From Candidatus Fraserbacteria bacterium (GTDB lineage Bacteria > Bipolaricaulota > Bipolaricaulia > RBG-16-55-9 > DRXL01): a stretch of 64,000 nucleotides of DNA. The position numbers and the translations under genes were made by a program. Positions 1 through 64,000 of the stretch are shown here, in pieces (the first letter of the stretch is position 1; each line of letters begins with the position of its first letter). The notes beneath the pieces were generated by a model. That model saw nothing but the letters and a program-made list of their open reading frames with translations, was not told where the DNA came from and did not search any database. The stretch is from the NCBI GenBank assembly GCA_037440025.1, contig JBBIUX010000002.1, forward strand, positions 15,379-79,378. The letters run 5' to 3'.

Positions 1-1680
1 TAAGTGCTTCGCGGCAATCTCGTCGCCGTAGTAGAACGCCGGAGCACCACAGCAGATGTGTCGCTCGGCACAGTGCACTTCGCAATCGTTATACTGCAAG
101 ACGCGCACGGTTGCGGCTCCGGCGTCAGGATAGAGCAGATCCATCCCACAACTCACGAAGTACCCAACGTGATGTTTCGCGTCTGTTGGGTTCTTCGCCA
201 ACAGTTCGGACAGGCGTTCGTAGAGAAATTTTTGAGAGAACCGGTGCTGCCGGAGAATGTCGATCCCTTGGGCGAAATCTTCATCGGTGCGAGCGAGTAT
301 GGCGTGAGCAATACGGGGCAGTCCGACTCTTGTGCCCAGTTGCCAGGCCCGTATCGCTTGTGACAGACGTCTTCGGTGAGGCAAGAACTCGCGATAGGCG
401 AAACTCTTCAGGCGATCTGTCGGCTTGCGTCCCAACGTCTCATTGGCTCGGCTGAGCATCTGGGCGTTGCGCCAGGGAAGGTCAATTTGCACGGGACACT
501 CTTGAGCGCACAGCCCGCAGGTCATACAAAGCGACGCGAGCTCGCGGGCCCGCTCTAGATCGCCTTTCCCATTGTGATCTGCAAATGCTGTCCAGATCGC
601 CCCAATCACGCCCATATAGGTCTGACCGGCGTAGACATGCCCGCCCACGGTGCGAAACGCCGGACAGATGTTCATGCAGCTGCCGCAGCGAATACAATAG
701 AGCGCTTCGCGAAATTGCGGATCGGCGCGCATCCGGCTGCGCCCGTTGTCGATCACTATAACGTGCACTTCACGTGACCTCTCCCCCGGCCCCTCCCCTA
801 AAGAGGGAGGGGAGTTCCCCCTTCCCTTTAGGGAAGGGGGGTTGGGGGTTAGGTCAGGAGGAGAGGTTGGCGTGACCAAAGAGACATAGCTTGTGAGCTT
901 CTGTGCAGTAGCACTACGCGGCAAAAGCTGTAAGAACACTAAAACGTCGGCGAGCGTCGGGACGATCTTTTCGATCCCGGTGATGATGACGTGCATCCTG
1001 GGCAGCGTCATAGTGAGTCGGTCGTTGCCCTCGTTGGTAATGATAATAAAAGTCCCGGTCTGGGCGACGGCGAAATTCGCGCCGGTGATCCCGATGTCGG
1101 CTTCCAAATAGCTCTGTCTCAGCGACGCGCGGGCGATCTTGGTCAGTTCGTAGGGGTCGTCAGTATAGGGGACGCCGAGCTTTTCCGAGAAGAGTCTTCC
1201 TACGGCCTCGCGCGGCTTATGAATGGCCGGCCCGGTGATGTGAAACGGCCGCTCACCGGCCAGCTGAATGATTCGTTCTCCCAGATCGGTCTCGATGACC
1301 TCGACGCCCGCAGCTTCTAAGTGTTTATTGAGCTCGATTTCTTCTGTGACCATCGACTTGGACTTGACGGCTTTTTTCACGCCGCGCTCGCGCACGAGCT
1401 TCAGCAGATACTCGTTCGCAGCTTGAGCGTTTTCTGCAAGATAGAAGCGTCCGCCGTGGCGCGTCACGCTCTCTCTGAGCTGAACGAGCAGTTCGTCGAG
1501 GCGCTCGATAGAAAACTCTTTGATCTGGCGGGCGCGGCGCTTGAGCGCTTCTTTGTCGGGAAGGTCTGCAAACGCCCATGTGCGCGAGAGATCGAAATAG
1601 AGGCTGGCCCGGTTCAGAGCCGTGTGCATTGCTGTGTCTTGAAGGCTTTGTGCGATCCTTTGAGCAAAATTACGATTCAT
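1..1680 (-). CDS. lutB: LutB/LldF-like lactate-utilisation Fe-S protein fused to a CCG (LutA/GlpC-like) domain; runs off the window start
   Basis: Hand translation from ATG at 1680 (SD AGGTGA): KSKSMVTEEIELN, ETDLGERIIQLA, GITGANFAVAQTG, TNEGN, two ferredoxin motifs (CIRCGSCMNICP, CMTCGLCAQECP), then YFVSC...ICCG. Missing from the ORF track because the stop lies outside the window. Confidence 0.88.
   Translation of the reverse strand, partial: MNRNFAQRIAQSLQDTAMHTALNRASLYFDLSRTWAFADLPDKEALKRRARQIKEFSIERLDELLVQLRESVTRHGGRFYLAENAQAANEYLLKLVRERGVKKAVKSKSMVTEEIELNKHLEAAGVEVIETDLGERIIQLAGERPFHITGPAIHKPREAVGRLFSEKLGVPYTDDPYELTKIARASLRQSYLEADIGITGANFAVAQTGTFIIITNEGNDRLTMTLPRMHVIITGIEKIVPTLADVLVFLQLLPRSATAQKLTSYVSLVTPTSPPDLTPNPPSLKGRGNSPPSLGEGPGERSREVHVIVIDNGRSRMRADPQFREALYCIRCGSCMNICPAFRTVGGHVYAGQTYMGVIGAIWTAFADHNGKGDLERARELASLCMTCGLCAQECPVQIDLPWRNAQMLSRANETLGRKPTDRLKSFAYREFLPHRRRLSQAIRAWQLGTRVGLPRIAHAILARTDEDFAQGIDILRQHRFSQKFLYERLSELLAKNPTDAKHHVGYFVSCGMDLLYPDAGAATVRVLQYNDCEVHCAERHICCGAPAFYYGDEIAAKHL
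776..855. repeat. GC-rich palindromic repeat (family A), in frame inside lutB
   Basis: Core CCTTCCCTAAAGGGAAGG...CCCCTCCCTCTTTAGGGGAGGGG with GACCT/AGGTC ends; near-identical copy at 38907-38981 and partial copy at 31177-31233. Confidence 0.9.
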
Positions 1681-1724
1681 AGCCCTATTCACCTAAGGAG
1701 CATCATACCCGATCTGGCTCGGCG

Positions 1725-1753
1725 TTGCTAAGGGTGTGGGAAACAGCTATAAT
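1725..1753 (+). promoter_or_regulatory. sigma70-type promoter for tRNA-Ala/hicBA
   Basis: TTGCTA-17 nt-TATAAT ending 12 nt before the tRNA. Confidence 0.6.
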
Positions 1754-1765
1754 AAGCTCGCTATC

Positions 1766-1841
1766 GGGGCCGTAGCTCAGCTGGGAGAGCGCTGCGTTCG
1801 CAACGCAGAGGTCGCCGGTTCGACTCCGGTCGGCTCCACCA
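1766..1841 (+). tRNA. tRNA-Ala(CGC)
   Basis: GGGGCCGTAGCTCAG...CTGCG-TTCGCAA-CGCAG...GGTTCGACTCC...CTCCACCA; G3-U70 pair; CCA encoded. Confidence 0.97.
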
Positions 1842-1848
1842 GCTCCCT

Positions 1849-2112
1849 ATGGTGCGCACCTATCTAGTCGAGCTAGAAACGGATGTGCAGACAGGGCAAG
1901 TCTGTGCGACTCTCCCCACCTTGAATGACCTCTCAGACTTTGGGAAGACAGTCGAGGAGGCTCTAGCGAACCTGAAGCAGCTGGCGCAGTTTGCCTTGAG
2001 ATGTCGCCACGACGATGGAGAACCGATTCCTCCCAGCGACCCATTCCGCCCCGGTGTGACCTATCTCTCGCTCGAGGTGCCCGCCCCGGCTCCAGCGGGA
2101 TCGGCACCTTAA
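1849..2112 (+). CDS. hicB: HicB-family antitoxin (short, no obvious C-terminal DNA-binding domain)
   Basis: CATLPTLNDLSDFGKTVEEALANLKQ...GEPIP signature. Confidence 0.85.
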   Translation: MVRTYLVELETDVQTGQVCATLPTLNDLSDFGKTVEEALANLKQLAQFALRCRHDDGEPIPPSDPFRPGVTYLSLEVPAPAPAGSAP

Positions 2113-2115
2113 CGC

Positions 2116-2418
2116 TTGAGCACTGCTAAGCTTGTCCCCATCAAAGGGGCAGAACTGCTGAGAAAACTGCAGCGAGCTGGCTTTGTCATCACTCGCACTG
2201 AGGGCAACAAATATCAATTGAAGCACCCTCAGACAGGGCGAGTCACCTATGTCCACCTGCACGGAAGAAAAGCAATCCCTCTAGGCACCTTGCGTGCGAT
2301 CCTGCGCCAAGCAGGCTTAAGTGTTGAGGAATTCAATAGCTACAACGCCGCAAGAGCTAATCTTCCAACGCAGAGGTCGCTGCTGCGACTCCGGTCGGCT
2401 CCACTGTTAATCTCCTAA
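2116..2418 (+). CDS. hicA: HicA-family toxin
   Basis: ELLRKLQRAGF...LKHP.TGRVT.V.LH..K.IP.GTLRAILRQAGLSVEEF; adjacent to hicB. Confidence 0.82.
   Translation: MSTAKLVPIKGAELLRKLQRAGFVITRTEGNKYQLKHPQTGRVTYVHLHGRKAIPLGTLRAILRQAGLSVEEFNSYNAARANLPTQRSLLRLRSAPLLIS
2366..2404 (+). repeat. Direct repeat of the tRNA-Ala 3' half (att-like site)
   Basis: CAACGCAGAGGTCGC-tgctg-CGACTCCGGTCGGCTCCAC versus tRNA 1801-1839 CAACGCAGAGGTCGC-cggtt-CGACTCCGGTCGGCTCCAC. Confidence 0.9.
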
Positions 2419-3309
2419 TCCCACTCTGGCCTGTGCCATACACTGCTGGGAGAGATTGTTCACATCGCCATAGAACAGTAACATCGTGTCGCCATCCCAC
2501 ACGCTGAGTTCTCCGTCCCTTCGAACTGCAGGCGTGAGACGCTGGACCAACAGAGGCCCTAACCCCGCAAAGATACCCGTGTTCGTCCCGCCGATCTCTG
2601 TGAGCCGGAAGACTTCTAGGTCTCCGGTATGCGGAACCGTGACCCACGCGAACACGAAATCGGGGGTGTCGGTGCTAATATTCTCATCGGGTTCGTTGAC
2701 CATAGCGAAGATTTGACGTCCCACCCGAACAAAACGTACTTGCTTGATCGGTGGAGTCCACCCATCTACAAACCAGATGCAGCCGGGGTCATTGGCCGGG
2801 GGAACGGGACAGCCCATATTGGCAAGCCCGCCTGCATCTTGGGGGCAAGCATCTTCGCGGTTGCTGACACCATCGCGGTCGTCGTCCGCTGCCACGTGCA
2901 ATGTCGCGGGCAGCGAAGCGCTCATCTGATCGCCGATGGCGACCAGAACTTCGAGCGAGAGGGTTGTCTCGGTGTTGGGCGTCGAGACCGTGACCGGTAC
3001 CCGCACGGTGCCGCTCGTCTTGTCTAAATCTAGGGGCTGCTCGATCAGCGTGACTCCAGAGAGCTTGACGATCACTTTGGCCTTCAGTCCCAGATCGCCG
3101 TCCTCGTGATTGTAGACAAAACTGACGGTCACCGGCTGGGTCACCCCGCCGGGGAGTGTCGCCGGCTCGATTCTAATATTCGAAATAGACGCTGCCCCGA
3201 TCTTTACAGGGAAGATTTTTTCAAGGTCTCCCAGTGTCAAGAAACAGCCGCTCAATACTCCGGGCAACACCAGCAGCAAACTGAGTGCTAAAAATTTCTT
3301 CGTGTTCAT
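2407..3309 (-). CDS. Lipoprotein with Ig-like domain, TSP3-like Ca-binding motif and C-terminal beta-sandwich
   Basis: Lipobox VLSGC; DDDRDGVSNREDACP; LTEIGGTNTGIFAG...DGELSVWDGD. Confidence 0.75.
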   Translation of the reverse strand: MNTKKFLALSLLLVLPGVLSGCFLTLGDLEKIFPVKIGAASISNIRIEPATLPGGVTQPVTVSFVYNHEDGDLGLKAKVIVKLSGVTLIEQPLDLDKTSGTVRVPVTVSTPNTETTLSLEVLVAIGDQMSASLPATLHVAADDDRDGVSNREDACPQDAGGLANMGCPVPPANDPGCIWFVDGWTPPIKQVRFVRVGRQIFAMVNEPDENISTDTPDFVFAWVTVPHTGDLEVFRLTEIGGTNTGIFAGLGPLLVQRLTPAVRRDGELSVWDGDTMLLFYGDVNNLSQQCMAQARVGLGD

Positions 3310-4844
3310 GGTACGTACGCGATACCCCCTGAGAGCATCAGAAAGTCATTGATCGCAAAGCCCACGGCAATATGGATCGCCGGGACAGTATTGGAAAATC
3401 TTGGCTTCGGCCCCTGAACAATTAAGACTCCTGCCCCACCGCCGATGTGCAGCCCGCCTGATATTTGATACCACACGGTGAAATCCACGGGCATGACAGT
3501 AAAATTGACGGGCTTGGTCAACTCCGGTTTTTGAATCGAACCTGAGCCGTAACCGACGGAGATCATCCACTTCAGCGCACCGCCGAGAGCCATCCCGACC
3601 GACCCGCGAAAAGCCATCACCGGCCCAATCGCTGAGACCCCGCCGGAGATGAAAAACGGCAGGCCACCAGGGGGTGGGATAGGAGTCGGGATCGGCACTC
3701 CTGGGGGCTGTGGTTGAGGAACGCCAGGAGGCGTCACCGGGGGTTGGGGCACAGGCACTGGCGGAGCCGATAGCTGTGCTAATGAATGCGTCGGCTGCTC
3801 GACACTGACTTGACAGTTTTTCGGGTTATACTCGCCGACGACTTCAACACCTTCGCCACCGCGCAGGCCCGCCGTCCCGCGCACACGCACGGCGAGATTA
3901 TCAGTTGTGCACGGCTGCGGCCCCGCGAGCACTCGGACACCTTGCAAGACGACCCCATCGCCGCCGACTTGAGCAACAGTCCCTTGAAGCTTGATGGCCG
4001 TCGGCAGGCGCTCGACAGAGTGCTCTCGGCTGATGAGTTCGAGGCGACAGCTGTCGGCGTGATATTCGCCCTTGACGCGCACGCGCTCGGCCAACTGAAT
4101 CTGTTCCGTCTGCGCTCGATCCGACTTAACTTGTACAGCGAGATTATCAAGACGACACGGCTGCGGCCCCGCGAGCACAATCACGTTTTTCAGGGCAAAT
4201 TGTGTCGGCGTCCCCGCGGCGACGATCCCTTCAAGCTCGATAGAGACAGGGCGCAGCTCCACATAATGCGTCGGCGCACTCAGCCGCACGGTGCAGTCTT
4301 CAGTGTGATAATTGCCCTTGACGGTGACGAGATCGCCTGCTTGCAAAGGTGCTGAGGGCATAAGATCTCTTGATTCAACCTGGATGGCGAGGCGGTCGAG
4401 CGAGCACGGTTGCGGCCCCGCAAAGACGGTGATCTCACTGAGCGTAAAACTCTCTTGCCCCGCGCGGGCGACGACCCCTTCCAGTTCAATCACGACCGGA
4501 GCAGGCACGGTCACTTTGACATAATGATCCACGCTTTTCACGATGACACGACACTCTCTTCCGTCGTAATCGCCCTTGATGGTCACTCTGTCGCCGGGCT
4601 TAAGAGCCACGGGCTCTCGTTCGACCCGCACGGTAAGATCTTCCCGTGAACAAAGGGATATTTTACTGTCCCGAACTTGTACTTCTGTGAGGGAGAAATC
4701 TCGTCCTTCTCCGCGTGCCACGACGCCGTCAAACTCGGCGGTAACAGCTGCCGGCGGCCTTGTGAAAAAATAGATGGCGATAGCGACAACTACAACAGCG
4801 ACGGCAACACCACCTATGGGCACCCATCGTTGGGTTGGATTCAT
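3306..4844 (-). CDS. N-anchored protein with four OB-fold-like (DUF5666-like) repeats, Pro-rich linker and C-terminal small beta-barrel-like domain
   Basis: Four ~80-aa repeats (ELEGxVA...AGPQPC...VxVKGxY...C); PPVPVPQPPVTPP linker; amphipathic Gly/aromatic strands at the C-terminus. Confidence 0.75.
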   Translation of the reverse strand: MNPTQRWVPIGGVAVAVVVVAIAIYFFTRPPAAVTAEFDGVVARGEGRDFSLTEVQVRDSKISLCSREDLTVRVEREPVALKPGDRVTIKGDYDGRECRVIVKSVDHYVKVTVPAPVVIELEGVVARAGQESFTLSEITVFAGPQPCSLDRLAIQVESRDLMPSAPLQAGDLVTVKGNYHTEDCTVRLSAPTHYVELRPVSIELEGIVAAGTPTQFALKNVIVLAGPQPCRLDNLAVQVKSDRAQTEQIQLAERVRVKGEYHADSCRLELISREHSVERLPTAIKLQGTVAQVGGDGVVLQGVRVLAGPQPCTTDNLAVRVRGTAGLRGGEGVEVVGEYNPKNCQVSVEQPTHSLAQLSAPPVPVPQPPVTPPGVPQPQPPGVPIPTPIPPPGGLPFFISGGVSAIGPVMAFRGSVGMALGGALKWMISVGYGSGSIQKPELTKPVNFTVMPVDFTVWYQISGGLHIGGGAGVLIVQGPKPRFSNTVPAIHIAVGFAINDFLMLSGGIAYVP

Positions 4845-4955
4845 ACCCAGCCTCCTTTTGAACGAACGCTTCTCGCATCCCAGAGGTACTCAGGGAGACC
4901 GAGAGCACCTTCCGTTGGTTCGGCTACGACAATAGTTACATGGCATCGCAAGCTG

Positions 4956-6071
4956 CTACATCTTTTTGCCAAAACTCGCCCAGCGGTCACCGTAGTAAAC
5001 CTGAAATCCTTGATAGGGGTCGAGCCAGCCAGGAAAGCGCACGAGGCCAATGATGCGCGTTCCGGGGCGTAGCTGGGCAAGCAAGTTCGGAAAGCTTGGA
5101 AAGTTTCCTTTGAGCTGCACCCACGGCGAGCGCGCTCCGTTCACGGCGTATTCGTTGAGAGCCAGCTCACGCGCATCATAGCGGCGCACGCTCTCTCCCC
5201 GCCTTTGCACAAAAGCTATATCCCCCATACGAAAGAGGCTCTCTTCCATAGCTTCGACCAGTACGAGGAGCGACGGTGTGGAGATCTCGCTGTTGAGCAA
5301 GCCCAACTCTTCTGGATGTCCGCCCGCGGCTTGATACTGTTGCAAAAAATCTTCATCTAAGAGCGCGAAGAACAACACCATGCCCGGCTTCTCCCCGTCT
5401 GTGAGAACGATATAATCGTAAAGCGATTCGTCCAACGCTTGCCAAGCACTGGGAAGTCTTTCAGAACCAAGGAGCTCACTGAGGCCCGCCCACTTTGCTG
5501 TGAGATTGACGGGAATCGTGATCGTTCGGTACTCTCCCTGTTCTCCGTAGATCGGTTCGTCGAGATGGGCACTCGCAGTGATTTCTAGGGGAGTTGGCTG
5601 CAGCCAGGACTTGATGGCCTCTGCGCTGAGCGACTTTCTGTAGGCATACGCATAGAGCAACGTGCGCGATTGATCTTTCAGACGGACGGCAACTATGTCC
5701 AGCTTGTGGTCGTACAAGCTTTTTGTGAGATAGTCTCGGGCAATTGCCTGGAGGCGCTCTATAGTGAGCTTAGGGACGATGATCTCGATCTCAGTTTCTA
5801 GGCGAAGGTAGCCGCCGACTTTTGTTTGATTCTGATGGCCAACGCGATGGTCGCTCATCTGTAGGGGTTGGACCACGCTGTTTTGGAACTGTTTGTGCAC
5901 CTGCCACCAGATAACTGGGACACCGCCACCGACAACCACAATCGCGCCGATTGCCATGAAGAGCACAGTCAAGCTCTGTCGCGCCGTGCGTCGCCATAGA
6001 GTCCATGTGATCGCGATCATAAGAGCAAACGCGACGATCCAGACTATGAATTGCATCTCTTGGCTCATCAC
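4956..6071 (-). CDS. Hypothetical membrane protein (2 N-terminal TM helices, large soluble domain)
   Basis: 371-aa ORF, SD GGGGGAT upstream, co-oriented with the cluster. Confidence 0.7.
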   Translation of the reverse strand: MMSQEMQFIVWIVAFALMIAITWTLWRRTARQSLTVLFMAIGAIVVVGGGVPVIWWQVHKQFQNSVVQPLQMSDHRVGHQNQTKVGGYLRLETEIEIIVPKLTIERLQAIARDYLTKSLYDHKLDIVAVRLKDQSRTLLYAYAYRKSLSAEAIKSWLQPTPLEITASAHLDEPIYGEQGEYRTITIPVNLTAKWAGLSELLGSERLPSAWQALDESLYDYIVLTDGEKPGMVLFFALLDEDFLQQYQAAGGHPEELGLLNSEISTPSLLVLVEAMEESLFRMGDIAFVQRRGESVRRYDARELALNEYAVNGARSPWVQLKGNFPSFPNLLAQLRPGTRIIGLVRFPGWLDPYQGFQVYYGDRWASFGKKM

Positions 6072-6140
6072 CTATCCCCTCCCACTGACGTTCTTCATAG
6101 GAGTATTATACCCCAGAGCCTAGAGACTTGACAATTTTCA

Positions 6141-6965
6141 TCACTTGCTGAAGACGATCTCCGTGGAGATAGCCCAGCCGTCAGCATGCCAAGCAAAGTC
6201 AGACTGCAATATCTCGAAAATCCCAACCCCTGCGCCCCAAGTGATCTCGTGGCCGTTCCACCCCGCCCGCAACGCGATTCCTTCAAAGAGCCGCACCTCC
6301 GCCCCGAAACGAATAGTGCGCAGCTCTTCTTGGCGAGCTAAGTGCAGTGCTCCTAAAAGGCGCAATCTGTCTTCCCATAGCTTGAGCACAGCCCCCATGC
6401 GCACGATCAGGGGTATCTCCCTGACGGTGCCCTCTTCAGCAGCGAGCCATGTGCCCAGCACGTCCGTAACTGTCAAGCCCCCTTGCACCCATGAGCCGAA
6501 CCGTGCCAGCAGGCCGATGTCAACTCCTGTGCCGCGAAAGCGTTGTCCCGACTGGAGCTCTTCGTAGAACTTGAGCGTCACGCCGGCGGCCATCATCTCG
6601 CGCACACCGGCACCGGCTGCCATCACCGCAAGCGATTGCTCCCCAGGAGTCGGTGCTTTGATTGTTCGGCTTCCATACCAGAGAGCGCCCCCTATGGAAA
6701 AGAGCCTCCCGCCGATCGCCCCCCCTGATATGTCAAAGGGTGTCTTCGTGGAGGGCATTGATAACCTGGCTACAATATGAATACCCTTGAGCGTGAAGAG
6801 TCCGGCGGGGTTCCACAGAGCCGCCGAGGCATCATCGGCCAGCCCCACGAACGCCCCTCCCAAGCTCAGCGCTCTCGGTGACAGTTCTTCACTGACAGAG
6901 CTTTGCCCGCTCGCTGTGAAAGCCAGTCGTAAGCAGCCAATTACCACGAGAACCAGGAGGCGCAT
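6141..6965 (-). CDS. PorV/PorQ-like (FadL superfamily) outer-membrane beta-barrel protein
   Basis: Signal peptide followed by SPRALSLGGAFVGLADDASAALWNPAGL; beta-strand pattern; ends ...TEIVFSK. Confidence 0.78.
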   Translation of the reverse strand: MRLLVLVVIGCLRLAFTASGQSSVSEELSPRALSLGGAFVGLADDASAALWNPAGLFTLKGIHIVARLSMPSTKTPFDISGGAIGGRLFSIGGALWYGSRTIKAPTPGEQSLAVMAAGAGVREMMAAGVTLKFYEELQSGQRFRGTGVDIGLLARFGSWVQGGLTVTDVLGTWLAAEEGTVREIPLIVRMGAVLKLWEDRLRLLGALHLARQEELRTIRFGAEVRLFEGIALRAGWNGHEITWGAGVGIFEILQSDFAWHADGWAISTEIVFSK

Positions 6966-6966
6966 T

Positions 6967-8919
6967 TTAGGGTCTAGGGGGAAGCGATTGGTCCACCGGG
7001 GTCTCGGAGAGCCAGTAGGCGATGATCGTTTGCATGGTCTCTAGATCAATGCTCTTCCCGTTTGTACCGGGCACTTTGGCGGCCTCGCCTTCAGCCAACC
7101 ACCAGCTGACGGCTCGCTGCACTTGGTGGAACGAGATCAGTTTATCATCCCGGGGATCGAGGCGTTCTTCTTCGAGAGGGAGGGAGGGGTCTGTGATATA
7201 ATAGGCGACAATGACGTGAATAGGCAGTTCGAGGACCAACCGGAAGCTGTTCGTGCCCTCGGTAGAGACGCTGATCTCTGGCACCTTGCTGACCACAAAG
7301 CCCTGGAGGGTAGGACTGTCCACCTCAGCTTGCTCGGAGATCTTAAACTCGTAGACGATCTTTTTGGTTGTGCCGGCGCTGAGCCGCTCCGGGAAGATCC
7401 ACTCGATGGTTGGGGAGTCTACAGGGGCGCGAAATGTGCCGCCGTGCGGCTCCTTTAACACATTCTCGGTGACGTCAGCAATCGCTGTACCGCTTTGGAG
7501 CAGCCCAGTGGGTAATATTTCTTGCACGCCCAAACCGAGCACATTGCGGTTGACTTGGATGGTGAGAAAGACCCGCATGAAGATGCCTCGCGGGAGCTGC
7601 CCGTCGATAGTTGGGATCTCGCGGGTCGCTAGGGCGGCATTGATCACGGTGATGGTCGCGTTGGCGCTGCCAGTGGCACCATCGTTGTCGGTGACCGTCA
7701 ACGTGACAAAGTAAGCGCCAGCGGTGGAGTAGGCATGGGTGGGGTTCTGATCCGTGCTGGTCGTGCCGTCACCGAAGTCCCATTGATGGCTGACAATCGT
7801 GCCATCGGGATCGGAAGATTGATCAGTGAACACGATGGTCTCCTTGACCACAGGCTGCCAGGTGGCGCGATCTATGCCAAAGCTTTCGGGGTTGAACTCG
7901 AACTTCGCTACCGGGGAAGCGTTCGTGACATCCAACGTGATAAACGGAAGATTGAGACGAACACGCTGCCCTAAGATATTGGTGTACTCGACAGTGCTTG
8001 GACTGCGATTGATGGGAAAGGACCCCTTGGTGCTGGAGCTGACCCGGAAGCGGAACTCGGCGACCTCTTCGGGGCGCAGGGCATCGAGCCTCCAAGTCAG
8101 TATTCTGCTCCCGTCACCAAACTCTTGGATCTCAGGATCGGCTTCGGCACCTTCAAAAGTGACGCGCGCTGTGAGAGTCACCTTGGCGATAATCTGACGA
8201 GCTATGAACTCATAGCGCAGTTGGTTTTGCAGGAGTGTCAAGCTCTCGTCCGAGAGGGTTTTCAGAAAGCTGCCGTTAGTCAAGCGGGCCAGCGACAGCA
8301 GGGTCTGAGAGCGGGCGGCTTCGTCAGTGGTCGCGATGACGTGGACGGTGACCTGGTTTTCACGGGCGCGTTGGGCTTGGAAGAGCACCGGGCCGAAATC
8401 GTTGCGCTCTAAACCGGCGCGGGCTATGAGCCATATTTGTACCTTACGGGCTTCGGAGCGCCCGTTCTCTGTCAGTTCTTTGGTGCCCAGCGCCAGGGCG
8501 TCGGCCAGCCCAGCCGACCCGGCGGGGGTCAGTTCAGAAAATCTCTGGCGTAGGAGGTTGAAGTCCGAGGTCAGCGGGCTGTCCAGGGTCGCCGGGGCGA
8601 GGGAGACCAGACCAACCCGGTCATCGGGGCCAAGGAGATTGAGCAACCGATCCAAGAATCTCCGGGCTTCTTCAAGATTGATCGAGCGGTCTACGCCGAT
8701 GAGCACCTCCAAAGGTTGCAGGGTTAAAAAGTCTCCGCGCAGGGAGAGCTTGACCACAGCGATCTGCGGCTCAGCAAGTGAGCCCTTTTGATAAACAGGG
8801 AAGGTTTCCACGACAAGCTCAGCGGTCATGCCCGGTGGAGGTGTGGGCTGCGCGTTGCTCAGGCAAAAAAGCAATCCCACAAAGATGAACGCTAACACCC
8901 AAAAACGACGGCCTCTCAT
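6967..8919 (-). CDS. Secreted VWA + PKD domain protein with C-terminal dockerin-like module
   Basis: Start reassigned to MRGRRFWVLAF (signal peptide, SD AAGGGG); VWA (DRVGLVSL...ADALALG); PKD (SSDPDGTIVSHQWDFGDG...VTLTVTDNDGA); paired W-ending helices at the C-terminus. Confidence 0.82.
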   Translation of the reverse strand: MRGRRFWVLAFIFVGLLFCLSNAQPTPPPGMTAELVVETFPVYQKGSLAEPQIAVVKLSLRGDFLTLQPLEVLIGVDRSINLEEARRFLDRLLNLLGPDDRVGLVSLAPATLDSPLTSDFNLLRQRFSELTPAGSAGLADALALGTKELTENGRSEARKVQIWLIARAGLERNDFGPVLFQAQRARENQVTVHVIATTDEAARSQTLLSLARLTNGSFLKTLSDESLTLLQNQLRYEFIARQIIAKVTLTARVTFEGAEADPEIQEFGDGSRILTWRLDALRPEEVAEFRFRVSSSTKGSFPINRSPSTVEYTNILGQRVRLNLPFITLDVTNASPVAKFEFNPESFGIDRATWQPVVKETIVFTDQSSDPDGTIVSHQWDFGDGTTSTDQNPTHAYSTAGAYFVTLTVTDNDGATGSANATITVINAALATREIPTIDGQLPRGIFMRVFLTIQVNRNVLGLGVQEILPTGLLQSGTAIADVTENVLKEPHGGTFRAPVDSPTIEWIFPERLSAGTTKKIVYEFKISEQAEVDSPTLQGFVVSKVPEISVSTEGTNSFRLVLELPIHVIVAYYITDPSLPLEEERLDPRDDKLISFHQVQRAVSWWLAEGEAAKVPGTNGKSIDLETMQTIIAYWLSETPVDQSLPPRP

Positions 8920-9121
8920 ACTTCCCCTTTGACAGAGCCTATGGTGATGATGTTGGTTGCTCCGGCCTTGTCGTGTCTTTATCATATTATATACGTTCGA
9001 GTTCGGACTGTCTTCCAAGTTACGTTCACATTTGCCAAGGACGCTCGCCGCAGTGGCAGTGTGATGCCAAAGACCCTGATGCGCAAGCGGAGCCAATCTG
9101 GTACTATTACTGTCAACGAAG

Positions 9122-9886
9122 ATGACCAACAAAGGAACCCTAGGGCGAGCGATGCTAGAAGTTGTGGGGGTCACGAAGGACTTCGGCTATTTTCGCGCCT
9201 TGAATGGAGTCTCTTTCACCGTGCGACAGGGCGAAGTCCGGGCGCTCATCGGCCCCAACGGAGCGGGGAAGAGCACTCTCGTGAGCGTCATCTCCGGTGA
9301 GATCCGTCCCGATGCCGGCAGTATCGTCTTCGCCGGACAAGAGATTACAGACTATGCCCCTTGCAAGATCGCGCGATTAGGACTGGTGCGCACCTTTCAG
9401 ATATCGAATCTCTTTGAGAACTTGACGGTGAGCGAGTCACTGCGCGGGGCGCTGGCTCGCGGGTGTTTGCGATCTGTTTCCAGCTCTCAACTCCAAGAGA
9501 TGCTTGCTCGTGTGGGGTTGAGCGCTCAAGCGGATCGCGTGGCCGCGGAGCTATCACATGGCGAGCGCCGGTTACTCGAAATCGGGCTTGCTCTTGCGCA
9601 GCGCCCCAAGCTCTTCTTACTGGATGAGCCTACAGCTGGGCTGAGTCCCATGGAGACCAAGAAGACGGTCGAGCTTATGCAAAGACTGAAGACAGAAGGG
9701 CATGCTCTTCTGTTGATCGAGCATGACATTTCAGTCGTGCGGGCACTGGCCGATCGCATGACAGTCTTGCATCAAGGGAGAACCATAGCTGAGGGGACGC
9801 CGGATGAAATCGCCCGCCGTGTACAGCATATCTACTCCTTCATTCCGTCTCCATCCCCCTCCTCAAAGAAGAGAGCCCTATGCTAG
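9122..9886 (+). CDS. livG: Branched-chain amino acid ABC ATPase (LivG-like)
   Basis: GPNGAGKST, LVRTFQ, LSHGERR, LLDEPTAG; start may instead be ATG 9152. Confidence 0.9.
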   Translation: MTNKGTLGRAMLEVVGVTKDFGYFRALNGVSFTVRQGEVRALIGPNGAGKSTLVSVISGEIRPDAGSIVFAGQEITDYAPCKIARLGLVRTFQISNLFENLTVSESLRGALARGCLRSVSSSQLQEMLARVGLSAQADRVAAELSHGERRLLEIGLALAQRPKLFLLDEPTAGLSPMETKKTVELMQRLKTEGHALLLIEHDISVVRALADRMTVLHQGRTIAEGTPDEIARRVQHIYSFIPSPSPSSKKRALC

Positions 9887-10566
9887 AGCTCCGACATGTC
9901 CGAGCTGGTTATGGAAAAGATACGGTCTTGCAAGACGTTTCGCTGTTAGTGCGCCCTGGGGAGGTCGTGGAGCTCTTCGGCCGCAACGGGATGGGCAAGA
10001 CGACCACTCTGAAGAGTATTGTGGGGCTGGTTGCCGTGCGAGCCGGTTCAATCCGACTCAAAGAACAGGAATTGACGCAACTAGCAGCCTATGAGGTCCC
10101 CAGATTGGGAGTCAGCTATGTCCCGCAGGATCAGCGCGTCTTCGCGAACCTCAGCGTACGTGACAATCTCCAAGTAGCGCTACGCGAGCGACTGGGGGAA
10201 CTCCACCTTGATCTGGTTGCTCAGATCTTTCCCACTGTGAGGGATCACTTAGCTCAACAAGCAGGCACGCTGTCGGGGGGCGAGCAGCAGCTGCTCGCGC
10301 TGGCGCGCGCTGTGCTGTCTTCCCCGAAGTTTCTGTTGCTCGACGAGCCGACGGAGGGCTTGATGCCGTCGCTCGTCACACGTATCGAAGATATTATTAG
10401 AAAGCTCAAGAATGCCGGTGTTGGCATCCTGCTTGCTGAGCAGCAGCCCTCCAGAGCGTTGGCCACCTGCGACCGACTGTATATCATAGAGAAGGGTCGT
10501 ACTATCACAGAGTACGGCTCTGGCGAGTGTACTGTTGCTCACCTACACGATCATTTGAGGCTGTGA
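9880..10566 (+). CDS. livF: Branched-chain amino acid ABC ATPase (LivF-like)
   Basis: GRNGMGKTT, AGTLSGGEQQ, LLDEPTEGL. Confidence 0.9.
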   Translation: MLELRHVRAGYGKDTVLQDVSLLVRPGEVVELFGRNGMGKTTTLKSIVGLVAVRAGSIRLKEQELTQLAAYEVPRLGVSYVPQDQRVFANLSVRDNLQVALRERLGELHLDLVAQIFPTVRDHLAQQAGTLSGGEQQLLALARAVLSSPKFLLLDEPTEGLMPSLVTRIEDIIRKLKNAGVGILLAEQQPSRALATCDRLYIIEKGRTITEYGSGECTVAHLHDHLRL

Positions 10567-11232
10567 TCAGCACTTGAGCTTGGCGGTGACTTGGCTGGCT
10601 GGCAGCGTGATTAAAAACTCAGCGAAAAAGATCTGCGACAGGGGGATGAGCGCAATCGTCTTGATCTCAGTTGCTTGCGGAGCCACGCCCACCGTCCATA
10701 GATAGAACTGCACCTTCACGGCATCAAAGTCCACTTCGGCCCTGATGCGATACGTGTACCATTCGGGGTAAAGTCTGGCTTTGGGCGTCAGATACTTGTT
10801 GATCATCATCTTGGCGGCGGCTTCGCGCAGTTGCGGCGAGTTCCCGTAGATGGCAAGCTCTTCCAACTCCTGAACGGTCTTGGTGCGCAGGTCAATCCCC
10901 GCGACCACAGGGTTTTCGATGGTCGGCAGGTTCCAGCAGGCGCTGATCACTTTGCCTTGTTTGGCTTCTTCGACGGCTTGGCGCAGCTCTTTGAAACCGC
11001 GCTCGCGCTCGATTTTCTGAATAAGCGGGTCGAGATCGAAAAGTGGACGCTCGATAAATAGATACGCAGCGACCAACGTCCGCGCCGCCGCCAGGCGGAA
11101 CTCCGGTATAGCATCTGTAGACACCATCTCGATCAATCGGGGAATGGGCTTGGTATCAGCAAAAGAAGCGATGCTCAGCACCGCCAGCAGGCCCACCGTT
11201 AACAGCATCCCCCTGGCTTTCTGTCGCGTCAC
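10567..11232 (-). CDS. Hypothetical secreted protein with HEAT-like repeats
   Basis: GTG start with SD GGGGTGA; signal-like N-terminus; repeated PEFRLAAA / PQLREAAA motif. Confidence 0.62.
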   Translation of the reverse strand: MTRQKARGMLLTVGLLAVLSIASFADTKPIPRLIEMVSTDAIPEFRLAAARTLVAAYLFIERPLFDLDPLIQKIERERGFKELRQAVEEAKQGKVISACWNLPTIENPVVAGIDLRTKTVQELEELAIYGNSPQLREAAAKMMINKYLTPKARLYPEWYTYRIRAEVDFDAVKVQFYLWTVGVAPQATEIKTIALIPLSQIFFAEFLITLPASQVTAKLKC

Positions 11233-11320
11233 GGCAATCACCCCAGAGTCGTGTTTTGTGAAAGCATTATAGCTCACACCAACGAGAGTGACAAGTCTAT
11301 CCAAAAACTGATGGAGGTAT

Positions 11321-12625
11321 TCAGCTGCCAGCAGACTTCTCTTCGTAAACAAATTCGTGTTCGCCGAGTTTAATGAGAGCTCCCTCGTGCAACCCCTGAC
11401 GCCGTAGCTCCGCCATGATACCGAGAGCCTCGAAGCGTTCATAGAGGTACTCTTGGGCGTCGCGCTCCTCCAGCGAGAGCCGCGCCAGCCGAGCAACTGC
11501 TGTTCCCGTTAGGACAAACGCTGTCTCATCACGCTGTACATCGAACTCCGGCCCTCCAGTGAATGTGTAGACGCGCCGGCGCACCTCCGAGCGGGATTCT
11601 GGCTCTCTGTAAGGCCCAACCTGAGGTTGAGCACTCTTCAGCTGTTGGTAGCACTCGTACACCAAAGCGCGGGTCCCCTCGCCCGTCACAGCGGAGATCA
11701 AGCGCAGCTCAATCCCCTGGGTAGCAAATCTCCCTTTGATCGCCTGACGCTCCGCTTCGCTTAAGAGATCAATCTTGTTGCCTACGACGATCTGAGGCTT
11801 TTGCGCAAGCGCAGGTGAAAACGATACCAGCTCGTGATTGATCACGGAAAAATCGTGTAGCGGGTCGCGGCACTCTCCTATGGGGACCAGATCGATCAAG
11901 TGAATCAAAAGTCGCGTGCGCTCGACGTGCTTGAGAAATCTATCGCCTAAGCCCTTGCCCTCATGCGCCCCTTCGATCAAGCCGGGGATGTCTACGATCA
12001 CAAAGTCTTTGAAATCCTCGACCTGCACGACTCCCAGCGTTGGGGTAATCGTCGTAAAGGGATAGGGTGCGACCTTCGGGCGGGCCGCGGAGATCTTTGC
12101 GATCAAACTTGACTTTCCCGCGTTAGGAAAACCGATGATGCCCACATCGGCCAGTAGCTTCAGCTCCAACTTCAGCCAGCGCTCTTCGCCGGGGGCACCC
12201 TTCTCACGGATGCGGGGAGCCTGACGGGTAGAAGTCTTAAAGCGCGCGTTGCCTCGGCCGCCATCGCCGCCGCGTGCGACTAAAATCTCTTTTCCGGGCT
12301 CGTCTAAATCAGCCAAAAACTCCTCGGTCTGGAGGAGCTTGGCGACCGTGCCCACCGGCACACGGATAACCAAATCCTTGCCATCGGCTCCGTGGCGTTC
12401 GTTTTTGCCGCCGGGCTGGCCGGCTTGCGCTTTGAAGTGCACTGTGTGCTTAAACGTGAGCAGCGTGTTCACATGGGGATCAGCCCGGAGAATGACAGCG
12501 CCGCCACGACCGCCGTCGCCGCCGTCGGGGCCGCCTTTGGGCCTGTACTTCTCGCGGCGAAACCCGATCACGCCGTCCCCGCCTCGACCGGCTGCTACGC
12601 AGATCTTGGCTTCGTCAATGAACAT
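11321..12625 (-). CDS. obgE: GTPase ObgE/CgtA with C-terminal OCT domain
   Basis: MFIDEAKI, GGPDGGDGGRGG, GFPNAGKSS, PYPFTT, DIPGLIEGA. Confidence 0.97.
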   Translation of the reverse strand: MFIDEAKICVAAGRGGDGVIGFRREKYRPKGGPDGGDGGRGGAVILRADPHVNTLLTFKHTVHFKAQAGQPGGKNERHGADGKDLVIRVPVGTVAKLLQTEEFLADLDEPGKEILVARGGDGGRGNARFKTSTRQAPRIREKGAPGEERWLKLELKLLADVGIIGFPNAGKSSLIAKISAARPKVAPYPFTTITPTLGVVQVEDFKDFVIVDIPGLIEGAHEGKGLGDRFLKHVERTRLLIHLIDLVPIGECRDPLHDFSVINHELVSFSPALAQKPQIVVGNKIDLLSEAERQAIKGRFATQGIELRLISAVTGEGTRALVYECYQQLKSAQPQVGPYREPESRSEVRRRVYTFTGGPEFDVQRDETAFVLTGTAVARLARLSLEERDAQEYLYERFEALGIMAELRRQGLHEGALIKLGEHEFVYEEKSAGS

Positions 12626-12652
12626 GTTCGCCCACAAAGAGAAAGGAGAAAC

Positions 12653-12720
12653 CAGAGGGCAGAAGACAGAAATCAGAAATCAGGGCTGTTTCTGCCTTCT
12701 GCCTTCTGATCTCTGACTTC
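12653..12720. repeat. Two opposed arrays of 7-bp tandem repeats (CAGANNN x4 / TCTGNNN x4)
   Basis: cagaggg cagaaga cagaaat cagaaat cag ... tctgcct tctgcct tctgatc tctgact. Confidence 0.85.
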
Positions 12721-12723
12721 CGG

Positions 12724-12996
12724 CTACTCTGCCCGGACGTGCACGAGGCTTCCTTGAAAGACGACCCGACCGTCGCGCAGGGCAAAGAGCGTGTGATCGC
12801 GCCCCAGGCCAACGCCATCTCCAGGGCGGAACCTCGTCCCGCGTTGACGAATAATGACGCTGCCGGTCCGAACGAGCTCGCCGCCGTAGGCTTTGACGCC
12901 CAAGCGCTTCGCGTTGGAGTCGCGACCGTTACGGGAACTGCCACTGCTCGTCTTATGCGCAAAGAGTTGCACATCGAATCTTCTAGACTTTGACAT
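12724..12996 (-). CDS. rpmA: 50S ribosomal protein L27 with N-terminal propeptide
   Basis: [12 protein letters not shown]|[23 protein letters not shown]. Confidence 0.97.
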
Positions 12997-13321
12997 TCCC
13001 AACGACCTCCTCGACCTTCAAATATTCCGGGTACTCCCGCTCCATGGCGCGCAGCCCCAACACCATCGTTTCCAGAATCGCGTCAATTTCGCGATTAAGG
13101 AAGATATCCCGTTCCAGTTGACAGTGCAAGTGTCCCTTCTCTTGTTCCACTTTGGTCTTGAGTTTCAAATACTCCTCTACCCCCAAGACGGCCGTCTGCA
13201 AGATGGACGAGACGCCCGCACAGACGAGATCCCGCCCGGCCTCGGCGTAGCCCGTATGGCCGCGGCTGCGAAACTCGCAGATCTTTCCCTCGCCATCCCG
13301 CAGGATCTCGACCGATGTCAT
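12983..13321 (-). CDS. prp: Ribosomal-processing cysteine protease Prp
   Basis: [18 protein letters not shown] motif; lies between rplU and rpmA. Confidence 0.95.
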
Positions 13322-13635
13322 GCGTGAATCTCCTTGATGACCGCTTCCAAATAAGATTGGCGGTGGCCTATCTTGCGGCGTCGGCGAGTCTTGCGCTTGT
13401 ATTTAAACACATCGAGTTTAGGCCCGCGAAAGCTTTTAGAGATTTCCGCGACGACCCGCGCCCCCTCGACGTGTGGAGCCCCTATCTGGGTCTTGCTGCC
13501 CCCCACGAGCAGGACGTTCTTGAACTCGACGCGCTGACCGACCTCGACACCCTTAAGCTTCTCGATCACAATCGCATCTCCTGGGGAGACGCGATATTGC
13601 TTGCTGCCGGTTTCGATTACTGCGTATTGCGCCAT
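13318..13635 (-). CDS. rplU: 50S ribosomal protein L21
   Basis: YAVIETGSKQYRV...FKYK...GHRQ. Confidence 0.97.
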   Translation of the reverse strand: MAQYAVIETGSKQYRVSPGDAIVIEKLKGVEVGQRVEFKNVLLVGGSKTQIGAPHVEGARVVAEISKSFRGPKLDVFKYKRKTRRRRKIGHRQSYLEAVIKEIHA

Positions 13636-13718
13636 ATATTCAGATCCATCCTTCTGACTAAGATACAGACAAGAACAGCAAGATTGTAGCGAACGGAAGA
13701 GCGGGGTGCAAGATGCCG

Positions 13719-15356
13719 TTAGCCCGCTTTCAGCTGGCTGTACTTCTCTTGCAGGGCCTTCACGTCAATCTTTTGCAACAAGACGTGTGCTGGCCCAAGC
13801 TTGGCTCCCTGTTCGACTTTGAGCACATCTTCAAACGTCGGCTGCTTCACGCCCAGCATCGGATACGCTTTCTGCGAAAACCCGGGCACGAAGGGTTCCA
13901 GCAAGATTGTCATCGCTTTCACGAGTTGCAAAGTCGTCAAAATGACTTCTGGCTTGTGACCCTCCCAAGGGCGGTTTCTCTGCACGTACTCGTTCCCCAG
14001 CACTGCCAAGTCTCCCAACCAGCGCAGCGCCGGACCCAGAAGCCCTGCTTCAATCGTGCCTTCGTACTCTTCTTTGGCCGATTTGATCTGTTTGAAAATC
14101 TCTGGGTAAACGTTGGCTTTGGGGTAGATACCCCCGTAGCTGCGATGGGCTAGCGAGACGATTCTATTTAAGAGATTGCTAATATTATTTATAAAAACGC
14201 CGTTGACAGCGTTGTCTACGTCCTCCCAGCTGAACTCTATATCTTTGCGCTCCGGGCGATTATAGAGCAGATAGAAACGCCAATAGAGCGGATCCATCAG
14301 CTCGAGAGCATCGTCGCTGAAGAGCCCGATCTTCTGAGATTTCGAAAATCTCTGTTTGCCGATCCACTGCAAATGCTCGGTCGCCGAGATTTGATCAGGC
14401 AGATGATACCCCTCGCCCGAAGCGAGTAACTGTCCGGGAAAGATCAGTGTGTGGAACGTGATATTGTCTTTCCCTTGGGTGTAGACTTGCTTGACGTCGT
14501 CGCCGAACCAGAACTCGCGCCAGCGCTCGGGCTCTTTTTGCTTCTCAAAGTATTCGACAGTTGCTGAGACATAGCCCAAGGCAGCTTCAGCCCAGACGTA
14601 GATGACCTTCCCCGCGGCGCCCGCAAACGGCGCGGGAATGCCCCACGAGAGATCTCTGGTCACTGCGCGGGGTTTCAGTCCATCCTTCAGCAACCCGTCA
14701 GTAAAGTTCTTCACGTTGGGAGCCCAGTTTTGATGAGCGCTCACGTACTCCCGCAGCTGGGGCTCTAATTTTTTGAGATCGAGATACCAGTTGCGCGTCT
14801 TCTGAAAGATTATTTTGTTCTGTCTGCACATCTGGCACTGCGGGTGGATGAGATGCTCAGCTTCGAGAAGCGAGCCACAGTTATCACATTGGTCTCCATA
14901 GGCGCGTTCGTACTTACACCGCGGGCAAGTGCCGACGATAAACGAGTCGGCCAGAAATTTCTTGCAGTTTTGGCAGTACGCGCGCTCTTCGTCTTTGGTG
15001 AAGATATACCCGTTGGCCTCCATCTTTTTGTAGATCTCTTGCACAAAACGTTGGTGAGTCGGCGAGCGCGTGATCGTATAATTCTCTAAGTGAATGTCAA
15101 ACTTATGGAGCGTCTCGACGATCTGCTGGTGGATTTGCTCGACCAATTCTTGCGAGGTGATGCCCCGTTGGAGGGCCTCAAACTCCATGCGAGTGCCGTG
15201 GGCGTCGGTGCCGCTGACGTGCACGACCTCGTGCCCTTTGAGCTTATAGTAGCGGGCGAAAACGTCACCGGAGAGCAAACAACCAATCAACGTGCCCAAG
15301 TGCGGCACGTTGTTTGCATACGGCCAAGCGCTGCAAATTAAAATCTTTTGGGCGAA
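13719..15356 (-). CDS. metG: Methionyl-tRNA synthetase (no C-terminal appended domain; start codon uncertain)
   Basis: KILICSAWPYANNVPHLG, SGTDAHG, two Zn knuckles, RDLSWGIP, RFSKS; the conserved N-terminus extends upstream of the ORF-track GTG. Confidence 0.93.
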   Translation of the reverse strand, partial: FAQKILICSAWPYANNVPHLGTLIGCLLSGDVFARYYKLKGHEVVHVSGTDAHGTRMEFEALQRGITSQELVEQIHQQIVETLHKFDIHLENYTITRSPTHQRFVQEIYKKMEANGYIFTKDEERAYCQNCKKFLADSFIVGTCPRCKYERAYGDQCDNCGSLLEAEHLIHPQCQMCRQNKIIFQKTRNWYLDLKKLEPQLREYVSAHQNWAPNVKNFTDGLLKDGLKPRAVTRDLSWGIPAPFAGAAGKVIYVWAEAALGYVSATVEYFEKQKEPERWREFWFGDDVKQVYTQGKDNITFHTLIFPGQLLASGEGYHLPDQISATEHLQWIGKQRFSKSQKIGLFSDDALELMDPLYWRFYLLYNRPERKDIEFSWEDVDNAVNGVFINNISNLLNRIVSLAHRSYGGIYPKANVYPEIFKQIKSAKEEYEGTIEAGLLGPALRWLGDLAVLGNEYVQRNRPWEGHKPEVILTTLQLVKAMTILLEPFVPGFSQKAYPMLGVKQPTFEDVLKVEQGAKLGPAHVLLQKIDVKALQEKYSQLKAG

Positions 15357-15419
15357 GGTGAATCACCCTTTCAGGGCAGAGTATAGCCGATGAAACTAAA
15401 CCCGGCAAGCGGTTTCACC

Positions 15420-15668
15420 CTATCTATCTGGCCAGGTCTCTTCCAGCCGCGCGATCTCCTGGCGGGCTTCGCTGACTTTCTTCTGGAGCCATTCTAACAG
15501 CACGTCCAGCTCAGCCCACCGCTGCACGAACTCCTCACTGCCCACCGGCTGGCGATGTAACTCCTTCGCCGTCACAAGATAGCGCTCATTGAGCTTGGCG
15601 ATCTCATCGGTCAGCCGCTCCAGTTCCGGTGAGCTCCACTTGGGCAACGCGTTCCCGTTGGTGTTCAT
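15420..15668 (-). CDS. Small helical hypothetical protein
   Basis: ATGA overlap with the pepF stop; amphipathic coiled-coil-like sequence. Confidence 0.6.
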
Positions 15669-17467
15669 GCTTCCCTTGCCGTGAGTTTCTCCAGATGGTC
15701 TACGTACTGAGCTAAGACGGCAAACGTGCGCTCCACCGGCTCCGCCGAGGCCAAGTCCACTCCCGCCAGTTTCAGCGCGTCCAAGGGGAAGAGCGAGCCG
15801 CCCGCTTTTAAGAACTGAAGATATTTTTCGGCTGCGCCCGGCTTGCCAGCTAAAATCCCTTCGGCCAGCGCGTGCGCCCCGGAAATCCCCGTCGCGTATT
15901 GATAGACATAGAAGTTCGCATAGAGATGCGTCGCGAACTGCGCCCAGGTGATCCCCACTCGGTCCTGGTCCATCACCACTTCGTCGCCATAGCCTTCAGC
16001 GAAGAGATCTGCCATGAGCCTGATAAGCGTTTCGGCAGAAAGAGCCTCGCCGCGCTCCACGCGCTCGTGAATCTCTAACTCGAAGCGCGCTAATGTCGGC
16101 ATGATGAAAAAGTACCGGTGAAAGTTGGCCATCGCCTCTTCGATGACCGCGATCTGAAAGTCCGGGTCTTTTGGGGTTTTCAACAGATGGGCCCGCACTA
16201 AGGCTTGGTTGAAGTTCGACGCCACTTCAGCGACGAAGAGCGAATAACGAGAGTACACAAAGGGCTGTGCCTTCCACGTATAGTACGAGTGCAGCGAGTG
16301 TCCCAGCTCATGAGCGAGCGTGCTCAGACTGAAAATATCGTCGTTGTAGCTCATTAAGATAAACGGGTGCGTGCCCGGAGCACCACTGGAGAACGCGCCC
16401 ATGCGCTTGCCCTTGTTGGGGTAAATATCTACCCAGCGCTGCTGCAGTACCCCTTGCTGTACGATGCGCACGTACTCTTCTCCCAAGGGCTTCATGCCTT
16501 CGCAGATCCACTCGACGGCCTGCTGGAAGGGCACCGCGGGATTTTTTTGCGTGAGCGGCGCCCTGGTGTCATAGACGTAGAGCTTGTCGTACCCCAGTGC
16601 GCGTCGCCGGATCTGCCAGTAGCGATGCCAAGTGGGCAAGTGCTTTTTATACGTGCTGATTAAATTGTGAAAGACTTCAACGGGAATATAGTTCGCCGCC
16701 AGCGCTGCTTCTAAAGACGATTGGTATTTTCGCGCACGGGCCATGAAGACGTTCTGCTTGACACCTGCAGCAATACAGTTGGCCATGGTGTTCTTCAGTG
16801 CCAAGTAGGCCTCGCAATAGTTCTCCCAGGCGGTGCGGCGCACTTCCCGATCGGCGTGATGGAGCAGTGTCCCGATGGTGCTGTGGGTGATCTCATGGCC
16901 CCCAGCCGCCGAGCGAAAAGTGAGCTCGGCGTCCGAGAGAATACCGTGTGTTGCCGCAGCAGTACGGAACGGATCCATCACTTGGCGCAAGAGCTCTTCG
17001 ACTTCTGCCGACCGAACGTGGGCTTGGCGGCGCTCCAGCTCATCAAAATAGTGCCCATAGATGGCCAACCGAGGTTCTTCCTGCATCCAGCGCCGCAGCT
17101 TCTCGAACCCCATAGAGAGCATTTCTGGCTCAGCGAAGGCCATGGCTGCCATCGCGCGCGCGAAGAGCCCACGAGCACGGTCATTTTTCGCGGCCGCGGC
17201 TTGGTCGCTCGTATCGGCATGGTGCAACATCCCGGCGTAGACTATGATCTTACCGAGGCTGCCCCCGATCCGTTCAACTGTTTCAAACCAATCAGCCAAC
17301 ACCTTCGGACTCTCTGCCAAGCGTCCGCGAAAGGCAACCACCTCAGAGAGTTGCTCTGTGACCTTCTTGATTTCGGCCTCCCAGGCACCATCCGAGGGAA
17401 AGACGCTTTGGACATCCCACGTCTGTTCGATGGGGACCTCGCTCCGTAACGGTACTCGTTGCGCCAT
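15665..17467 (-). CDS. pepF: Oligoendopeptidase F (M3B)
   Basis: [44 protein letters not shown]. Confidence 0.95.
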
Positions 17468-17589
17468 AGCATCAACACCCTTTTTGGGGAAATAACACGA
17501 GAGACTATAGCCCATAGAGCGCGATTTGGCAACAAGGCTCCTCCGCGACTATAATAACAAGCAGATCACGGCAATCAGGAGCGAGGGCC

Positions 17590-18633
17590 ATGTTGCGATT
17601 ACCACCGTTTGAATACCACACCCCCACGACGCTGGGGCAAGCGCTCAAAATCTTAGCTCATTTGGGTCCACAAGCAATGGTCGTTGCCGGCGGCACGGAC
17701 ATCTACCCCAAGATGAAACGCCGCCAGTTCCAGCCAAAAGCCCTTCTCAGTTTAAGGGCTATTAAGAGACTCACAGGTATCCAAGGGAGCAAAACCAAGG
17801 GTTTTGTCATCAAGGCGGGCACCACGCTCACCGAAATTGCTCGGCACTCGGTCTTGCAGAAAGCCTATCCTGGTTTGACGGAGGCCGTCGGTCTCATCTC
17901 GACACCCATCCTGAGAAATATGGTGACGATCGGGGGCAACGTCTGTCTGGACACCCGATGTACTTATTACGATCAGACATATCATTGGCGCAAATCTGTG
18001 GACTGGTGCATGAAAGCTCCGGGGCCCAAGGGTGTACTGCTCGATTCGTCTGAGACTCCGAAGGAGCCGGTGCCCTGTCGAGTAGCGCCCGGCGGCAATC
18101 GCTGCTGGGCGGTCTCCAGCACCGATAGCGCTCCCGTGTTCATTGCGCTCGGTGCGAAGATAGTTCTAGTGAGCACTCAGGGCGAGCGCGAGCTCGCTCT
18201 GAAGGACTTCTATCGCGATGACGGGATACAGTATCTGACAAAACGCCCGGACGAGATTCTGACGGAGATTCACATTCCGCCCGCCGACGGACTGAAAAGC
18301 GCGTATCTCAAACTGCGCCGGCGGGGATCGTTCGATTTTCCGGTCTTAGGGGTAGCCGTTGCGCTCAAGCAAGCTGACGACGGAACGATCACCGACTGCA
18401 AGATCGTGCTTGGTGGGATTGCTTCGCATCCTGTGGAGTTCACAGAAGCCGAGAAAATTTTACTTGGGCAGAAGCCCACAAAGGAACTGATCGAGCACGT
18501 TGCGCAAGCAGTCTTCGGTCCAGCGCGGCCGATGGACAACACCGATTTGCATTTATATTACAGAAAGCGCATGGCGCCGGTGTATGTGAAGCGGGCACTG
18601 GGGGAGCTTCTTAATGGTCGGCTTGTTCGCTGA
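17590..18633 (+). CDS. Xanthine-dehydrogenase-family FAD subunit with Fe-S insert (4-hydroxybenzoyl-CoA reductase beta-like)
   Basis: VAGGTD, RNMVTIGGNVCLDTRCTYY...WC..C...RCWA, KLRRRGSFDFP. Confidence 0.88.
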   Translation: MLRLPPFEYHTPTTLGQALKILAHLGPQAMVVAGGTDIYPKMKRRQFQPKALLSLRAIKRLTGIQGSKTKGFVIKAGTTLTEIARHSVLQKAYPGLTEAVGLISTPILRNMVTIGGNVCLDTRCTYYDQTYHWRKSVDWCMKAPGPKGVLLDSSETPKEPVPCRVAPGGNRCWAVSSTDSAPVFIALGAKIVLVSTQGERELALKDFYRDDGIQYLTKRPDEILTEIHIPPADGLKSAYLKLRRRGSFDFPVLGVAVALKQADDGTITDCKIVLGGIASHPVEFTEAEKILLGQKPTKELIEHVAQAVFGPARPMDNTDLHLYYRKRMAPVYVKRALGELLNGRLVR

Positions 18634-18708
18634 TTTGGTCTAAAATCTCCTGCAAAGCACGGGCCTTAGCCTCCACCACGGCGAGCGAAACATATAAATC
18701 GGCCCAAG

Positions 18709-18861
18709 GGCTCTGTAGAAATCCTTGGGTGCCGGATGCTCAAGCATCCGTCTCAGCAGATACAAGCCCGCTGAAGCGGGCTGGAAGAGCGTGCTTGAGC
18801 ACGCTTGCACCTCCTGAGACGGTGGATTGATCCGCCGGCTCCAGGAGATTTCTACAAAGCC
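18709..18861. mobile_element. MITE-like element: 15-bp terminal inverted repeats enclosing a four-hairpin cassette
   Basis: GGCTCTGTAGAAATC ... GATTTCTACAAAGCC (14/15 match); internal hairpins with TCAA/TGAA/TTGA loops. Confidence 0.7.
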
Positions 18862-18928
18862 TCTTTGTGCAATCTATCTCTGCCACGTAAGGATTTGCTT
18901 CTGCCAAAACTCGATCATCTTGATAATT

Positions 18929-20674
18929 CTAATGCAGCACCACGCAGAAATCCAGCCCACGCAGCTCCAAGGGTTTAGAGTTATCCGGCGCGTGCACGAC
19001 CATCCGTCCGCGCTCAAAGTACGGCAGCACCTTCTGATACCGCACCGGAGCCCCCGCCAGCTCGGCCATCTCCCGCTCCATCCCCAAGAGAATCCGTGTA
19101 CTGATCTGGGCTAACACCGTCTCGTTCACATCCTGAGGGCTCTGCGTGATCAGCGTCAACGCCAGCCGGTGCTTGCGCCCTTGCTTGGCTGCTTTTATGA
19201 ATTTGTCCACGATAATACGGTCTTGCTGGGTCTGGTCTTTGGTGAAGTATCGATGGGCCTCGTCTACTACTAAAACAATGGGGAATTTTTCAATGCGTCG
19301 CCCCCAATCGGTCGGCGCGCTCTTGAGCTTGGCGTCGGCGATCATGGATAGTATGGCGAGCACGACGATTCTTTCCGCATCGGGGCTTAAATGCTTCGTC
19401 GCGAAGATACTTACGGCGTCTTCGGCAAAAATGTCGCTGTAGAGCTGGGTGAGCGAGTTGGCTCCCTGGTCGAAGACCCGTGCAAATTGCGGGCGGTCTA
19501 CTCTTCTTTGCAGAGCCTGAAATGTCGCCGGGTGGATACGCCCGTTCTGTTTATAAGTTTCTAAAGTGTTTGGATCGGCGACGAAGCGCAGAAAGTCTTG
19601 ATACGTCCCGGCCTCGTTCTGGAAAAAGAAATCCCGCACGAGAGTGACCAGGGAAATATACTGGTTTTCGTCGAGTTCGCCGCCCGCAATGAGATAGGGG
19701 AAATCTTTGACGAGCGTGAACGGGATCGTGAAGTTGGTGTACTTCGTACAGCCCGAGTAGCGCGGCTCGCCCTCCACAGCCGCGTAGACGGTCAGCTTCT
19801 CTCGCACACCGCCAAACTGCACGCCGTGCCCAAAGAGCATCTCTTGGTCTTCTTTAGTGAGATGGGGATTGTCCTCGCGCATCTTCCAGTACTCGTTCTC
19901 CGGGTCAATAATGACCAGGCACGGCGTGCGCTGTTCGCCGCCGCGGCGCTCCATCGGATAAACAGAACCGATGATCTGACGCAAGAAATTTTTGGCAACG
20001 TGCGTTTTGCCCTTGCCGCTCATGCCCGCGATCAAGACGTGCGTAAAGATAATGGGATCGCCGGTTTTCTTCTCATCGTTAATCAAATAATAGGGCACGT
20101 ACTGTTTCTGTCTGGTTTGGATCGGTTCGCCGTTCACAGCGACGTGGCCCAGGAAGAGCCCCGAGTCGGGAATATCCAAGCCGATCTTGACTTCGTCCTC
20201 GCCCGTTACTTTGCGGACAATGGTATTGGGCTTGGGAATGTAGCGCACTTCGAGGGCTTGGTGTTCCGGACCGATCATGGAGATGGGATTGAGAAGAGCC
20301 GTTTCGATGTAGTCATCCTCGCCGAGGCGCTCCGCGCCGACCAAGACGTGCACTTCACTCATGTCATCAAGCGCGTCGCGCTTGCGATAGCAGAGCTGTT
20401 CGACGCTGGCGAATATCTTATAGTCTTTATAGCCCAGAGGGATAACGACATAATCCCCCAGAGCGAGCTCGTTGCGTTTCTCCTCAGGGAGATAGACTTC
20501 GATATGGGTCTTCTTATCTTCGGTGGCAATGGAAAGCTCTTCGGCGATACAGATTCTCCCGATCTCTTCAGGGCCGAGCGGCTGGATTGCTATCAGCTCG
20601 TTCTCGGCGACGGGGTCGGTCACGGCTTGGGGCCGGATGCGCAGTTTTCGTTCGAGCTCAACTTGGTCGGCCAT
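18929..20674 (-). CDS. HerA-like (DUF87) ATPase
   Basis: HVLIAGMSGKGKT, IIDPENEY, LVVDEAH, KQGRK, ITQSPQD. Confidence 0.85.
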   Translation of the reverse strand: MADQVELERKLRIRPQAVTDPVAENELIAIQPLGPEEIGRICIAEELSIATEDKKTHIEVYLPEEKRNELALGDYVVIPLGYKDYKIFASVEQLCYRKRDALDDMSEVHVLVGAERLGEDDYIETALLNPISMIGPEHQALEVRYIPKPNTIVRKVTGEDEVKIGLDIPDSGLFLGHVAVNGEPIQTRQKQYVPYYLINDEKKTGDPIIFTHVLIAGMSGKGKTHVAKNFLRQIIGSVYPMERRGGEQRTPCLVIIDPENEYWKMREDNPHLTKEDQEMLFGHGVQFGGVREKLTVYAAVEGEPRYSGCTKYTNFTIPFTLVKDFPYLIAGGELDENQYISLVTLVRDFFFQNEAGTYQDFLRFVADPNTLETYKQNGRIHPATFQALQRRVDRPQFARVFDQGANSLTQLYSDIFAEDAVSIFATKHLSPDAERIVVLAILSMIADAKLKSAPTDWGRRIEKFPIVLVVDEAHRYFTKDQTQQDRIIVDKFIKAAKQGRKHRLALTLITQSPQDVNETVLAQISTRILLGMEREMAELAGAPVRYQKVLPYFERGRMVVHAPDNSKPLELRGLDFCVVLH

Positions 20675-20862
20675 GCTGACCACCCTTTCTCCCTCTATAT
20701 AGAAGGGGAAAAGAGGACGGCTGTCAAGCCTACACGTCCAGCAAGAAGGCGTCTTTGTGGGGAAGAAGCTGTTTCAATACCACTGTGGTCCAATTAACAG
20801 TAGCTTTCCCCGCCGGGCTGCACTACAATAATGGCTCAATAGTTTATTAGGAGAGAGGTGAT

Positions 20863-21045
20863 GTGCCGGTGAGACCGTTCTACGTATCGCACAATCCCTA
20901 TCGCTCTCAGCCTGCCGGGCACAATATGCAGATACGGGAGCGTCCATTGCGGGCAGTGACAAAAGAGCCGACGGGTGCGCCGCGGGGATTTGACAGAGAG
21001 ATTTTTTTGTGCTACCCTACAAACCGACTGGTCGGTCGGTTATGA
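20863..21045 (+). CDS. Possible small protein upstream of tetR
   Basis: Strong SD AGGAGAGAGGTG; stop overlaps the tetR ATG (ATGA); no recognisable homology. Confidence 0.3.
   Translation: MPVRPFYVSHNPYRSQPAGHNMQIRERPLRAVTKEPTGAPRGFDREIFLCYPTNRLVGRL
20990..21041 (+). promoter_or_regulatory. Promoter and probable TetR operator
   Basis: TTGACA-17 nt-TACCCT (TG-extended) followed by palindrome ACCGAC-TG-GTCGGT at 21023-21036. Confidence 0.7.
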
Positions 21046-21632
21046 GGGACAAAGAACAGACGCGCGAGCGCATTTTAGAAGCTGCCGAAAGACTTTTTGC
21101 CGAGAAGGGCTTTCACGAGACGGCGATGGACGAGATCGTTCAAGCCGCTCACCTCTCCAAGGGTGGCGTCTACTTTCACTTTCCCAGCAAAGAAAGGCTC
21201 TATTTTGCTCTGCTCGACCGGCTGGCTGATGCGCTCCAACGCGAGGTCGAACACGAGATCTCGCGCCGGCGCGGTGCCGTGGAGAAGGTGCAGGGGGCAT
21301 TAGAAGTCGTCTTAAAAAATCTTGCGAGCAGGCGCCGTTTGGCACAGATCATCTTGCGGCAGGGCTACGGGCTGGGGCCGAGCTTCGAGCGCAAGCGCTT
21401 GGAAATCTACTCTCGATTCGCTCAGCTCATCCAGGAGCATTTGGACCAAGCCATGGCGGATGGCTCTATCCCGCCCCTGAACACAGAAATCACGGCTTAC
21501 GTCTGGTTGGGGGCAATCAACGAGCTTGTCTTGCGCTGGCTTTATACTGGGGAGCCGGACCCCTTGAAAGAATCGCTGCCGGCACTACTGGAGGTCTTTC
21601 TGCGCGGCATCGGGAGAGAAACCGAAACTTAA
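21042..21632 (+). CDS. TetR/AcrR family regulator
   Basis: RERILEAAERLFAEKGFHETAMDEIV...SKGGVYFHFPSKE. Confidence 0.95.
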   Translation: MRDKEQTRERILEAAERLFAEKGFHETAMDEIVQAAHLSKGGVYFHFPSKERLYFALLDRLADALQREVEHEISRRRGAVEKVQGALEVVLKNLASRRRLAQIILRQGYGLGPSFERKRLEIYSRFAQLIQEHLDQAMADGSIPPLNTEITAYVWLGAINELVLRWLYTGEPDPLKESLPALLEVFLRGIGRETET

Positions 21633-21654
21633 ACCTACACCTGAAGGAGGTCTC

Positions 21655-22911
21655 ATGGTCTCACGTCGAGATTTTTTGCGAGCAAGCATCGGAGCAGCAG
21701 TGACCCTCTGGGTTTCAGGAGATTCGGGCAGAGCCCAGTTGCAATCCATTCGCATCGGCCATCAGTTGGATCGAACGGGAGCTGTGGCGCTCTTTGGTAA
21801 ATGGCACAACCGCGCCATTGACGCTGCTATAAAATGGGTCAACGAACAGCGCGGCATCAACGGGCGGCCCATCGAGCTGGTCAATTCAGACGATGCTCAA
21901 ACCAAACCCGATGTCGGCAAAGACGAATTCGAAAAATTAGTCACCCAAAAGAGAGCCGACTTTGTGATCGGCTCGGTTTTCTCCGGGACGAATATCGCGA
22001 CGGCTCCTCTCGCCAAGGCGCTCAAGACCGTCTACTTCCCCCAAGGGATTGCGACAGCTATCTCCGAAAAATTCGGGAATCGCCATGTCTTCAAGAGCTA
22101 TCATACAGTGAGGGCCGCGATTGAAGCAGCACACGAGTGGGTCTTTGCCAACTTGGGCAGGCGGTTTACCATCGTGCATTCGGTCATTGATTTCGGGCGC
22201 TCTCAAGCGGAAGACTGGACCGAAAAAATCCGTGCGGCGGGCGGCGAGGTCCAGACCATTTCTGTGCCCTTCCCCGCTCCCGGTGACTTGCTCCCGACGC
22301 TGCAAAAGATTGATCTCTCTAAAACCGAGGTGCTCTACCATGCTTTTACAGCCGTGGAAACGGCGCGCTTTCTACAAGCAGCACGCGATCAGAATCTGCA
22401 GGCTCGCGTAAAGATTCTGGGCCTGATCGAGGGCATAGATATTTTGAGCACGGCTGATCCGTCGTTGGAGGGGACGTATTTTATCTCGGGCTACCCGCGG
22501 CGGGCCGATCAAGCTCCCGATGAGTTGCGCGACTTTGATCGAGAATATCGTCGTCGCGTGGGTATCAACCCCGATGGGTTTTCGGTAGAGAATCCCCGCG
22601 AAGTCGTCCCGATTGCTGATCTGTTCGGCTCATGGCAAGCGGTCTTCTTGCTCAAGCAAGCCGCCGAGCTCGTCAACTGGCGCAGCAAGGCCGACAATCC
22701 TGCACTCATTCAAGCTTTAGAAGGACTGACGATGCCAGCGAGCGTCAACTTCCCTCAAGGGGCGCAGTTCGTCAGAGCCCAAGACCATTTAGTCTTTCAT
22801 GATCACTATATCGAGCGAGTGGAGCAAGGGCAACTGAAGGTCTTGGCACGCATCCCTAGAGAGAAGTCGCTCTATAAGACAAGTGCAGATTATACAAAAG
22901 AAGAGTTTTGA
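21655..22911 (+). CDS. Branched-chain-type ABC substrate-binding protein, Tat-exported
   Basis: SRRDFLR twin-arginine signal; GINGRPIELV..DD; SD AAGGAGG. Confidence 0.9.
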   Translation: MVSRRDFLRASIGAAVTLWVSGDSGRAQLQSIRIGHQLDRTGAVALFGKWHNRAIDAAIKWVNEQRGINGRPIELVNSDDAQTKPDVGKDEFEKLVTQKRADFVIGSVFSGTNIATAPLAKALKTVYFPQGIATAISEKFGNRHVFKSYHTVRAAIEAAHEWVFANLGRRFTIVHSVIDFGRSQAEDWTEKIRAAGGEVQTISVPFPAPGDLLPTLQKIDLSKTEVLYHAFTAVETARFLQAARDQNLQARVKILGLIEGIDILSTADPSLEGTYFISGYPRRADQAPDELRDFDREYRRRVGINPDGFSVENPREVVPIADLFGSWQAVFLLKQAAELVNWRSKADNPALIQALEGLTMPASVNFPQGAQFVRAQDHLVFHDHYIERVEQGQLKVLARIPREKSLYKTSADYTKEEF

Positions 22912-22924
22912 CCCACTCCCTGCC

Positions 22925-22983
22925 CACCCTCATCCGGCCTTCGGCCACCCTCTCCCTAGCAGGGAGAGGGACGGGTGAGGGTG
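22925..22983. repeat. GC-rich palindromic element (family B)
   Basis: CACCCTCATCC-GGCCTTCGGCC-ACCCTCTCCCTAGCAGGGAGAGGG-ACGGGTGAGGGTG nested hairpins. Confidence 0.8.
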
Positions 22984-22985
22984 AA

Positions 22986-23855
22986 ATGTTCTCAACTATG
23001 CTGCTTCTTGCGCTCCTCAACGGGCTTGTCTGGGGCTGTATCTGGGCATTGCTGGCGCTCGGACTGAGCTTGATTTACGGGACGCTCGGTGTATTAAATC
23101 TGGCGCACGGTGCGTTCTATATGCTGGGGGCACTGTTGGGGTGGGCACTGATGCCCTTGGTGGGCTTTGGGGGAGCGTTGCTGGTCGCGCCACTCATAGT
23201 AGGACTGCTGAGCTTGTGGAGTGGGCGTCTTCTCTTGCCCAAGCCCCAAAAGAATACAGTGATGGCGCTGCTGGCGACCTTCGCCTTGATGCTCATCCTC
23301 CAACAGACAACCGCGATCTTTTTACAAGTGACGACGGGAGAACTGAGACACTTCGTCGCGCCGCCTCTGCGGTGGCCCATCGCTCTTGGCGATCGCTTCT
23401 ACGATGGGTATCGCTTGCTGGTAGCGGGAATTGCAAGTGTGGTGCTGGCAGGGCTTTGGGCGCTCTTGTACGGCACGCGCTGGGGGCGTTGGCTGCGTGC
23501 CGTGCGCGAGAACTGTGAATTGGCGTTGAGTTTGGGGATTCCCGTGCCGTGGGTGCGCGCGGGGGCGTTTGGGCTAGGGGCAGCGCTGGCCGCCCTCGCC
23601 GGTGTTTTGGTCGGGCCTATAGTCAGAGAGGTGCAACCCGCTATGGGCATCGAAGTTTTATTGGTCAGTGTGCTGATCTCGGTCGTGGGAGGGTTGGGAA
23701 GCTTGCGCGGAGCGCTCGTCGTGGCCTTTCTCTACAGTGTCACCGAGAATCTCCTGACGGTGCTGACCGATCCCACGCTTGCCCGTGCCGGGGCTCTGGG
23801 AGCAATTGGTCTTATTTTGATCTTCCGCCCTCAGGGGCTGGGAGGTCCCCGCTGA
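22986..23855 (+). CDS. livH: Branched-chain ABC permease (LivH-like)
   Basis: LNGLVWG...ALGLSLIYG...LNLAHGAFYMLGA; VVGGLGSLRGA. Confidence 0.9.
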   Translation: MFSTMLLLALLNGLVWGCIWALLALGLSLIYGTLGVLNLAHGAFYMLGALLGWALMPLVGFGGALLVAPLIVGLLSLWSGRLLLPKPQKNTVMALLATFALMLILQQTTAIFLQVTTGELRHFVAPPLRWPIALGDRFYDGYRLLVAGIASVVLAGLWALLYGTRWGRWLRAVRENCELALSLGIPVPWVRAGAFGLGAALAALAGVLVGPIVREVQPAMGIEVLLVSVLISVVGGLGSLRGALVVAFLYSVTENLLTVLTDPTLARAGALGAIGLILIFRPQGLGGPR

Positions 23856-24790
23856 TGCGTTGGGGGGTGGGTCTGTTGGGAGTGCTGGGCTTGGCTCTCA
23901 TCCCGTGGCTCTGGGGCTTTTTCGTGCTCCCGCTGACGAATGTTTTTCTGTGGGGGCTCTTTGCGCTCTCGCTGAATGTGCTCTATGGGTACACCGGCCT
24001 GCTCAGTCTGGGTCAGGGAGTCTATTTTGCTTTTGGGGCGTACGGTGCCGCGTGGGCGGTCATTCACGGGGGTGCAAGTTTTGGGGTTGCGTTGATGGCG
24101 GGACCGATCTTAGCCCTACTGGTGGCGCTTGCAGTGGGTTGGGTGAGCGTGCGGCTATCTGGGTATGGGTTTGTCGTCGTCACGCTGGTCACGGCGTTGG
24201 TCTGCTATTTGTTAGCTTTGGGAGCAGACAGCCTTACCGGGGGAGACGACGGGATGTCTTTTCGGGTACCAGCTATTAGTTTTCTGGGGCTAGAGCTTCA
24301 AGTACAAGCCCTGTCAGTGCGATACTATCTCGCACTGATAGCTCTCACTATGGGGTTTGGGCTGACGAGCTTGATCATCGCCAGCCCCTTGGGGTTGGCC
24401 TTCAAATTAGTGCGAGAGAACGAGCGCCGTGCGGCTTTTCTTGGATATGATGTCTTCAAGATAAAGTTAGCGTCGTTTGTGATCGCTGGGGCGATGGCTG
24501 GGTTAGCTGGCGCTGTATGGGTGCTGTCGAAGGAGTTTGTGCGGGCAGGGCTCTTTCAGCCCTTCGGGGCGTTTGTCTCAGCTCAGCCTGACCCGGACCC
24601 GCTGATCGCAGTGCTCCTCGGTGGGGTGGGGACGTTGCTGGGGCCGTTGGTGGGCACGGGGATTCTGTTGGGACTGCGAGAGATTTTTATAAATCTATGG
24701 CCTCAGGGGTACGCGCTAGCGATGGGGGTTGTGATCTCGCTGATCGTGCGGTACGCGCCGGGCGGGGTACTGGGCTCTTTCAGGCGTTAG
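23855..24790 (+). CDS. livM: Branched-chain ABC permease (LivM-like)
   Basis: ALSLNVLYGYTGLLSLGQ, LTGGDDG, RENERRAAFLGY; start coupled by TGATG overlap. Confidence 0.9.
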   Translation: MRWGVGLLGVLGLALIPWLWGFFVLPLTNVFLWGLFALSLNVLYGYTGLLSLGQGVYFAFGAYGAAWAVIHGGASFGVALMAGPILALLVALAVGWVSVRLSGYGFVVVTLVTALVCYLLALGADSLTGGDDGMSFRVPAISFLGLELQVQALSVRYYLALIALTMGFGLTSLIIASPLGLAFKLVRENERRAAFLGYDVFKIKLASFVIAGAMAGLAGAVWVLSKEFVRAGLFQPFGAFVSAQPDPDPLIAVLLGGVGTLLGPLVGTGILLGLREIFINLWPQGYALAMGVVISLIVRYAPGGVLGSFRR

Positions 24791-25242
24791 CCATGCGAGC
24801 CTTTCAAGATGCGACGCATCTCGCGGTCGGCTTCTTTCTTTTTAATCTTCTCGCGCTTGTCATACTTGGCCAAGCCTTTGGCCAGCGCTAGTTCGACTTT
24901 AGCAAAGCCGTTCTTGAAATAGACCTTGAGCGGAATGAGCGTGTAGCCCTTCTCTTTGACTTTGGACTGTAAGCGATAGATCTCTTGTTTTTTGAGTAGC
25001 AATTTGCGTTTGCGTAAGGGGTCGGGATTATAGCGATTGCCTTCCTGATAGGGAGCGATATAGACGTTCATCAAGAAGACTTCGCCGTTGCGCACCAACG
25101 CAAAGCCATCTTGCAAACTCACGCTGCCCCGCCGAATGGATTTGACTTCGGTGCCCTTGAGCTCGATCCCGGCCTCGATGGTCTCTTCAATGCGATACTC
25201 GTGTCGGGCCTTGCGGTTGGTTGCAGCGATTCTTTCGCTCAT
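24787..25242 (-). CDS. smpB: SsrA-binding protein
   Basis: NRKARHEY...EAGIELKGTEVKS...RKRKLLL...YDKRE. Confidence 0.97.
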   Translation of the reverse strand: MSERIAATNRKARHEYRIEETIEAGIELKGTEVKSIRRGSVSLQDGFALVRNGEVFLMNVYIAPYQEGNRYNPDPLRKRKLLLKKQEIYRLQSKVKEKGYTLIPLKVYFKNGFAKVELALAKGLAKYDKREKIKKKEADREMRRILKGSHG

Positions 25243-25312
25243 AGGGCCAGGCTTCGCCTGGACCGTGCGTCGTGCTGCCAAAGGCAGCACGGTGAGCAGT
25301 CCAGACGAAGTC

Positions 25313-25389
25313 TGGTGGCGGGGGAGGGACTCGAACCCTCTACCTGCCGCTTATGAGACGGCCGCTCTAACCAAATGAGCTACCCCGCC
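25313..25389 (-). tRNA. tRNA-Met(CAT), probably elongator
   Basis: GGCGGGGTAGCTCA...GCCGT-CTCATAA-GCGGC...CCCCGCCACCA. Confidence 0.9.
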
Positions 25390-25434
25390 ATTCGGTCCCC
25401 TAGTTTAGCACATCATACATTAGTCCAGCAACCC

Positions 25435-25460
25435 AAAAAGAAAAAGGCGCCATGCGCCCT
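25435..25460 (-). terminator. Intrinsic terminator after tRNA-fMet
   Basis: GGGCGC-ATG-GCGCCT followed by a U-rich tract on the minus strand. Confidence 0.6.
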
Positions 25461-25461
25461 C

Positions 25462-25537
25462 TGGTTGCGGGGGCTGGATTCGAACCAGCAACCTCCGGGT
25501 TATGAGCCCGACGAGCTTCCTGTTGCTCCACCCCGCA
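25462..25537 (-). tRNA. Initiator tRNA-fMet(CAT)
   Basis: TGCGGGGTGGAGC...TCGGG-CTCATAA-CCCGG (three G-C pairs in the anticodon stem)...CCCCGCAACCA. Confidence 0.93.
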
Positions 25538-25846
25538 CGTTCGCTAGCATTATAACACTTGAGCGGACGGAACGCAAGGGAGATTTGCTCCAGATAGGGG
25601 TCCGATGTTACACTGAGATCATACTGACCAAGAGAGGGACTGTATATATGCACCTGGCAAGATATATCAGAGTGCTTAGTGGGCTCAAGGCGTGTCTGTT
25701 CAAGATAAAATTCTCACCTTGTGGGGTGCCGGGCGAGACCAGACCAGACTTATCGGGCCAAGCAGCGCTTTCGTAGTGAACAACAGGGCAGGGGATTTCT
25801 ATCCGGAGACGCTCGCTCAAAAGTGCCAGTAGTGTTTGAGCTGTAG

Positions 25847-25933
25847 TGCCGAGGGCGGGACTCGAACCCGCACGGAGGGTTGGCCTCCAACGGATTTTAA
25901 GTCCGTAGCGTCTGCCGATTCCGCCACCCCGGC
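25847..25933 (-). tRNA. tRNA-Leu(TAA), CCA not encoded
   Basis: GCCGGGGTGGCGGAA...ACGGA-CTTAAAA-TCCGT, long variable arm, ends GGCA-CTA. Confidence 0.93.
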
Positions 25934-25999
25934 AAGCTTCGCTTGACTTTCATCTTCGCCAGCCACAGGCTGGCGAAGGCAAACAGTCCAGATGAAATC

Positions 26000-26074
26000 T
26001 GGAGCGGGCGACGGGATTTGAACCCGCGACCTTCTGCATGGCAAGCAGACGCTCTACCGCTGAGCTACGCCCGC
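26000..26074 (-). tRNA. tRNA-Gly(GCC)
   Basis: GCGGGCGTAGCTCAG...TCTGC-TTGCCAT-GCAGA...GCCCGCTCCA. Confidence 0.96.
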
Positions 26075-26110
26075 GCGACGCGTTCATTGTAAGCTGTCGG
26101 CCCCGGCTTG

Positions 26111-27052
26111 TCAAGCAAGCGTGACACTGGATGCTGAGAAGAGTGCTACGAGAATATCTCTCAACGCCGGTTCAAGCTCTGCAAAGCGAAAGCGATAGCC
26201 CATCTCTTGGGCGCGCCTTGAGATAGCAAGTCTGCTTGCCAGTAGCTCACTGGACAGCTCACCCAAAACGATCTTGAGCGCCAACGCCGGGGCAGGTATG
26301 AACGCCGGTCGCCGCAAGAGGCGTCCTAAGACGTGGGCAAACTCTTTCTGGCGCACCGTCTGAGGAGCCGTGACGTTGACGGGACCACTAAGATTGCTCT
26401 TCTCTAACGCATAGACGATGAGGCCCACAGCATCGTCACGATGAATCCACGGCCACCATTGACGGCCTGAACCCAGCGGCCCTCCAAGCCCAAGCTTGAA
26501 GAGCGGGAGCATTGCTTGGAGTGCCCCGCCGTCCGGCCCCAATACCAACCCTGTGCGCAGTCGCACAACACGCATCCCTACATCTTGCGCCTTGGCGGCC
26601 TCGCGCTCCCATTCTTGACATAGCTTCCCGATGAAGTCCGCACCAGGGGATGCGTCCTCCGTCAGCATCTCTTCGCCGCGGTCGCCGTAGTAGCCGATGG
26701 CGCTGGCCGAGATGAGCACCTTTGGGCGCGATGAGAGCTTTGAGAGCCCTTCTACGAGATTTCTTGTGCCCACAATGCGACTCTCGCGGATGGCGCGCTT
26801 TTTCGCGTCTGTCCAGCGGCCCGCGATGCTCTCAGCAGCGAGATGGATCACGGCTTCGACATCTGTAAAAGCCTCGGCGGGAGGCGACGCGGTCAATGGG
26901 TCCCATGAGAAAGCTTCTTGGAGGTGAGGCACTTTTCGTTGCGCTGTTGCTCCATCGCGTGAGAGCGCCGTGAGCGTGTGGCCGGCTTGACTTAAGATTT
27001 CACACAAGCGACTTCCGATAAAGCCCGTCGCGCCGGTGATGAGGATTTTCAT
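26111..27052 (-). CDS. TIGR01777-family NAD-dependent epimerase/oxidoreductase
   Basis: ITGATGFIG, HLAAESIAGRWT, SASAIGYYG, GSGRQWWPWIH. Confidence 0.93.
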   Translation of the reverse strand: MKILITGATGFIGSRLCEILSQAGHTLTALSRDGATAQRKVPHLQEAFSWDPLTASPPAEAFTDVEAVIHLAAESIAGRWTDAKKRAIRESRIVGTRNLVEGLSKLSSRPKVLISASAIGYYGDRGEEMLTEDASPGADFIGKLCQEWEREAAKAQDVGMRVVRLRTGLVLGPDGGALQAMLPLFKLGLGGPLGSGRQWWPWIHRDDAVGLIVYALEKSNLSGPVNVTAPQTVRQKEFAHVLGRLLRRPAFIPAPALALKIVLGELSSELLASRLAISRRAQEMGYRFRFAELEPALRDILVALFSASSVTLA

Positions 27053-27117
27053 AGCTCAAGAGTGACTCTAGTGCTTAATGGTGCAAGTTATATCTCGGTC
27101 TGATTAGATAAAAGCTA

Positions 27118-27189
27118 TAGGCCGTGCAGGGATCGAACCTGCGACCCTCCGCTTAAAAGGCGGATGCTCTACCACTGAGCTAACGGCCC
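27118..27189 (-). tRNA. tRNA-Lys(TTT), CCA not encoded
   Basis: GGGCCGTTAGCTCAGTGGTAGAGC-ATCCGC-CTTTTAA-GCGGA...GGTTCGATCC...ACGGCCTA. Confidence 0.93.
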
Positions 27190-27287
27190 ATGTCTCTAGA
27201 ATTTTACCTCAAAAGAGACGACTCTGTCAATAGAAACTTGTGATGAGCCCCAACAGCGTGGTATAATAACTTTTGAAGGAGGCCAAT

Positions 27288-29843
27288 ATGAAACGCTTTG
27301 CATTGCTCTTCGTTCTGATGGCCACACTCGCCGTGTGGCCCCTCCAAGGCTCTTTCGCACAATCTGACGTGCACGCCTTCACACTGGAGAACGGCTTGCA
27401 GGTCTTGCTCGTGCCCAAGCCCGGCACAGGGATCACAGCTGTAGATATCTGGGTCAACGTGGGCAGCCTCAACGAGACCAGAGAGAGTTCGGGCATCTCA
27501 CACTTCTTCGAGCATATGCTCTTCAAGGGCACCGAGAAGCGCCCCGGCGGCATAGATCGCGAGATCGAAGGCCTCGGCGGGCGCACCAACGCCGCGACCT
27601 CTTACGATTTCACGCATTACTATATTATTCTCCCCAGCGAACACACGGAATTAGCCATTGACATTATCGCCGATATCACGCAGAACTCGACCTTCCCTGA
27701 AGAAGAGATCGCCCGCGAGAAGGACGTCGTCTTGCGCGAACAAGATCAACGGTCTGATAACCCCGGCTCGTTCACCTTCTTCACCATGCGCAGCGATTTC
27801 TACAAGGCCCATCCGTACAAACTGCCCATCATCGGCTACGCAGACAGTCTAGAGAAGCTGACCCGTGAAGATCTTCTGGCTTGGATGAAGACGTGGTACG
27901 TCCCGAACAATATGACGCTGGTCGTCGCCGGAGATATCGAGATCGAGCAGACGCTCCAAACGGTCAAAGAGTACTTCGGTATGATGCCACCGCAAGAGCT
28001 GCCCGCTTCGCTCTACCCTCAAGAACCAGCTCGCATCGAGAAGACCGTGAAAGAGATACGCCATCCCGTGAGCCAGGGGTATCTCATCTACGCTTGGCCT
28101 GGCCCGTCAGTGAGAGAAGCCCAAGACGTCTACGCCATGGACGTTTTGATTACACTGCTCTCGGATGGCCGCGGCTCCCGCTTCTACAAGAAGCTGCGCA
28201 AAGAATTAGGCTTAGTGAATACTGTAGACGCCGGCTATTTCACGCAGAAAGAGCCGGGCATCTTTAATATCTACGCTGAATTCCCTTACGAGAACCGCGC
28301 GGCTGTTGAGCAAGCTATTCTGTCGGAGCTCAAGAATATTCTCGATGGGCATCTCAGCGAAGATGAGCTCGAACGCGCCAAGACGGTGCTGCTCGCCAAC
28401 GAAGCTTTCCAAAGCGAGACCAGCGCGGGAGTGGCCAGCACGCTCGGCTTCTACTCTGTCGTGGCCGGGGATTACAGATTTGCTTTGACGTACCCCGAAA
28501 AAATTCGCGCCGTCACGGTCGAAGACGTCGTGAAAGTCGCACGCAAGTATATTGACCTCAATGTGTACTATCAGCTTGTGCTCATCCCAGAAGACGCTCC
28601 AGAGCTTGAACAGACCGAAGAGTCTTTCACCCTACCCAACGGGCTCAAGCTCATCTTGCGCGAAGATCACGCTTCAGAGATGGTCGCGCTGCAGACATTT
28701 GTCGGTACAGGGGCACGCGCCGAGCCAACGGAGCTGGCCGGGATCGCCGAGTTGACTTCACGGCTGCTCCTGCGCGGCACGACGACGCGCTCCGAAGAAG
28801 AGATCTTCACCAAGATCGAGAACCTAGGAGCTCAGCTCAGCCAAGATCTTTTGCCCGACATGGCGCATCTCACGCTGGTCGCGCCCCGCGACAGTCTGGA
28901 GCGAGCACTGCCCCTCTATCTGGACGTGCTGCTGAACTCGGCGTTCGCTTCTGACGAAGTCGAGCGGGCCAAGAGCGAATTGATCCGCGAGATACGCGCC
29001 CAAGCCGACCAGAATTTTTCAGTGATCTATAATAACTTCCAAACGGCTCTCTACGGGGCGCACCACTACGGGCGCTTTGCTACCCCCGAAAGCGTCGCGC
29101 GCATCACCCGCGACGATATCGTAGATTTCTACAAACGCTACTACGTTCCCAACAATATGACCGTCGTCGCTGTGGGGGCTTTCGACCGCGCGCTGCTGCT
29201 GGCGCTCTTGCGGGCAAAATTGCAAGAACTCCCCAAGGGTGCAGAAGACCTGCCCCTCAAGCCGCAGCCGGTGTCGTTCGAGCTCCCTGAAAACAAGAGC
29301 GTGGAGGCTGCCAAGCGTTCCAATCTCACCTGGCTTATTCTGGGCTATCCCGCTCCACCCGTTGCGAGCCCCGATTACCCCGCGATGAAGCTGCTCAATG
29401 CGATCTTGGGCGGCGGCATGAGCTCGCGATTGTTTAGTGAGCTGCGCGACAAACGTGGGCTGGCGTATTCGACGGGCTCGTTCTATCCCTCGCGTGCCGA
29501 GGACAGCCATCTCGTGACATATATCATCGCGCTGCCGGAGAACGCCGAAGCTGCCCGCCAAGGAATTGTAGATATTCTTCAAGAGATCAAAGAGCACGGC
29601 GTTCCTCAAGAAGAGCTTGAGCGGGCCAAGAGCTATGTCATCGGGAATTATCGCATCGAGCACGAGACGGCCGAGCGCCGCGCTTGGTATCTGGGGTGGT
29701 TTGAAACGCTGGGCGTTGGGTATCAGATGGACGCACAGTACCCGGAGCTGATTCGCAAACTTACTTCTGAGGAGATCCAGCGCATTGCGCAAAAATATCT
29801 TCAGTATTATGTGCTCTCGACGCTGGGGCCCTCAGAGCGATAG
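27288..29843 (+). CDS. Secreted M16 (pitrilysin-family) zinc peptidase, fused active and inactive halves
   Basis: Signal peptide; HFFEHMLFKGT (HxxEH); NAATSYD; SRLFSELRDKRGLAY; SD AAGGAGG. Confidence 0.95.
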   Translation: MKRFALLFVLMATLAVWPLQGSFAQSDVHAFTLENGLQVLLVPKPGTGITAVDIWVNVGSLNETRESSGISHFFEHMLFKGTEKRPGGIDREIEGLGGRTNAATSYDFTHYYIILPSEHTELAIDIIADITQNSTFPEEEIAREKDVVLREQDQRSDNPGSFTFFTMRSDFYKAHPYKLPIIGYADSLEKLTREDLLAWMKTWYVPNNMTLVVAGDIEIEQTLQTVKEYFGMMPPQELPASLYPQEPARIEKTVKEIRHPVSQGYLIYAWPGPSVREAQDVYAMDVLITLLSDGRGSRFYKKLRKELGLVNTVDAGYFTQKEPGIFNIYAEFPYENRAAVEQAILSELKNILDGHLSEDELERAKTVLLANEAFQSETSAGVASTLGFYSVVAGDYRFALTYPEKIRAVTVEDVVKVARKYIDLNVYYQLVLIPEDAPELEQTEESFTLPNGLKLILREDHASEMVALQTFVGTGARAEPTELAGIAELTSRLLLRGTTTRSEEEIFTKIENLGAQLSQDLLPDMAHLTLVAPRDSLERALPLYLDVLLNSAFASDEVERAKSELIREIRAQADQNFSVIYNNFQTALYGAHHYGRFATPESVARITRDDIVDFYKRYYVPNNMTVVAVGAFDRALLLALLRAKLQELPKGAEDLPLKPQPVSFELPENKSVEAAKRSNLTWLILGYPAPPVASPDYPAMKLLNAILGGGMSSRLFSELRDKRGLAYSTGSFYPSRAEDSHLVTYIIALPENAEAARQGIVDILQEIKEHGVPQEELERAKSYVIGNYRIEHETAERRAWYLGWFETLGVGYQMDAQYPELIRKLTSEEIQRIAQKYLQYYVLSTLGPSER

Positions 29844-30250
29844 ACTTTCAGTTTCAGACCCTTAATCGGGCGATAGTGACGCTCGTTAGCGGTAGCAAGG
29901 TGAAAGCTGTGTACGAGAGCTGTCGCGGCAATGAGGGCGTCTGCCACACGTAAACCATGAGGCAAAGCATGGCGCTCTATGAGCCGGATTGCTTGATGAG
30001 TGGTTTTCTCCGTCAGGGGAACGACTTCAGAGAAATTCTTTTCAATATATTGGCGAATCGTGCGTAATTCTCGGGGGGCGGAAGCTCCTTGCAAAAGCTC
30101 CATGTAAGCGACAGCGGAAATCTTTCGTAGAACCGGCGGACAGGTGCGAACGAACGTCTCGGCCTTCTCACTACCGCGAAAACGTTCTATGAGAACGTCC
30201 GTGTCGAAGATTACCGCTTGTGACGGGGCTGACGGATCTTGTTGATCCAT
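29807..30250 (-). CDS. vapC: PIN-domain VapC toxin
   Basis: IFDTDVLI, YMELLQG, DALIAATA, LATANERHY; downstream of antitoxin; start uncertain. Confidence 0.88.
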   Translation of the reverse strand: MDQQDPSAPSQAVIFDTDVLIERFRGSEKAETFVRTCPPVLRKISAVAYMELLQGASAPRELRTIRQYIEKNFSEVVPLTEKTTHQAIRLIERHALPHGLRVADALIAATALVHSFHLATANERHYRPIKGLKLKVYRSEGPSVEST

Positions 30251-30453
30251 GCTGGTATATCCTTCAAATCTTCGCGATTTTTCCACATTCCAAACCCAAT
30301 TGGGACATAATCATTAGGAGAGGCGGCCAAAGGCAGGATGACTGCTATCTCCCGACCGCGTAGGGTTACCGTCACTCGCTCCCCTGCGCTCACGCGCTGG
30401 AGGATACGCCCGGTCTGATACCGAAGCTGCTTAGCCGTTACTGTAGTGGGCAT
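30211..30453 (-). CDS. Phd/YefM-family antitoxin
   Basis: VTAKQLR...ILQRVSAGERVTVTLRGREIAVILP. Confidence 0.88.
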   Translation of the reverse strand: MPTTVTAKQLRYQTGRILQRVSAGERVTVTLRGREIAVILPLAASPNDYVPIGFGMWKNREDLKDIPAWINKIRQPRHKR

Positions 30454-30521
30454 AAAACTTCACCTCAAAGTAGACACTGTTCAGTATATACTCAAATGAT
30501 AGACACGGTCAAACGCGATAC

Positions 30522-31094
30522 TTAGGACTTGACTGCTGGTAGCACAGGCTCCAGCCATGTGATGGCGCGAAGCTCTGCTGTAATAGCCAGCACGCGCTCG
30601 CGGTGCTCTAAGATGCGATCAAGAAATCTCTTGAGGAGCGATCGCGCGGCATCAGGGTCGTTGCGATCCAGAAACTGTAACGCGAGCGCGGCGTTCATCT
30701 TCACACCGCCTACCTCTTTGAAGAGGCGCTCCAGCAGTTGGCAAAGCCGTTCGTGCTCGGTCTTATCGTCAGTTCCTGGTCGCAGCCGTCCCGACTGACA
30801 GAGCCGTCCGTAATAATCTCCAAAGAGGTTCTCGTATTCTTCAGCAAGATCGAGTGCGAAGGCGAAGTTTTCTCTCCGCAGGCACAGGGCTTCGTCGCGG
30901 CAGTTGAGATCTTCTTTGAGCCCGCGCAGCAAGAAGCCCAAGCCGGGGTCGAGTCCCCCTTGGCCTTTTAAGACCTGCAAGACGCTCGCACGGTACGCCT
31001 CCGAGGAGGGCGCAAGCGCCTGCCGCGCCCACCAGAAGATTAAACCCGCAACGACAACCAGCCCGGCCAACAATAGCCATAACCACTTTTGCAT
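30522..31094 (-). CDS. Hypothetical protein with N-terminal membrane anchor
   Basis: MQKWLWLLLAGLVVVAGLIFWW; helical body with 4 Cys. Confidence 0.65.
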   Translation of the reverse strand: MQKWLWLLLAGLVVVAGLIFWWARQALAPSSEAYRASVLQVLKGQGGLDPGLGFLLRGLKEDLNCRDEALCLRRENFAFALDLAEEYENLFGDYYGRLCQSGRLRPGTDDKTEHERLCQLLERLFKEVGGVKMNAALALQFLDRNDPDAARSLLKRFLDRILEHRERVLAITAELRAITWLEPVLPAVKS

Positions 31095-31176
31095 AGCGTC
31101 TGTAGTGTGCCCAAAACCGACGGTCAAGTCAAGGGGCCGGCGACCAAGTCGCACGCTCACTCTACGCCCTCTTCTG

Positions 31177-31486
31177 GACCTAGCCTCCTGGCCCCCTTCC
31201 CTAAAGGGGGAAGGCTCCCCTCCCCCTTTAGGGCGAAGCGTTTTGGTGCAGCATCTTCCTCAGAAAGCGGTCGCACCAAAACGCTTCGGTAACGATCTCT
31301 TGGCGCAGGGACCTACTCCCTGACGCCTCTCCACTTTTGCGTAGCCCGGCAACTAAAGTTGCGGGCTAGGCTTACAAAGCCCGTCTGCACGGGCTTGGCC
31401 CAGCGCTGGCAGTCCCCACCGGGGACTTTGTAGCTGCCAGCCCGCGGCTTGAGCCGCCGGGCCAATGAAAGTGGAGAGGGGTTAGG
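31177..31486. repeat. Composite cluster of nested palindromic elements
   Basis: Truncated family A copy (31177-31233), perfect 16-bp inverted repeat (31234-31249/31273-31288), four-hairpin cassette (31341-31463) inside CCTCTCCAC...GTGGAGAGG. Confidence 0.85.
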
Positions 31487-31497
31487 ACCACTCCTAC

Positions 31498-31535
31498 TTG
31501 ACAATGCCCTATGATTTGATGTAGTATATATTACA
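31498..31535 (+). promoter_or_regulatory. Promoter of peptide ABC cluster 1 with overlapping palindrome
   Basis: TTGACA-18 nt-TAGTAT; near-palindrome TGTAGTATATATTACA at 31520-31535. Confidence 0.55.
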
Positions 31536-31654
31536 AAAGAGTGCGCTGGGGTAGCTCAGATGTTTCAATGAGCTTCATAGAGGGAGGTGGTTGCCGAGCC
31601 TGATCATCAGAGTACCGCATGCCCAAAACAATCCCCAATTACAGGAGGTAAAGC

Positions 31655-33499
31655 ATGAAAGCTGTTTGGCGATGGGGAACTCTCGCAGCAGTGTTGGTGT
31701 TGGTCCTCGGTGTAACGAGTGGGTTGGCACAGCAACAGATCAAGAATCCGGATACGTACATCAGGGCTAGCATCGGCGACCTTGAGACCCTGGACCCGGC
31801 GTGGCACTACGATACAGCGAGCGCTACGGCGATCTTCAATATCTACGACACATTGCTCTTCTACGACGGTGAGGCGATCGATAAGTTCGTCCCGGTATTG
31901 GCCGAAAGTTGGACGGTCTCTCCCGACGGTACCACCTACACTTTCAAGATCCGCAAGGGCGTCAAGTTCCATGCAGGCGGCGATCTGACAGCAGACGATG
32001 TAGCTTACAGCTTCCAGCGGGCGCTTTTGCAAGACCGCTCCGGCGGCCCGATCCACATGATCACCGAGCCGGTTCTGGATGTCGCCTCGATTGATGAGTT
32101 GGCCAAGAAAGAAGGCGTCGGTGACCTCAAAGCCTGCCAGATGGTGCTGGACGCGGCTACAGTGAAGGGAGATGAGGTCACCTTCAAGCTGGCCTTCGCC
32201 TTCGCGCCCTTCTTGCAGATCCTCGCCGGGAGCTGGATGTCCGTTATAGATAAAGAGTGGGCCATAGCCCGCGGCGACTGGGACGGCAAGTGCGACAACT
32301 GGCGCAAGTGGTGGGACCCCAAAGCCGAGGCCTCTAAGCTCTTCGACGTGGCCAACGGCACCGGGCCCTATAAGCTGGAGCGCTGGGAGAAGGGCAAGGA
32401 GATTAGCTTTGTCCGCAACGACGCCTACTGGCGGGGGCCAGCAAAGTTGGCCCGCGCCGTGATCAAGGTTGTGCCGGAGTGGGGCACGCGCCTAGCGATG
32501 TTCGAGGCTGGCGATGCCGACTCCATTGATGTGCCTCGTCCCTTCGTCGCGGCGATGAAGCCACTGGTGGATGCCGGCAAGGCCCGCCTCTACGGTCCGC
32601 TGCCGGGAGCCATAGCGCAGAGCAGCTTCATCAACTTCAAGGTCAAAGAGGGCAGCGCCCATATGCCCCAGCTGGCGGGCGCGGACAAGCCCGATTTGCT
32701 CAGTGACCTCAACTTGAGAAGAGCCCTCAACTACTGCTTCGATACAGCTACTTACATCAAGGAGTCCTGGCTGGGCGAGGCGGAGTCCCTGCTCGGCGGG
32801 GTGATCATCAAGGGCCGGCTCGGCTTTAACCCCGCGCAGAAGGGCTACGAGTTCAGTCTGGCCGAGTGCGAGAAGGAGCTGAGAGCGGCGTGGGGCGGCA
32901 AGCTCTGGTCCGATGGGATGCGCCTCGTCTTGACCTTCAACCAGGGGAACGTCGCGCGCCGGTTCGCCGCGGAGATGCTGGAGCGCAATCTTGAGGACAT
33001 GAACAAGAAGCGCGCCGGCAGGCCGATCTTCTCGGTAGATGTGCGGGACTTGCCCTGGCCGACCTATCTGAAGTCTATGGATGCCAGTGAGCTGGCGGTC
33101 TTCTGGGTCGGCTGGCTGGAGGACTACGCCCACCCGCACAACTGGGTACAGCCCTACATGTTCCGGACGGGGGCTTTTGCTATCGGCCAGAACTTCGACA
33201 CCCTGAAGGACGTGGACTTCAAGCCCGTCTATGCCACCTTCCTGGAGGCCAAGAAGTACCCAACGCTCCGAGATCTCTTCGACGATCTGGTGGTGAAGGC
33301 CAAGAAGGAGCCGGACCAGAAGGTCGGTGGCAAGGCGGAGAAGATCTACTTCGAGTTGAACCACCTGGCCAAGGAGTATGCTATCAACATCCAGAACATC
33401 CAACTCCAGGTGCGCCGCTACGAGCAGGTCTGGGTCAAGGGGTGGTTCTACAACCCAGCTTACCCAGGGGAATATTTCTACTGGCTGTCTAAAGGCTAG
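31655..33499 (+). CDS. Peptide/nickel ABC substrate-binding protein (family 5)
   Basis: TLDPAWHYD, IYDTLLFY, YTFKIRKGVKFH, GTGPYKL. Confidence 0.93.
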   Translation: MKAVWRWGTLAAVLVLVLGVTSGLAQQQIKNPDTYIRASIGDLETLDPAWHYDTASATAIFNIYDTLLFYDGEAIDKFVPVLAESWTVSPDGTTYTFKIRKGVKFHAGGDLTADDVAYSFQRALLQDRSGGPIHMITEPVLDVASIDELAKKEGVGDLKACQMVLDAATVKGDEVTFKLAFAFAPFLQILAGSWMSVIDKEWAIARGDWDGKCDNWRKWWDPKAEASKLFDVANGTGPYKLERWEKGKEISFVRNDAYWRGPAKLARAVIKVVPEWGTRLAMFEAGDADSIDVPRPFVAAMKPLVDAGKARLYGPLPGAIAQSSFINFKVKEGSAHMPQLAGADKPDLLSDLNLRRALNYCFDTATYIKESWLGEAESLLGGVIIKGRLGFNPAQKGYEFSLAECEKELRAAWGGKLWSDGMRLVLTFNQGNVARRFAAEMLERNLEDMNKKRAGRPIFSVDVRDLPWPTYLKSMDASELAVFWVGWLEDYAHPHNWVQPYMFRTGAFAIGQNFDTLKDVDFKPVYATFLEAKKYPTLRDLFDDLVVKAKKEPDQKVGGKAEKIYFELNHLAKEYAINIQNIQLQVRRYEQVWVKGWFYNPAYPGEYFYWLSKG

Positions 33500-33519
33500 A
33501 AGCTGCACGGATGTCGCGA

Positions 33520-33690
33520 GAGGGGGTCGGTCTTTCTCCGACCCCCTCAAATTGTTATTAGGGGGTATCTGGAGTCTTTCTCGGATGCTCAAGCATCCGT
33601 TTAAGAAGCTGAAAGCCCGATCAGTCGGGCCGCGTGAGAGGGTGAGCGGCCGTTCACCCCTGCAGGAGGAGCGAGACGCTGCTTGCACTA
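33520..33690. repeat. Stem-loop plus degenerate copy of the multi-hairpin cassette
   Basis: GAGGGGGTCGG-tctttct-CCGACCCCCTC; CGGATGCTCAAGCATCCGT identical to 18733-18751; further hairpins. Confidence 0.75.
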
Positions 33691-33740
33691 CTCCCGCCTT
33701 TGTGCTATGCTGCTGAGCTAAACCAATATAAGGTCAAGCT

Positions 33741-34769
33741 ATGCTCGCTTATATTATTCGTCGGCTCCTGATACTGCCAATCTTGCTGCTCGGCGTGACA
33801 ATCTTTGTCTTCGCCATCTTTCAATTTATGCCGCCAGCTATGCGGGCCAGCCTCTACCTGCGCGATGTCCCTAAGACTTCTGACGCCATGGACCGAATCA
33901 TCGAGAAGTACGGCCTGGACAAGCCCATTCACATCCAATACTGGCAATGGCTCCAGCAGATCGCCAAGGGCGATCTGGGGTGGTCGCAGACCGCCCAGCG
34001 CCCCGTCACCGAGGCTCTGCTTTACTATCTTCCGGCCACCTTGGAACTCTCTCTGTGGGCGATGCTGCCCGTGATCTTAGTCGGCATCTGGTTTGGGATT
34101 CTATCCGCGGTCCATCAAGATAAATTGATTGACCAGACCCTCCGTGTCTTTGCTCTTGTCGGCTGGTCCTTCCCGACTTTTGTCTTCGGGCTTCTGCTCT
34201 TAATGAAATTCTACGCCGATCTGCAGTGGTTCCCGGCTGGGCAGATCTCCGACTGGGTCACCCGTGAGATCATTAATGGGACCTTCGTGCAGTATACGAG
34301 AATGTACACGATAGACGCGCTCCTCCAAGGGCGACTGGACGTCTTTTTGAATTCGCTGCGCCATCTGATCTTGCCGGTGATCACCCTCGCCTATGTGCAG
34401 TGGGCCCTGTTGCTGCGCGTGACCCGCAGTTCAATGCTAGAGACGTTGCGCCAAGACTATGTTACGACCGCACGGGCCAAGGGCCTCAAAGAGCGCGTTG
34501 TTATTAATAAACACGCCGCCCGCAACGCCATGATCCCCGTGGCCACGATGGGCGGGTTGTTGCTTATTGGCCTGCTCAACGGCGTTGTGATCACCGAGAC
34601 CATCTTCAATTATCCGGGCATCGGCCGCTGGGCGGCTAACGCTGCCACTACCTTGGACATCTTAGGCGTGCTGGGCTTCACGCTCTTCAACGGATTGCTG
34701 CTTGTGGTGGGGAATCTGGTCGTGGATGTGCTCTACGCCGTCATTGACCCGCGGGTGAAGTTGGATTGA
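33741..34769 (+). CDS. Peptide ABC permease (DppB/OppB-like)
   Basis: YIIRRLL, YGLDKP, HLILPVITL, TARAKGL, DPRV. Confidence 0.93.
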   Translation: MLAYIIRRLLILPILLLGVTIFVFAIFQFMPPAMRASLYLRDVPKTSDAMDRIIEKYGLDKPIHIQYWQWLQQIAKGDLGWSQTAQRPVTEALLYYLPATLELSLWAMLPVILVGIWFGILSAVHQDKLIDQTLRVFALVGWSFPTFVFGLLLLMKFYADLQWFPAGQISDWVTREIINGTFVQYTRMYTIDALLQGRLDVFLNSLRHLILPVITLAYVQWALLLRVTRSSMLETLRQDYVTTARAKGLKERVVINKHAARNAMIPVATMGGLLLIGLLNGVVITETIFNYPGIGRWAANAATTLDILGVLGFTLFNGLLLVVGNLVVDVLYAVIDPRVKLD

Positions 34770-35698
34770 CCATACTGAAACGCTTGCTGAAAAACCCGCT
34801 CTCCCTTGCCGGCTCCGTCTTGGTGCTCTTCTTTGTGATCATCGCTATAGCTGCTCCGTGGCTGGCTCCACCGGATAATCCTAACGAGCCCTATCGCATC
34901 ACGCGCTGCGGCTACGTCCCTATGCCCCAGCCGCCCAATTCAGAGAATCCCCTCGAGGGGATTTGGAAGATCATCACCCGGCAGGCCACCATCTGCGAGG
35001 TGCGTCCCTTTGGCACCATCCAGAGCTATGATATCTACTACGGCGTCGTCTGGGGGACGCACACAGCCTTCTTCGTCGGCTTGACCATCACGGGAGCGAC
35101 TGTCTTGATCGGGTTGATTGTCGGCTCGCTTGCGGCGTACTTTGGCCGCTGGGTGGATGAGCTTCTGATGAGGATCACAGACATCTTCTTGGCCTTCCCC
35201 TTTTTGGTGGCGGCTATCACCCTGGCTGCCGTGCTGCAACCGACCCTGGGTCGCGGGCTGCTTACGGCGATGATCGCCTTGATCGTCTTCGGCTGGATGA
35301 GCTACGCACGACTCATCCGCGGTGACATCCTCGCCATTAAAGAGCGCGACTACGTCTCGGCCGCCCACGCCGCCGGGGTGCCGCATCATCGCATTCTGCT
35401 CCGACACATCATTCCCAATGCGATCTACCCTACGCTCGTCGTGGGGTCAATGGACATCGGCTCTTATGTGCTCTCTTTTGCCGCGCTCAGCTTCTTAGGG
35501 CTAGGGGCCGATATCGGCTATGCTGACTGGGGCCAAATGATCAGCTTCGCCCGCGATTGGATCCCGCGACTCAGCACCTATTGGTATATCGTCGTCTATC
35601 CTGGTGTGGCGATTTTGCTCTTTGTGCTGGGGTGGAATCTCATCGGCGATGCCTTCCGTGACATCCTAGACCCCCGGCTGCGAGGCGCTGGGCGCTAG
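34766..35698 (+). CDS. Peptide ABC permease (DppC/OppC-like)
   Basis: MRITDIFLAFP, RHIIPN, LSFLGLG, GDAFRDILDPR. Confidence 0.93.
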   Translation: MTILKRLLKNPLSLAGSVLVLFFVIIAIAAPWLAPPDNPNEPYRITRCGYVPMPQPPNSENPLEGIWKIITRQATICEVRPFGTIQSYDIYYGVVWGTHTAFFVGLTITGATVLIGLIVGSLAAYFGRWVDELLMRITDIFLAFPFLVAAITLAAVLQPTLGRGLLTAMIALIVFGWMSYARLIRGDILAIKERDYVSAAHAAGVPHHRILLRHIIPNAIYPTLVVGSMDIGSYVLSFAALSFLGLGADIGYADWGQMISFARDWIPRLSTYWYIVVYPGVAILLFVLGWNLIGDAFRDILDPRLRGAGR

Positions 35699-36024
35699 TC
35701 TCTCAGGCGCTCCACGCGCTCCAAGACGATTCCGCCTTCGAAGCCACCACGATCTCGACGTTTGTGGGTCATACGCTCGTGAATCTCCTGTGCAGAGATA
35801 CCGTCGAGCGTAAGCCGAAAGTAGATCGCTTCCAGCAAGTCTACAAGCTCGTCCAGCTCGCTTGATGTTGCAAATTCTTTCGCTTCTTCGAGGATCTTCG
35901 CGCTCGCGTATTGTTTGAGCTCTTCCCCCTGCACGCGGCGAAAGATCGGTCTCTGTCCTGCGCGCATGATCAGCTCGGGGATTCTGCCGCGTACAAGCTT
36001 GTCGTACTTTCTGCAACCGGGCAT
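35695..36024 (-). CDS. MazG-like nucleoside triphosphate pyrophosphohydrolase (COG4997 type)
   Basis: YDKLVRGRIPELI...KILEEAKEF...ELVDLLE...RGGFEGGIVL. Confidence 0.85.
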   Translation of the reverse strand: MPGCRKYDKLVRGRIPELIMRAGQRPIFRRVQGEELKQYASAKILEEAKEFATSSELDELVDLLEAIYFRLTLDGISAQEIHERMTHKRRDRGGFEGGIVLERVERLRD

Positions 36025-36027
36025 GTA

Positions 36028-36234
36028 TTATTTTTTCTCTTCTTTTTCTTCTTTGAGGGCAATGATCTCCATGCCGTTGTAGTAGCCACAATTGAGACAA
36101 ACGCGATGAGGCAGCTTCGGCTCGTGACAGCGCGGGCATTCATTAATCGTGACCGGAGTAAACTTATAACTGGCTGCGCGATGCATACGCTTCTGAGAAC
36201 TGGATCGTCTGTATTTTGGTTGTCCCTGACCCAT
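36028..36234 (-). CDS. rpmF: 50S ribosomal protein L32
   Basis: PKYRRS...CPRCHEPKLPHRVCLNCGYYNG; SD AAGGAG. Confidence 0.95.
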   Translation of the reverse strand: MGQGQPKYRRSSSQKRMHRAASYKFTPVTINECPRCHEPKLPHRVCLNCGYYNGMEIIALKEEKEEKK

Positions 36235-36279
36235 AAACAACTCCTTTTGCACAAAAAGCTCAATGGGAATACGCCTATT

Positions 36280-36747
36280 TTAGCAAGTTGGATTCAGCTT
36301 TGCAACCGGCTCGCTCTCGAGGATGAACGTCACCGGGCCATCATTGATGAGCGAGACGTGCATCCGAGCACCAAAGATTCCCGACTCAACTCTGAGGTTG
36401 CTACGGCGCAGCTCTTGCAAAAACAGCTCATAGAGCACACGGGCTTGGTCGGGCGGCGCGGCGGCGTCAAAGCCGGGCCGACGTCCTTTCAGGGTGCTGC
36501 CGTAGAGCGTAAACTGCGAGATGACCAAAATTTCCCCTTGCACGTCTTGGACGGAGAGGTTCATCTTGCCCGCGGCGTCTTCAAAAATTCTCAGTCCCAA
36601 CAGCCGGTCTGCCAAAAAAGTCACATCGCTCTCGGAGTCGCCCTTGCCGACGCCTAAAAAAACGAGCAAGCCCGGACCGATCTGTCCGACGACCTTGCTC
36701 TCGACTTCTACTGAAGCTTCTGTGACGCGCTGGAGGACAAGACGCAT
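36280..36747 (-). CDS. dtd: D-aminoacyl-tRNA deacylase
   Basis: [19 protein letters not shown]. Confidence 0.97.
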
Positions 36748-36756
36748 GGGGAAAGA

Positions 36757-37290
36757 TTATTGTGTAGCAGCACCATTAGAGCTACCAACGGCTAAACCCA
36801 ATACAAAAGCCGCAAGGCCTACCAGAAGGATAGCTCCTATGTCAGTTTTATATTCTTCTTCGCTTTCTAATTTCTTGGATAGATTGTAAAACTCTTGCGC
36901 TTCTTCTCTAGTTAACAGCTCACCACGCTGAGATCGAGCAACATAAGCCTTAATCTTCTCTAACTCCGAGGCTGTAATGGGATTACCTGCCTTGACTCGG
37001 CTTAACAATTGCTGAATAGCACCTTGAGCATATTCCAAGTAGGGTTTTTGAACTCCTTGGATTTCAGCAGCTGTAAAGCCTTTCTTAGTGGATAGGACTC
37101 CCAGAAGCAACCCATAAGAATTCATGAGGGCGGAGATGCTATTGAGGCCATTGGCTAGATCAGACCGGATCGCTCCCACATCGTGAGCGAGTTTAACTCC
37201 AAGTGCACTGATCTTTCGCCAGAGAGTGAAGAAACCACCAATCAGGGCTACAATGGCCCCAAGCACCGCCAATATTTCGCTTAACTCCAT
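36757..37290 (-). CDS. Hypothetical membrane protein, visibly AT-richer than its neighbours
   Basis: TM helices at both termini; 177-aa ORF with SD AAGGGG. Confidence 0.7.
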   Translation of the reverse strand: MELSEILAVLGAIVALIGGFFTLWRKISALGVKLAHDVGAIRSDLANGLNSISALMNSYGLLLGVLSTKKGFTAAEIQGVQKPYLEYAQGAIQQLLSRVKAGNPITASELEKIKAYVARSQRGELLTREEAQEFYNLSKKLESEEEYKTDIGAILLVGLAAFVLGLAVGSSNGAATQ

Positions 37291-37374
37291 AATGACCCCT
37301 TGTTTAATAGTTTGCCCATTTTACCCTAAGAAGTCAAGCTTGCGCACACTTGCTCTGAAAATCTATAATGAACC

Positions 37375-38889
37375 ATGCCCAAACGTCCATATGTGCTTAT
37401 CGTCCTAGACGGCTGGGGGATGCGCCAAGAGACCGAATGGAACGCCGTCGCGTTCGCAAAGACCCCCAACTTCGATCATTATTGGGAGATCTGCCCCCAT
37501 ACGCTCGTGCGCACCGACGGGCGCTTCGTTGGTTTGCCCGAAGGGCAATTTGGAAATTCTGAAGTCGGCCATCAGAATTTAGGTGCTGGCCGTGTCGTTG
37601 TTCAGACCTCAACTCGTATCTCCGGCGCTATTCGCGACGGCAGCTTTTTCACCAATCGCGCGCTTCTGGACGCCATCACCCACGCCCAAGGCAGCCGACT
37701 CCATCTCATGGGGCTGACCAGCGACGGCGGAGTACACAGCTCGCTAGCGCACTTGTTCGCGCTGATAGAATTAGCTCAGCGTGAACACGTTTATAATCTT
37801 CATCTTCACGCCTTTCTCGATGGGCGCGATACCCCGCCGACCTCTGGGGCTGGCTACGTGAAGCACGTGCGCGAGTTCTGTGAGCAAGCGGGCTTCGGGC
37901 AGATCGCTACGGTGATGGGCCGTTACTGGGCCATGGACCGCGACAACCGCTGGGATCGCACGGAGAGGGCTTATCGAGCTTTGCGCTTCGCTGAAGGGCT
38001 GAGAGATAATGGCCCTCCGGAAGCTGCCGTCGAGCGCGCCTATCAACGCGGAGAGACCGACGAGTTTATTAAGCCCATCGTTTTCGACCCGGAAGGCATC
38101 ATTCGCGATGGCGACGCTGTGATCTTCTTTAATTTTCGCCCTGACCGTGCACGACAACTCACACGCGTTTTCACCGAGGAGAGCTTCGCTCAGTTCAATC
38201 GCGGTCCCTGCCCCAAGGCAGAATTCGTCACGCTGACCCAGTACGATGAACGCTTTCACGTACCCGCAGCATTCCCCGCCGAAGAGCCTCTGAAAAATAT
38301 CTTCGGGGAAGTTCTCAGTCGGACCGGGCTGACGCAGCTCCGTCTCGCTGAGACCGAAAAATACGCGCACGTCACGTATTTTTTCAATAATGGGCGCGAA
38401 GCCCCCCTCCCCGGTGAAGCGCGCCAGCTTATACCTTCCCCCAAAGTCGCAACCTATGATCTGAAGCCGGAGATGTCTGCCTATGAAGTGACGGACGCAG
38501 CCGTGCAGCATATTACAAGTCGCCAGTATGATTTTGTCTTGGTAAACTATGCCAACCCGGATATGGTGGGACACTCCGGCGTCTTTGAAGCTGCGGTCAA
38601 AGCCGTCGAAGCTGTGGACGACTGTCTGGGGAAGACCGTGGAAGCGACGCGCTCCGTTGACGGAGAAGTTTTAGTGACGGCTGATCACGGCAACGCAGAT
38701 ATAATGCGAGACGAACATGGGCATCCTCATACGGCGCACACGTGCAGCCCCGGACCACTGATCTATATTGGGCCACGCAATCTGAGATTATCTGATGGCG
38801 GTGCGCTCTGCGATGTCGCACCGACGCTGTTACAATTGATGGGGTTGGAGAAACCAAAAGAGATGACGGGGCGGAGTCTGATAAGATAG
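37375..38889 (+). CDS. gpmI: 2,3-bisphosphoglycerate-independent phosphoglycerate mutase
   Basis: LDGWG, GNSEVGH, SDGGVHS, DGRDT, ETEKYAHVT, TADHGNA. Confidence 0.97.
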   Translation: MPKRPYVLIVLDGWGMRQETEWNAVAFAKTPNFDHYWEICPHTLVRTDGRFVGLPEGQFGNSEVGHQNLGAGRVVVQTSTRISGAIRDGSFFTNRALLDAITHAQGSRLHLMGLTSDGGVHSSLAHLFALIELAQREHVYNLHLHAFLDGRDTPPTSGAGYVKHVREFCEQAGFGQIATVMGRYWAMDRDNRWDRTERAYRALRFAEGLRDNGPPEAAVERAYQRGETDEFIKPIVFDPEGIIRDGDAVIFFNFRPDRARQLTRVFTEESFAQFNRGPCPKAEFVTLTQYDERFHVPAAFPAEEPLKNIFGEVLSRTGLTQLRLAETEKYAHVTYFFNNGREAPLPGEARQLIPSPKVATYDLKPEMSAYEVTDAAVQHITSRQYDFVLVNYANPDMVGHSGVFEAAVKAVEAVDDCLGKTVEATRSVDGEVLVTADHGNADIMRDEHGHPHTAHTCSPGPLIYIGPRNLRLSDGGALCDVAPTLLQLMGLEKPKEMTGRSLIR

Positions 38890-38894
38890 AGAGT

Positions 38895-38995
38895 CCCTCA
38901 CCCCCGGACCTAACCCCAACCCCTTCCCTAAAGGGAAGGGAGCTCCCCTCCCTCTTCAGGGGAGGGGCTGGGGGCCAGGTCAGGCGGGGTGAGGG
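38895..38995. repeat. Family A palindrome (38907-38981) nested in a CCCTCACCCC...GGGGTGAGGG stem
   Basis: Direct comparison with the reverse complement of 776-855. Confidence 0.9.
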
Positions 38996-39010
38996 CCAGA
39001 AAGAAACTCT

Positions 39011-39370
39011 ATGGCCGAACTGAAACGCATCAGCAGCGAACTTGGCGATATCTATATCTCCGAGCGCGCCATCGCGCAGATTTGCGCAAAAGTCGTGAGC
39101 GAGCAAGAGGGCCTGCGCACGCCGCGCCAAGCCCGCGAAAGCTCTGGTTTTTTAAGCACCATCACCCAGGTCGTGAAAGGCGATGGCATCGAAGTCCTCA
39201 AAGAAGACAGTCGCCTGATGGTTAAGATGTCGCTTTTTGCCGTGTACGGCGTGCGCATTCAGGAAGCAGCCCAGAAGACGATCACAGAGATCAAAGCCCG
39301 GGTGCGCGAGCTGGCTGGTTTGGAGATCGACGACGTCACCATCGAGATCACGGGGATCGTCAAACAGTGA
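39011..39370 (+). CDS. Asp23/Gls24 family protein
   Basis: LGDIYISERAIAQI...GIEV...YGVRI...GLEIDDVTIEITGI. Confidence 0.88.
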   Translation: MAELKRISSELGDIYISERAIAQICAKVVSEQEGLRTPRQARESSGFLSTITQVVKGDGIEVLKEDSRLMVKMSLFAVYGVRIQEAAQKTITEIKARVRELAGLEIDDVTIEITGIVKQ

Positions 39371-39373
39371 ACG

Positions 39374-40075
39374 ATGCATTCCGACGAGATCGTTGAGCTT
39401 TTCTCGAAGATCGCGCACCGTTACGACCGCGCCAATCACGTCTTGAGCTGCAATCGCGATAGGGTGTGGCGGCGCGAACTCGTTGCACAAGCAACTCCCC
39501 GCCCCAACGAGCGCCTCTTGGACTTGTGCACTGGGACCGGTGATGTCGCCATCGAATTCGCCATAGCTTGTCCGACTCTACAGATTGTCGGACTTGATCT
39601 GTCCAGGGAGATGCTCCAGGTAGCCAAAGAGAAGCTCGCCCAACTCGGTCTTGACCAGCGCGTTCAGTTAGTCGAGGGTAATGCTATGGAGCTGTCGTTT
39701 GCTGAAGATTCTTTTGAGATCGTGACTATAGCGTTTGGCTTGCGGAATTTGCCCGACAGAGTGCGCGGATTGAGAGAAATCCATCGCGTGCTCGCACCCG
39801 GAGGGCGTGCGCTCATTCTTGAGTTTTCCCTGCCTCAAGGGCGTCTCGTGCGATTAAGTTATCTGGCTTATGTACGTCTTCTGTTACCCTGGCTGGGAGG
39901 ACGCTTGACGGGGGACAGTGCCCCCTATGAGTATCTGCGCGACTCGATTGTGCGTTTCCCCGACCGCGCTCAGATTCTCGAAGAGCTATATGAGATCGGC
40001 TTTCGTCCCGTGGGGTATCGTGACTTCACGGGGGGAATCGCAACGCTCTACTGGGGCGGGAAGGCCAGCTGCTGA
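39374..40075 (+). CDS. menG: UbiE/MenG-family quinone methyltransferase
   Basis: FSKIAHRYDRANHVLS, LDLCTGTGD, AFGLRN, ILEFS, YEYLRDSI. Confidence 0.88.
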   Translation: MHSDEIVELFSKIAHRYDRANHVLSCNRDRVWRRELVAQATPRPNERLLDLCTGTGDVAIEFAIACPTLQIVGLDLSREMLQVAKEKLAQLGLDQRVQLVEGNAMELSFAEDSFEIVTIAFGLRNLPDRVRGLREIHRVLAPGGRALILEFSLPQGRLVRLSYLAYVRLLLPWLGGRLTGDSAPYEYLRDSIVRFPDRAQILEELYEIGFRPVGYRDFTGGIATLYWGGKASC

Positions 40076-41709
40076 GCTAACGTGTGCAACGCCCGACGGA
40101 TCAGCCAGACAATCACGACAACAGCGACCAAAAGCGCGATCACCAGCTCCCACAGCGAGAGCGCAGGCTGTGCGCGCACCGCCTTCACACCCGCCTCAAG
40201 CTCGGTTATTTGGGCTTTCAGTGTCCCCACGTCTGTCAAGAGCGCGCTGAGCTGTTGAGTCAAGTCAGTAAACCGTTGAGTCGTCTGATCACTCAGCTCG
40301 CGACTTTGGGTCTGCACAGCATCTAGTCTTTGTGATAAGCCTTGCAAAGTTCCCGACTGAGGAGCAAGTTGTTCGGTCAGCGTTTGGAGCTGGCGTCGTA
40401 GTTGCTCTAAGGCTTGGCGTGAAGCCACAAGCTCGTCTTGGTAGGCTTGCTTCTCTTTGCTCAGCTTGGCGAGACGCAGGCTGAGTTGGGCAATATTGCC
40501 CTGTGCCGACAGAAGAGGGCTCAAGTTGCGTTCTTGCCCTGACTGTACATCTTTGACCCACAGCTCTCCAGCGGGGCTGTCCGTGTCTACGAGGCGCAAG
40601 AACCCCAGCTCGTGATTCGATAGCCAGAAGGCAAATCCAGAACGCCCGTCGTCGGTGAGCCTGCGTAGCGGCGCCAGAGACCTGAGATTCAAAAGATACA
40701 GATCGCCTTGGGGGGATGGCCCTTCCCCAGGGCTGACGACAGTGAAGATCAAGCGTTCTTCATCCGGTGACAGCGCTGGGGCTAAGGCGATCCCTCCTCC
40801 CTCATAGAGGACTGCTTGCTCAGCCGTTTCTACAGTGATCTCGTAGAGGTTGACTTGCTGTTGGGCAGCGATGGCAAACGTCTTGTCATAGCCGTTTACG
40901 TAGAGTCGCTGCCCGTCGGGGGAAGCTATGAGGTAGAGTGGCGTGGGTATGAGGGGGAAAAATCCCCGAAGGATAGTCTGTTCGCAGCTACAGTTGATGC
41001 TGACGGTCGCCAGACGTCCTGAAAAGATGCGCACCGTTTCGGGGGTGATCTCCTCAGGGGCAGGCAGCACTTGCTCAGGAAAAATCTCTTCTACGCGAAA
41101 GACAAAGAGCCATTGCCCATCGGTGGTCCACAGGGGTCCCGGACCGTAGGGCGCATAGTAAACTCCGTGGGCATCTTGCATCAGCTTGAGGGCTCTCTCT
41201 TGCCCGGTATCTCGGTCAAAGAGATCCAGACTGAGACGGCCATCCCCGTCGCTGCGATAGTAGGCGATCTTTCGGCCGTCGGGGGAAAACGTCGGTCCCC
41301 AAACGAAGCCCTGATCCCCGGCCAGCAGCTCTGTGTGAATATTCTGTTGGCGGTCAAAGAGCATCACGCGCCAGGGGTGGGAGAGCGTCCCCAGCCCTAG
41401 GGGCGAACGGCCGGTCGCCCCCACGGGGCCTTCGACATAGAGCAGCCCTTGTCCATCGGGAGAGAACGCCGCCCACGAGAGATTCTCGCCCTCGGTGAGT
41501 ACTGACTGTGCGCGGCCTGTGGCAGGGTCAATCAGCCAGATATGCCCCGATGGCGGCAGAGCTTCGTATAAGCCGCGACTCTCGCCCGGCATGGTGAGGG
41601 CGATCAGACCGTCGCGACTGACGCTTATTCTGTTGGGCATGGGCCAGCAACCGCTGAGAACGCTGGCTACCAACAAAAGAAAACATCCGATGAGACTTCT
41701 CTGCCACAT
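40048..41709 (-). CDS. Lipoprotein with TolB/PD40-like beta-propeller, coiled coil and C-terminal TM helix
   Basis: Lipobox VLSGC; repeated FSPDG motifs; ~110-aa heptad region; terminal hydrophobic helix. Confidence 0.82.
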   Translation of the reverse strand: MWQRSLIGCFLLLVASVLSGCWPMPNRISVSRDGLIALTMPGESRGLYEALPPSGHIWLIDPATGRAQSVLTEGENLSWAAFSPDGQGLLYVEGPVGATGRSPLGLGTLSHPWRVMLFDRQQNIHTELLAGDQGFVWGPTFSPDGRKIAYYRSDGDGRLSLDLFDRDTGQERALKLMQDAHGVYYAPYGPGPLWTTDGQWLFVFRVEEIFPEQVLPAPEEITPETVRIFSGRLATVSINCSCEQTILRGFFPLIPTPLYLIASPDGQRLYVNGYDKTFAIAAQQQVNLYEITVETAEQAVLYEGGGIALAPALSPDEERLIFTVVSPGEGPSPQGDLYLLNLRSLAPLRRLTDDGRSGFAFWLSNHELGFLRLVDTDSPAGELWVKDVQSGQERNLSPLLSAQGNIAQLSLRLAKLSKEKQAYQDELVASRQALEQLRRQLQTLTEQLAPQSGTLQGLSQRLDAVQTQSRELSDQTTQRFTDLTQQLSALLTDVGTLKAQITELEAGVKAVRAQPALSLWELVIALLVAVVVIVWLIRRALHTLAQQLAFPPQ

Positions 41710-41733
41710 GGCTAAGCCCCCCTTATACGCAAA

Positions 41734-42261
41734 TTATTCTTTTTGTGACTCTTCGTAGAGCCGGCTCACAAACTCCAGCACGCGCCTTTGGTCAAGCTCA
41801 TCCAACAGTTCGACTTTCCTTCGGATGCGTTCCGGGAGCCCCGCTTCGGCTTCTTTGGCCACTCTCGCTAAGAGCGCCTTCTGCGCCAGCCGGTGGGCCT
41901 TCCAGTTGGCGTCGCGCTCAACACAGTTCACTTGCCAGTTGGGTAGTTTCTCCAAAAGCTCGTGGACTTGGCGATTGAGTGGCTCTAAATGAGGCCGACG
42001 AATACGATAGAGTCCGTTCACTTGGTTGGCCAGCAGTTGGCTGTCTGTAAAAAAAATGACGCGCTGGGGGTCGTAGGACAGCACGGACTTGATGGCCTCA
42101 ATGAGGGCACGGTACTCGGCGACGTTATTGGTCGTGCGGCCGATGTGTTCTGAAATTTCTTTGAGAATATTTCCGTGGTCATCGGCGATCACGATGCCGA
42201 TAGCTGATTCACCGGGGTTGCCCTGCGAAGCCCCGTCCACATTCACAAAAAGCTTCTCCAT
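41734..42261 (-). CDS. Ribonuclease HI-family protein
   Basis: VNVDGASQGNPG, TTNNVAEY, TDSQLL. Confidence 0.88.
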   Translation of the reverse strand: MEKLFVNVDGASQGNPGESAIGIVIADDHGNILKEISEHIGRTTNNVAEYRALIEAIKSVLSYDPQRVIFFTDSQLLANQVNGLYRIRRPHLEPLNRQVHELLEKLPNWQVNCVERDANWKAHRLAQKALLARVAKEAEAGLPERIRRKVELLDELDQRRVLEFVSRLYEESQKE

Positions 42262-42277
42262 ACATCCTCTCGCCGGG

Positions 42278-42350
42278 TGGGCCCAGGAGGATTTGAACCT
42301 CCGACCGACCGCTTATGAGGCGGTTGCTCTAACCCCTGAGCTATGGGCCC
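42278..42350 (-). tRNA. tRNA(CAT), probably Ile2 (lysidine-type); CCA not encoded
   Basis: GGGCCCATAGCTCAG...ACCGC-CTCATAA-GCGGT...TGGGCCCA-CCC; Ile-like acceptor stem. Confidence 0.85.
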
Positions 42351-42411
42351 TGCTCTAAAGCTACTATACTCCAGCGAGGCCGGGATCGTCAAACTGAAGC
42401 GAGTGAAAAGA

Positions 42412-42457
42412 TAACAAAGAAAAGAGAAGCGGCCCCGGAAGCCCTCCGAGGCCGCTT
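42412..42457 (-). terminator. Intrinsic terminator
   Basis: GCGGCC...GGCCGC hairpin followed by a U-rich tract on the minus strand. Confidence 0.65.
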
Positions 42458-42481
42458 ATGCGCTATCGGAGAATTCACCCT

Positions 42482-43666
42482 CTACGGGGAACACGTGCCA
42501 ATGAGTTGAGAGTAGACGTTGAGTTCGCCGCGCGCCCCGATATTGAGAATCCACAGCGCCATAGCATCCCCTTGAGGGATGAGTTGCACCTGCGTGGGCA
42601 CGATGGGGTCTCCCGAAATGGCAGCATCCAGTGGCAGTGTCAAGGACCACTTCAAGTCCTTGCTTAACAGGGTGACGCTCGCGCCACCACGATCCACACC
42701 GGTGTTGGTCACGACAACCCAGCACTTATTATCTGTAGCAATGCCACGCGGGGCATCGCCGACTTCAACTTCAGCAACAACGCTCGTCGGTTGCGGATCT
42801 ACGGAGAGCTGGCTGACGCTGTCGCCTACGCTGTTAACGACGTAAGCTGTGTCTCCGATCATCGCCATAGCCCGCGGGTAGGCTCCTGTCCCCACACACG
42901 CGCCGACCTCAATCTTCTCTTCACCTTTTTTGACTTTCTCGCCATCAGCATTGATGTTCTTGATCTCGCACACCTGCCACGTATCTGTATTGACGACATA
43001 GGCTTTGTCGCCCTTGAGCATAATATCGGCTGGGCTGGGATAGGTGGGGTTCTCTTCGCTGGGGTCGAGCTTCACGGTGGCAATCACGTCGCCTTTATCT
43101 GGAGCATCATTTTTGTAGGAGATATCCACGACACTCACCGTATGGGCGCGCTCGTTGACAGTAAAGGCACGCGTGCCATCTGCATTGACGGCAACGGCCC
43201 GAGGTCCCTGACCTACGGCTACCTTTTTGGGGGCCTTGGCTTCGGTGGGTTTGCCATCTTTGTCAAAGACCACTTGAGAGATATACAACGTGCCGTCGTC
43301 GAAGCCAGGAATGAACAACGCTTTTTTTGCCTCGTTGTAGGCTATATCTTGTGGGTTGATATTGCCGCGGATCTGGACCAGGCAGATTTCACCAGCAACC
43401 GGGCAGCCGCGGACCTTTTTGCCAGCAAACTTTAAGGTATTCGAGTCAGCCGCCACAAGAAAGACCGAGCTGTCTTTCCCCACACTGACAGCCACAAGGA
43501 CATATCGGCCATCGGCCGTGGACGTAAAACCGTTGACTTTGGAACCCCCAAGATCAAGTGTCGCTGAAGGCCGGAGACCAACGGGGTCCGCCGAGCTGGT
43601 AAGGAATATCATACTTAGCAACACAAGTGCTGCACCCAAAAACCTATATTTTCGAACCATCGTCAC
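42482..43666 (-). CDS. Secreted YVTN/YncE-like beta-propeller protein
   Basis: Signal peptide; VGQGPRAVAV...AFTVN, AYVVN repeats. Confidence 0.85.
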   Translation of the reverse strand: MTMVRKYRFLGAALVLLSMIFLTSSADPVGLRPSATLDLGGSKVNGFTSTADGRYVLVAVSVGKDSSVFLVAADSNTLKFAGKKVRGCPVAGEICLVQIRGNINPQDIAYNEAKKALFIPGFDDGTLYISQVVFDKDGKPTEAKAPKKVAVGQGPRAVAVNADGTRAFTVNERAHTVSVVDISYKNDAPDKGDVIATVKLDPSEENPTYPSPADIMLKGDKAYVVNTDTWQVCEIKNINADGEKVKKGEEKIEVGACVGTGAYPRAMAMIGDTAYVVNSVGDSVSQLSVDPQPTSVVAEVEVGDAPRGIATDNKCWVVVTNTGVDRGGASVTLLSKDLKWSLTLPLDAAISGDPIVPTQVQLIPQGDAMALWILNIGARGELNVYSQLIGTCSP

Positions 43667-44012
43667 GCAACCTCCTTTTGGGACGTGTTATGTGAGTAAC
43701 GTTGTCAGACTATATATCCCGCAACTGTATTAGAGATATAAAGTTGCTCTGCCTGACAGAATGGCATGTGCTCTTCTCCAGCCATCACCTCCCTTGGCTG
43801 ACTCCAGACCTGAAAGGTGAAAGTACTACTCACACTGTTAACTAAAGATTAGCACGAACGGGCGATATTTGTCAAGCAGCCTTCTCAGTTGGTTCCTCCC
43901 TGTTGTGCCGCTCCAGGGCAAAAGTAGCTGACTGGACTTGCCAAAACTGTTCCCGAGCCCACTCAGGAGCCCCTGTTGGCAATCGCTTCTGGGAAATGAT
44001 ATAATGCCCTTA

Positions 44013-45266
44013 ATGATGGCAAAACACATCCACCAACGATGGATATGGCTGAAGCTTTCACTAGGCCTAGTTTTGTTGGTTGGCGTGATAGCTTCGAGCG
44101 ATCCCGTTATCACTTTCAAGCTTACTCAGCATATAGACACCGGTTCTAGCACAACAGCCCTTGGCATTGGAGATCTCAACAACGATGGTGCCGTAGATCT
44201 AGTAGCGTCGATGGTGATTGTTGTCGATGAAGAGAAAGACCTCAAGAAGATCAATGTAGCTCTCTCTATGGGGCGCGGTGGAGGGGTTTTTACAGCACCT
44301 CAGTTGGTCGAGTTCAACTCCATCAGAGCAAGCGATACCGTGCAGGTTCCGCGCGGAAAAGTCCTCGCGCTCGGAGATGTGAATAGCGATGGGCAGCTGG
44401 ATGTTGTGCTCGCTTATCCCACGGGTGGAAGCGTCTGGGTCCTGCTGGGCGACGGGAACGGTCCGCTCCGCGCACTTTCGAGTCGCGATTTGCCTCGCGG
44501 CCTTCGAGATGTCAGTTCAGTAGCGCTAGCCGACTTCAATGGCGACAAACGTCTCGATATTATCTGCACGAACTTACAGGGAAGCGTCTATGTGCTTCTC
44601 AATAACGGCACGGAACAGATCGATCGCTGGGGCATCCAAGAGACATTTATCGGTGGAAGCCTGCAATCTATAGCTGTCAGTGACCTCAATGGCGATGCCA
44701 AGGTGGATGTGGTCGTGAGCAGCATTGGTAGGGCAGCGGTGCTTTTGGGGGACGGTAGAGGGGGCCTTCGTATTGAGCAGCGCTTGTCAGCAGGGCTTTA
44801 TTCGGGGGACTCCCCGGCGTGGATCGAGGTCGCTGATATCAATGGCGACACGTTTGGCGATTTAGTGACGGCCAATCCTGAGAGCGACCGTCTGCTAGTT
44901 TTTCCGGGGGACGGCACAGGGAGATTCGGTGAGCCTCGTGCGTGGCCCACCAGTGCTCTTGACCCACGTGCCATCGCCGCTGCCGATTTCAATGGAGACG
45001 GCTGGCTCGATCTGGCAGCAGTGAACTCTTCGAGCAACGCTGTCACTATCCATCTCAACGATGGTTTCGGCGGCTTTGGCCCTATAGCTCTGAGTGACCC
45101 CCCCAGAGGGAAATTTGTACGATCCAATAAGGCGATTGTTGTGCCAGTGGGGGCGTTGCCGGTGGGCCTCGCCGCAGGGGATCTCGACGGCGACGGCGAT
45201 CCTGATCTTGTGGTAGCAAACCAGGGGGATGACGCCGTCTCGGTCTTGATGAACGAAAGCCGATAG
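44013..45266 (+). CDS. Secreted FG-GAP/VCBS repeat beta-propeller protein
   Basis: Seven (G/A)D(L/F/V/I)NxDGxxD motifs; signal-like N-terminus. Confidence 0.9.
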   Translation: MMAKHIHQRWIWLKLSLGLVLLVGVIASSDPVITFKLTQHIDTGSSTTALGIGDLNNDGAVDLVASMVIVVDEEKDLKKINVALSMGRGGGVFTAPQLVEFNSIRASDTVQVPRGKVLALGDVNSDGQLDVVLAYPTGGSVWVLLGDGNGPLRALSSRDLPRGLRDVSSVALADFNGDKRLDIICTNLQGSVYVLLNNGTEQIDRWGIQETFIGGSLQSIAVSDLNGDAKVDVVVSSIGRAAVLLGDGRGGLRIEQRLSAGLYSGDSPAWIEVADINGDTFGDLVTANPESDRLLVFPGDGTGRFGEPRAWPTSALDPRAIAAADFNGDGWLDLAAVNSSSNAVTIHLNDGFGGFGPIALSDPPRGKFVRSNKAIVVPVGALPVGLAAGDLDGDGDPDLVVANQGDDAVSVLMNESR

Positions 45267-45372
45267 AAAGGGAAAAAGAGCGAGGTCAAGTCTAACAAAC
45301 GCTAATAGAATCAGCGTTTTTGGAAAATCGCCGCCGTATCCGTCAGGGTGGACTGTTAGGTCGGTATAATCT

Positions 45373-45822
45373 ATGGAAGTTCGGATCGAGTTGGCGCGCC
45401 TGGCATACGCCGAGAATATCTTGCGGTGCACCAATGAGCCGCCAGAGATGGTCGAAGACTTGCTCTCTTTAGACGGCGAGCTAGAGAAGGCGCGCCGGTG
45501 GTTTGCTTTTGCGGAGGCGAAGCGACGCTTTGACCCTAACATCGTGCGAGGACTGCTGGTCTATCTCTTCAGTCGCTATACGAGTACGGAGTTCGACCCG
45601 CACAAGCGTGAGCAGCTTGTCCGGGAGATCAATGCAGGGCGTGTGCGTATGCGCGATCTGACCATTGAACGTTTGGCTGGCACACGGTTGAGCTGGGAGC
45701 ATATCTTTCGCCTTGTAGGGTACCAGTTCAACCCCACTCGCGAGAAAGAGAAGATCAAAGAGCTTTATTTGCAGCTGTATTCCGGCAATGGTGCATTTAC
45801 GGAGGTGTCCTATGGACGATAA
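45373..45822 (+). CDS. Hypothetical helical protein, partner of a ZAS-like protein
   Basis: 149-aa ORF overlapping the next gene by 11 nt; possible C-terminal HTH. Confidence 0.75.
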   Translation: MEVRIELARLAYAENILRCTNEPPEMVEDLLSLDGELEKARRWFAFAEAKRRFDPNIVRGLLVYLFSRYTSTEFDPHKREQLVREINAGRVRMRDLTIERLAGTRLSWEHIFRLVGYQFNPTREKEKIKELYLQLYSGNGAFTEVSYGR

Positions 45823-46336
45823 CTACTCCGAGAACGACCTGCAGAAAGAGACGCTCGCCGATTTCACCGGGCTCTTTGCTGATCTAGATAAAACCCTCCA
45901 GTACAAAGATCACCCCGATCAAGATATCTTGCGCGCCTATATTGCCAACAGGCTGCTGGACGCCCCCAGGGCGGGGCGTGTCGGTATGACTTTTCGAGAG
46001 GAGCAAGCCTTTGAGGCATTCTTGCAGGGGCGACTTGTCCGATGGACGCGCTCAGATGTCGCTATGCACGTCTTGACGTGTCAGGTGTGCCAGCAACAGG
46101 TAATGCACTTGCGGGAGAGCCGCTGGCGATTTCTGGCTTTGGCACGAACGCAGCCTCCAAGAGAACAACGGAGTTGGCGCCAACGCTTCGCGATCGGGGC
46201 GATGGCAGGCGCAGCTGTGGTAGCGGTTATCTTCGCCTTATGGTTGTGGCCTCCTGTCCCTTCTCCCATTGACCTTCAGCAAGCGATTGATGGGGGTGTC
46301 ATGGTGGTGTACAGGGCGCCGGGAAGAAGATTTTAG
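45812..46336 (+). CDS. Zinc anti-sigma (zf-HC2/ZAS)-like membrane protein
   Basis: SD GGAGGT; HPDQDILRAY...HVLTCQVC then one TM helix. Confidence 0.75.
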   Translation: MDDNYSENDLQKETLADFTGLFADLDKTLQYKDHPDQDILRAYIANRLLDAPRAGRVGMTFREEQAFEAFLQGRLVRWTRSDVAMHVLTCQVCQQQVMHLRESRWRFLALARTQPPREQRSWRQRFAIGAMAGAAVVAVIFALWLWPPVPSPIDLQQAIDGGVMVVYRAPGRRF

Positions 46337-46482
46337 ACCTTGCTTGAGCAGCCTTGAACTCAGATGTATATACAAGAGAAGACACCAATCCAGCTTCATA
46401 ATGAGAGGGGGTGGTAGAAGCAAAGGAGTGTCCGTTGGGTGCTAGCTCAATACCTAAGCTCAAATACAAAGGAGGTTCGTGA

Positions 46483-48480
46483 ATGTTTAAATATTTGAAA
46501 GCCGTTAGTGTCGTCGCGTTGTTGGTTCTTTTCGTTGGGGTGGTGCTTTCCAGTCAGTCCAATTCAGTTGTTCAAGCGCAGGCGCAGAAGATATATAAGC
46601 TGGCGATCTTTGAGGACCTGACCAGCTTGAACAGCCTCGCTACGTTAGGCCCGAAGTCCACGGTGTGGAATTTCTACGTCCGCCTGAACGGGTGGGGACC
46701 GAGTTTGTTCGGGTTCTCTGACAAGTTCAATGATTACATTCCGGGTCTCGCCGACGTCAGCACCGAAGAAGAAGCACGCAAGATGGTCACCATTGGTGCG
46801 GACAAGACGGCGACCATCAAAATCAAGAAGGGCGTCAAGTGGTTCGACTCCAAGACCGGCAAGGAAATCGGCGAGCTGACGGCTGACGACGTCGTCTTCA
46901 GCTTTAACGCGATCATGGGAAAGAACCTCAAGGGCGAGGAAGCCTACAAGGGGATCACCCCGGTGAAGCTGGGCGGCAACTGGCCGGGAATTATTAACCC
47001 GGATTTCTTTGACCGCGCCGAAGTGATGGACAAGTACACGGTGAAGTTCTACTTGAAGGCCCAGTGCAGCTACGACGGCTGGGATGAGGGCTTGCTCTTC
47101 GCTCCGATCATTAGTAAAGCGTACTGGGAGCCGAAGTTCGAGGCTGCTGCCAAGGCTGCCGACCCCGTCAAGACCCTGTATGAAAATAAGGGTGATGACG
47201 AGCCCGTGGTCGGAGCTTGGCTGTTCCAAAAATGGGAGCCCGGGGCCTTCGCCGAATCTGCAGCGAATAAGAATCACTACTTCGCCGGTGCCAAGAGCGT
47301 CCGGCCCTACGCCGGCGGCTACACCGAGGAGAAGCCCGGTGTGTATAAGTACACGCACACAACCAAGACAGGCTTTCCCTATGACGGCGACCAGGGCTCG
47401 GCTATACTCGATAAAGATAAGCCGACCGTACGCCTGGAACTGACCAGTGGGCCGTTCGTAGACGCGACGCAGTGGCGCATCTTCGGCGATCAGGCCACGG
47501 CGGTCGCCGCGCTCATCAAGGGCGACGTGCACTTGATGTTGAACCCCTTAGGGGTCGCCGCAGGCTTCCGCAGTCAGCTCAAACAAACGGCGGGCGTCGC
47601 CATCGCGGAGAACGCGGGCAACGGCTTGTTCTACCTATCCTTCAACCTGCGCCGCGAGCCCTTCAGTGTGAAGGAGTTCCGTCAGGCCGTCTCCATCATG
47701 ATTGACCGTGAGTTCGTGAGCCAGCAGCTCTTGGCAGGTTTGGCCATCCCGACCTACGCCATCGTCCCGGCGGCGAACACCGCCTGGTACAATGGGAATG
47801 TCAAGAGACTGGGCGCTGGCCTCAAAGAAGCGGAGAAGGCCGACCAAGCGATCAAGCTGCTCAAGCAGGCCGGCTTCAGCTGGGATGTGGAGCCCAAGGC
47901 AGACATAGCTGCCAATAGGGTCACGCCGGGGCGCGGGCTCAAGTACAAGGGCCGAGCTGTCGCCCCCTTTGAGCTGCTGGCTCCGCACCAGGGCTATGAC
48001 CCCCTGCGCGCGACCTTTGCGCTGCACATCGAGGAGCGCCTCAATAAGATCGGCATCCCGCTCAAGGTCAACCTCACGGGTTTCAACACCATCGTCAGCC
48101 GCGTCTTCGATGACCAGAAGTTCGATGCCTGGATCTTGGGCTGGGGCCTAGGAGGCATGTTCCCCAGCTATCTGGTGAGCTTCTTCCACAGCGAGAACTC
48201 AGGCCTAGGCGGCCAAAACCCGCAGGGGTACAATAACCCAGAGTTCGATAAGATCGGCGATCAGTTCCGGGCCGCCTGTGAGCAGACCGAACTGAAAGCG
48301 CTGGCTTTCAAGATGCAGGAAATGCTTGCGGATGAGCTACCCTACGTGCCACTCTTCAACGCGCCGCTCTTTGAAGCCTTCCGAGCCGATGCCTTCGTAG
48401 GAAACCACATGCCGTATGAAAAGGTCCTCGACGGCATTCAAGGTACAAACGGCTTGATGGGGTATGTCCAACTCAAGTAG
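46483..48480 (+). CDS. Peptide ABC substrate-binding protein (family 5)
   Basis: IKKGVKWFD...LTADDVVFSF, FNLRREPF...FRQAVS, MQEMLADELPYVPLF. Confidence 0.92.
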   Translation: MFKYLKAVSVVALLVLFVGVVLSSQSNSVVQAQAQKIYKLAIFEDLTSLNSLATLGPKSTVWNFYVRLNGWGPSLFGFSDKFNDYIPGLADVSTEEEARKMVTIGADKTATIKIKKGVKWFDSKTGKEIGELTADDVVFSFNAIMGKNLKGEEAYKGITPVKLGGNWPGIINPDFFDRAEVMDKYTVKFYLKAQCSYDGWDEGLLFAPIISKAYWEPKFEAAAKAADPVKTLYENKGDDEPVVGAWLFQKWEPGAFAESAANKNHYFAGAKSVRPYAGGYTEEKPGVYKYTHTTKTGFPYDGDQGSAILDKDKPTVRLELTSGPFVDATQWRIFGDQATAVAALIKGDVHLMLNPLGVAAGFRSQLKQTAGVAIAENAGNGLFYLSFNLRREPFSVKEFRQAVSIMIDREFVSQQLLAGLAIPTYAIVPAANTAWYNGNVKRLGAGLKEAEKADQAIKLLKQAGFSWDVEPKADIAANRVTPGRGLKYKGRAVAPFELLAPHQGYDPLRATFALHIEERLNKIGIPLKVNLTGFNTIVSRVFDDQKFDAWILGWGLGGMFPSYLVSFFHSENSGLGGQNPQGYNNPEFDKIGDQFRAACEQTELKALAFKMQEMLADELPYVPLFNAPLFEAFRADAFVGNHMPYEKVLDGIQGTNGLMGYVQLK

Positions 48481-48497
48481 CACGTTTGTGTTGTTCT

Positions 48498-48539
48498 CTG
48501 GGGGTGAGGGCTTTCTTGCCCTCATCCCCAGGGTTCTTT
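48498..48539 (+). terminator. Stem-loop after the SBP gene (terminator or mRNA stabiliser)
   Basis: CTGGGGGTGAGGGC-tttctt-GCCCTCATCCCCAG then GGTTCTTT. Confidence 0.65.
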
Positions 48540-48594
48540 CACTGCTCACGCTACAAGCTCAAACACGCTGCGCTCAGAAAGGAGTCGGTAGCGT

Positions 48595-49941
48595 ATGAAA
48601 CGGATCTGGCAGGCCCTGACCAGCGGCATGGGGAAATTTATCAGCATACGCGTTCTTCAGATCATTTTGGTGCTCTATCTCTATATGACGTTGGTCTTTA
48701 TTATCCTGGAGGCTCAGCCGGGAGACATCTCAGACTTTTACGTAGGGGACCCTAAAATCACGCCTGAAGCCCGCGACGCCATTGTTCAACAGCTCGGCTT
48801 AGACAAACCTATCTTGGAGCGTTACTTCGATTATCTGAAGAACTTCATGACGGGCCATCTCGGCTGCTCTTTCAAGTTTGGGAACATCCGTGATACGCCG
48901 GATCCTATCTGTCGCGAGCAGCGCCCCACCTGGGACCTCATCAAGGAGCGCCTGCCTCGGACGGTTGTGCTCTTTCTGACCTATACTATTGTCTCGTTTT
49001 ATATTGGGTTCTTCATGGGAAAGTTGATCGCCTGGCGCCGTGGTGCGATTGTCGAGTACTTCTCGACGGTCGTGGGCGTTGTGCTCTTTACGGTCTTCAC
49101 GCCGTGGTTTGCCCTGCTCTTGGTCTGGCTCTTTGCTGTCAATTTTGGGGTTGTGCCTATCGGCGGATTCATCAACCCCGATACCTGGACGAATGTGCAG
49201 CAGATCGGAGCAACAGCTTGTGGGGTCGGCATCAGCTGCACCAATATCGTTTTCAATACGATGCTCTTGTGGCTCGGCGGCCTGACGCTCTTTTGTGGCG
49301 GGGCCTATCTCTGGAGCCGACGTTTGACGTACCCGTGGCAGCAACAAGCAGTGCGGTGGGGCGCCTTAGCCATCGGCTTCGTGGTGCTCGGACTCTTTTT
49401 TGGGGGAGGCTGGCCGGGTGTTAGTACCCAGGCGGTCATCGTCAGGGAAACAAAGTTCTGGTTCTTCATTTGGCATTTTTCCATGCCCGCCGGGGTTATA
49501 CCGCTCTTCCCCTTGGTGTTCGATTTCGTGCAACACATGCTCCTGCCGATCTTGACACTCACTTTGATCTCGTTCGCCGGCACTATGTTGCTGATGCGAA
49601 ATACCATGTTGGAGACCATGCGGGAAGACTACGTGATGGCTGCCAAGGCCAAGGGCTTACCCGATCACGTTGTGCGGGACAAGCACGCTGCCCGTAATGC
49701 GCTGCTCCCGGTCGTCACCAGTTTGATCTTCGCTATTGCTTTCTCGGTAGACGGCGGGGTCTTCACCGAGACGATCTTCTCCTGGCAGGGAATGGGCCAG
49801 CTCTTGCTGCAAAGCGCGCTGGATCATGATTATCCCGTCGCTATTGGCTCGCTGGTCTTCACCGGGGTCTTCGCGTTGATCGCCCATCTTGTGGCTGATA
49901 TACTCTATGCCTATCTGGACCCGCGCATCCGCTATGATTAA
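48595..49941 (+). CDS. Peptide ABC permease (OppB-like, with extra TM insert)
   Basis: LGLDKP, HMLLPILTL, AAKAKGL, LDPRIR. Confidence 0.92.
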   Translation: MKRIWQALTSGMGKFISIRVLQIILVLYLYMTLVFIILEAQPGDISDFYVGDPKITPEARDAIVQQLGLDKPILERYFDYLKNFMTGHLGCSFKFGNIRDTPDPICREQRPTWDLIKERLPRTVVLFLTYTIVSFYIGFFMGKLIAWRRGAIVEYFSTVVGVVLFTVFTPWFALLLVWLFAVNFGVVPIGGFINPDTWTNVQQIGATACGVGISCTNIVFNTMLLWLGGLTLFCGGAYLWSRRLTYPWQQQAVRWGALAIGFVVLGLFFGGGWPGVSTQAVIVRETKFWFFIWHFSMPAGVIPLFPLVFDFVQHMLLPILTLTLISFAGTMLLMRNTMLETMREDYVMAAKAKGLPDHVVRDKHAARNALLPVVTSLIFAIAFSVDGGVFTETIFSWQGMGQLLLQSALDHDYPVAIGSLVFTGVFALIAHLVADILYAYLDPRIRYD

Positions 49942-49985
49942 AATACAAGCTGCATTCCGCAAACAGAAGGGAGAATAGATACTGT

Positions 49986-51014
49986 ATGCAGGCCGCTCCG
50001 ACTTTTGAACCTGCTGAGGCGCTCTGGCGCGTTCGCCTTCATTTGCTTGGGCGAGGGCTTGCGGGCAGCTGGGCCATGTTCGCCGAAAGCAAGATCGGTC
50101 TGACCGGCTTTGGAATTATTGTCTTCTTTGCTCTCTTTGGGCTGCTCTGGCCAATCTACCCTTGGTTGATGGAGCACGTGGCCTGGACGCAAGAAGAACT
50201 CGAAGCCGCCCGCACCGTTCCGTACGGCGCCATCAGCAGTATTTATCAAGTCTACGATCCGGTGAATGGGTATGATCCGCTCATCCCCGGGGTGGAGAAC
50301 CCCACTGCACCTTCCCGTCGGCACCCTTTGGGCACCAATCAATTCGGTCGTGATATTCTCGCCCAACTGATGGCCAGCACGGGGTCAGAATTTATGTTAG
50401 GGGTTTTAGCGGCCTTGATCACCGTGATCATTGGGACCTTGGTCGGGGCCATCGCCGCATACTATGGAGGCATCGTAGATACGTTTTTCATGCGCCTGGC
50501 CGACGTCTTCATTCTCTTTCCCTTGATCTCTTTTTTGATTGTTCTGGGCTCGATGATCGAGCTGACGCTCTTGAAATTAGCCTTCATTCTGGGGATCTTC
50601 TTCGGCTTCGGCCAGATTACGGTGATCTTGAAATCTCAGGCGTTGGCCGTGAAGGTCAAGCCCTATATCGAAGCAGCACGAGTCGCCGGTGGGGGACACT
50701 TCCATATCATCTTCCGACATATCATTCCCAACCTTCTGCCGCTCTCGTTCTTGTATATGATGTTCAACGTTACCAGTGCGATCTTTTCCGAAGCCGCGCT
50801 CTCATTCTTTGGGTTGCTGCCCGGGGTGAAAATAAGTTGGGGGATCATGATTGAGAGTGCCCACACTCTAGGATATATCCTAGGAGGGCGATCGTTCCAA
50901 AACTGGTGGCTGTGGATGCCTCCGGGCGTGGCTATCACGCTATTGTGTTCTGCGTTCTATCTCGTGGGGCGGGGCTTAGACGAAGTGGTAAACCCCCGCT
51001 TGCGCAAGAGGTGA
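49986..51014 (+). CDS. Peptide ABC permease (OppC-like)
   Basis: HPLGTNQFGRD, RHIIPN, EAALSFFG, NPRLR. Confidence 0.92.
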   Translation: MQAAPTFEPAEALWRVRLHLLGRGLAGSWAMFAESKIGLTGFGIIVFFALFGLLWPIYPWLMEHVAWTQEELEAARTVPYGAISSIYQVYDPVNGYDPLIPGVENPTAPSRRHPLGTNQFGRDILAQLMASTGSEFMLGVLAALITVIIGTLVGAIAAYYGGIVDTFFMRLADVFILFPLISFLIVLGSMIELTLLKLAFILGIFFGFGQITVILKSQALAVKVKPYIEAARVAGGGHFHIIFRHIIPNLLPLSFLYMMFNVTSAIFSEAALSFFGLLPGVKISWGIMIESAHTLGYILGGRSFQNWWLWMPPGVAITLLCSAFYLVGRGLDEVVNPRLRKR

Positions 51015-51018
51015 AATA

Positions 51019-52182
51019 GTGTTACAACAGACAGAAAAAACCTATCCCGTCTTGCAAGTTGAGCATTTGACGATGCACTATACCACCCGCAAGGGCGCAG
51101 TCAAAGCCGTTGAAAACGTCAGTTTTTCTCTTGATAAGGGAGAGGCCTTGGGGTTAGTGGGCGAGTCCGGCTGCGGCAAGACTTCGGTTGCCTTGACGCT
51201 GCTGCGCCTCCTGCCGGAAAACGCCCAGTTCTTAGGCGGGCACGTCTATTTCTTCCGCGACGGCCACGACGAAGCACACGGAAAGCGCTCGCTAGGCAAA
51301 CCAGTGAAACTGTTATTAGATGGCCAAGAACACCGTGGCCGGTTGCTTGAACTGAACAGATCTCAGATCGTCCTCGACACGCGTGTCAACGGGCGGATGC
51401 AACAGATGCGCTTCGGGCGGGATGACACTGCACGCTTGGGGGTTGATCTCACCGCGCTCAGCGATGACGAGATGCGCCCCATCCGCTGGAAGGGCATTTC
51501 GATGATCTTCCAAGCGGCCATGAACTCGCTCAATCCTGTCTACAAGGTCGGAGACCAAATTATTGAAGCCCTGCGCACGCATATGCCCATCTCAGTTCCT
51601 GACGCTCACGAGCGGGTGGCCGAGCTCTTTCAGTTGGTAGGGTTGGATCGCCAGCTGATAGATCGCTACCCCCATGAGTATTCGGGGGGCATGAAACAGC
51701 GCGCAGTGATCGCCATGGCGCTCGCCTGCGACCCAGATGTTATTATTGCCGATGAGCCCACGACGGCCCTAGACGTAATCGTCCAAGATAAGATTCTGCG
51801 CGAGATGCGCCAGATTCAGAAAAAGCTCAATATGAGCATGATGTATATCTCGCACGATATCGCAGTTATTGCTGAAGTTGCAGACAAAGTCGGGGTCATG
51901 TACGGCGGTGGATTGGTCGAATTCGGTCCATCAGAAACGATCTTTAAGCAACCGCTCCATCCGTATACAAAAGCACTGATGTCGGCCTTTCCGTCTATCA
52001 GTGGGGAGAAGGTGAAGCTGGCAGCGCTGCCCGGCGAACCCCCAGATTTGATTAAGCCCCCCTTAGGGTGTCGTTTTCATCCGCGCTGTCCCTACGCGAC
52101 AGAGATCTGTGAACGGGAAGTCCCCCAGTTTAGAGAGCACAAACCGGGCCAGCACGCGGCTTGCTGGAACCCCTTGAGCTGA
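51019..52182 (+). CDS. oppD: Peptide ABC ATPase (OppD-like) with ~60-aa insertion
   Basis: [38 protein letters not shown]. Confidence 0.92.
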
Positions 52183-52213
52183 TTAAGCTTACAAAAGCTC
52201 TAGAAACAATCAG

Positions 52214-53275
52214 GTGATCATGGTGGCCATACAAATGCAGACGAAGACAGAAACCCTCGTGCGTGTTGAGCAATTGCGGAAGCTGTATCCAGTGACGGCA
52301 GGGGTCTTTGCGCGTGCGCGAAGCTTCATCCATGCGGTTGACGACGTGAATTTTGAGCTCACCCGTGGGGAGATTTTTGGACTGATCGGCGAATCTGGCT
52401 GCGGTAAGACCACTACAGGGAAATTACTCGTCCGGCTCATAGACCCGACCTCTGGGCATATTCATCTACGAGTGAATCAGACGGAGGAGTCTTCTCCTTC
52501 GACGGACTCGCAGCCCTCCGGAACTCATTTCATTGATATCGCGACGTTGGAGGGTCGGCCGCTGAAAGAATTTCGTCGCAACGTACAGATGATCTTTCAG
52601 GACCCTTATGAATCGCTCAACCCCCGTATGACGATCTTTGATATCATCGCTGAACCACTCGGCATTCATGGCATCGGCAGCGTCTATGAGCGCGAGGAAC
52701 GGGTGGCGGAGTTGTTGGGCCTGGTGGGGCTGACACCTCCAGCGAGCTTTCTCTTTCGCTATCCTCATGAGCTTTCGGGGGGTCAACGGCAGCGCATCGC
52801 CATCGCGCGAGCTATGATCCTCAACCCCAGCTTTATTGTCGCCGATGAGCCCACTTCTATGCTGGATGTCTCCATTCGCACGGGGGTCATGAACTTGATG
52901 CTTGACCTACGAGAGGAGTTCGGCATTAGCTATCTCTATATCACACACGACTTGGCGGTCGCCCGCTATATGTGTGACAGAATCGCCGTGATGTATCTGG
53001 GCAAGATCGTCGAGCTGGGTCCCACGGAAGAAGTCATTCACAATCCGCTCCACCCCTACACGCGCGCTCTCATTTCTGCTGTGCCCATTCCCGACCCTGC
53101 CGTGGAGCGCCAGCCCATTGAGATCAAGGGCGGCGTGAGCAAGCCCATCGATCCAGCTCCCCGATGTCGCTTCTATGAGCGCTGTCCCATCGCCACGGAG
53201 CGCTGTGCCCAACAAGACCACCCTCCGGTGGAAGACAAGGGCAACGGCCACTTTGCGGCTTGTTATGAAATCTGA
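52214..53275 (+). CDS. oppF: Peptide ABC ATPase (OppF-like)
   Basis: [37 protein letters not shown]. Confidence 0.92.
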   Translation: MIMVAIQMQTKTETLVRVEQLRKLYPVTAGVFARARSFIHAVDDVNFELTRGEIFGLIGESGCGKTTTGKLLVRLIDPTSGHIHLRVNQTEESSPSTDSQPSGTHFIDIATLEGRPLKEFRRNVQMIFQDPYESLNPRMTIFDIIAEPLGIHGIGSVYEREERVAELLGLVGLTPPASFLFRYPHELSGGQRQRIAIARAMILNPSFIVADEPTSMLDVSIRTGVMNLMLDLREEFGISYLYITHDLAVARYMCDRIAVMYLGKIVELGPTEEVIHNPLHPYTRALISAVPIPDPAVERQPIEIKGGVSKPIDPAPRCRFYERCPIATERCAQQDHPPVEDKGNGHFAACYEI

Positions 53276-53807
53276 ACAGAGATCATGGCGTCAACTAGCA
53301 GGCTTAGGACTGCTAGCGATGCTGCTCATGGTATCGTTAGCGCTTCTTTACTTAACCGAGAGCAGCTATGGAGCCTTTCGCCAAGCTCTCCAGCAGATTC
53401 AGTTTGACATAGACTTGACAGACCATTCAGAATTACCCCAGCAGCAGGTCCGCTTGCAGTGGGTAGTCACGGTGACGATGCCCACGGTGAAGATTCTCGC
53501 CCAGCTGGAGCTGTTGGACTGGCACCTGAGAAGCGCTGACGGGAGCGTCCATCTGGGGTTTTATACGAGCAAAGATATAGAGATAGAGCTTCCTGCGGGA
53601 AAAGAGACCGAGGTCCCCCTGGAGGCCGTGCTCACAGGGTCGAACGTCGAAGAGCTCCAGCAGCTCAGACAAACAGTCCCAAACGAAGAAGCTGTGATGT
53701 TGCTCTTTCAGGGCACTGCCCTCGTCATGTTTCAGTTACCCCAAGGTCAAGTGCGCAAAAAAATCCCGGTCATGGGCAGCTTCACTCTGAATGCGGAGGG
53801 AGAGTGA
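53265..53807 (+). CDS. Hypothetical membrane-anchored protein (LEA2-like beta-sandwich possible)
   Basis: Overlaps the oppF end; N-terminal TM helix then beta-rich domain. Confidence 0.6.
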   Translation: MKSEQRSWRQLAGLGLLAMLLMVSLALLYLTESSYGAFRQALQQIQFDIDLTDHSELPQQQVRLQWVVTVTMPTVKILAQLELLDWHLRSADGSVHLGFYTSKDIEIELPAGKETEVPLEAVLTGSNVEELQQLRQTVPNEEAVMLLFQGTALVMFQLPQGQVRKKIPVMGSFTLNAEGE

Positions 53808-53810
53808 GCC

Positions 53811-54191
53811 GTGGGAAGGGTCCGTGAACTCGTGCGGTTGCTCGTGATAGCTTTCGTTGCGGGTGTCGCGGCTGGGGCCAGCTCCGCCCTACAAGCAGGA
53901 GAGTTTCTTGAGTTCTCTCCTGTGCCCAGCAGCATAGCGTATGTGCTCGTCCTACTGGTGGGACTCAGCGTGGGTTTGTTGGTCAAGGGCGTGCAGGAGG
54001 GGCTATTGATGGGAATCCTGATTACGATCATCGGCACGGGCACGCTCTTTTTAGCTGTGTATCTGCCGAACATAGAGATTGCGACCACGGCACCAGAACT
54101 GATCTTACGCTCCATTTGGTGGGGGGGTATGTCAGTATTTTTTTTGACGTTGATCGGCGTCTTTGTGGGCCGCATTTTTTCCGGTGAATAG
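53811..54191 (+). CDS. Small 4-TM hypothetical membrane protein
   Basis: Hydrophobic 126-aa ORF in operon position. Confidence 0.7.
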   Translation: MGRVRELVRLLVIAFVAGVAAGASSALQAGEFLEFSPVPSSIAYVLVLLVGLSVGLLVKGVQEGLLMGILITIIGTGTLFLAVYLPNIEIATTAPELILRSIWWGGMSVFFLTLIGVFVGRIFSGE

Positions 54192-54683
54192 ACAGATAAC
54201 CCAGCGTTCAATTGGCCTTCTAAGCTTAGCCCATACCGAATCAGTTTGCGGACTGACGGGAGCAACTAAGATCGCATAGACCCCGGCACGCCTAGCTCCC
54301 CAGATGTCTGTGAACAACTGGTCTCCAACCATGACCGTCTGTTCTTTGGTGCCCTGCAAGAGCTTGATTATTCTGTTATACCCGCGAGTGCTGGGTTTAT
54401 GAGCATCCCACACGAGGGGCCATGCGCTTAGCTGTTCCTTGAGCACGCTGCGGTTCTCACCCATATCGTTGCTGAGAAATCCGAGGGCAAACCCGCGGGA
54501 GCTCAGATTGTTCAGCAAATATCGAACTTGCTTATCAATTTCCACGCAGCCCCACGCCCCCAATGTGTTATCTATGTCAAAGACCAACGCCCGATATCCA
54601 GCACGCCAGAGGTGCTCGTAGTCAATCTGATGAACTGAGAGATATATCTCGTTGGGGCGGAGATTCTTCAACAGGCGCTTCAC
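54132..54683 (-). CDS. YqeG-family HAD IIIA phosphatase
   Basis: FDIDNTL, LSN, AHKP, MVGDQLFTDIWGA. Confidence 0.92.
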   Translation of the reverse strand: MKRLLKNLRPNEIYLSVHQIDYEHLWRAGYRALVFDIDNTLGAWGCVEIDKQVRYLLNNLSSRGFALGFLSNDMGENRSVLKEQLSAWPLVWDAHKPSTRGYNRIIKLLQGTKEQTVMVGDQLFTDIWGARRAGVYAILVAPVSPQTDSVWAKLRRPIERWVICLFTGKNAAHKDADQRQKKY

Positions 54684-54943
54684 GATTCCAAGAATGAATC
54701 TCCAACAAAGATGTAGTTTCGCAGCGTCTCTAAAACGCGCTGGACTTCTGGCCAGAAATCTGGAGAGACATAATTTTTATAATAGAGCTTGCCGTTGAGC
54801 AATTTCACATCGCGCCGCGGATTGACCATATTGTTAAAAGCTTTCAGGGCACTGTCAAAAAAGTGTACGTCCTTCTCTTGGAGTTCGACATAGAGTGTGA
54901 AAGCCTCCGTGATCGGGGGAGGCAAGTCATTTAGATCGAGCAT
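54680..54943 (-). CDS. Small protein, DUF4911-like
   Basis: LYVELQEKDVHFF...VSPDFWPEVQRVLETL resembles DUF4911; start chosen at MLDLND. Confidence 0.6.
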   Translation of the reverse strand: MLDLNDLPPPITEAFTLYVELQEKDVHFFDSALKAFNNMVNPRRDVKLLNGKLYYKNYVSPDFWPEVQRVLETLRNYIFVGDSFLES

Positions 54944-55598
54944 GGACGTTAGTATCTGCAAATCTTTTTTCGCTCTCTTGGGCAAATTTCGCGTTGGTAC
55001 GCTTGAGCGCCAGCTCCGGATCGAGATTGAGTTCTCGCGCCCGAACGACGATCTCAAAGAGCAGTTCTCCCAAATATCCTTCGTTAGGCTCATCGAGCAG
55101 TGCCCGCACGGATTCCGAAGGGCGAACAGATAGCTCTTTGTGTGTTTGAGTAGCTCGCTCTTGGAGTTTGCGCGCTTCGATCAAGGCAGGAAGAGCCGTC
55201 TTCACAGTAAGACGCTTGCCCTCGCTGCGCTTGATCTCCTCCCAACGCCCTTTGATCTTATCCACATCTTGTGTCGCTTCCGGCCCGAAGACATGGGGAT
55301 GCCGACGAATTATTTTATCATAAATCCCTTGGAGCACGTCCTCAAGGGCAAAGCTTCCCTGCTCTTGAGCAATCTGAACATGAAACGCGATGTGCAGCAA
55401 GAGATCGCCCAGCTCGTCTTTCAGCTCGGCCATGTCGCCGGATTCGATGGCTGCGACAGTCTCATACGCCTCTTCAATCAGAAGACTTTTCAAAGAGTCA
55501 TGGGTTTGAGCGCGATCCCAGGGGCAGCCGCGCTCAGAGCGCAGGTGTGCTATGAGTTCTACCAGTGTACGCAGTTCCACTCCTGGGCGCGATCTCAT
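54927..55598 (-). CDS. mazG: MazG nucleoside triphosphate pyrophosphohydrolase
   Basis: LRSERGCPWDRAQT, EEAYE, ELGDLL, RRHPHVFG. Confidence 0.93.
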   Translation of the reverse strand: MRSRPGVELRTLVELIAHLRSERGCPWDRAQTHDSLKSLLIEEAYETVAAIESGDMAELKDELGDLLLHIAFHVQIAQEQGSFALEDVLQGIYDKIIRRHPHVFGPEATQDVDKIKGRWEEIKRSEGKRLTVKTALPALIEARKLQERATQTHKELSVRPSESVRALLDEPNEGYLGELLFEIVVRARELNLDPELALKRTNAKFAQESEKRFADTNVHARSK

Positions 55599-55617
55599 GC
55601 TCTCTCGAATGCACTCT

Positions 55618-58600
55618 TTATTGATGCCCCTCTCCGTTATGCCCGCTGACCGTGCATGGGATTTGGCCTGGCCCTTTGCCGATCCATTCATCAATGAAAT
55701 CTTCCATGCGCCTTTCGTCATACGCTGTCAGTTTATCTAAACGTCCCCAGGCCGTGAGCGCGATCTGCTTGAGCTCGAGCTTGTCATACGGCGCTACAAT
55801 CAGCCGACAGTACTGCTCTGCGTCTTCTTCTTGTAAACGTTTGATGAGGTTCTCAATCCGGGTGATGGTCGCGGCGTCGGTCTCTGGGCCATACTGGATA
55901 ATAACACTGCCCCCGCGCAAGGCCCGCACTTGGAGCTCTTCAGCAATCTGCTCTTTGTGCACCCCGAAGACGACTTCTTGATCTATATAGGCCCCAGAGG
56001 TGGGCGGTATGGAGCCATAAGCCTCGTGCTCTTGCCCGGGCGAGATCGGCCCAGCAACTTCTTGAAGAGCGACCGGCATACCGGGTTTGTCATCCGGCCC
56101 TTTGCCTGTGACCTCATAGAGCATCTGCGCGACTTCGCTCGCGCGATAGTTCGGGTCTTCTGCTTTGAGCTTTTCTAACTGCTCTCTCATATCGGCCATC
56201 TTCTGTTGATTGCGGGCGATGGCCGCCAACTGATACAGTGCATCGAGCCCGTCTTCACCTAGCTTTGCGCCAGCCCCGACCAGCGAACGCTCGGCTTCGA
56301 GAATCTTTTCGTAGAGATTTTTCTTCTGGTCGTCGGTGGTCGCCACGGCGAGCCCGGACTTATAGTGATTCTTCGCTTGCTCGTACTCCGCCCGCCCGGT
56401 GGCAACCTCACCGAGGCCAATATAGGCTGCCAGCGCCTGTTGCGGCTCCGGGCCTTGTTCCAAGATCGCTGAATAATGGCGCACTGCCGACTCATAAATG
56501 TGCTGTTTTTGATATTGACGAGCTAGCTGGAAGCGCGTCTCTGCGTCTCTCGGATCAAGCTCAATGATGCGCTCGCCCAGCTGCTCTCGCAGTTCAACGG
56601 CTGCCGTGCGCTTGAAGCCTTCGCGATAATTCTTCAAAGCCTCCTCAATCTTCTCTTGCTTACGTTGAAGGTCCCCAAATGCCAGATAGGCCTCAGCCAG
56701 ATAGGGCGACTCTTTGATCACTTGAGCATATTGCTTCGTGGCTTCTTCGAGATCATTCAGGCCTTCATAGGCTCGGCCGAGCTTGAGGCGCACGTTGGGG
56801 TTGTTCTGGAGCTTGAGCGATTCCAGATAGAGATTGACGGCTCGCTCGTAGTCGTTCTTCTTGGAGGCAATATCGGCCAGCGCTGTCACCAGCCGGGGGT
56901 CATCGGACCTGCGCTCTTTGATCTCTTGCTCACGCAGTTCTGTGTACAGAGCTTCTGATTTGTCCCAGTTCTCCAACCCAAAGTGCGCTTCAGCCAGCTT
57001 CTGTTTGACGGTTCTAATGGCATCTTTATCCTTGACTGGGTCGCTTAGGGCAGCCAGTGCTTTTTCGTAGTGCTCGATGGCAGCCGTGTAGTTCTTCAGG
57101 GACATCATCAAGTGCCCGTACAGCCGGAGCGGCCCGGGGTCATTAGGAGCTAGATCAACAGCGCGTTTTGTCTGCTTGACAGCATCCGCCAAACTTTGCT
57201 CATCGCCTTCAGTAAAGAGAAAGAGCCCGTATTGATAGTACGCTTGAGCGTTTTCTGGGTCCAGTGCAATCAATTGGTCATAGAAGCTGCGATCCCCGCC
57301 GGCTGATCTTGCCGTTTCCAATAAGTGTTGGACGGCCTTTTGCGCGTACTCTTTGATCTTTTGCTCCAGCTCTTGTAGTTTTGCTTCCTTGTTCTCGACG
57401 TTCTCTTGTTTTTCTAAGTTGGCTTTCTCTTGTTCGGCTTGCCGGATTTTGACCTGATAGAGCCGGGCAACATAGTAATCCAGGTACTCGCTGAGCTTGC
57501 GCTCGCTTTCGATGAACTGGTTATTGCTCAGCAGCACCACGGGTACATCCCCCTCGGGTAGGCTCTCTTTGAGTAATTGCTCGTACGCTGCGATGGCTTC
57601 GTCAACCTTCTCTTGTTGTTCGAGTTGATAAGCCGCGATCAAGGGCAACTTGAGCTCAATCGTTGCTAACGCTTTCGTCTGCTTGAGCCATTCATTGAAG
57701 CCATCTACGCGCCGGCGCACCCTGTAATCGTTGGCCAAGCCCTCTCTGATGGTTGCTAGATTTTTTCGGTCTTCCAAGCGCACCAGAAACAGGCCCTCAG
57801 GTGTTTGAATAAGATCGCTCACTTGGCCCACCTGGAGTTTGGCGACGGCGCTTTGAAGCTCTTGGGGCAGCTCGCTGAGGGTACGATAGCCCAGATCGCC
57901 GCCGCGCTCGGCGACATCGGGGTCTTTGGAGTATTCTCTGGCGACTGCAGAGAAGCTAGCCCTCTCCACGTTGAGCTTGTCTTTGGCTTCTTGGAGCTGT
58001 TTGCGAGCAGCGATCAGTTCGTCCTCGGGAGCATCAGGAGCGATGGGAATAAAAATTCTACTCAGGCGGACGCGTTCGGGGGCTTGGCCCTGTTTGGCCG
58101 CTTCAAGCCATTGGCTCATGAGGGCATCTTCTCTCTCGCGAACCCAGTCGCGGCGCACATCGGCTTGAGCTTGCTCGAAATTGCGCACGCGCTTGTCTTC
58201 AACTTTTATCAGGTGAAACCCGAACTGTGTACGCACGGGCGCGCTCACTTTCCCAATATCCAAGGCAAAGGCGGCTTCTTCGAACTCCTTGACCATGACG
58301 CCCTTGCCAAACCAGCCCAGATCGCCGCCCTTCTCAGCGTTGCTCTTGTCGTCAGAATGCTTGGCCAGTTCAGCAAAGTCGGCTCCCTTATCAAGCTGTT
58401 TTTTGATCTCTTCGATCTTCTTCTGGGCTTCAGCGACTTTGTCTTCTGAGGCATCTTGCTCCACGCTCACGAGAATATGACGGGCTTTGACTTCAGGAGT
58501 TGCGTATTTCTCTCTGTTGGCCTCGAAGTATGCTTGCAGGTCGGCAGTCGATGGCTGCATATAGCCCAAAATATCGTTTACATAGCGCGTCTTGTTCTGT

Positions 58601-59211
58601 TCAATGAACTCCAACAACCGGGCGTCCGTAACTTCGATCTGGCCAGCGACAGCTTCTTCCAGAGCTTCTTCTTTGAGGGTAGCTGTCACCTGCTCGCGCA
58701 TCTGTCGCTGATAGGCCGTCAGGGAGGTGTTATATTGTTCCTTCAATAATCGCGCCAGCTCCTTCTCGTCAATACCGTAACGCTGGCGCAGCATCACCAA
58801 AAAATTGTCATATTCTTGCTGGTACTGCTCGTTGATCTTTTTTGAAGGGACGCTGATAAGCCGTTTCTTGGCTTCGATCTCTTTGAGCGTCTTTTCGATG
58901 AGCCGATCTACAGCCTGGGCGCGCCACTGGAGCTGCCGATAGGCCCCCTCCGGACCATCCAGGGCTCTCCCCATATCTTGATTGAACTGGCGTTGCTCGT
59001 TCAAGATCTCTAAATATGCCCGCTCGTATTGCGCCTTGCTCACTTTCTCTCCATTGACAACAAGAACGGTCTCTTCAGCCGGAGGAGTACGTGTACCGGG
59101 GTTGAACCCTCCCGGCGTGAAGATCACAAAGGCTCCAGCCACGAAACTAATGACAACCGCCCAGATCACGTACTTTCCGTATTTTTCAACAAGCCGACGA
59201 ATCGTGCGCAT
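55618..59211 (-). CDS. Membrane-anchored SurA-N/parvulin PPIase fused to TPRs and a DUF3105-like domain
   Basis: VNGEKV; VKARHILV...GGDLGWF...FGFHLIKV; second parvulin domain; many TPRs; PPTSG...ALTAWG. Confidence 0.88.
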   Translation of the reverse strand: MRTIRRLVEKYGKYVIWAVVISFVAGAFVIFTPGGFNPGTRTPPAEETVLVVNGEKVSKAQYERAYLEILNEQRQFNQDMGRALDGPEGAYRQLQWRAQAVDRLIEKTLKEIEAKKRLISVPSKKINEQYQQEYDNFLVMLRQRYGIDEKELARLLKEQYNTSLTAYQRQMREQVTATLKEEALEEAVAGQIEVTDARLLEFIEQNKTRYVNDILGYMQPSTADLQAYFEANREKYATPEVKARHILVSVEQDASEDKVAEAQKKIEEIKKQLDKGADFAELAKHSDDKSNAEKGGDLGWFGKGVMVKEFEEAAFALDIGKVSAPVRTQFGFHLIKVEDKRVRNFEQAQADVRRDWVREREDALMSQWLEAAKQGQAPERVRLSRIFIPIAPDAPEDELIAARKQLQEAKDKLNVERASFSAVAREYSKDPDVAERGGDLGYRTLSELPQELQSAVAKLQVGQVSDLIQTPEGLFLVRLEDRKNLATIREGLANDYRVRRRVDGFNEWLKQTKALATIELKLPLIAAYQLEQQEKVDEAIAAYEQLLKESLPEGDVPVVLLSNNQFIESERKLSEYLDYYVARLYQVKIRQAEQEKANLEKQENVENKEAKLQELEQKIKEYAQKAVQHLLETARSAGGDRSFYDQLIALDPENAQAYYQYGLFLFTEGDEQSLADAVKQTKRAVDLAPNDPGPLRLYGHLMMSLKNYTAAIEHYEKALAALSDPVKDKDAIRTVKQKLAEAHFGLENWDKSEALYTELREQEIKERRSDDPRLVTALADIASKKNDYERAVNLYLESLKLQNNPNVRLKLGRAYEGLNDLEEATKQYAQVIKESPYLAEAYLAFGDLQRKQEKIEEALKNYREGFKRTAAVELREQLGERIIELDPRDAETRFQLARQYQKQHIYESAVRHYSAILEQGPEPQQALAAYIGLGEVATGRAEYEQAKNHYKSGLAVATTDDQKKNLYEKILEAERSLVGAGAKLGEDGLDALYQLAAIARNQQKMADMREQLEKLKAEDPNYRASEVAQMLYEVTGKGPDDKPGMPVALQEVAGPISPGQEHEAYGSIPPTSGAYIDQEVVFGVHKEQIAEELQVRALRGGSVIIQYGPETDAATITRIENLIKRLQEEDAEQYCRLIVAPYDKLELKQIALTAWGRLDKLTAYDERRMEDFIDEWIGKGPGQIPCTVSGHNGEGHQ

Positions 59212-59332
59212 GTTCTACCTCACCTCAGAGTGTAATTACAAAAGAATATCGTGACAACGGTAATCACTTCGTGATTTCTTCAGGTGCTTGCTGTCCTTGT
59301 ATAATAAACCCTTGGTGGTGATCTGTCAAGCG

Positions 59333-59941
59333 ATGCGCGCGATTTCTTTTGGCCTTTTGTTCATCAGCCTGCTCGGCGTTTTGGGAAGTAGCCAGCCAGA
59401 AGCAGTAACCGTCGTACTAGACGCCGGGCACGGTGGAGACGACACGGGCGGGATCGGCTTGAACGGTCTGGTCGAGAAGGATACAGTTCTTCAGATCGCC
59501 CATCTGATCGCGATGGAAGCCGCCAGTGTCCCCTATATCAAAATTGTGCTGACCAGGAGCGACGATCGGTATCTATCGCCTGCCGAGCGGCTGGTGCTTG
59601 CGCAAGGGGCTGATCTATTGATCAGTCTGCACTTGGATTTCTCGTATGATCCGCGGGTGCGAGGGGTCACGGCGTTCGTGCCGGCGCGTGCCGAAGCCTC
59701 AGCGCAGGACTTGGCAGCAATCCTACGCAAGCACCTCACTTCAGCAACGAAAGCACCTGATTTGGGAACCCGGACGGCCCCTCTATGGCTGCGACGGCTT
59801 TCTATTCCTGCCGTTCAGTTGAATTTAGGGTTCGTGACCAACCCCGACGAAGCACGCAAATTGAGGCAGCTCAGCCATCAAACGCGGCTAGCCAGAGCTA
59901 TTCTAGAAGGGGTGCAAGAATTCGCTATGCAGGTCCAATAG
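59333..59941 (+). CDS. N-acetylmuramoyl-L-alanine amidase (Amidase_3)-like protein
   Basis: VLDAGHGG, EKD, LTRSDD, ISLH, LGFVTN. Confidence 0.85.
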   Translation: MRAISFGLLFISLLGVLGSSQPEAVTVVLDAGHGGDDTGGIGLNGLVEKDTVLQIAHLIAMEAASVPYIKIVLTRSDDRYLSPAERLVLAQGADLLISLHLDFSYDPRVRGVTAFVPARAEASAQDLAAILRKHLTSATKAPDLGTRTAPLWLRRLSIPAVQLNLGFVTNPDEARKLRQLSHQTRLARAILEGVQEFAMQVQ

Positions 59942-59978
59942 CAAGCTCTCTGAGTGCTGTTGCGCATAGCATCTCGGA

Positions 59979-60332
59979 CTAACTCACCCACATCAATCGT
60001 GCTAAGTCCGCCCTGTCGCCCTGGCGTGGCGGCAGTTTTAATATGCGCGTGTAGCCGCCAGCACGCCCTTGAAATTTTGGCCCCACCTCGTCAAAGAGCT
60101 TGTCCGTCAACGTTGGGTCTTGCAAGATCGAGAACGCCAGACGACGAGCGTGCAGGTCATTGCGCTTGGCCCACGTAATGAGACGCTCAGCCAAGCGCGC
60201 ACTCTCCTTGGCGCGCGCGACCGTTGTGTCCACCTTCCCGTGATCAATCAGTTCTTTCACTAAATTTGCGAGCATCAACCGGCGATGCTCCGGGTCCCGA
60301 TTGAGCTTGCGCAATTTCTTCCTGTGCCACAT
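59979..60332 (-). CDS. rplQ: 50S ribosomal protein L17
   Basis: HRKKLRKLNR...TTVARAKE...GGYTRI. Confidence 0.97.
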   Translation of the reverse strand: MWHRKKLRKLNRDPEHRRLMLANLVKELIDHGKVDTTVARAKESARLAERLITWAKRNDLHARRLAFSILQDPTLTDKLFDEVGPKFQGRAGGYTRILKLPPRQGDRADLARLMWVS

Positions 60333-60338
60333 AGATTC

Positions 60339-61265
60339 TCAACTCCGTTTGACCGAGCTTTTGAGCTGATACCCTAGCTCTTCCACGCGCTCGATCACTT
60401 TGAGCAATGTCTTCTCGCCAAAGCCGTGAATATCTTTCAGCTCTTCGTGAGACTTTTGCAGCAGGTCTTTCAGAGTAATAACGCCTTTGTTCTCCAGCAA
60501 ATTACAGGCGCGCTTGTCGAAATCGAGCTCTTCTAATCGCTTGCTGAGCTCTTCGGGTTCGACGACCGCTGCCTCGGCTGCACCGACCGGCAACGCAAAG
60601 AGCTCAAAATGCCCGATCAGAATTTGCGATGACTGTTGCAGAGCCTCTTCAGGACGAATGCCGCCGTTCGTCTCGATCTCCAGAATGAGGCGATCGTAAT
60701 CGGTGCGCTCACCTACACGCGTCGGCTCGACTTTAAAATTCACGCGCTTGACCGGCGAGAAATCCGAGTCAACAGCGATAATGCCCAACGGCATATCGCC
60801 CCTTTTGTTGCGTTCCGCCGATCGGTAACCAAATCCGGGTTCGACCTCCATGTCGAGAACCAGCTTGCCCTTTTGGTCTACCGTAGCAATCACATGGTCA
60901 GGGTTCATCACTTCGAGGCCACGGGGTAATTCCATATCTCCCGCGCTGATCACGCCAGCGCCTTCGTGCTGAATGTACAAGTGCTTCGGCTCGCCGTCGG
61001 TCAGGCGGAAGGCAACCCCTCTCAGGTTCAGAATGATCTCCAAAACGCTCTCCTGCACGCCCTCAATCGTATCGTACTCGTGATACTTCCCATCGAAGCG
61101 TACCCGCGTGACCGCTGCTCCCGGAATGGAAGAGAGCAGAACCCGCCGCAACGCATTCCCCATCGTCGTTCCATACCCACGCTCGAGCGGCTCGACCACG
61201 AAGACGCCCCGGCTGGGAGTTAACTCGTCCACCCTGATCTTCGGCTTCACTAACTCTGCCCGCAT
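60339..61265 (-). CDS. rpoA: RNA polymerase alpha subunit
   Basis: EPLERGYGTTMGNALRRVLLSS. Confidence 0.98.
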   Translation of the reverse strand: MRAELVKPKIRVDELTPSRGVFVVEPLERGYGTTMGNALRRVLLSSIPGAAVTRVRFDGKYHEYDTIEGVQESVLEIILNLRGVAFRLTDGEPKHLYIQHEGAGVISAGDMELPRGLEVMNPDHVIATVDQKGKLVLDMEVEPGFGYRSAERNKRGDMPLGIIAVDSDFSPVKRVNFKVEPTRVGERTDYDRLILEIETNGGIRPEEALQQSSQILIGHFELFALPVGAAEAAVVEPEELSKRLEELDFDKRACNLLENKGVITLKDLLQKSHEELKDIHGFGEKTLLKVIERVEELGYQLKSSVKRS

Positions 61266-61302
61266 ATTCCCCCTTGCACTCTTTCGGACTCTGACACTGT
61301 AA

Positions 61303-61923
61303 CTAGCGTGAGTAGAACTCGACGATCAGGTTCATTTGCAGCTTGTGCTCTAGCTGATCCACCTTCGGTCGGTCGAGCACTTGGAGGCGGCCATCGGCGC
61401 GTTCTAACCATGTCGGTATGGACGGTCGCCCCTTTGCTTCAACGAGCGTTTTGATCCCGGGTTTTTGAGCGACATGGGGCTTGAGAGAGACAATATCCCC
61501 AGGTCGTACCAAGAACGACGGCATATTAACGCTGCGGTCGTTCACAGAAAAGTGTCCATGCGTCACAAGCTGGCGGGCCTGATCTCGCGATGTTGCCAAG
61601 CCCCCGCGATAGACGACATTGTCCAAACGTCGCTCCAAAAGCTCTAACAAGAAATCTCCGGTGACGCCTTTCACGCGCTTGGCTCGCTCAACGTAGCGGC
61701 GAAACTGTTCCTCGCGCAGGCCGTAGAGCCGCTTGACTTTCTGCTTTTCCCGTAAGTGAATTCCATATTGACTCATCTTGCCAAACTTGCGTTGGTGCAT
61801 ACCAGGCGCGTACGGTCTTCGATCCACGGGGCATTTCTCTGTATAGCATTTCTCGCCCTTGAGAAAGAGCTTTTCCCCTTCTCTTCGGCACAATCGGCAC
61901 TTCGCTCCTGTATAGCGTCCCAT
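61303..61923 (-). CDS. rpsD: 30S ribosomal protein S4 (Zn-type)
   Basis: [25 protein letters not shown]. Confidence 0.98.
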
Positions 61924-61957
61924 ACTCCTCCATTCAGAATAAAGAGCTCATATCCAT

Positions 61958-62302
61958 TCAATGCATATGGTGGTCTGTACTGTGCGAGACCGGGGTGACG
62001 TTCTTGACATCTTCCACACGAATACCAGACCCTTTGATAGTGTTCACCACGGAGTTCCGACCTTGGCCTGTCCCGTTGATGGTCACCACCAACGATCGAA
62101 TGCCAAATTCTCGCATCTTGGCGAGCAGGGCTTCACAGGCCAGCTGGGCTGCGTAGGGTGTCCCCTTCTTGCTGCCTTTGAAGCCGCGCGTGCCGGGGCT
62201 GGTCCAAGCCAGGACATGTCCTTCCAGATCAGTCAGCGTCAAAATAGTATTATTAAACGTCGAATGCACGTGGAGTCGTGCACGATCTACTTTGCGGGCC
62301 AC
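61958..62302 (-). CDS. rpsK: 30S ribosomal protein S11 (atypical C-terminus)
   Basis: HSTFNNTI, GFKGSKKGTPYAAQ; position between rpsM and rpsD. Confidence 0.95.
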   Translation of the reverse strand: MARKVDRARLHVHSTFNNTILTLTDLEGHVLAWTSPGTRGFKGSKKGTPYAAQLACEALLAKMREFGIRSLVVTINGTGQGRNSVVNTIKGSGIRVEDVKNVTPVSHSTDHHMH

Positions 62303-62317
62303 AAGATCACCTCGCTC

Positions 62318-62686
62318 TCACTTGCGTTTGCCGGCCTTAGCCGGGCGCGGGCCCTTCCAAGTACGGGCGTTGCTGCGCGTCTTCTGGCCGCGCACCGGCA
62401 ACCCCACTGTATGCCGCACACCGCGATAACACTTGATCGTTTTCAACCGAGCAATGTCGTTCTGCACTTTTCTCTTCAGATCGCCCTCAACTTGGTATTT
62501 GGCCTCAATCTCTTTGCGCAGGGCAGTGATCTCTTGCTCCGTTAAGTCACGCACTTTTTTATCCATATTTATTTTTGTCTGCTGCAATATGGTGCGTGAC
62601 AGCGGATGTCCGATCCCGTAAATATACGTCAGCGCGATTTCGATACGCTTATTGTTGGGCAAATCAATGCCGGCAATTCTTGCCAT
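62318..62686 (-). CDS. rpsM: 30S ribosomal protein S13
   Basis: [25 protein letters not shown]. Confidence 0.98.
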
Positions 62687-62701
62687 GCCAAAACCTCCTC
62701 G

Positions 62702-62818
62702 TTAGCACCCCTGCCGTTGCTTGTGCTTGGGGTTCTTACAAATCACCAGCACACGTCCACGGCGACGCACAATCTTACACGAATCACAGATCTTCTTAAC
62801 GGAACTTCGCACTTTCAT
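62702..62818 (-). CDS. rpmJ: 50S ribosomal protein L36
   Basis: Hand translation [38 protein letters not shown]; SD GAGGTGA. Confidence 0.97.
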
Positions 62819-62859
62819 TTTCAGATCACCTCTTCTGTAGAGGCATGGCGATCCTGTCC

Positions 62860-63075
62860 CTACTCGCGATAGACAATCCGACCGTGACTGAGATCGTAGG
62901 GCGAAAACTCGACGGTCACTGTGTCGCCGGGCAGGATTTTAATATAGTGCTTGCGGATCCGCCCAGAAATGTGACAGAGCGCCTCCGTGCCGTTCTCGAA
63001 CCGCACACGGAACATCGAGTTCGGATACGCCTCTAGAACTTCGCCGCGGCGCTTGATAAATTCACCCTTGCTAAT
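62860..63075 (-). CDS. infA: Translation initiation factor IF-1 (ATT start)
   Basis: Hand translation (M)[28 protein letters not shown]...[37 protein letters not shown]. Confidence 0.95.
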
Positions 63076-63082
63076 AAAGAAC

Positions 63083-63904
63083 TCACCTCGACATTGCTAC
63101 GTGAGATGCTTCTGATTCAAAAATCCCCAACCCCAAGAGATCTGGGGAAGAGTTTTCTCTAACCAAGACCATAGCTTCAAAATGAGCTGCTGCTGTCGCT
63201 CCCGGTGCGACAGCTGTCCAGTCGTCATCTTGCACTTCGATCTCCATAAGTTCTCTATCACTGTTGGCCACCATCGGCTCGATGCAGATGACCATGCCCT
63301 GTCGGAGAAGAGGACCCTGCCCGGGTGAGCCATAGTTGGGCACTTGGGGCGCTTCGTGCATCTCCCGCCCGATCCCGTGCCCCACAAAGTTCGTCGCCAC
63401 AGAAAGCCCCCGACCGTTGACATAGCGTTGGATAGCGTGTGAGATATCGCCTACTCTGGAGCCCTCTTTGGCACAGCGTATGCCTTCCCAGAGGGCTTCT
63501 TGGGCCGTCTGAACCACAAGTCGCTCTACTGCTGAGCGAGGCTCGTCTTCGACGATCACCGTCGTAGCCAAATCTGCACAGAATCCCTGACGCACCATGC
63601 CGATATCAATGGAGAGCACATCGCCGGGCTTGAGAACCCGGTCGGCCCGCGGGATGCCGTGCACGACCTCTGCGTTGAGCGATGTGCAGATATTCGCTGG
63701 GTATATATGCTTCCCCACGCGATACCCCTTGAAAGACGGCTTGCCGCCGATCTCTGTAAGAAGCCGTTCAGCCGTTCTATCGAGATGCAATGTTGAGACA
63801 CCCGCACGGACTTCTTCGATCAATCGTCGCAAAATCGCTTGCAATAACTGGGCGTTCTCGCGCAAAATCGCGATCTCCGCTTCGTTCTTTATCTTGATCG
63901 CCAT
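63083..63904 (-). CDS. map: Type I methionine aminopeptidase
   Basis: [32 protein letters not shown]. Confidence 0.96.
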
Positions 63905-63906
63905 AG

Positions 63907-64000
63907 TTACTCCAGCGCCCGCTGGGCTGCTTGGTACACTGACTCCACATCGCCCTGGGCATTGACCTCTCGCAAGACACTTCGACTTCGATAAAACTCA
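63907..64000 (-). CDS. adk: Adenylate kinase, C-terminal fragment
   Basis: EFYRSRSVLREVNAQGDVESVYQAAQRALE*; canonical position upstream of map. Confidence 0.8.
   Translation of the reverse strand, partial: EFYRSRSVLREVNAQGDVESVYQAAQRALE

Follow-up and report, generated by a model that had tools for sequence, protein, structure and literature searches.

What does a ZAS-type membrane protein control when the gene coupled to it encodes no recognisable sigma factor? This question is raised by two plus-strand genes in a 64,000-nucleotide stretch of a Candidatus Fraserbacteria genome, referred to here as the window. The original prediction offered either a very divergent sigma class or a non-sigma regulator under ZAS control, and the evidence falls between both: an apparently sigma-70-derived C-terminal half, linkage to ZAS genes and a predicted complex speak for the proposal, while "sigma class" does not hold for gene 1 taken by itself.

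The gene pair and its zinc-motif membrane protein

Gene 1 is an open reading frame of 149 codons (45373-45822), predicted to be all-helical with a pLDDT of 91.5. Gene 2 (174 aa; 45812..46336), whose start was set at the ATG matching the orthologue starts (the first ATG listed by the ORF finder lies at 45788), overlaps the 3' end of gene 1 by 11 nt, in line with the proposed coupling. Its product is anti-sigma-like and consists of an N-terminal cytoplasmic zinc-motif domain with an insertion of ~27 residues, one predicted transmembrane helix and a tail of 29 residues. The HPxxxxLxAY...HxxxCxxC pattern described earlier is present as H34-P35...L40..Y43 and H86-x3-C90-x2-C93, the predicted zinc-binding motif spanning 45911..46090 on the plus strand. 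All 58 gene-2 homologues keep H86, C90 and C93, and conservation reaches at least 90% at H34, P35, L40 and Y43. Residues 127-145 (46190..46246, plus strand) form the sole hydrophobic segment, with a mean Kyte-Doolittle value of 2.36; the single helix and short external tail thus agree with the description. In most orthologous tails a CWIE-x2-CW motif, a possible disulphide sensor, lies outside the membrane; it is absent from the tail of the window's gene 2 (46250-46336, compared with L012-L019), from L018 and from L023.

H34 and H86 are 52 positions apart, with 51 intervening residues as originally stated. The usual ZAS spacing between the first and second His is about 23-26 residues, which gene 2 does not show. 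The distance is 25 in most loci where the gene-1 domain is fused to, or split from, a region-2-like half, and 31-52 in most loci where it stands alone (solo loci), the insertion being typical of the latter and missing from most of the former. The suggestion that it arose by helix duplication is rejected: the two helices share only 3/10 amino acids and 10/30 nucleotides, and other subfamilies carry unrelated inserts of different lengths at the same spot, which indicates a variable insertion. In the PDB the gene-2 family profile best matches two anti-sigmas, ChrR (E 0.0014) and DdvA. A zf-HC2 match is found for 20 of the 58 homologues, the window's own gene 2 not being among them, and neither gene 1 nor gene 2 reaches the curated cut-offs of Pfam or NCBIfam. 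Judged from these profiles, gene 2 is ZAS-type at the family level.

Origin and fold of gene 1

Searches of Pfam, NCBIfam and PDB sequences with gene 1 and its profiles returned no sigma-family match and nothing meaningful, consistent with the earlier remark that gene 1 is not a recognisable sigma factor and has no region-2 motif; rows for retroviral capsid, BEN and designed proteins were at chance level. The ESM Atlas gave no usable match. Foldseek returned nothing at E < 0.001 for the models of gene 1 and of a fused relative; for the latter, the highest-probability row among the matches listed was sigmaE region 2 (prob 0.75). An hhalign alignment of the gene-1 profile with whole ECFs was discarded, being non-significant and in the wrong register, and no confident full-length match to a known ECF group emerged.

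The origin of gene 1 is instead suggested by its fused relatives (L048 type), sigma-70 family members in which a region-2 fold precedes a C-terminal HTH domain. All 149 residues of gene 1 align to the C-half of these proteins, past their region-2 domain. The predicted HTH (residues about 103-136; 45679..45780, plus strand) aligns to sigma region 4.2 and is the most conserved part of gene 1: G116, N120, P121 and R123 are invariant in 44 close homologues. Additional helices (2-52 and 76-101) are absent from canonical region 4. As far as sequence and profile comparisons can tell, gene 1 goes back to the C-terminal half (region-4 position) of a strongly diverged sigma-70 family and now occurs without fusion; its region-4-like fold is predicted. 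Sigma region 2 is not present in gene 1 (profile comparison with region 2, P 0.6%), and because it is missing, gene 1 alone is not a sigma factor. Nor does it belong to the ECFs (group 4), which hold both sigma2 and sigma4 according to the main text of PMC7826278. The family as a whole is a sigma-70 clade not called by Pfam or NCBIfam. One fused member, P0095, has almost no insertion before the HTH and might connect the family to canonical region 4 in deeper profile searches.

Linkage and predicted complex

An HxxxCxxC gene lies directly 3' of the gene-1 homologue in 76 of 82 distinct loci (72 of 82 profile matches plus loci from a search with the family's region-2-like N-half; 10 close paralogues were left out), as for an ECF with a co-encoded cognate anti-sigma. 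The survey envisaged in the original prediction, which asked whether homologues always precede HxxxCxxC-TM genes and named lack of co-occurrence as a refutation, therefore comes out in its favour. The six copies without a ZAS gene (L008, L009, L022, L029, L030, L032) also lack the GTCAG box discussed below.

Prediction of a complex between gene 1 (1-140) and gene 2 (1-122), with zinc merely included alongside, gave a score of 0.86 against 0.07 for the best control. Contact agreement between runs was at least 72% and partner pLDDT at least 74; the score mark is reached by 116/157 solved pairs and 2/215 mismatched ones, counts that are only rough here. The best-defined predicted contacts join the N-terminal helix and residues 97-102 of gene 1 (E99 being at least 90% conserved) to the 80-89 helix and insertion (53-71) of gene 2, so that the interface involves mainly non-HTH parts of gene 1. 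Since canonical region 4 lacks these parts, it is less probable that the model simply reproduces solved sigma-ZAS complexes. Together with the linkage, the predicted complex supports ZAS control of gene 1.

Distribution and domain arrangements

Gene 1 has 41 close homologues. Nearly all named records belong to Ca. Bipolaricaulota, Acetothermia or Fraserbacteria, the remainder being labelled uncultured Thermotogae (4/23) and uncultured bacterium (1/23). With the profile, gene 1 turns up in 34 of the 35 genomes in the window's order and, in the rest of the phylum, in 9 of 149. Searches covering few subscription journals found no published work on Acetothermia anti-sigmas, and a single match for Bipolaricaulota ECF sigma factors, which concerns FtsH; Acetothermia are not mentioned in the main text of PMC7826278, whose supplements could list such proteins.

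Fused, split and solo forms of the gene-1 domain all occur within the family, and the window's genome holds four gene pairs of this kind. On its contig C7 (L003:463-2178), directly 3' of a gene with a subtilase-like C-terminal end (by inspection), a split triplet comprises a 257-aa region-2-like gene, a 138-aa gene-1 homologue and a ZAS-TM gene. On contig C62 (L085:1501-2258) an N-half gene stops after region 2 and is followed by an apparent ZAS TM tail; this locus, without a gene-1 domain, is probably a deletion remnant. A divergent solo subfamily, marked by an insert that contains CxxC, is found on contig C40 (L005:733-2505); the next gene encodes a 350-aa ZAS-TM protein whose long external part resembles a HEAT-like repeat by inspection.

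These arrangements bear on whether gene 1 acts as a split sigma in trans, together with a region-2-like N-half encoded elsewhere (e.g. on C7), in the manner of SigO-RsoA or Sig7-Sig8. Adjacent split triplets, one of them in the window's own genome, and the further truncated N-half on C62 are compatible with this reading. No region-2 subunit lies next to gene 1 in the window, however, and the N-half profile matches only 13 of the 35 genomes of the order, leaving 21 of the 34 gene-1 genomes without a match; several of these are at least 90% complete, although MAGs are not complete genomes and at least one known member (L064 in G104) escaped the profile. Moreover, all N-halves examined that are followed by sufficient sequence are fused or adjacent to a C-half of their own, the truncated C62 copy excepted, and the -10 box of the associated promoters is the housekeeping TATAAT. 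A split sigma in trans is thus distinctly improbable. Over 1.84 billion representatives the N-half profile gave 52 matches, of which 40 were scanned and none reached a sigma-family cut-off. A region-4-less sigma as partner was also sought in the window's genome and none was found, all seven canonical sigmas being full-length.

The GTCAG promoter motif

Upstream of gene 1, the sequence GTCAGG-N17-TATAAT (45342..45370, plus strand) places a non-canonical box at the -35 position, with canonical spacing to a housekeeping-type -10, and ends 2 nt before the ATG. It escapes a consensus promoter scan, which needs a TTGACA-like -35. A second conserved element, GTCAAG-N15-TAGAAT, lies at 45285..45311 on the same strand, its spacer being 15-16 nt in orthologues. 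The general form GTCAG(A/G)-N17-TA(T/C/A)AAT precedes gene 1 in several subfamilies. Among solo loci (n=40) the spacer is 17 nt in 22, 16 nt in 6 and 18 nt in 1, with other spacers of 12 nt (1), 19 nt (3) and 22 nt (5). In the motif discovery set, GTCAG accompanies 29 of 34 ZAS-linked loci, which span several distinct subfamilies, and 0 of 6 orphans.

Across the window's genome the housekeeping -35 is TTGAC (38 versus 1.3), and GTCAG leads the non-TTG 5-mers at a spacing of 17 nt (12 versus 1.3), with at most 3 occurrences at any other spacer. In the order, the strict pattern GTCAG(A/G)-N17-TAYAAT occurs 133 times and its counterpart with a 20-nt spacer 7 times; in the remainder of the phylum the counts are 24 and 31, canonical promoters numbering 517 outside the order and 609 inside. 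Its distribution is uneven across families, with 111 matches in the window's own family (18 genomes), 16 in f5 (9), 4 in f3 (3), 1 in f4 (4) and 1 in f2, and related genomes are not independent. The motif is thus enriched and lineage-restricted, and combines a canonical -10 with a specific upstream box, as in hybrid promoters. Read on the opposite strand, the GTCAA sequences that precede several paralogues are TTGAC, with a minus-strand -10 box 17 nt away; they were set aside as divergent housekeeping promoters, e.g. that of tRNA-Leu at C36. GTCAG as a shifted TTGTCA was rejected, TT preceding only 2 of 17 sites. In several members of the C40 subfamily, ATC(G/A)GAA/ATCGAA-like boxes before TATACT replace GTCAG. 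As for the orphans, a motif site in genome G102 lies instead before another gene (L223:572-1111), the start of which is similar to the ZAS N-terminus.

The identity of the reader can be weighed from these data. A group-2 sigma paralogue or an unrelated factor could read the GTCAG promoters, gene 1 being a target, a decoy or adaptor for the ZAS protein, or aimed at another target. The motif counts are weak in f2 and f4 although both families carry gene 1, the genome encodes two extra primary-like sigmas, and the predicted gene-2 interface lies mainly outside the gene-1 HTH. Yet both extra sigmas keep the canonical region-4.2 helix, the HTH is the part of gene 1 under strongest conservation, and the motif marks ZAS-linked copies and spares the orphans, so that such a reader appears improbable.

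The position of the box also bears on whether gene 1 is an ordinary DNA-binding regulator, either a ZAS-gated repressor or a class II activator that contacts region 4 of sigma-A without replacing it. At window-type loci the -10 box overlaps the ATG or ends 0-2 nt before it, and the transcript would therefore omit the start of gene 1, which suits autorepression or a feedback transcript for the anti-sigma only; the extra helices of gene 1 are likewise foreign to canonical region 4. The GTCAGG transcript of these loci might feed the anti-sigma only, or the site might be autorepressive, GTCAAG-N15/16-TAGAAT being the real promoter. Against an ordinary regulator, the spacing peaks sharply at 17 nt and so puts the box exactly where a -35 hexamer lies, which a reader of the region-4 type would require, and the gene-1 domain descends from the region-4 position of a sigma. 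We therefore consider this explanation unlikely.

Candidate targets and neighbouring genes

Candidate targets were sampled at 20 motif loci, part of the sites of three relatives, where 13 plausible downstream ORFs were scanned. They comprise three family-5 binding proteins, one each of Peripla_BP_6, ABC permease, trypsin-like protease, PPC-domain protein, PIG-L, RsfS, DUF6847 and a weak BNR match, and two without a match. Sites in the window's genome lie before each of the two solo-type gene-1 copies (C2, C36) and before genes labelled by inspection as amino-acid-binding-protein-like, permease-like and an 824-aa exported protein. The flanking beta-propeller and peptide-ABC genes, proposed earlier as targets, are not preceded by the motif in the site list of this genome, although ABC genes for peptides and amino acids elsewhere do carry it. 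At close orthologue loci, the FG-GAP, beta-propeller and peptide-binding-protein genes each remain neighbours in 10 of 11 cases, which is synteny among kin and no evidence of regulation.

Beside gene 1, the interval 42482-45266 holds two divergent genes for secreted beta-propellers, one lactonase-like and one of the FG-GAP repeat type. A near-consensus TTGGCA-18-TATAAT (43976-44005) lies within the predicted start of the FG-GAP ORF, which suggests that this ORF starts at a later codon. On the other side, TTGAGC-N17-TATATA (46340-46370), upstream of the peptide-binding-protein gene, resembles a separate housekeeping promoter. Further away, a 1197-aa protein (55618-59211, minus strand) has, by inspection, apparent SurA/PPIase domains, TPR repeats and a C-terminal domain.

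Proposed mechanism

The reading that we prefer, with a probability somewhat short of even, is an anti-sigma-gated -35 swap, in which a region-4-like domain held by the ZAS protein is released, reads GTCAG(A/G) and replaces housekeeping region 4. It is favoured because a non-TTGACA hexamer stands exactly at the -35 of a housekeeping -10 and is confined to the order with solo gene 1, an association by position and phyletic range. Release by regulated proteolysis or zinc loss is established ZAS/ECF biology. Gene 2 would hold gene 1 at the membrane, as the predicted complex suggests, until a signal frees it by one of these routes; the freed protein would bind GTCAG(A/G) at the -35 position and dock on RNA polymerase, taking over the role of region 4 from the housekeeping sigma, which would continue to read the TATAAT -10. 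The outcome would be activation, rather than repression, of a small set of peptide/amino-acid uptake genes, secreted-enzyme genes and the gene pairs themselves.

The broader formulation, that a membrane anti-sigma frees a region-4-only half sigma which changes the -35 specificity of the housekeeping holoenzyme from TTGACA to GTCAG(A/G), the fused, split and solo path being kept in one phylum, is more tentative. Sigma switching normally exchanges the whole specificity subunit. A sigma-derived module altering only -35 recognition, under classic ECF anti-sigma control, would represent, if true, a new way of reprogramming RNA polymerase and a natural orthogonal switch. The predicted binding site, candidate regulon and predicted inhibitor complex make it directly testable in vitro. 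Even with the swap mechanism wrong, the family shows an ECF/ZAS module outliving the loss of region 2, within a sigma-70 clade that escapes Pfam and NCBIfam.

Comparison with known systems

ECF sigma/ZAS pairs such as SigE-ChrR (2Q1Z), SigL-RslA (3HUG), SigK-RskA (4NQW) and SigW-RsiW (5WUQ) share with the present system coupled genes and a ZAS motif with one TM helix; the gene-2 profile matches ChrR, and the fused relatives consist of region 2 plus the tail domain. In contrast to these pairs, gene 1 has no region 2 and its region-4-like domain is about 80 residues longer, gene 2 has 51 intervening residues between the His instead of 24, the predicted interface uses the added helices, and the -10 box is housekeeping-type.

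T4 AsiA/MotA, a phage two-protein system, retains host -10 recognition and replaces -35 recognition; unlike the present pair, its proteins have neither sigma ancestry nor a membrane anti-sigma. The accessible part of PMC6755090 treats it as sigma appropriation. In the split sigmas B. subtilis SigO(YvrI)-RsoA(YvrHa), Tn916 Sig7-Sig8 and T4 gp55-gp33, regions 2 and 4 reside on separate polypeptides (accessible part of 10.64898/2026.10.01.756105), a likeness to the adjacent split versions of the gene-1 family. However, most solo-gene genomes show no dedicated region-2 subunit, and the region-4 half is here predicted to be anti-sigma-gated, a feature that does not appear in the accessible part of that source.

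In mycobacterial PafBC sigma adaptation, the housekeeping holoenzyme works at hybrid promoters that join a canonical -10 to an upstream box specific to the factor (accessible part of PMC8635444), a design shared by the candidate promoters described here. PafBC itself is of the WYL/winged-HTH type, is switched on by single-stranded DNA and has its box at -26, with a 10-nt spacer (same source), whereas the GTCAG box lies at the true -35, 17 nt from the -10, and its candidate reader appears sigma-derived and is predicted to be membrane-gated.
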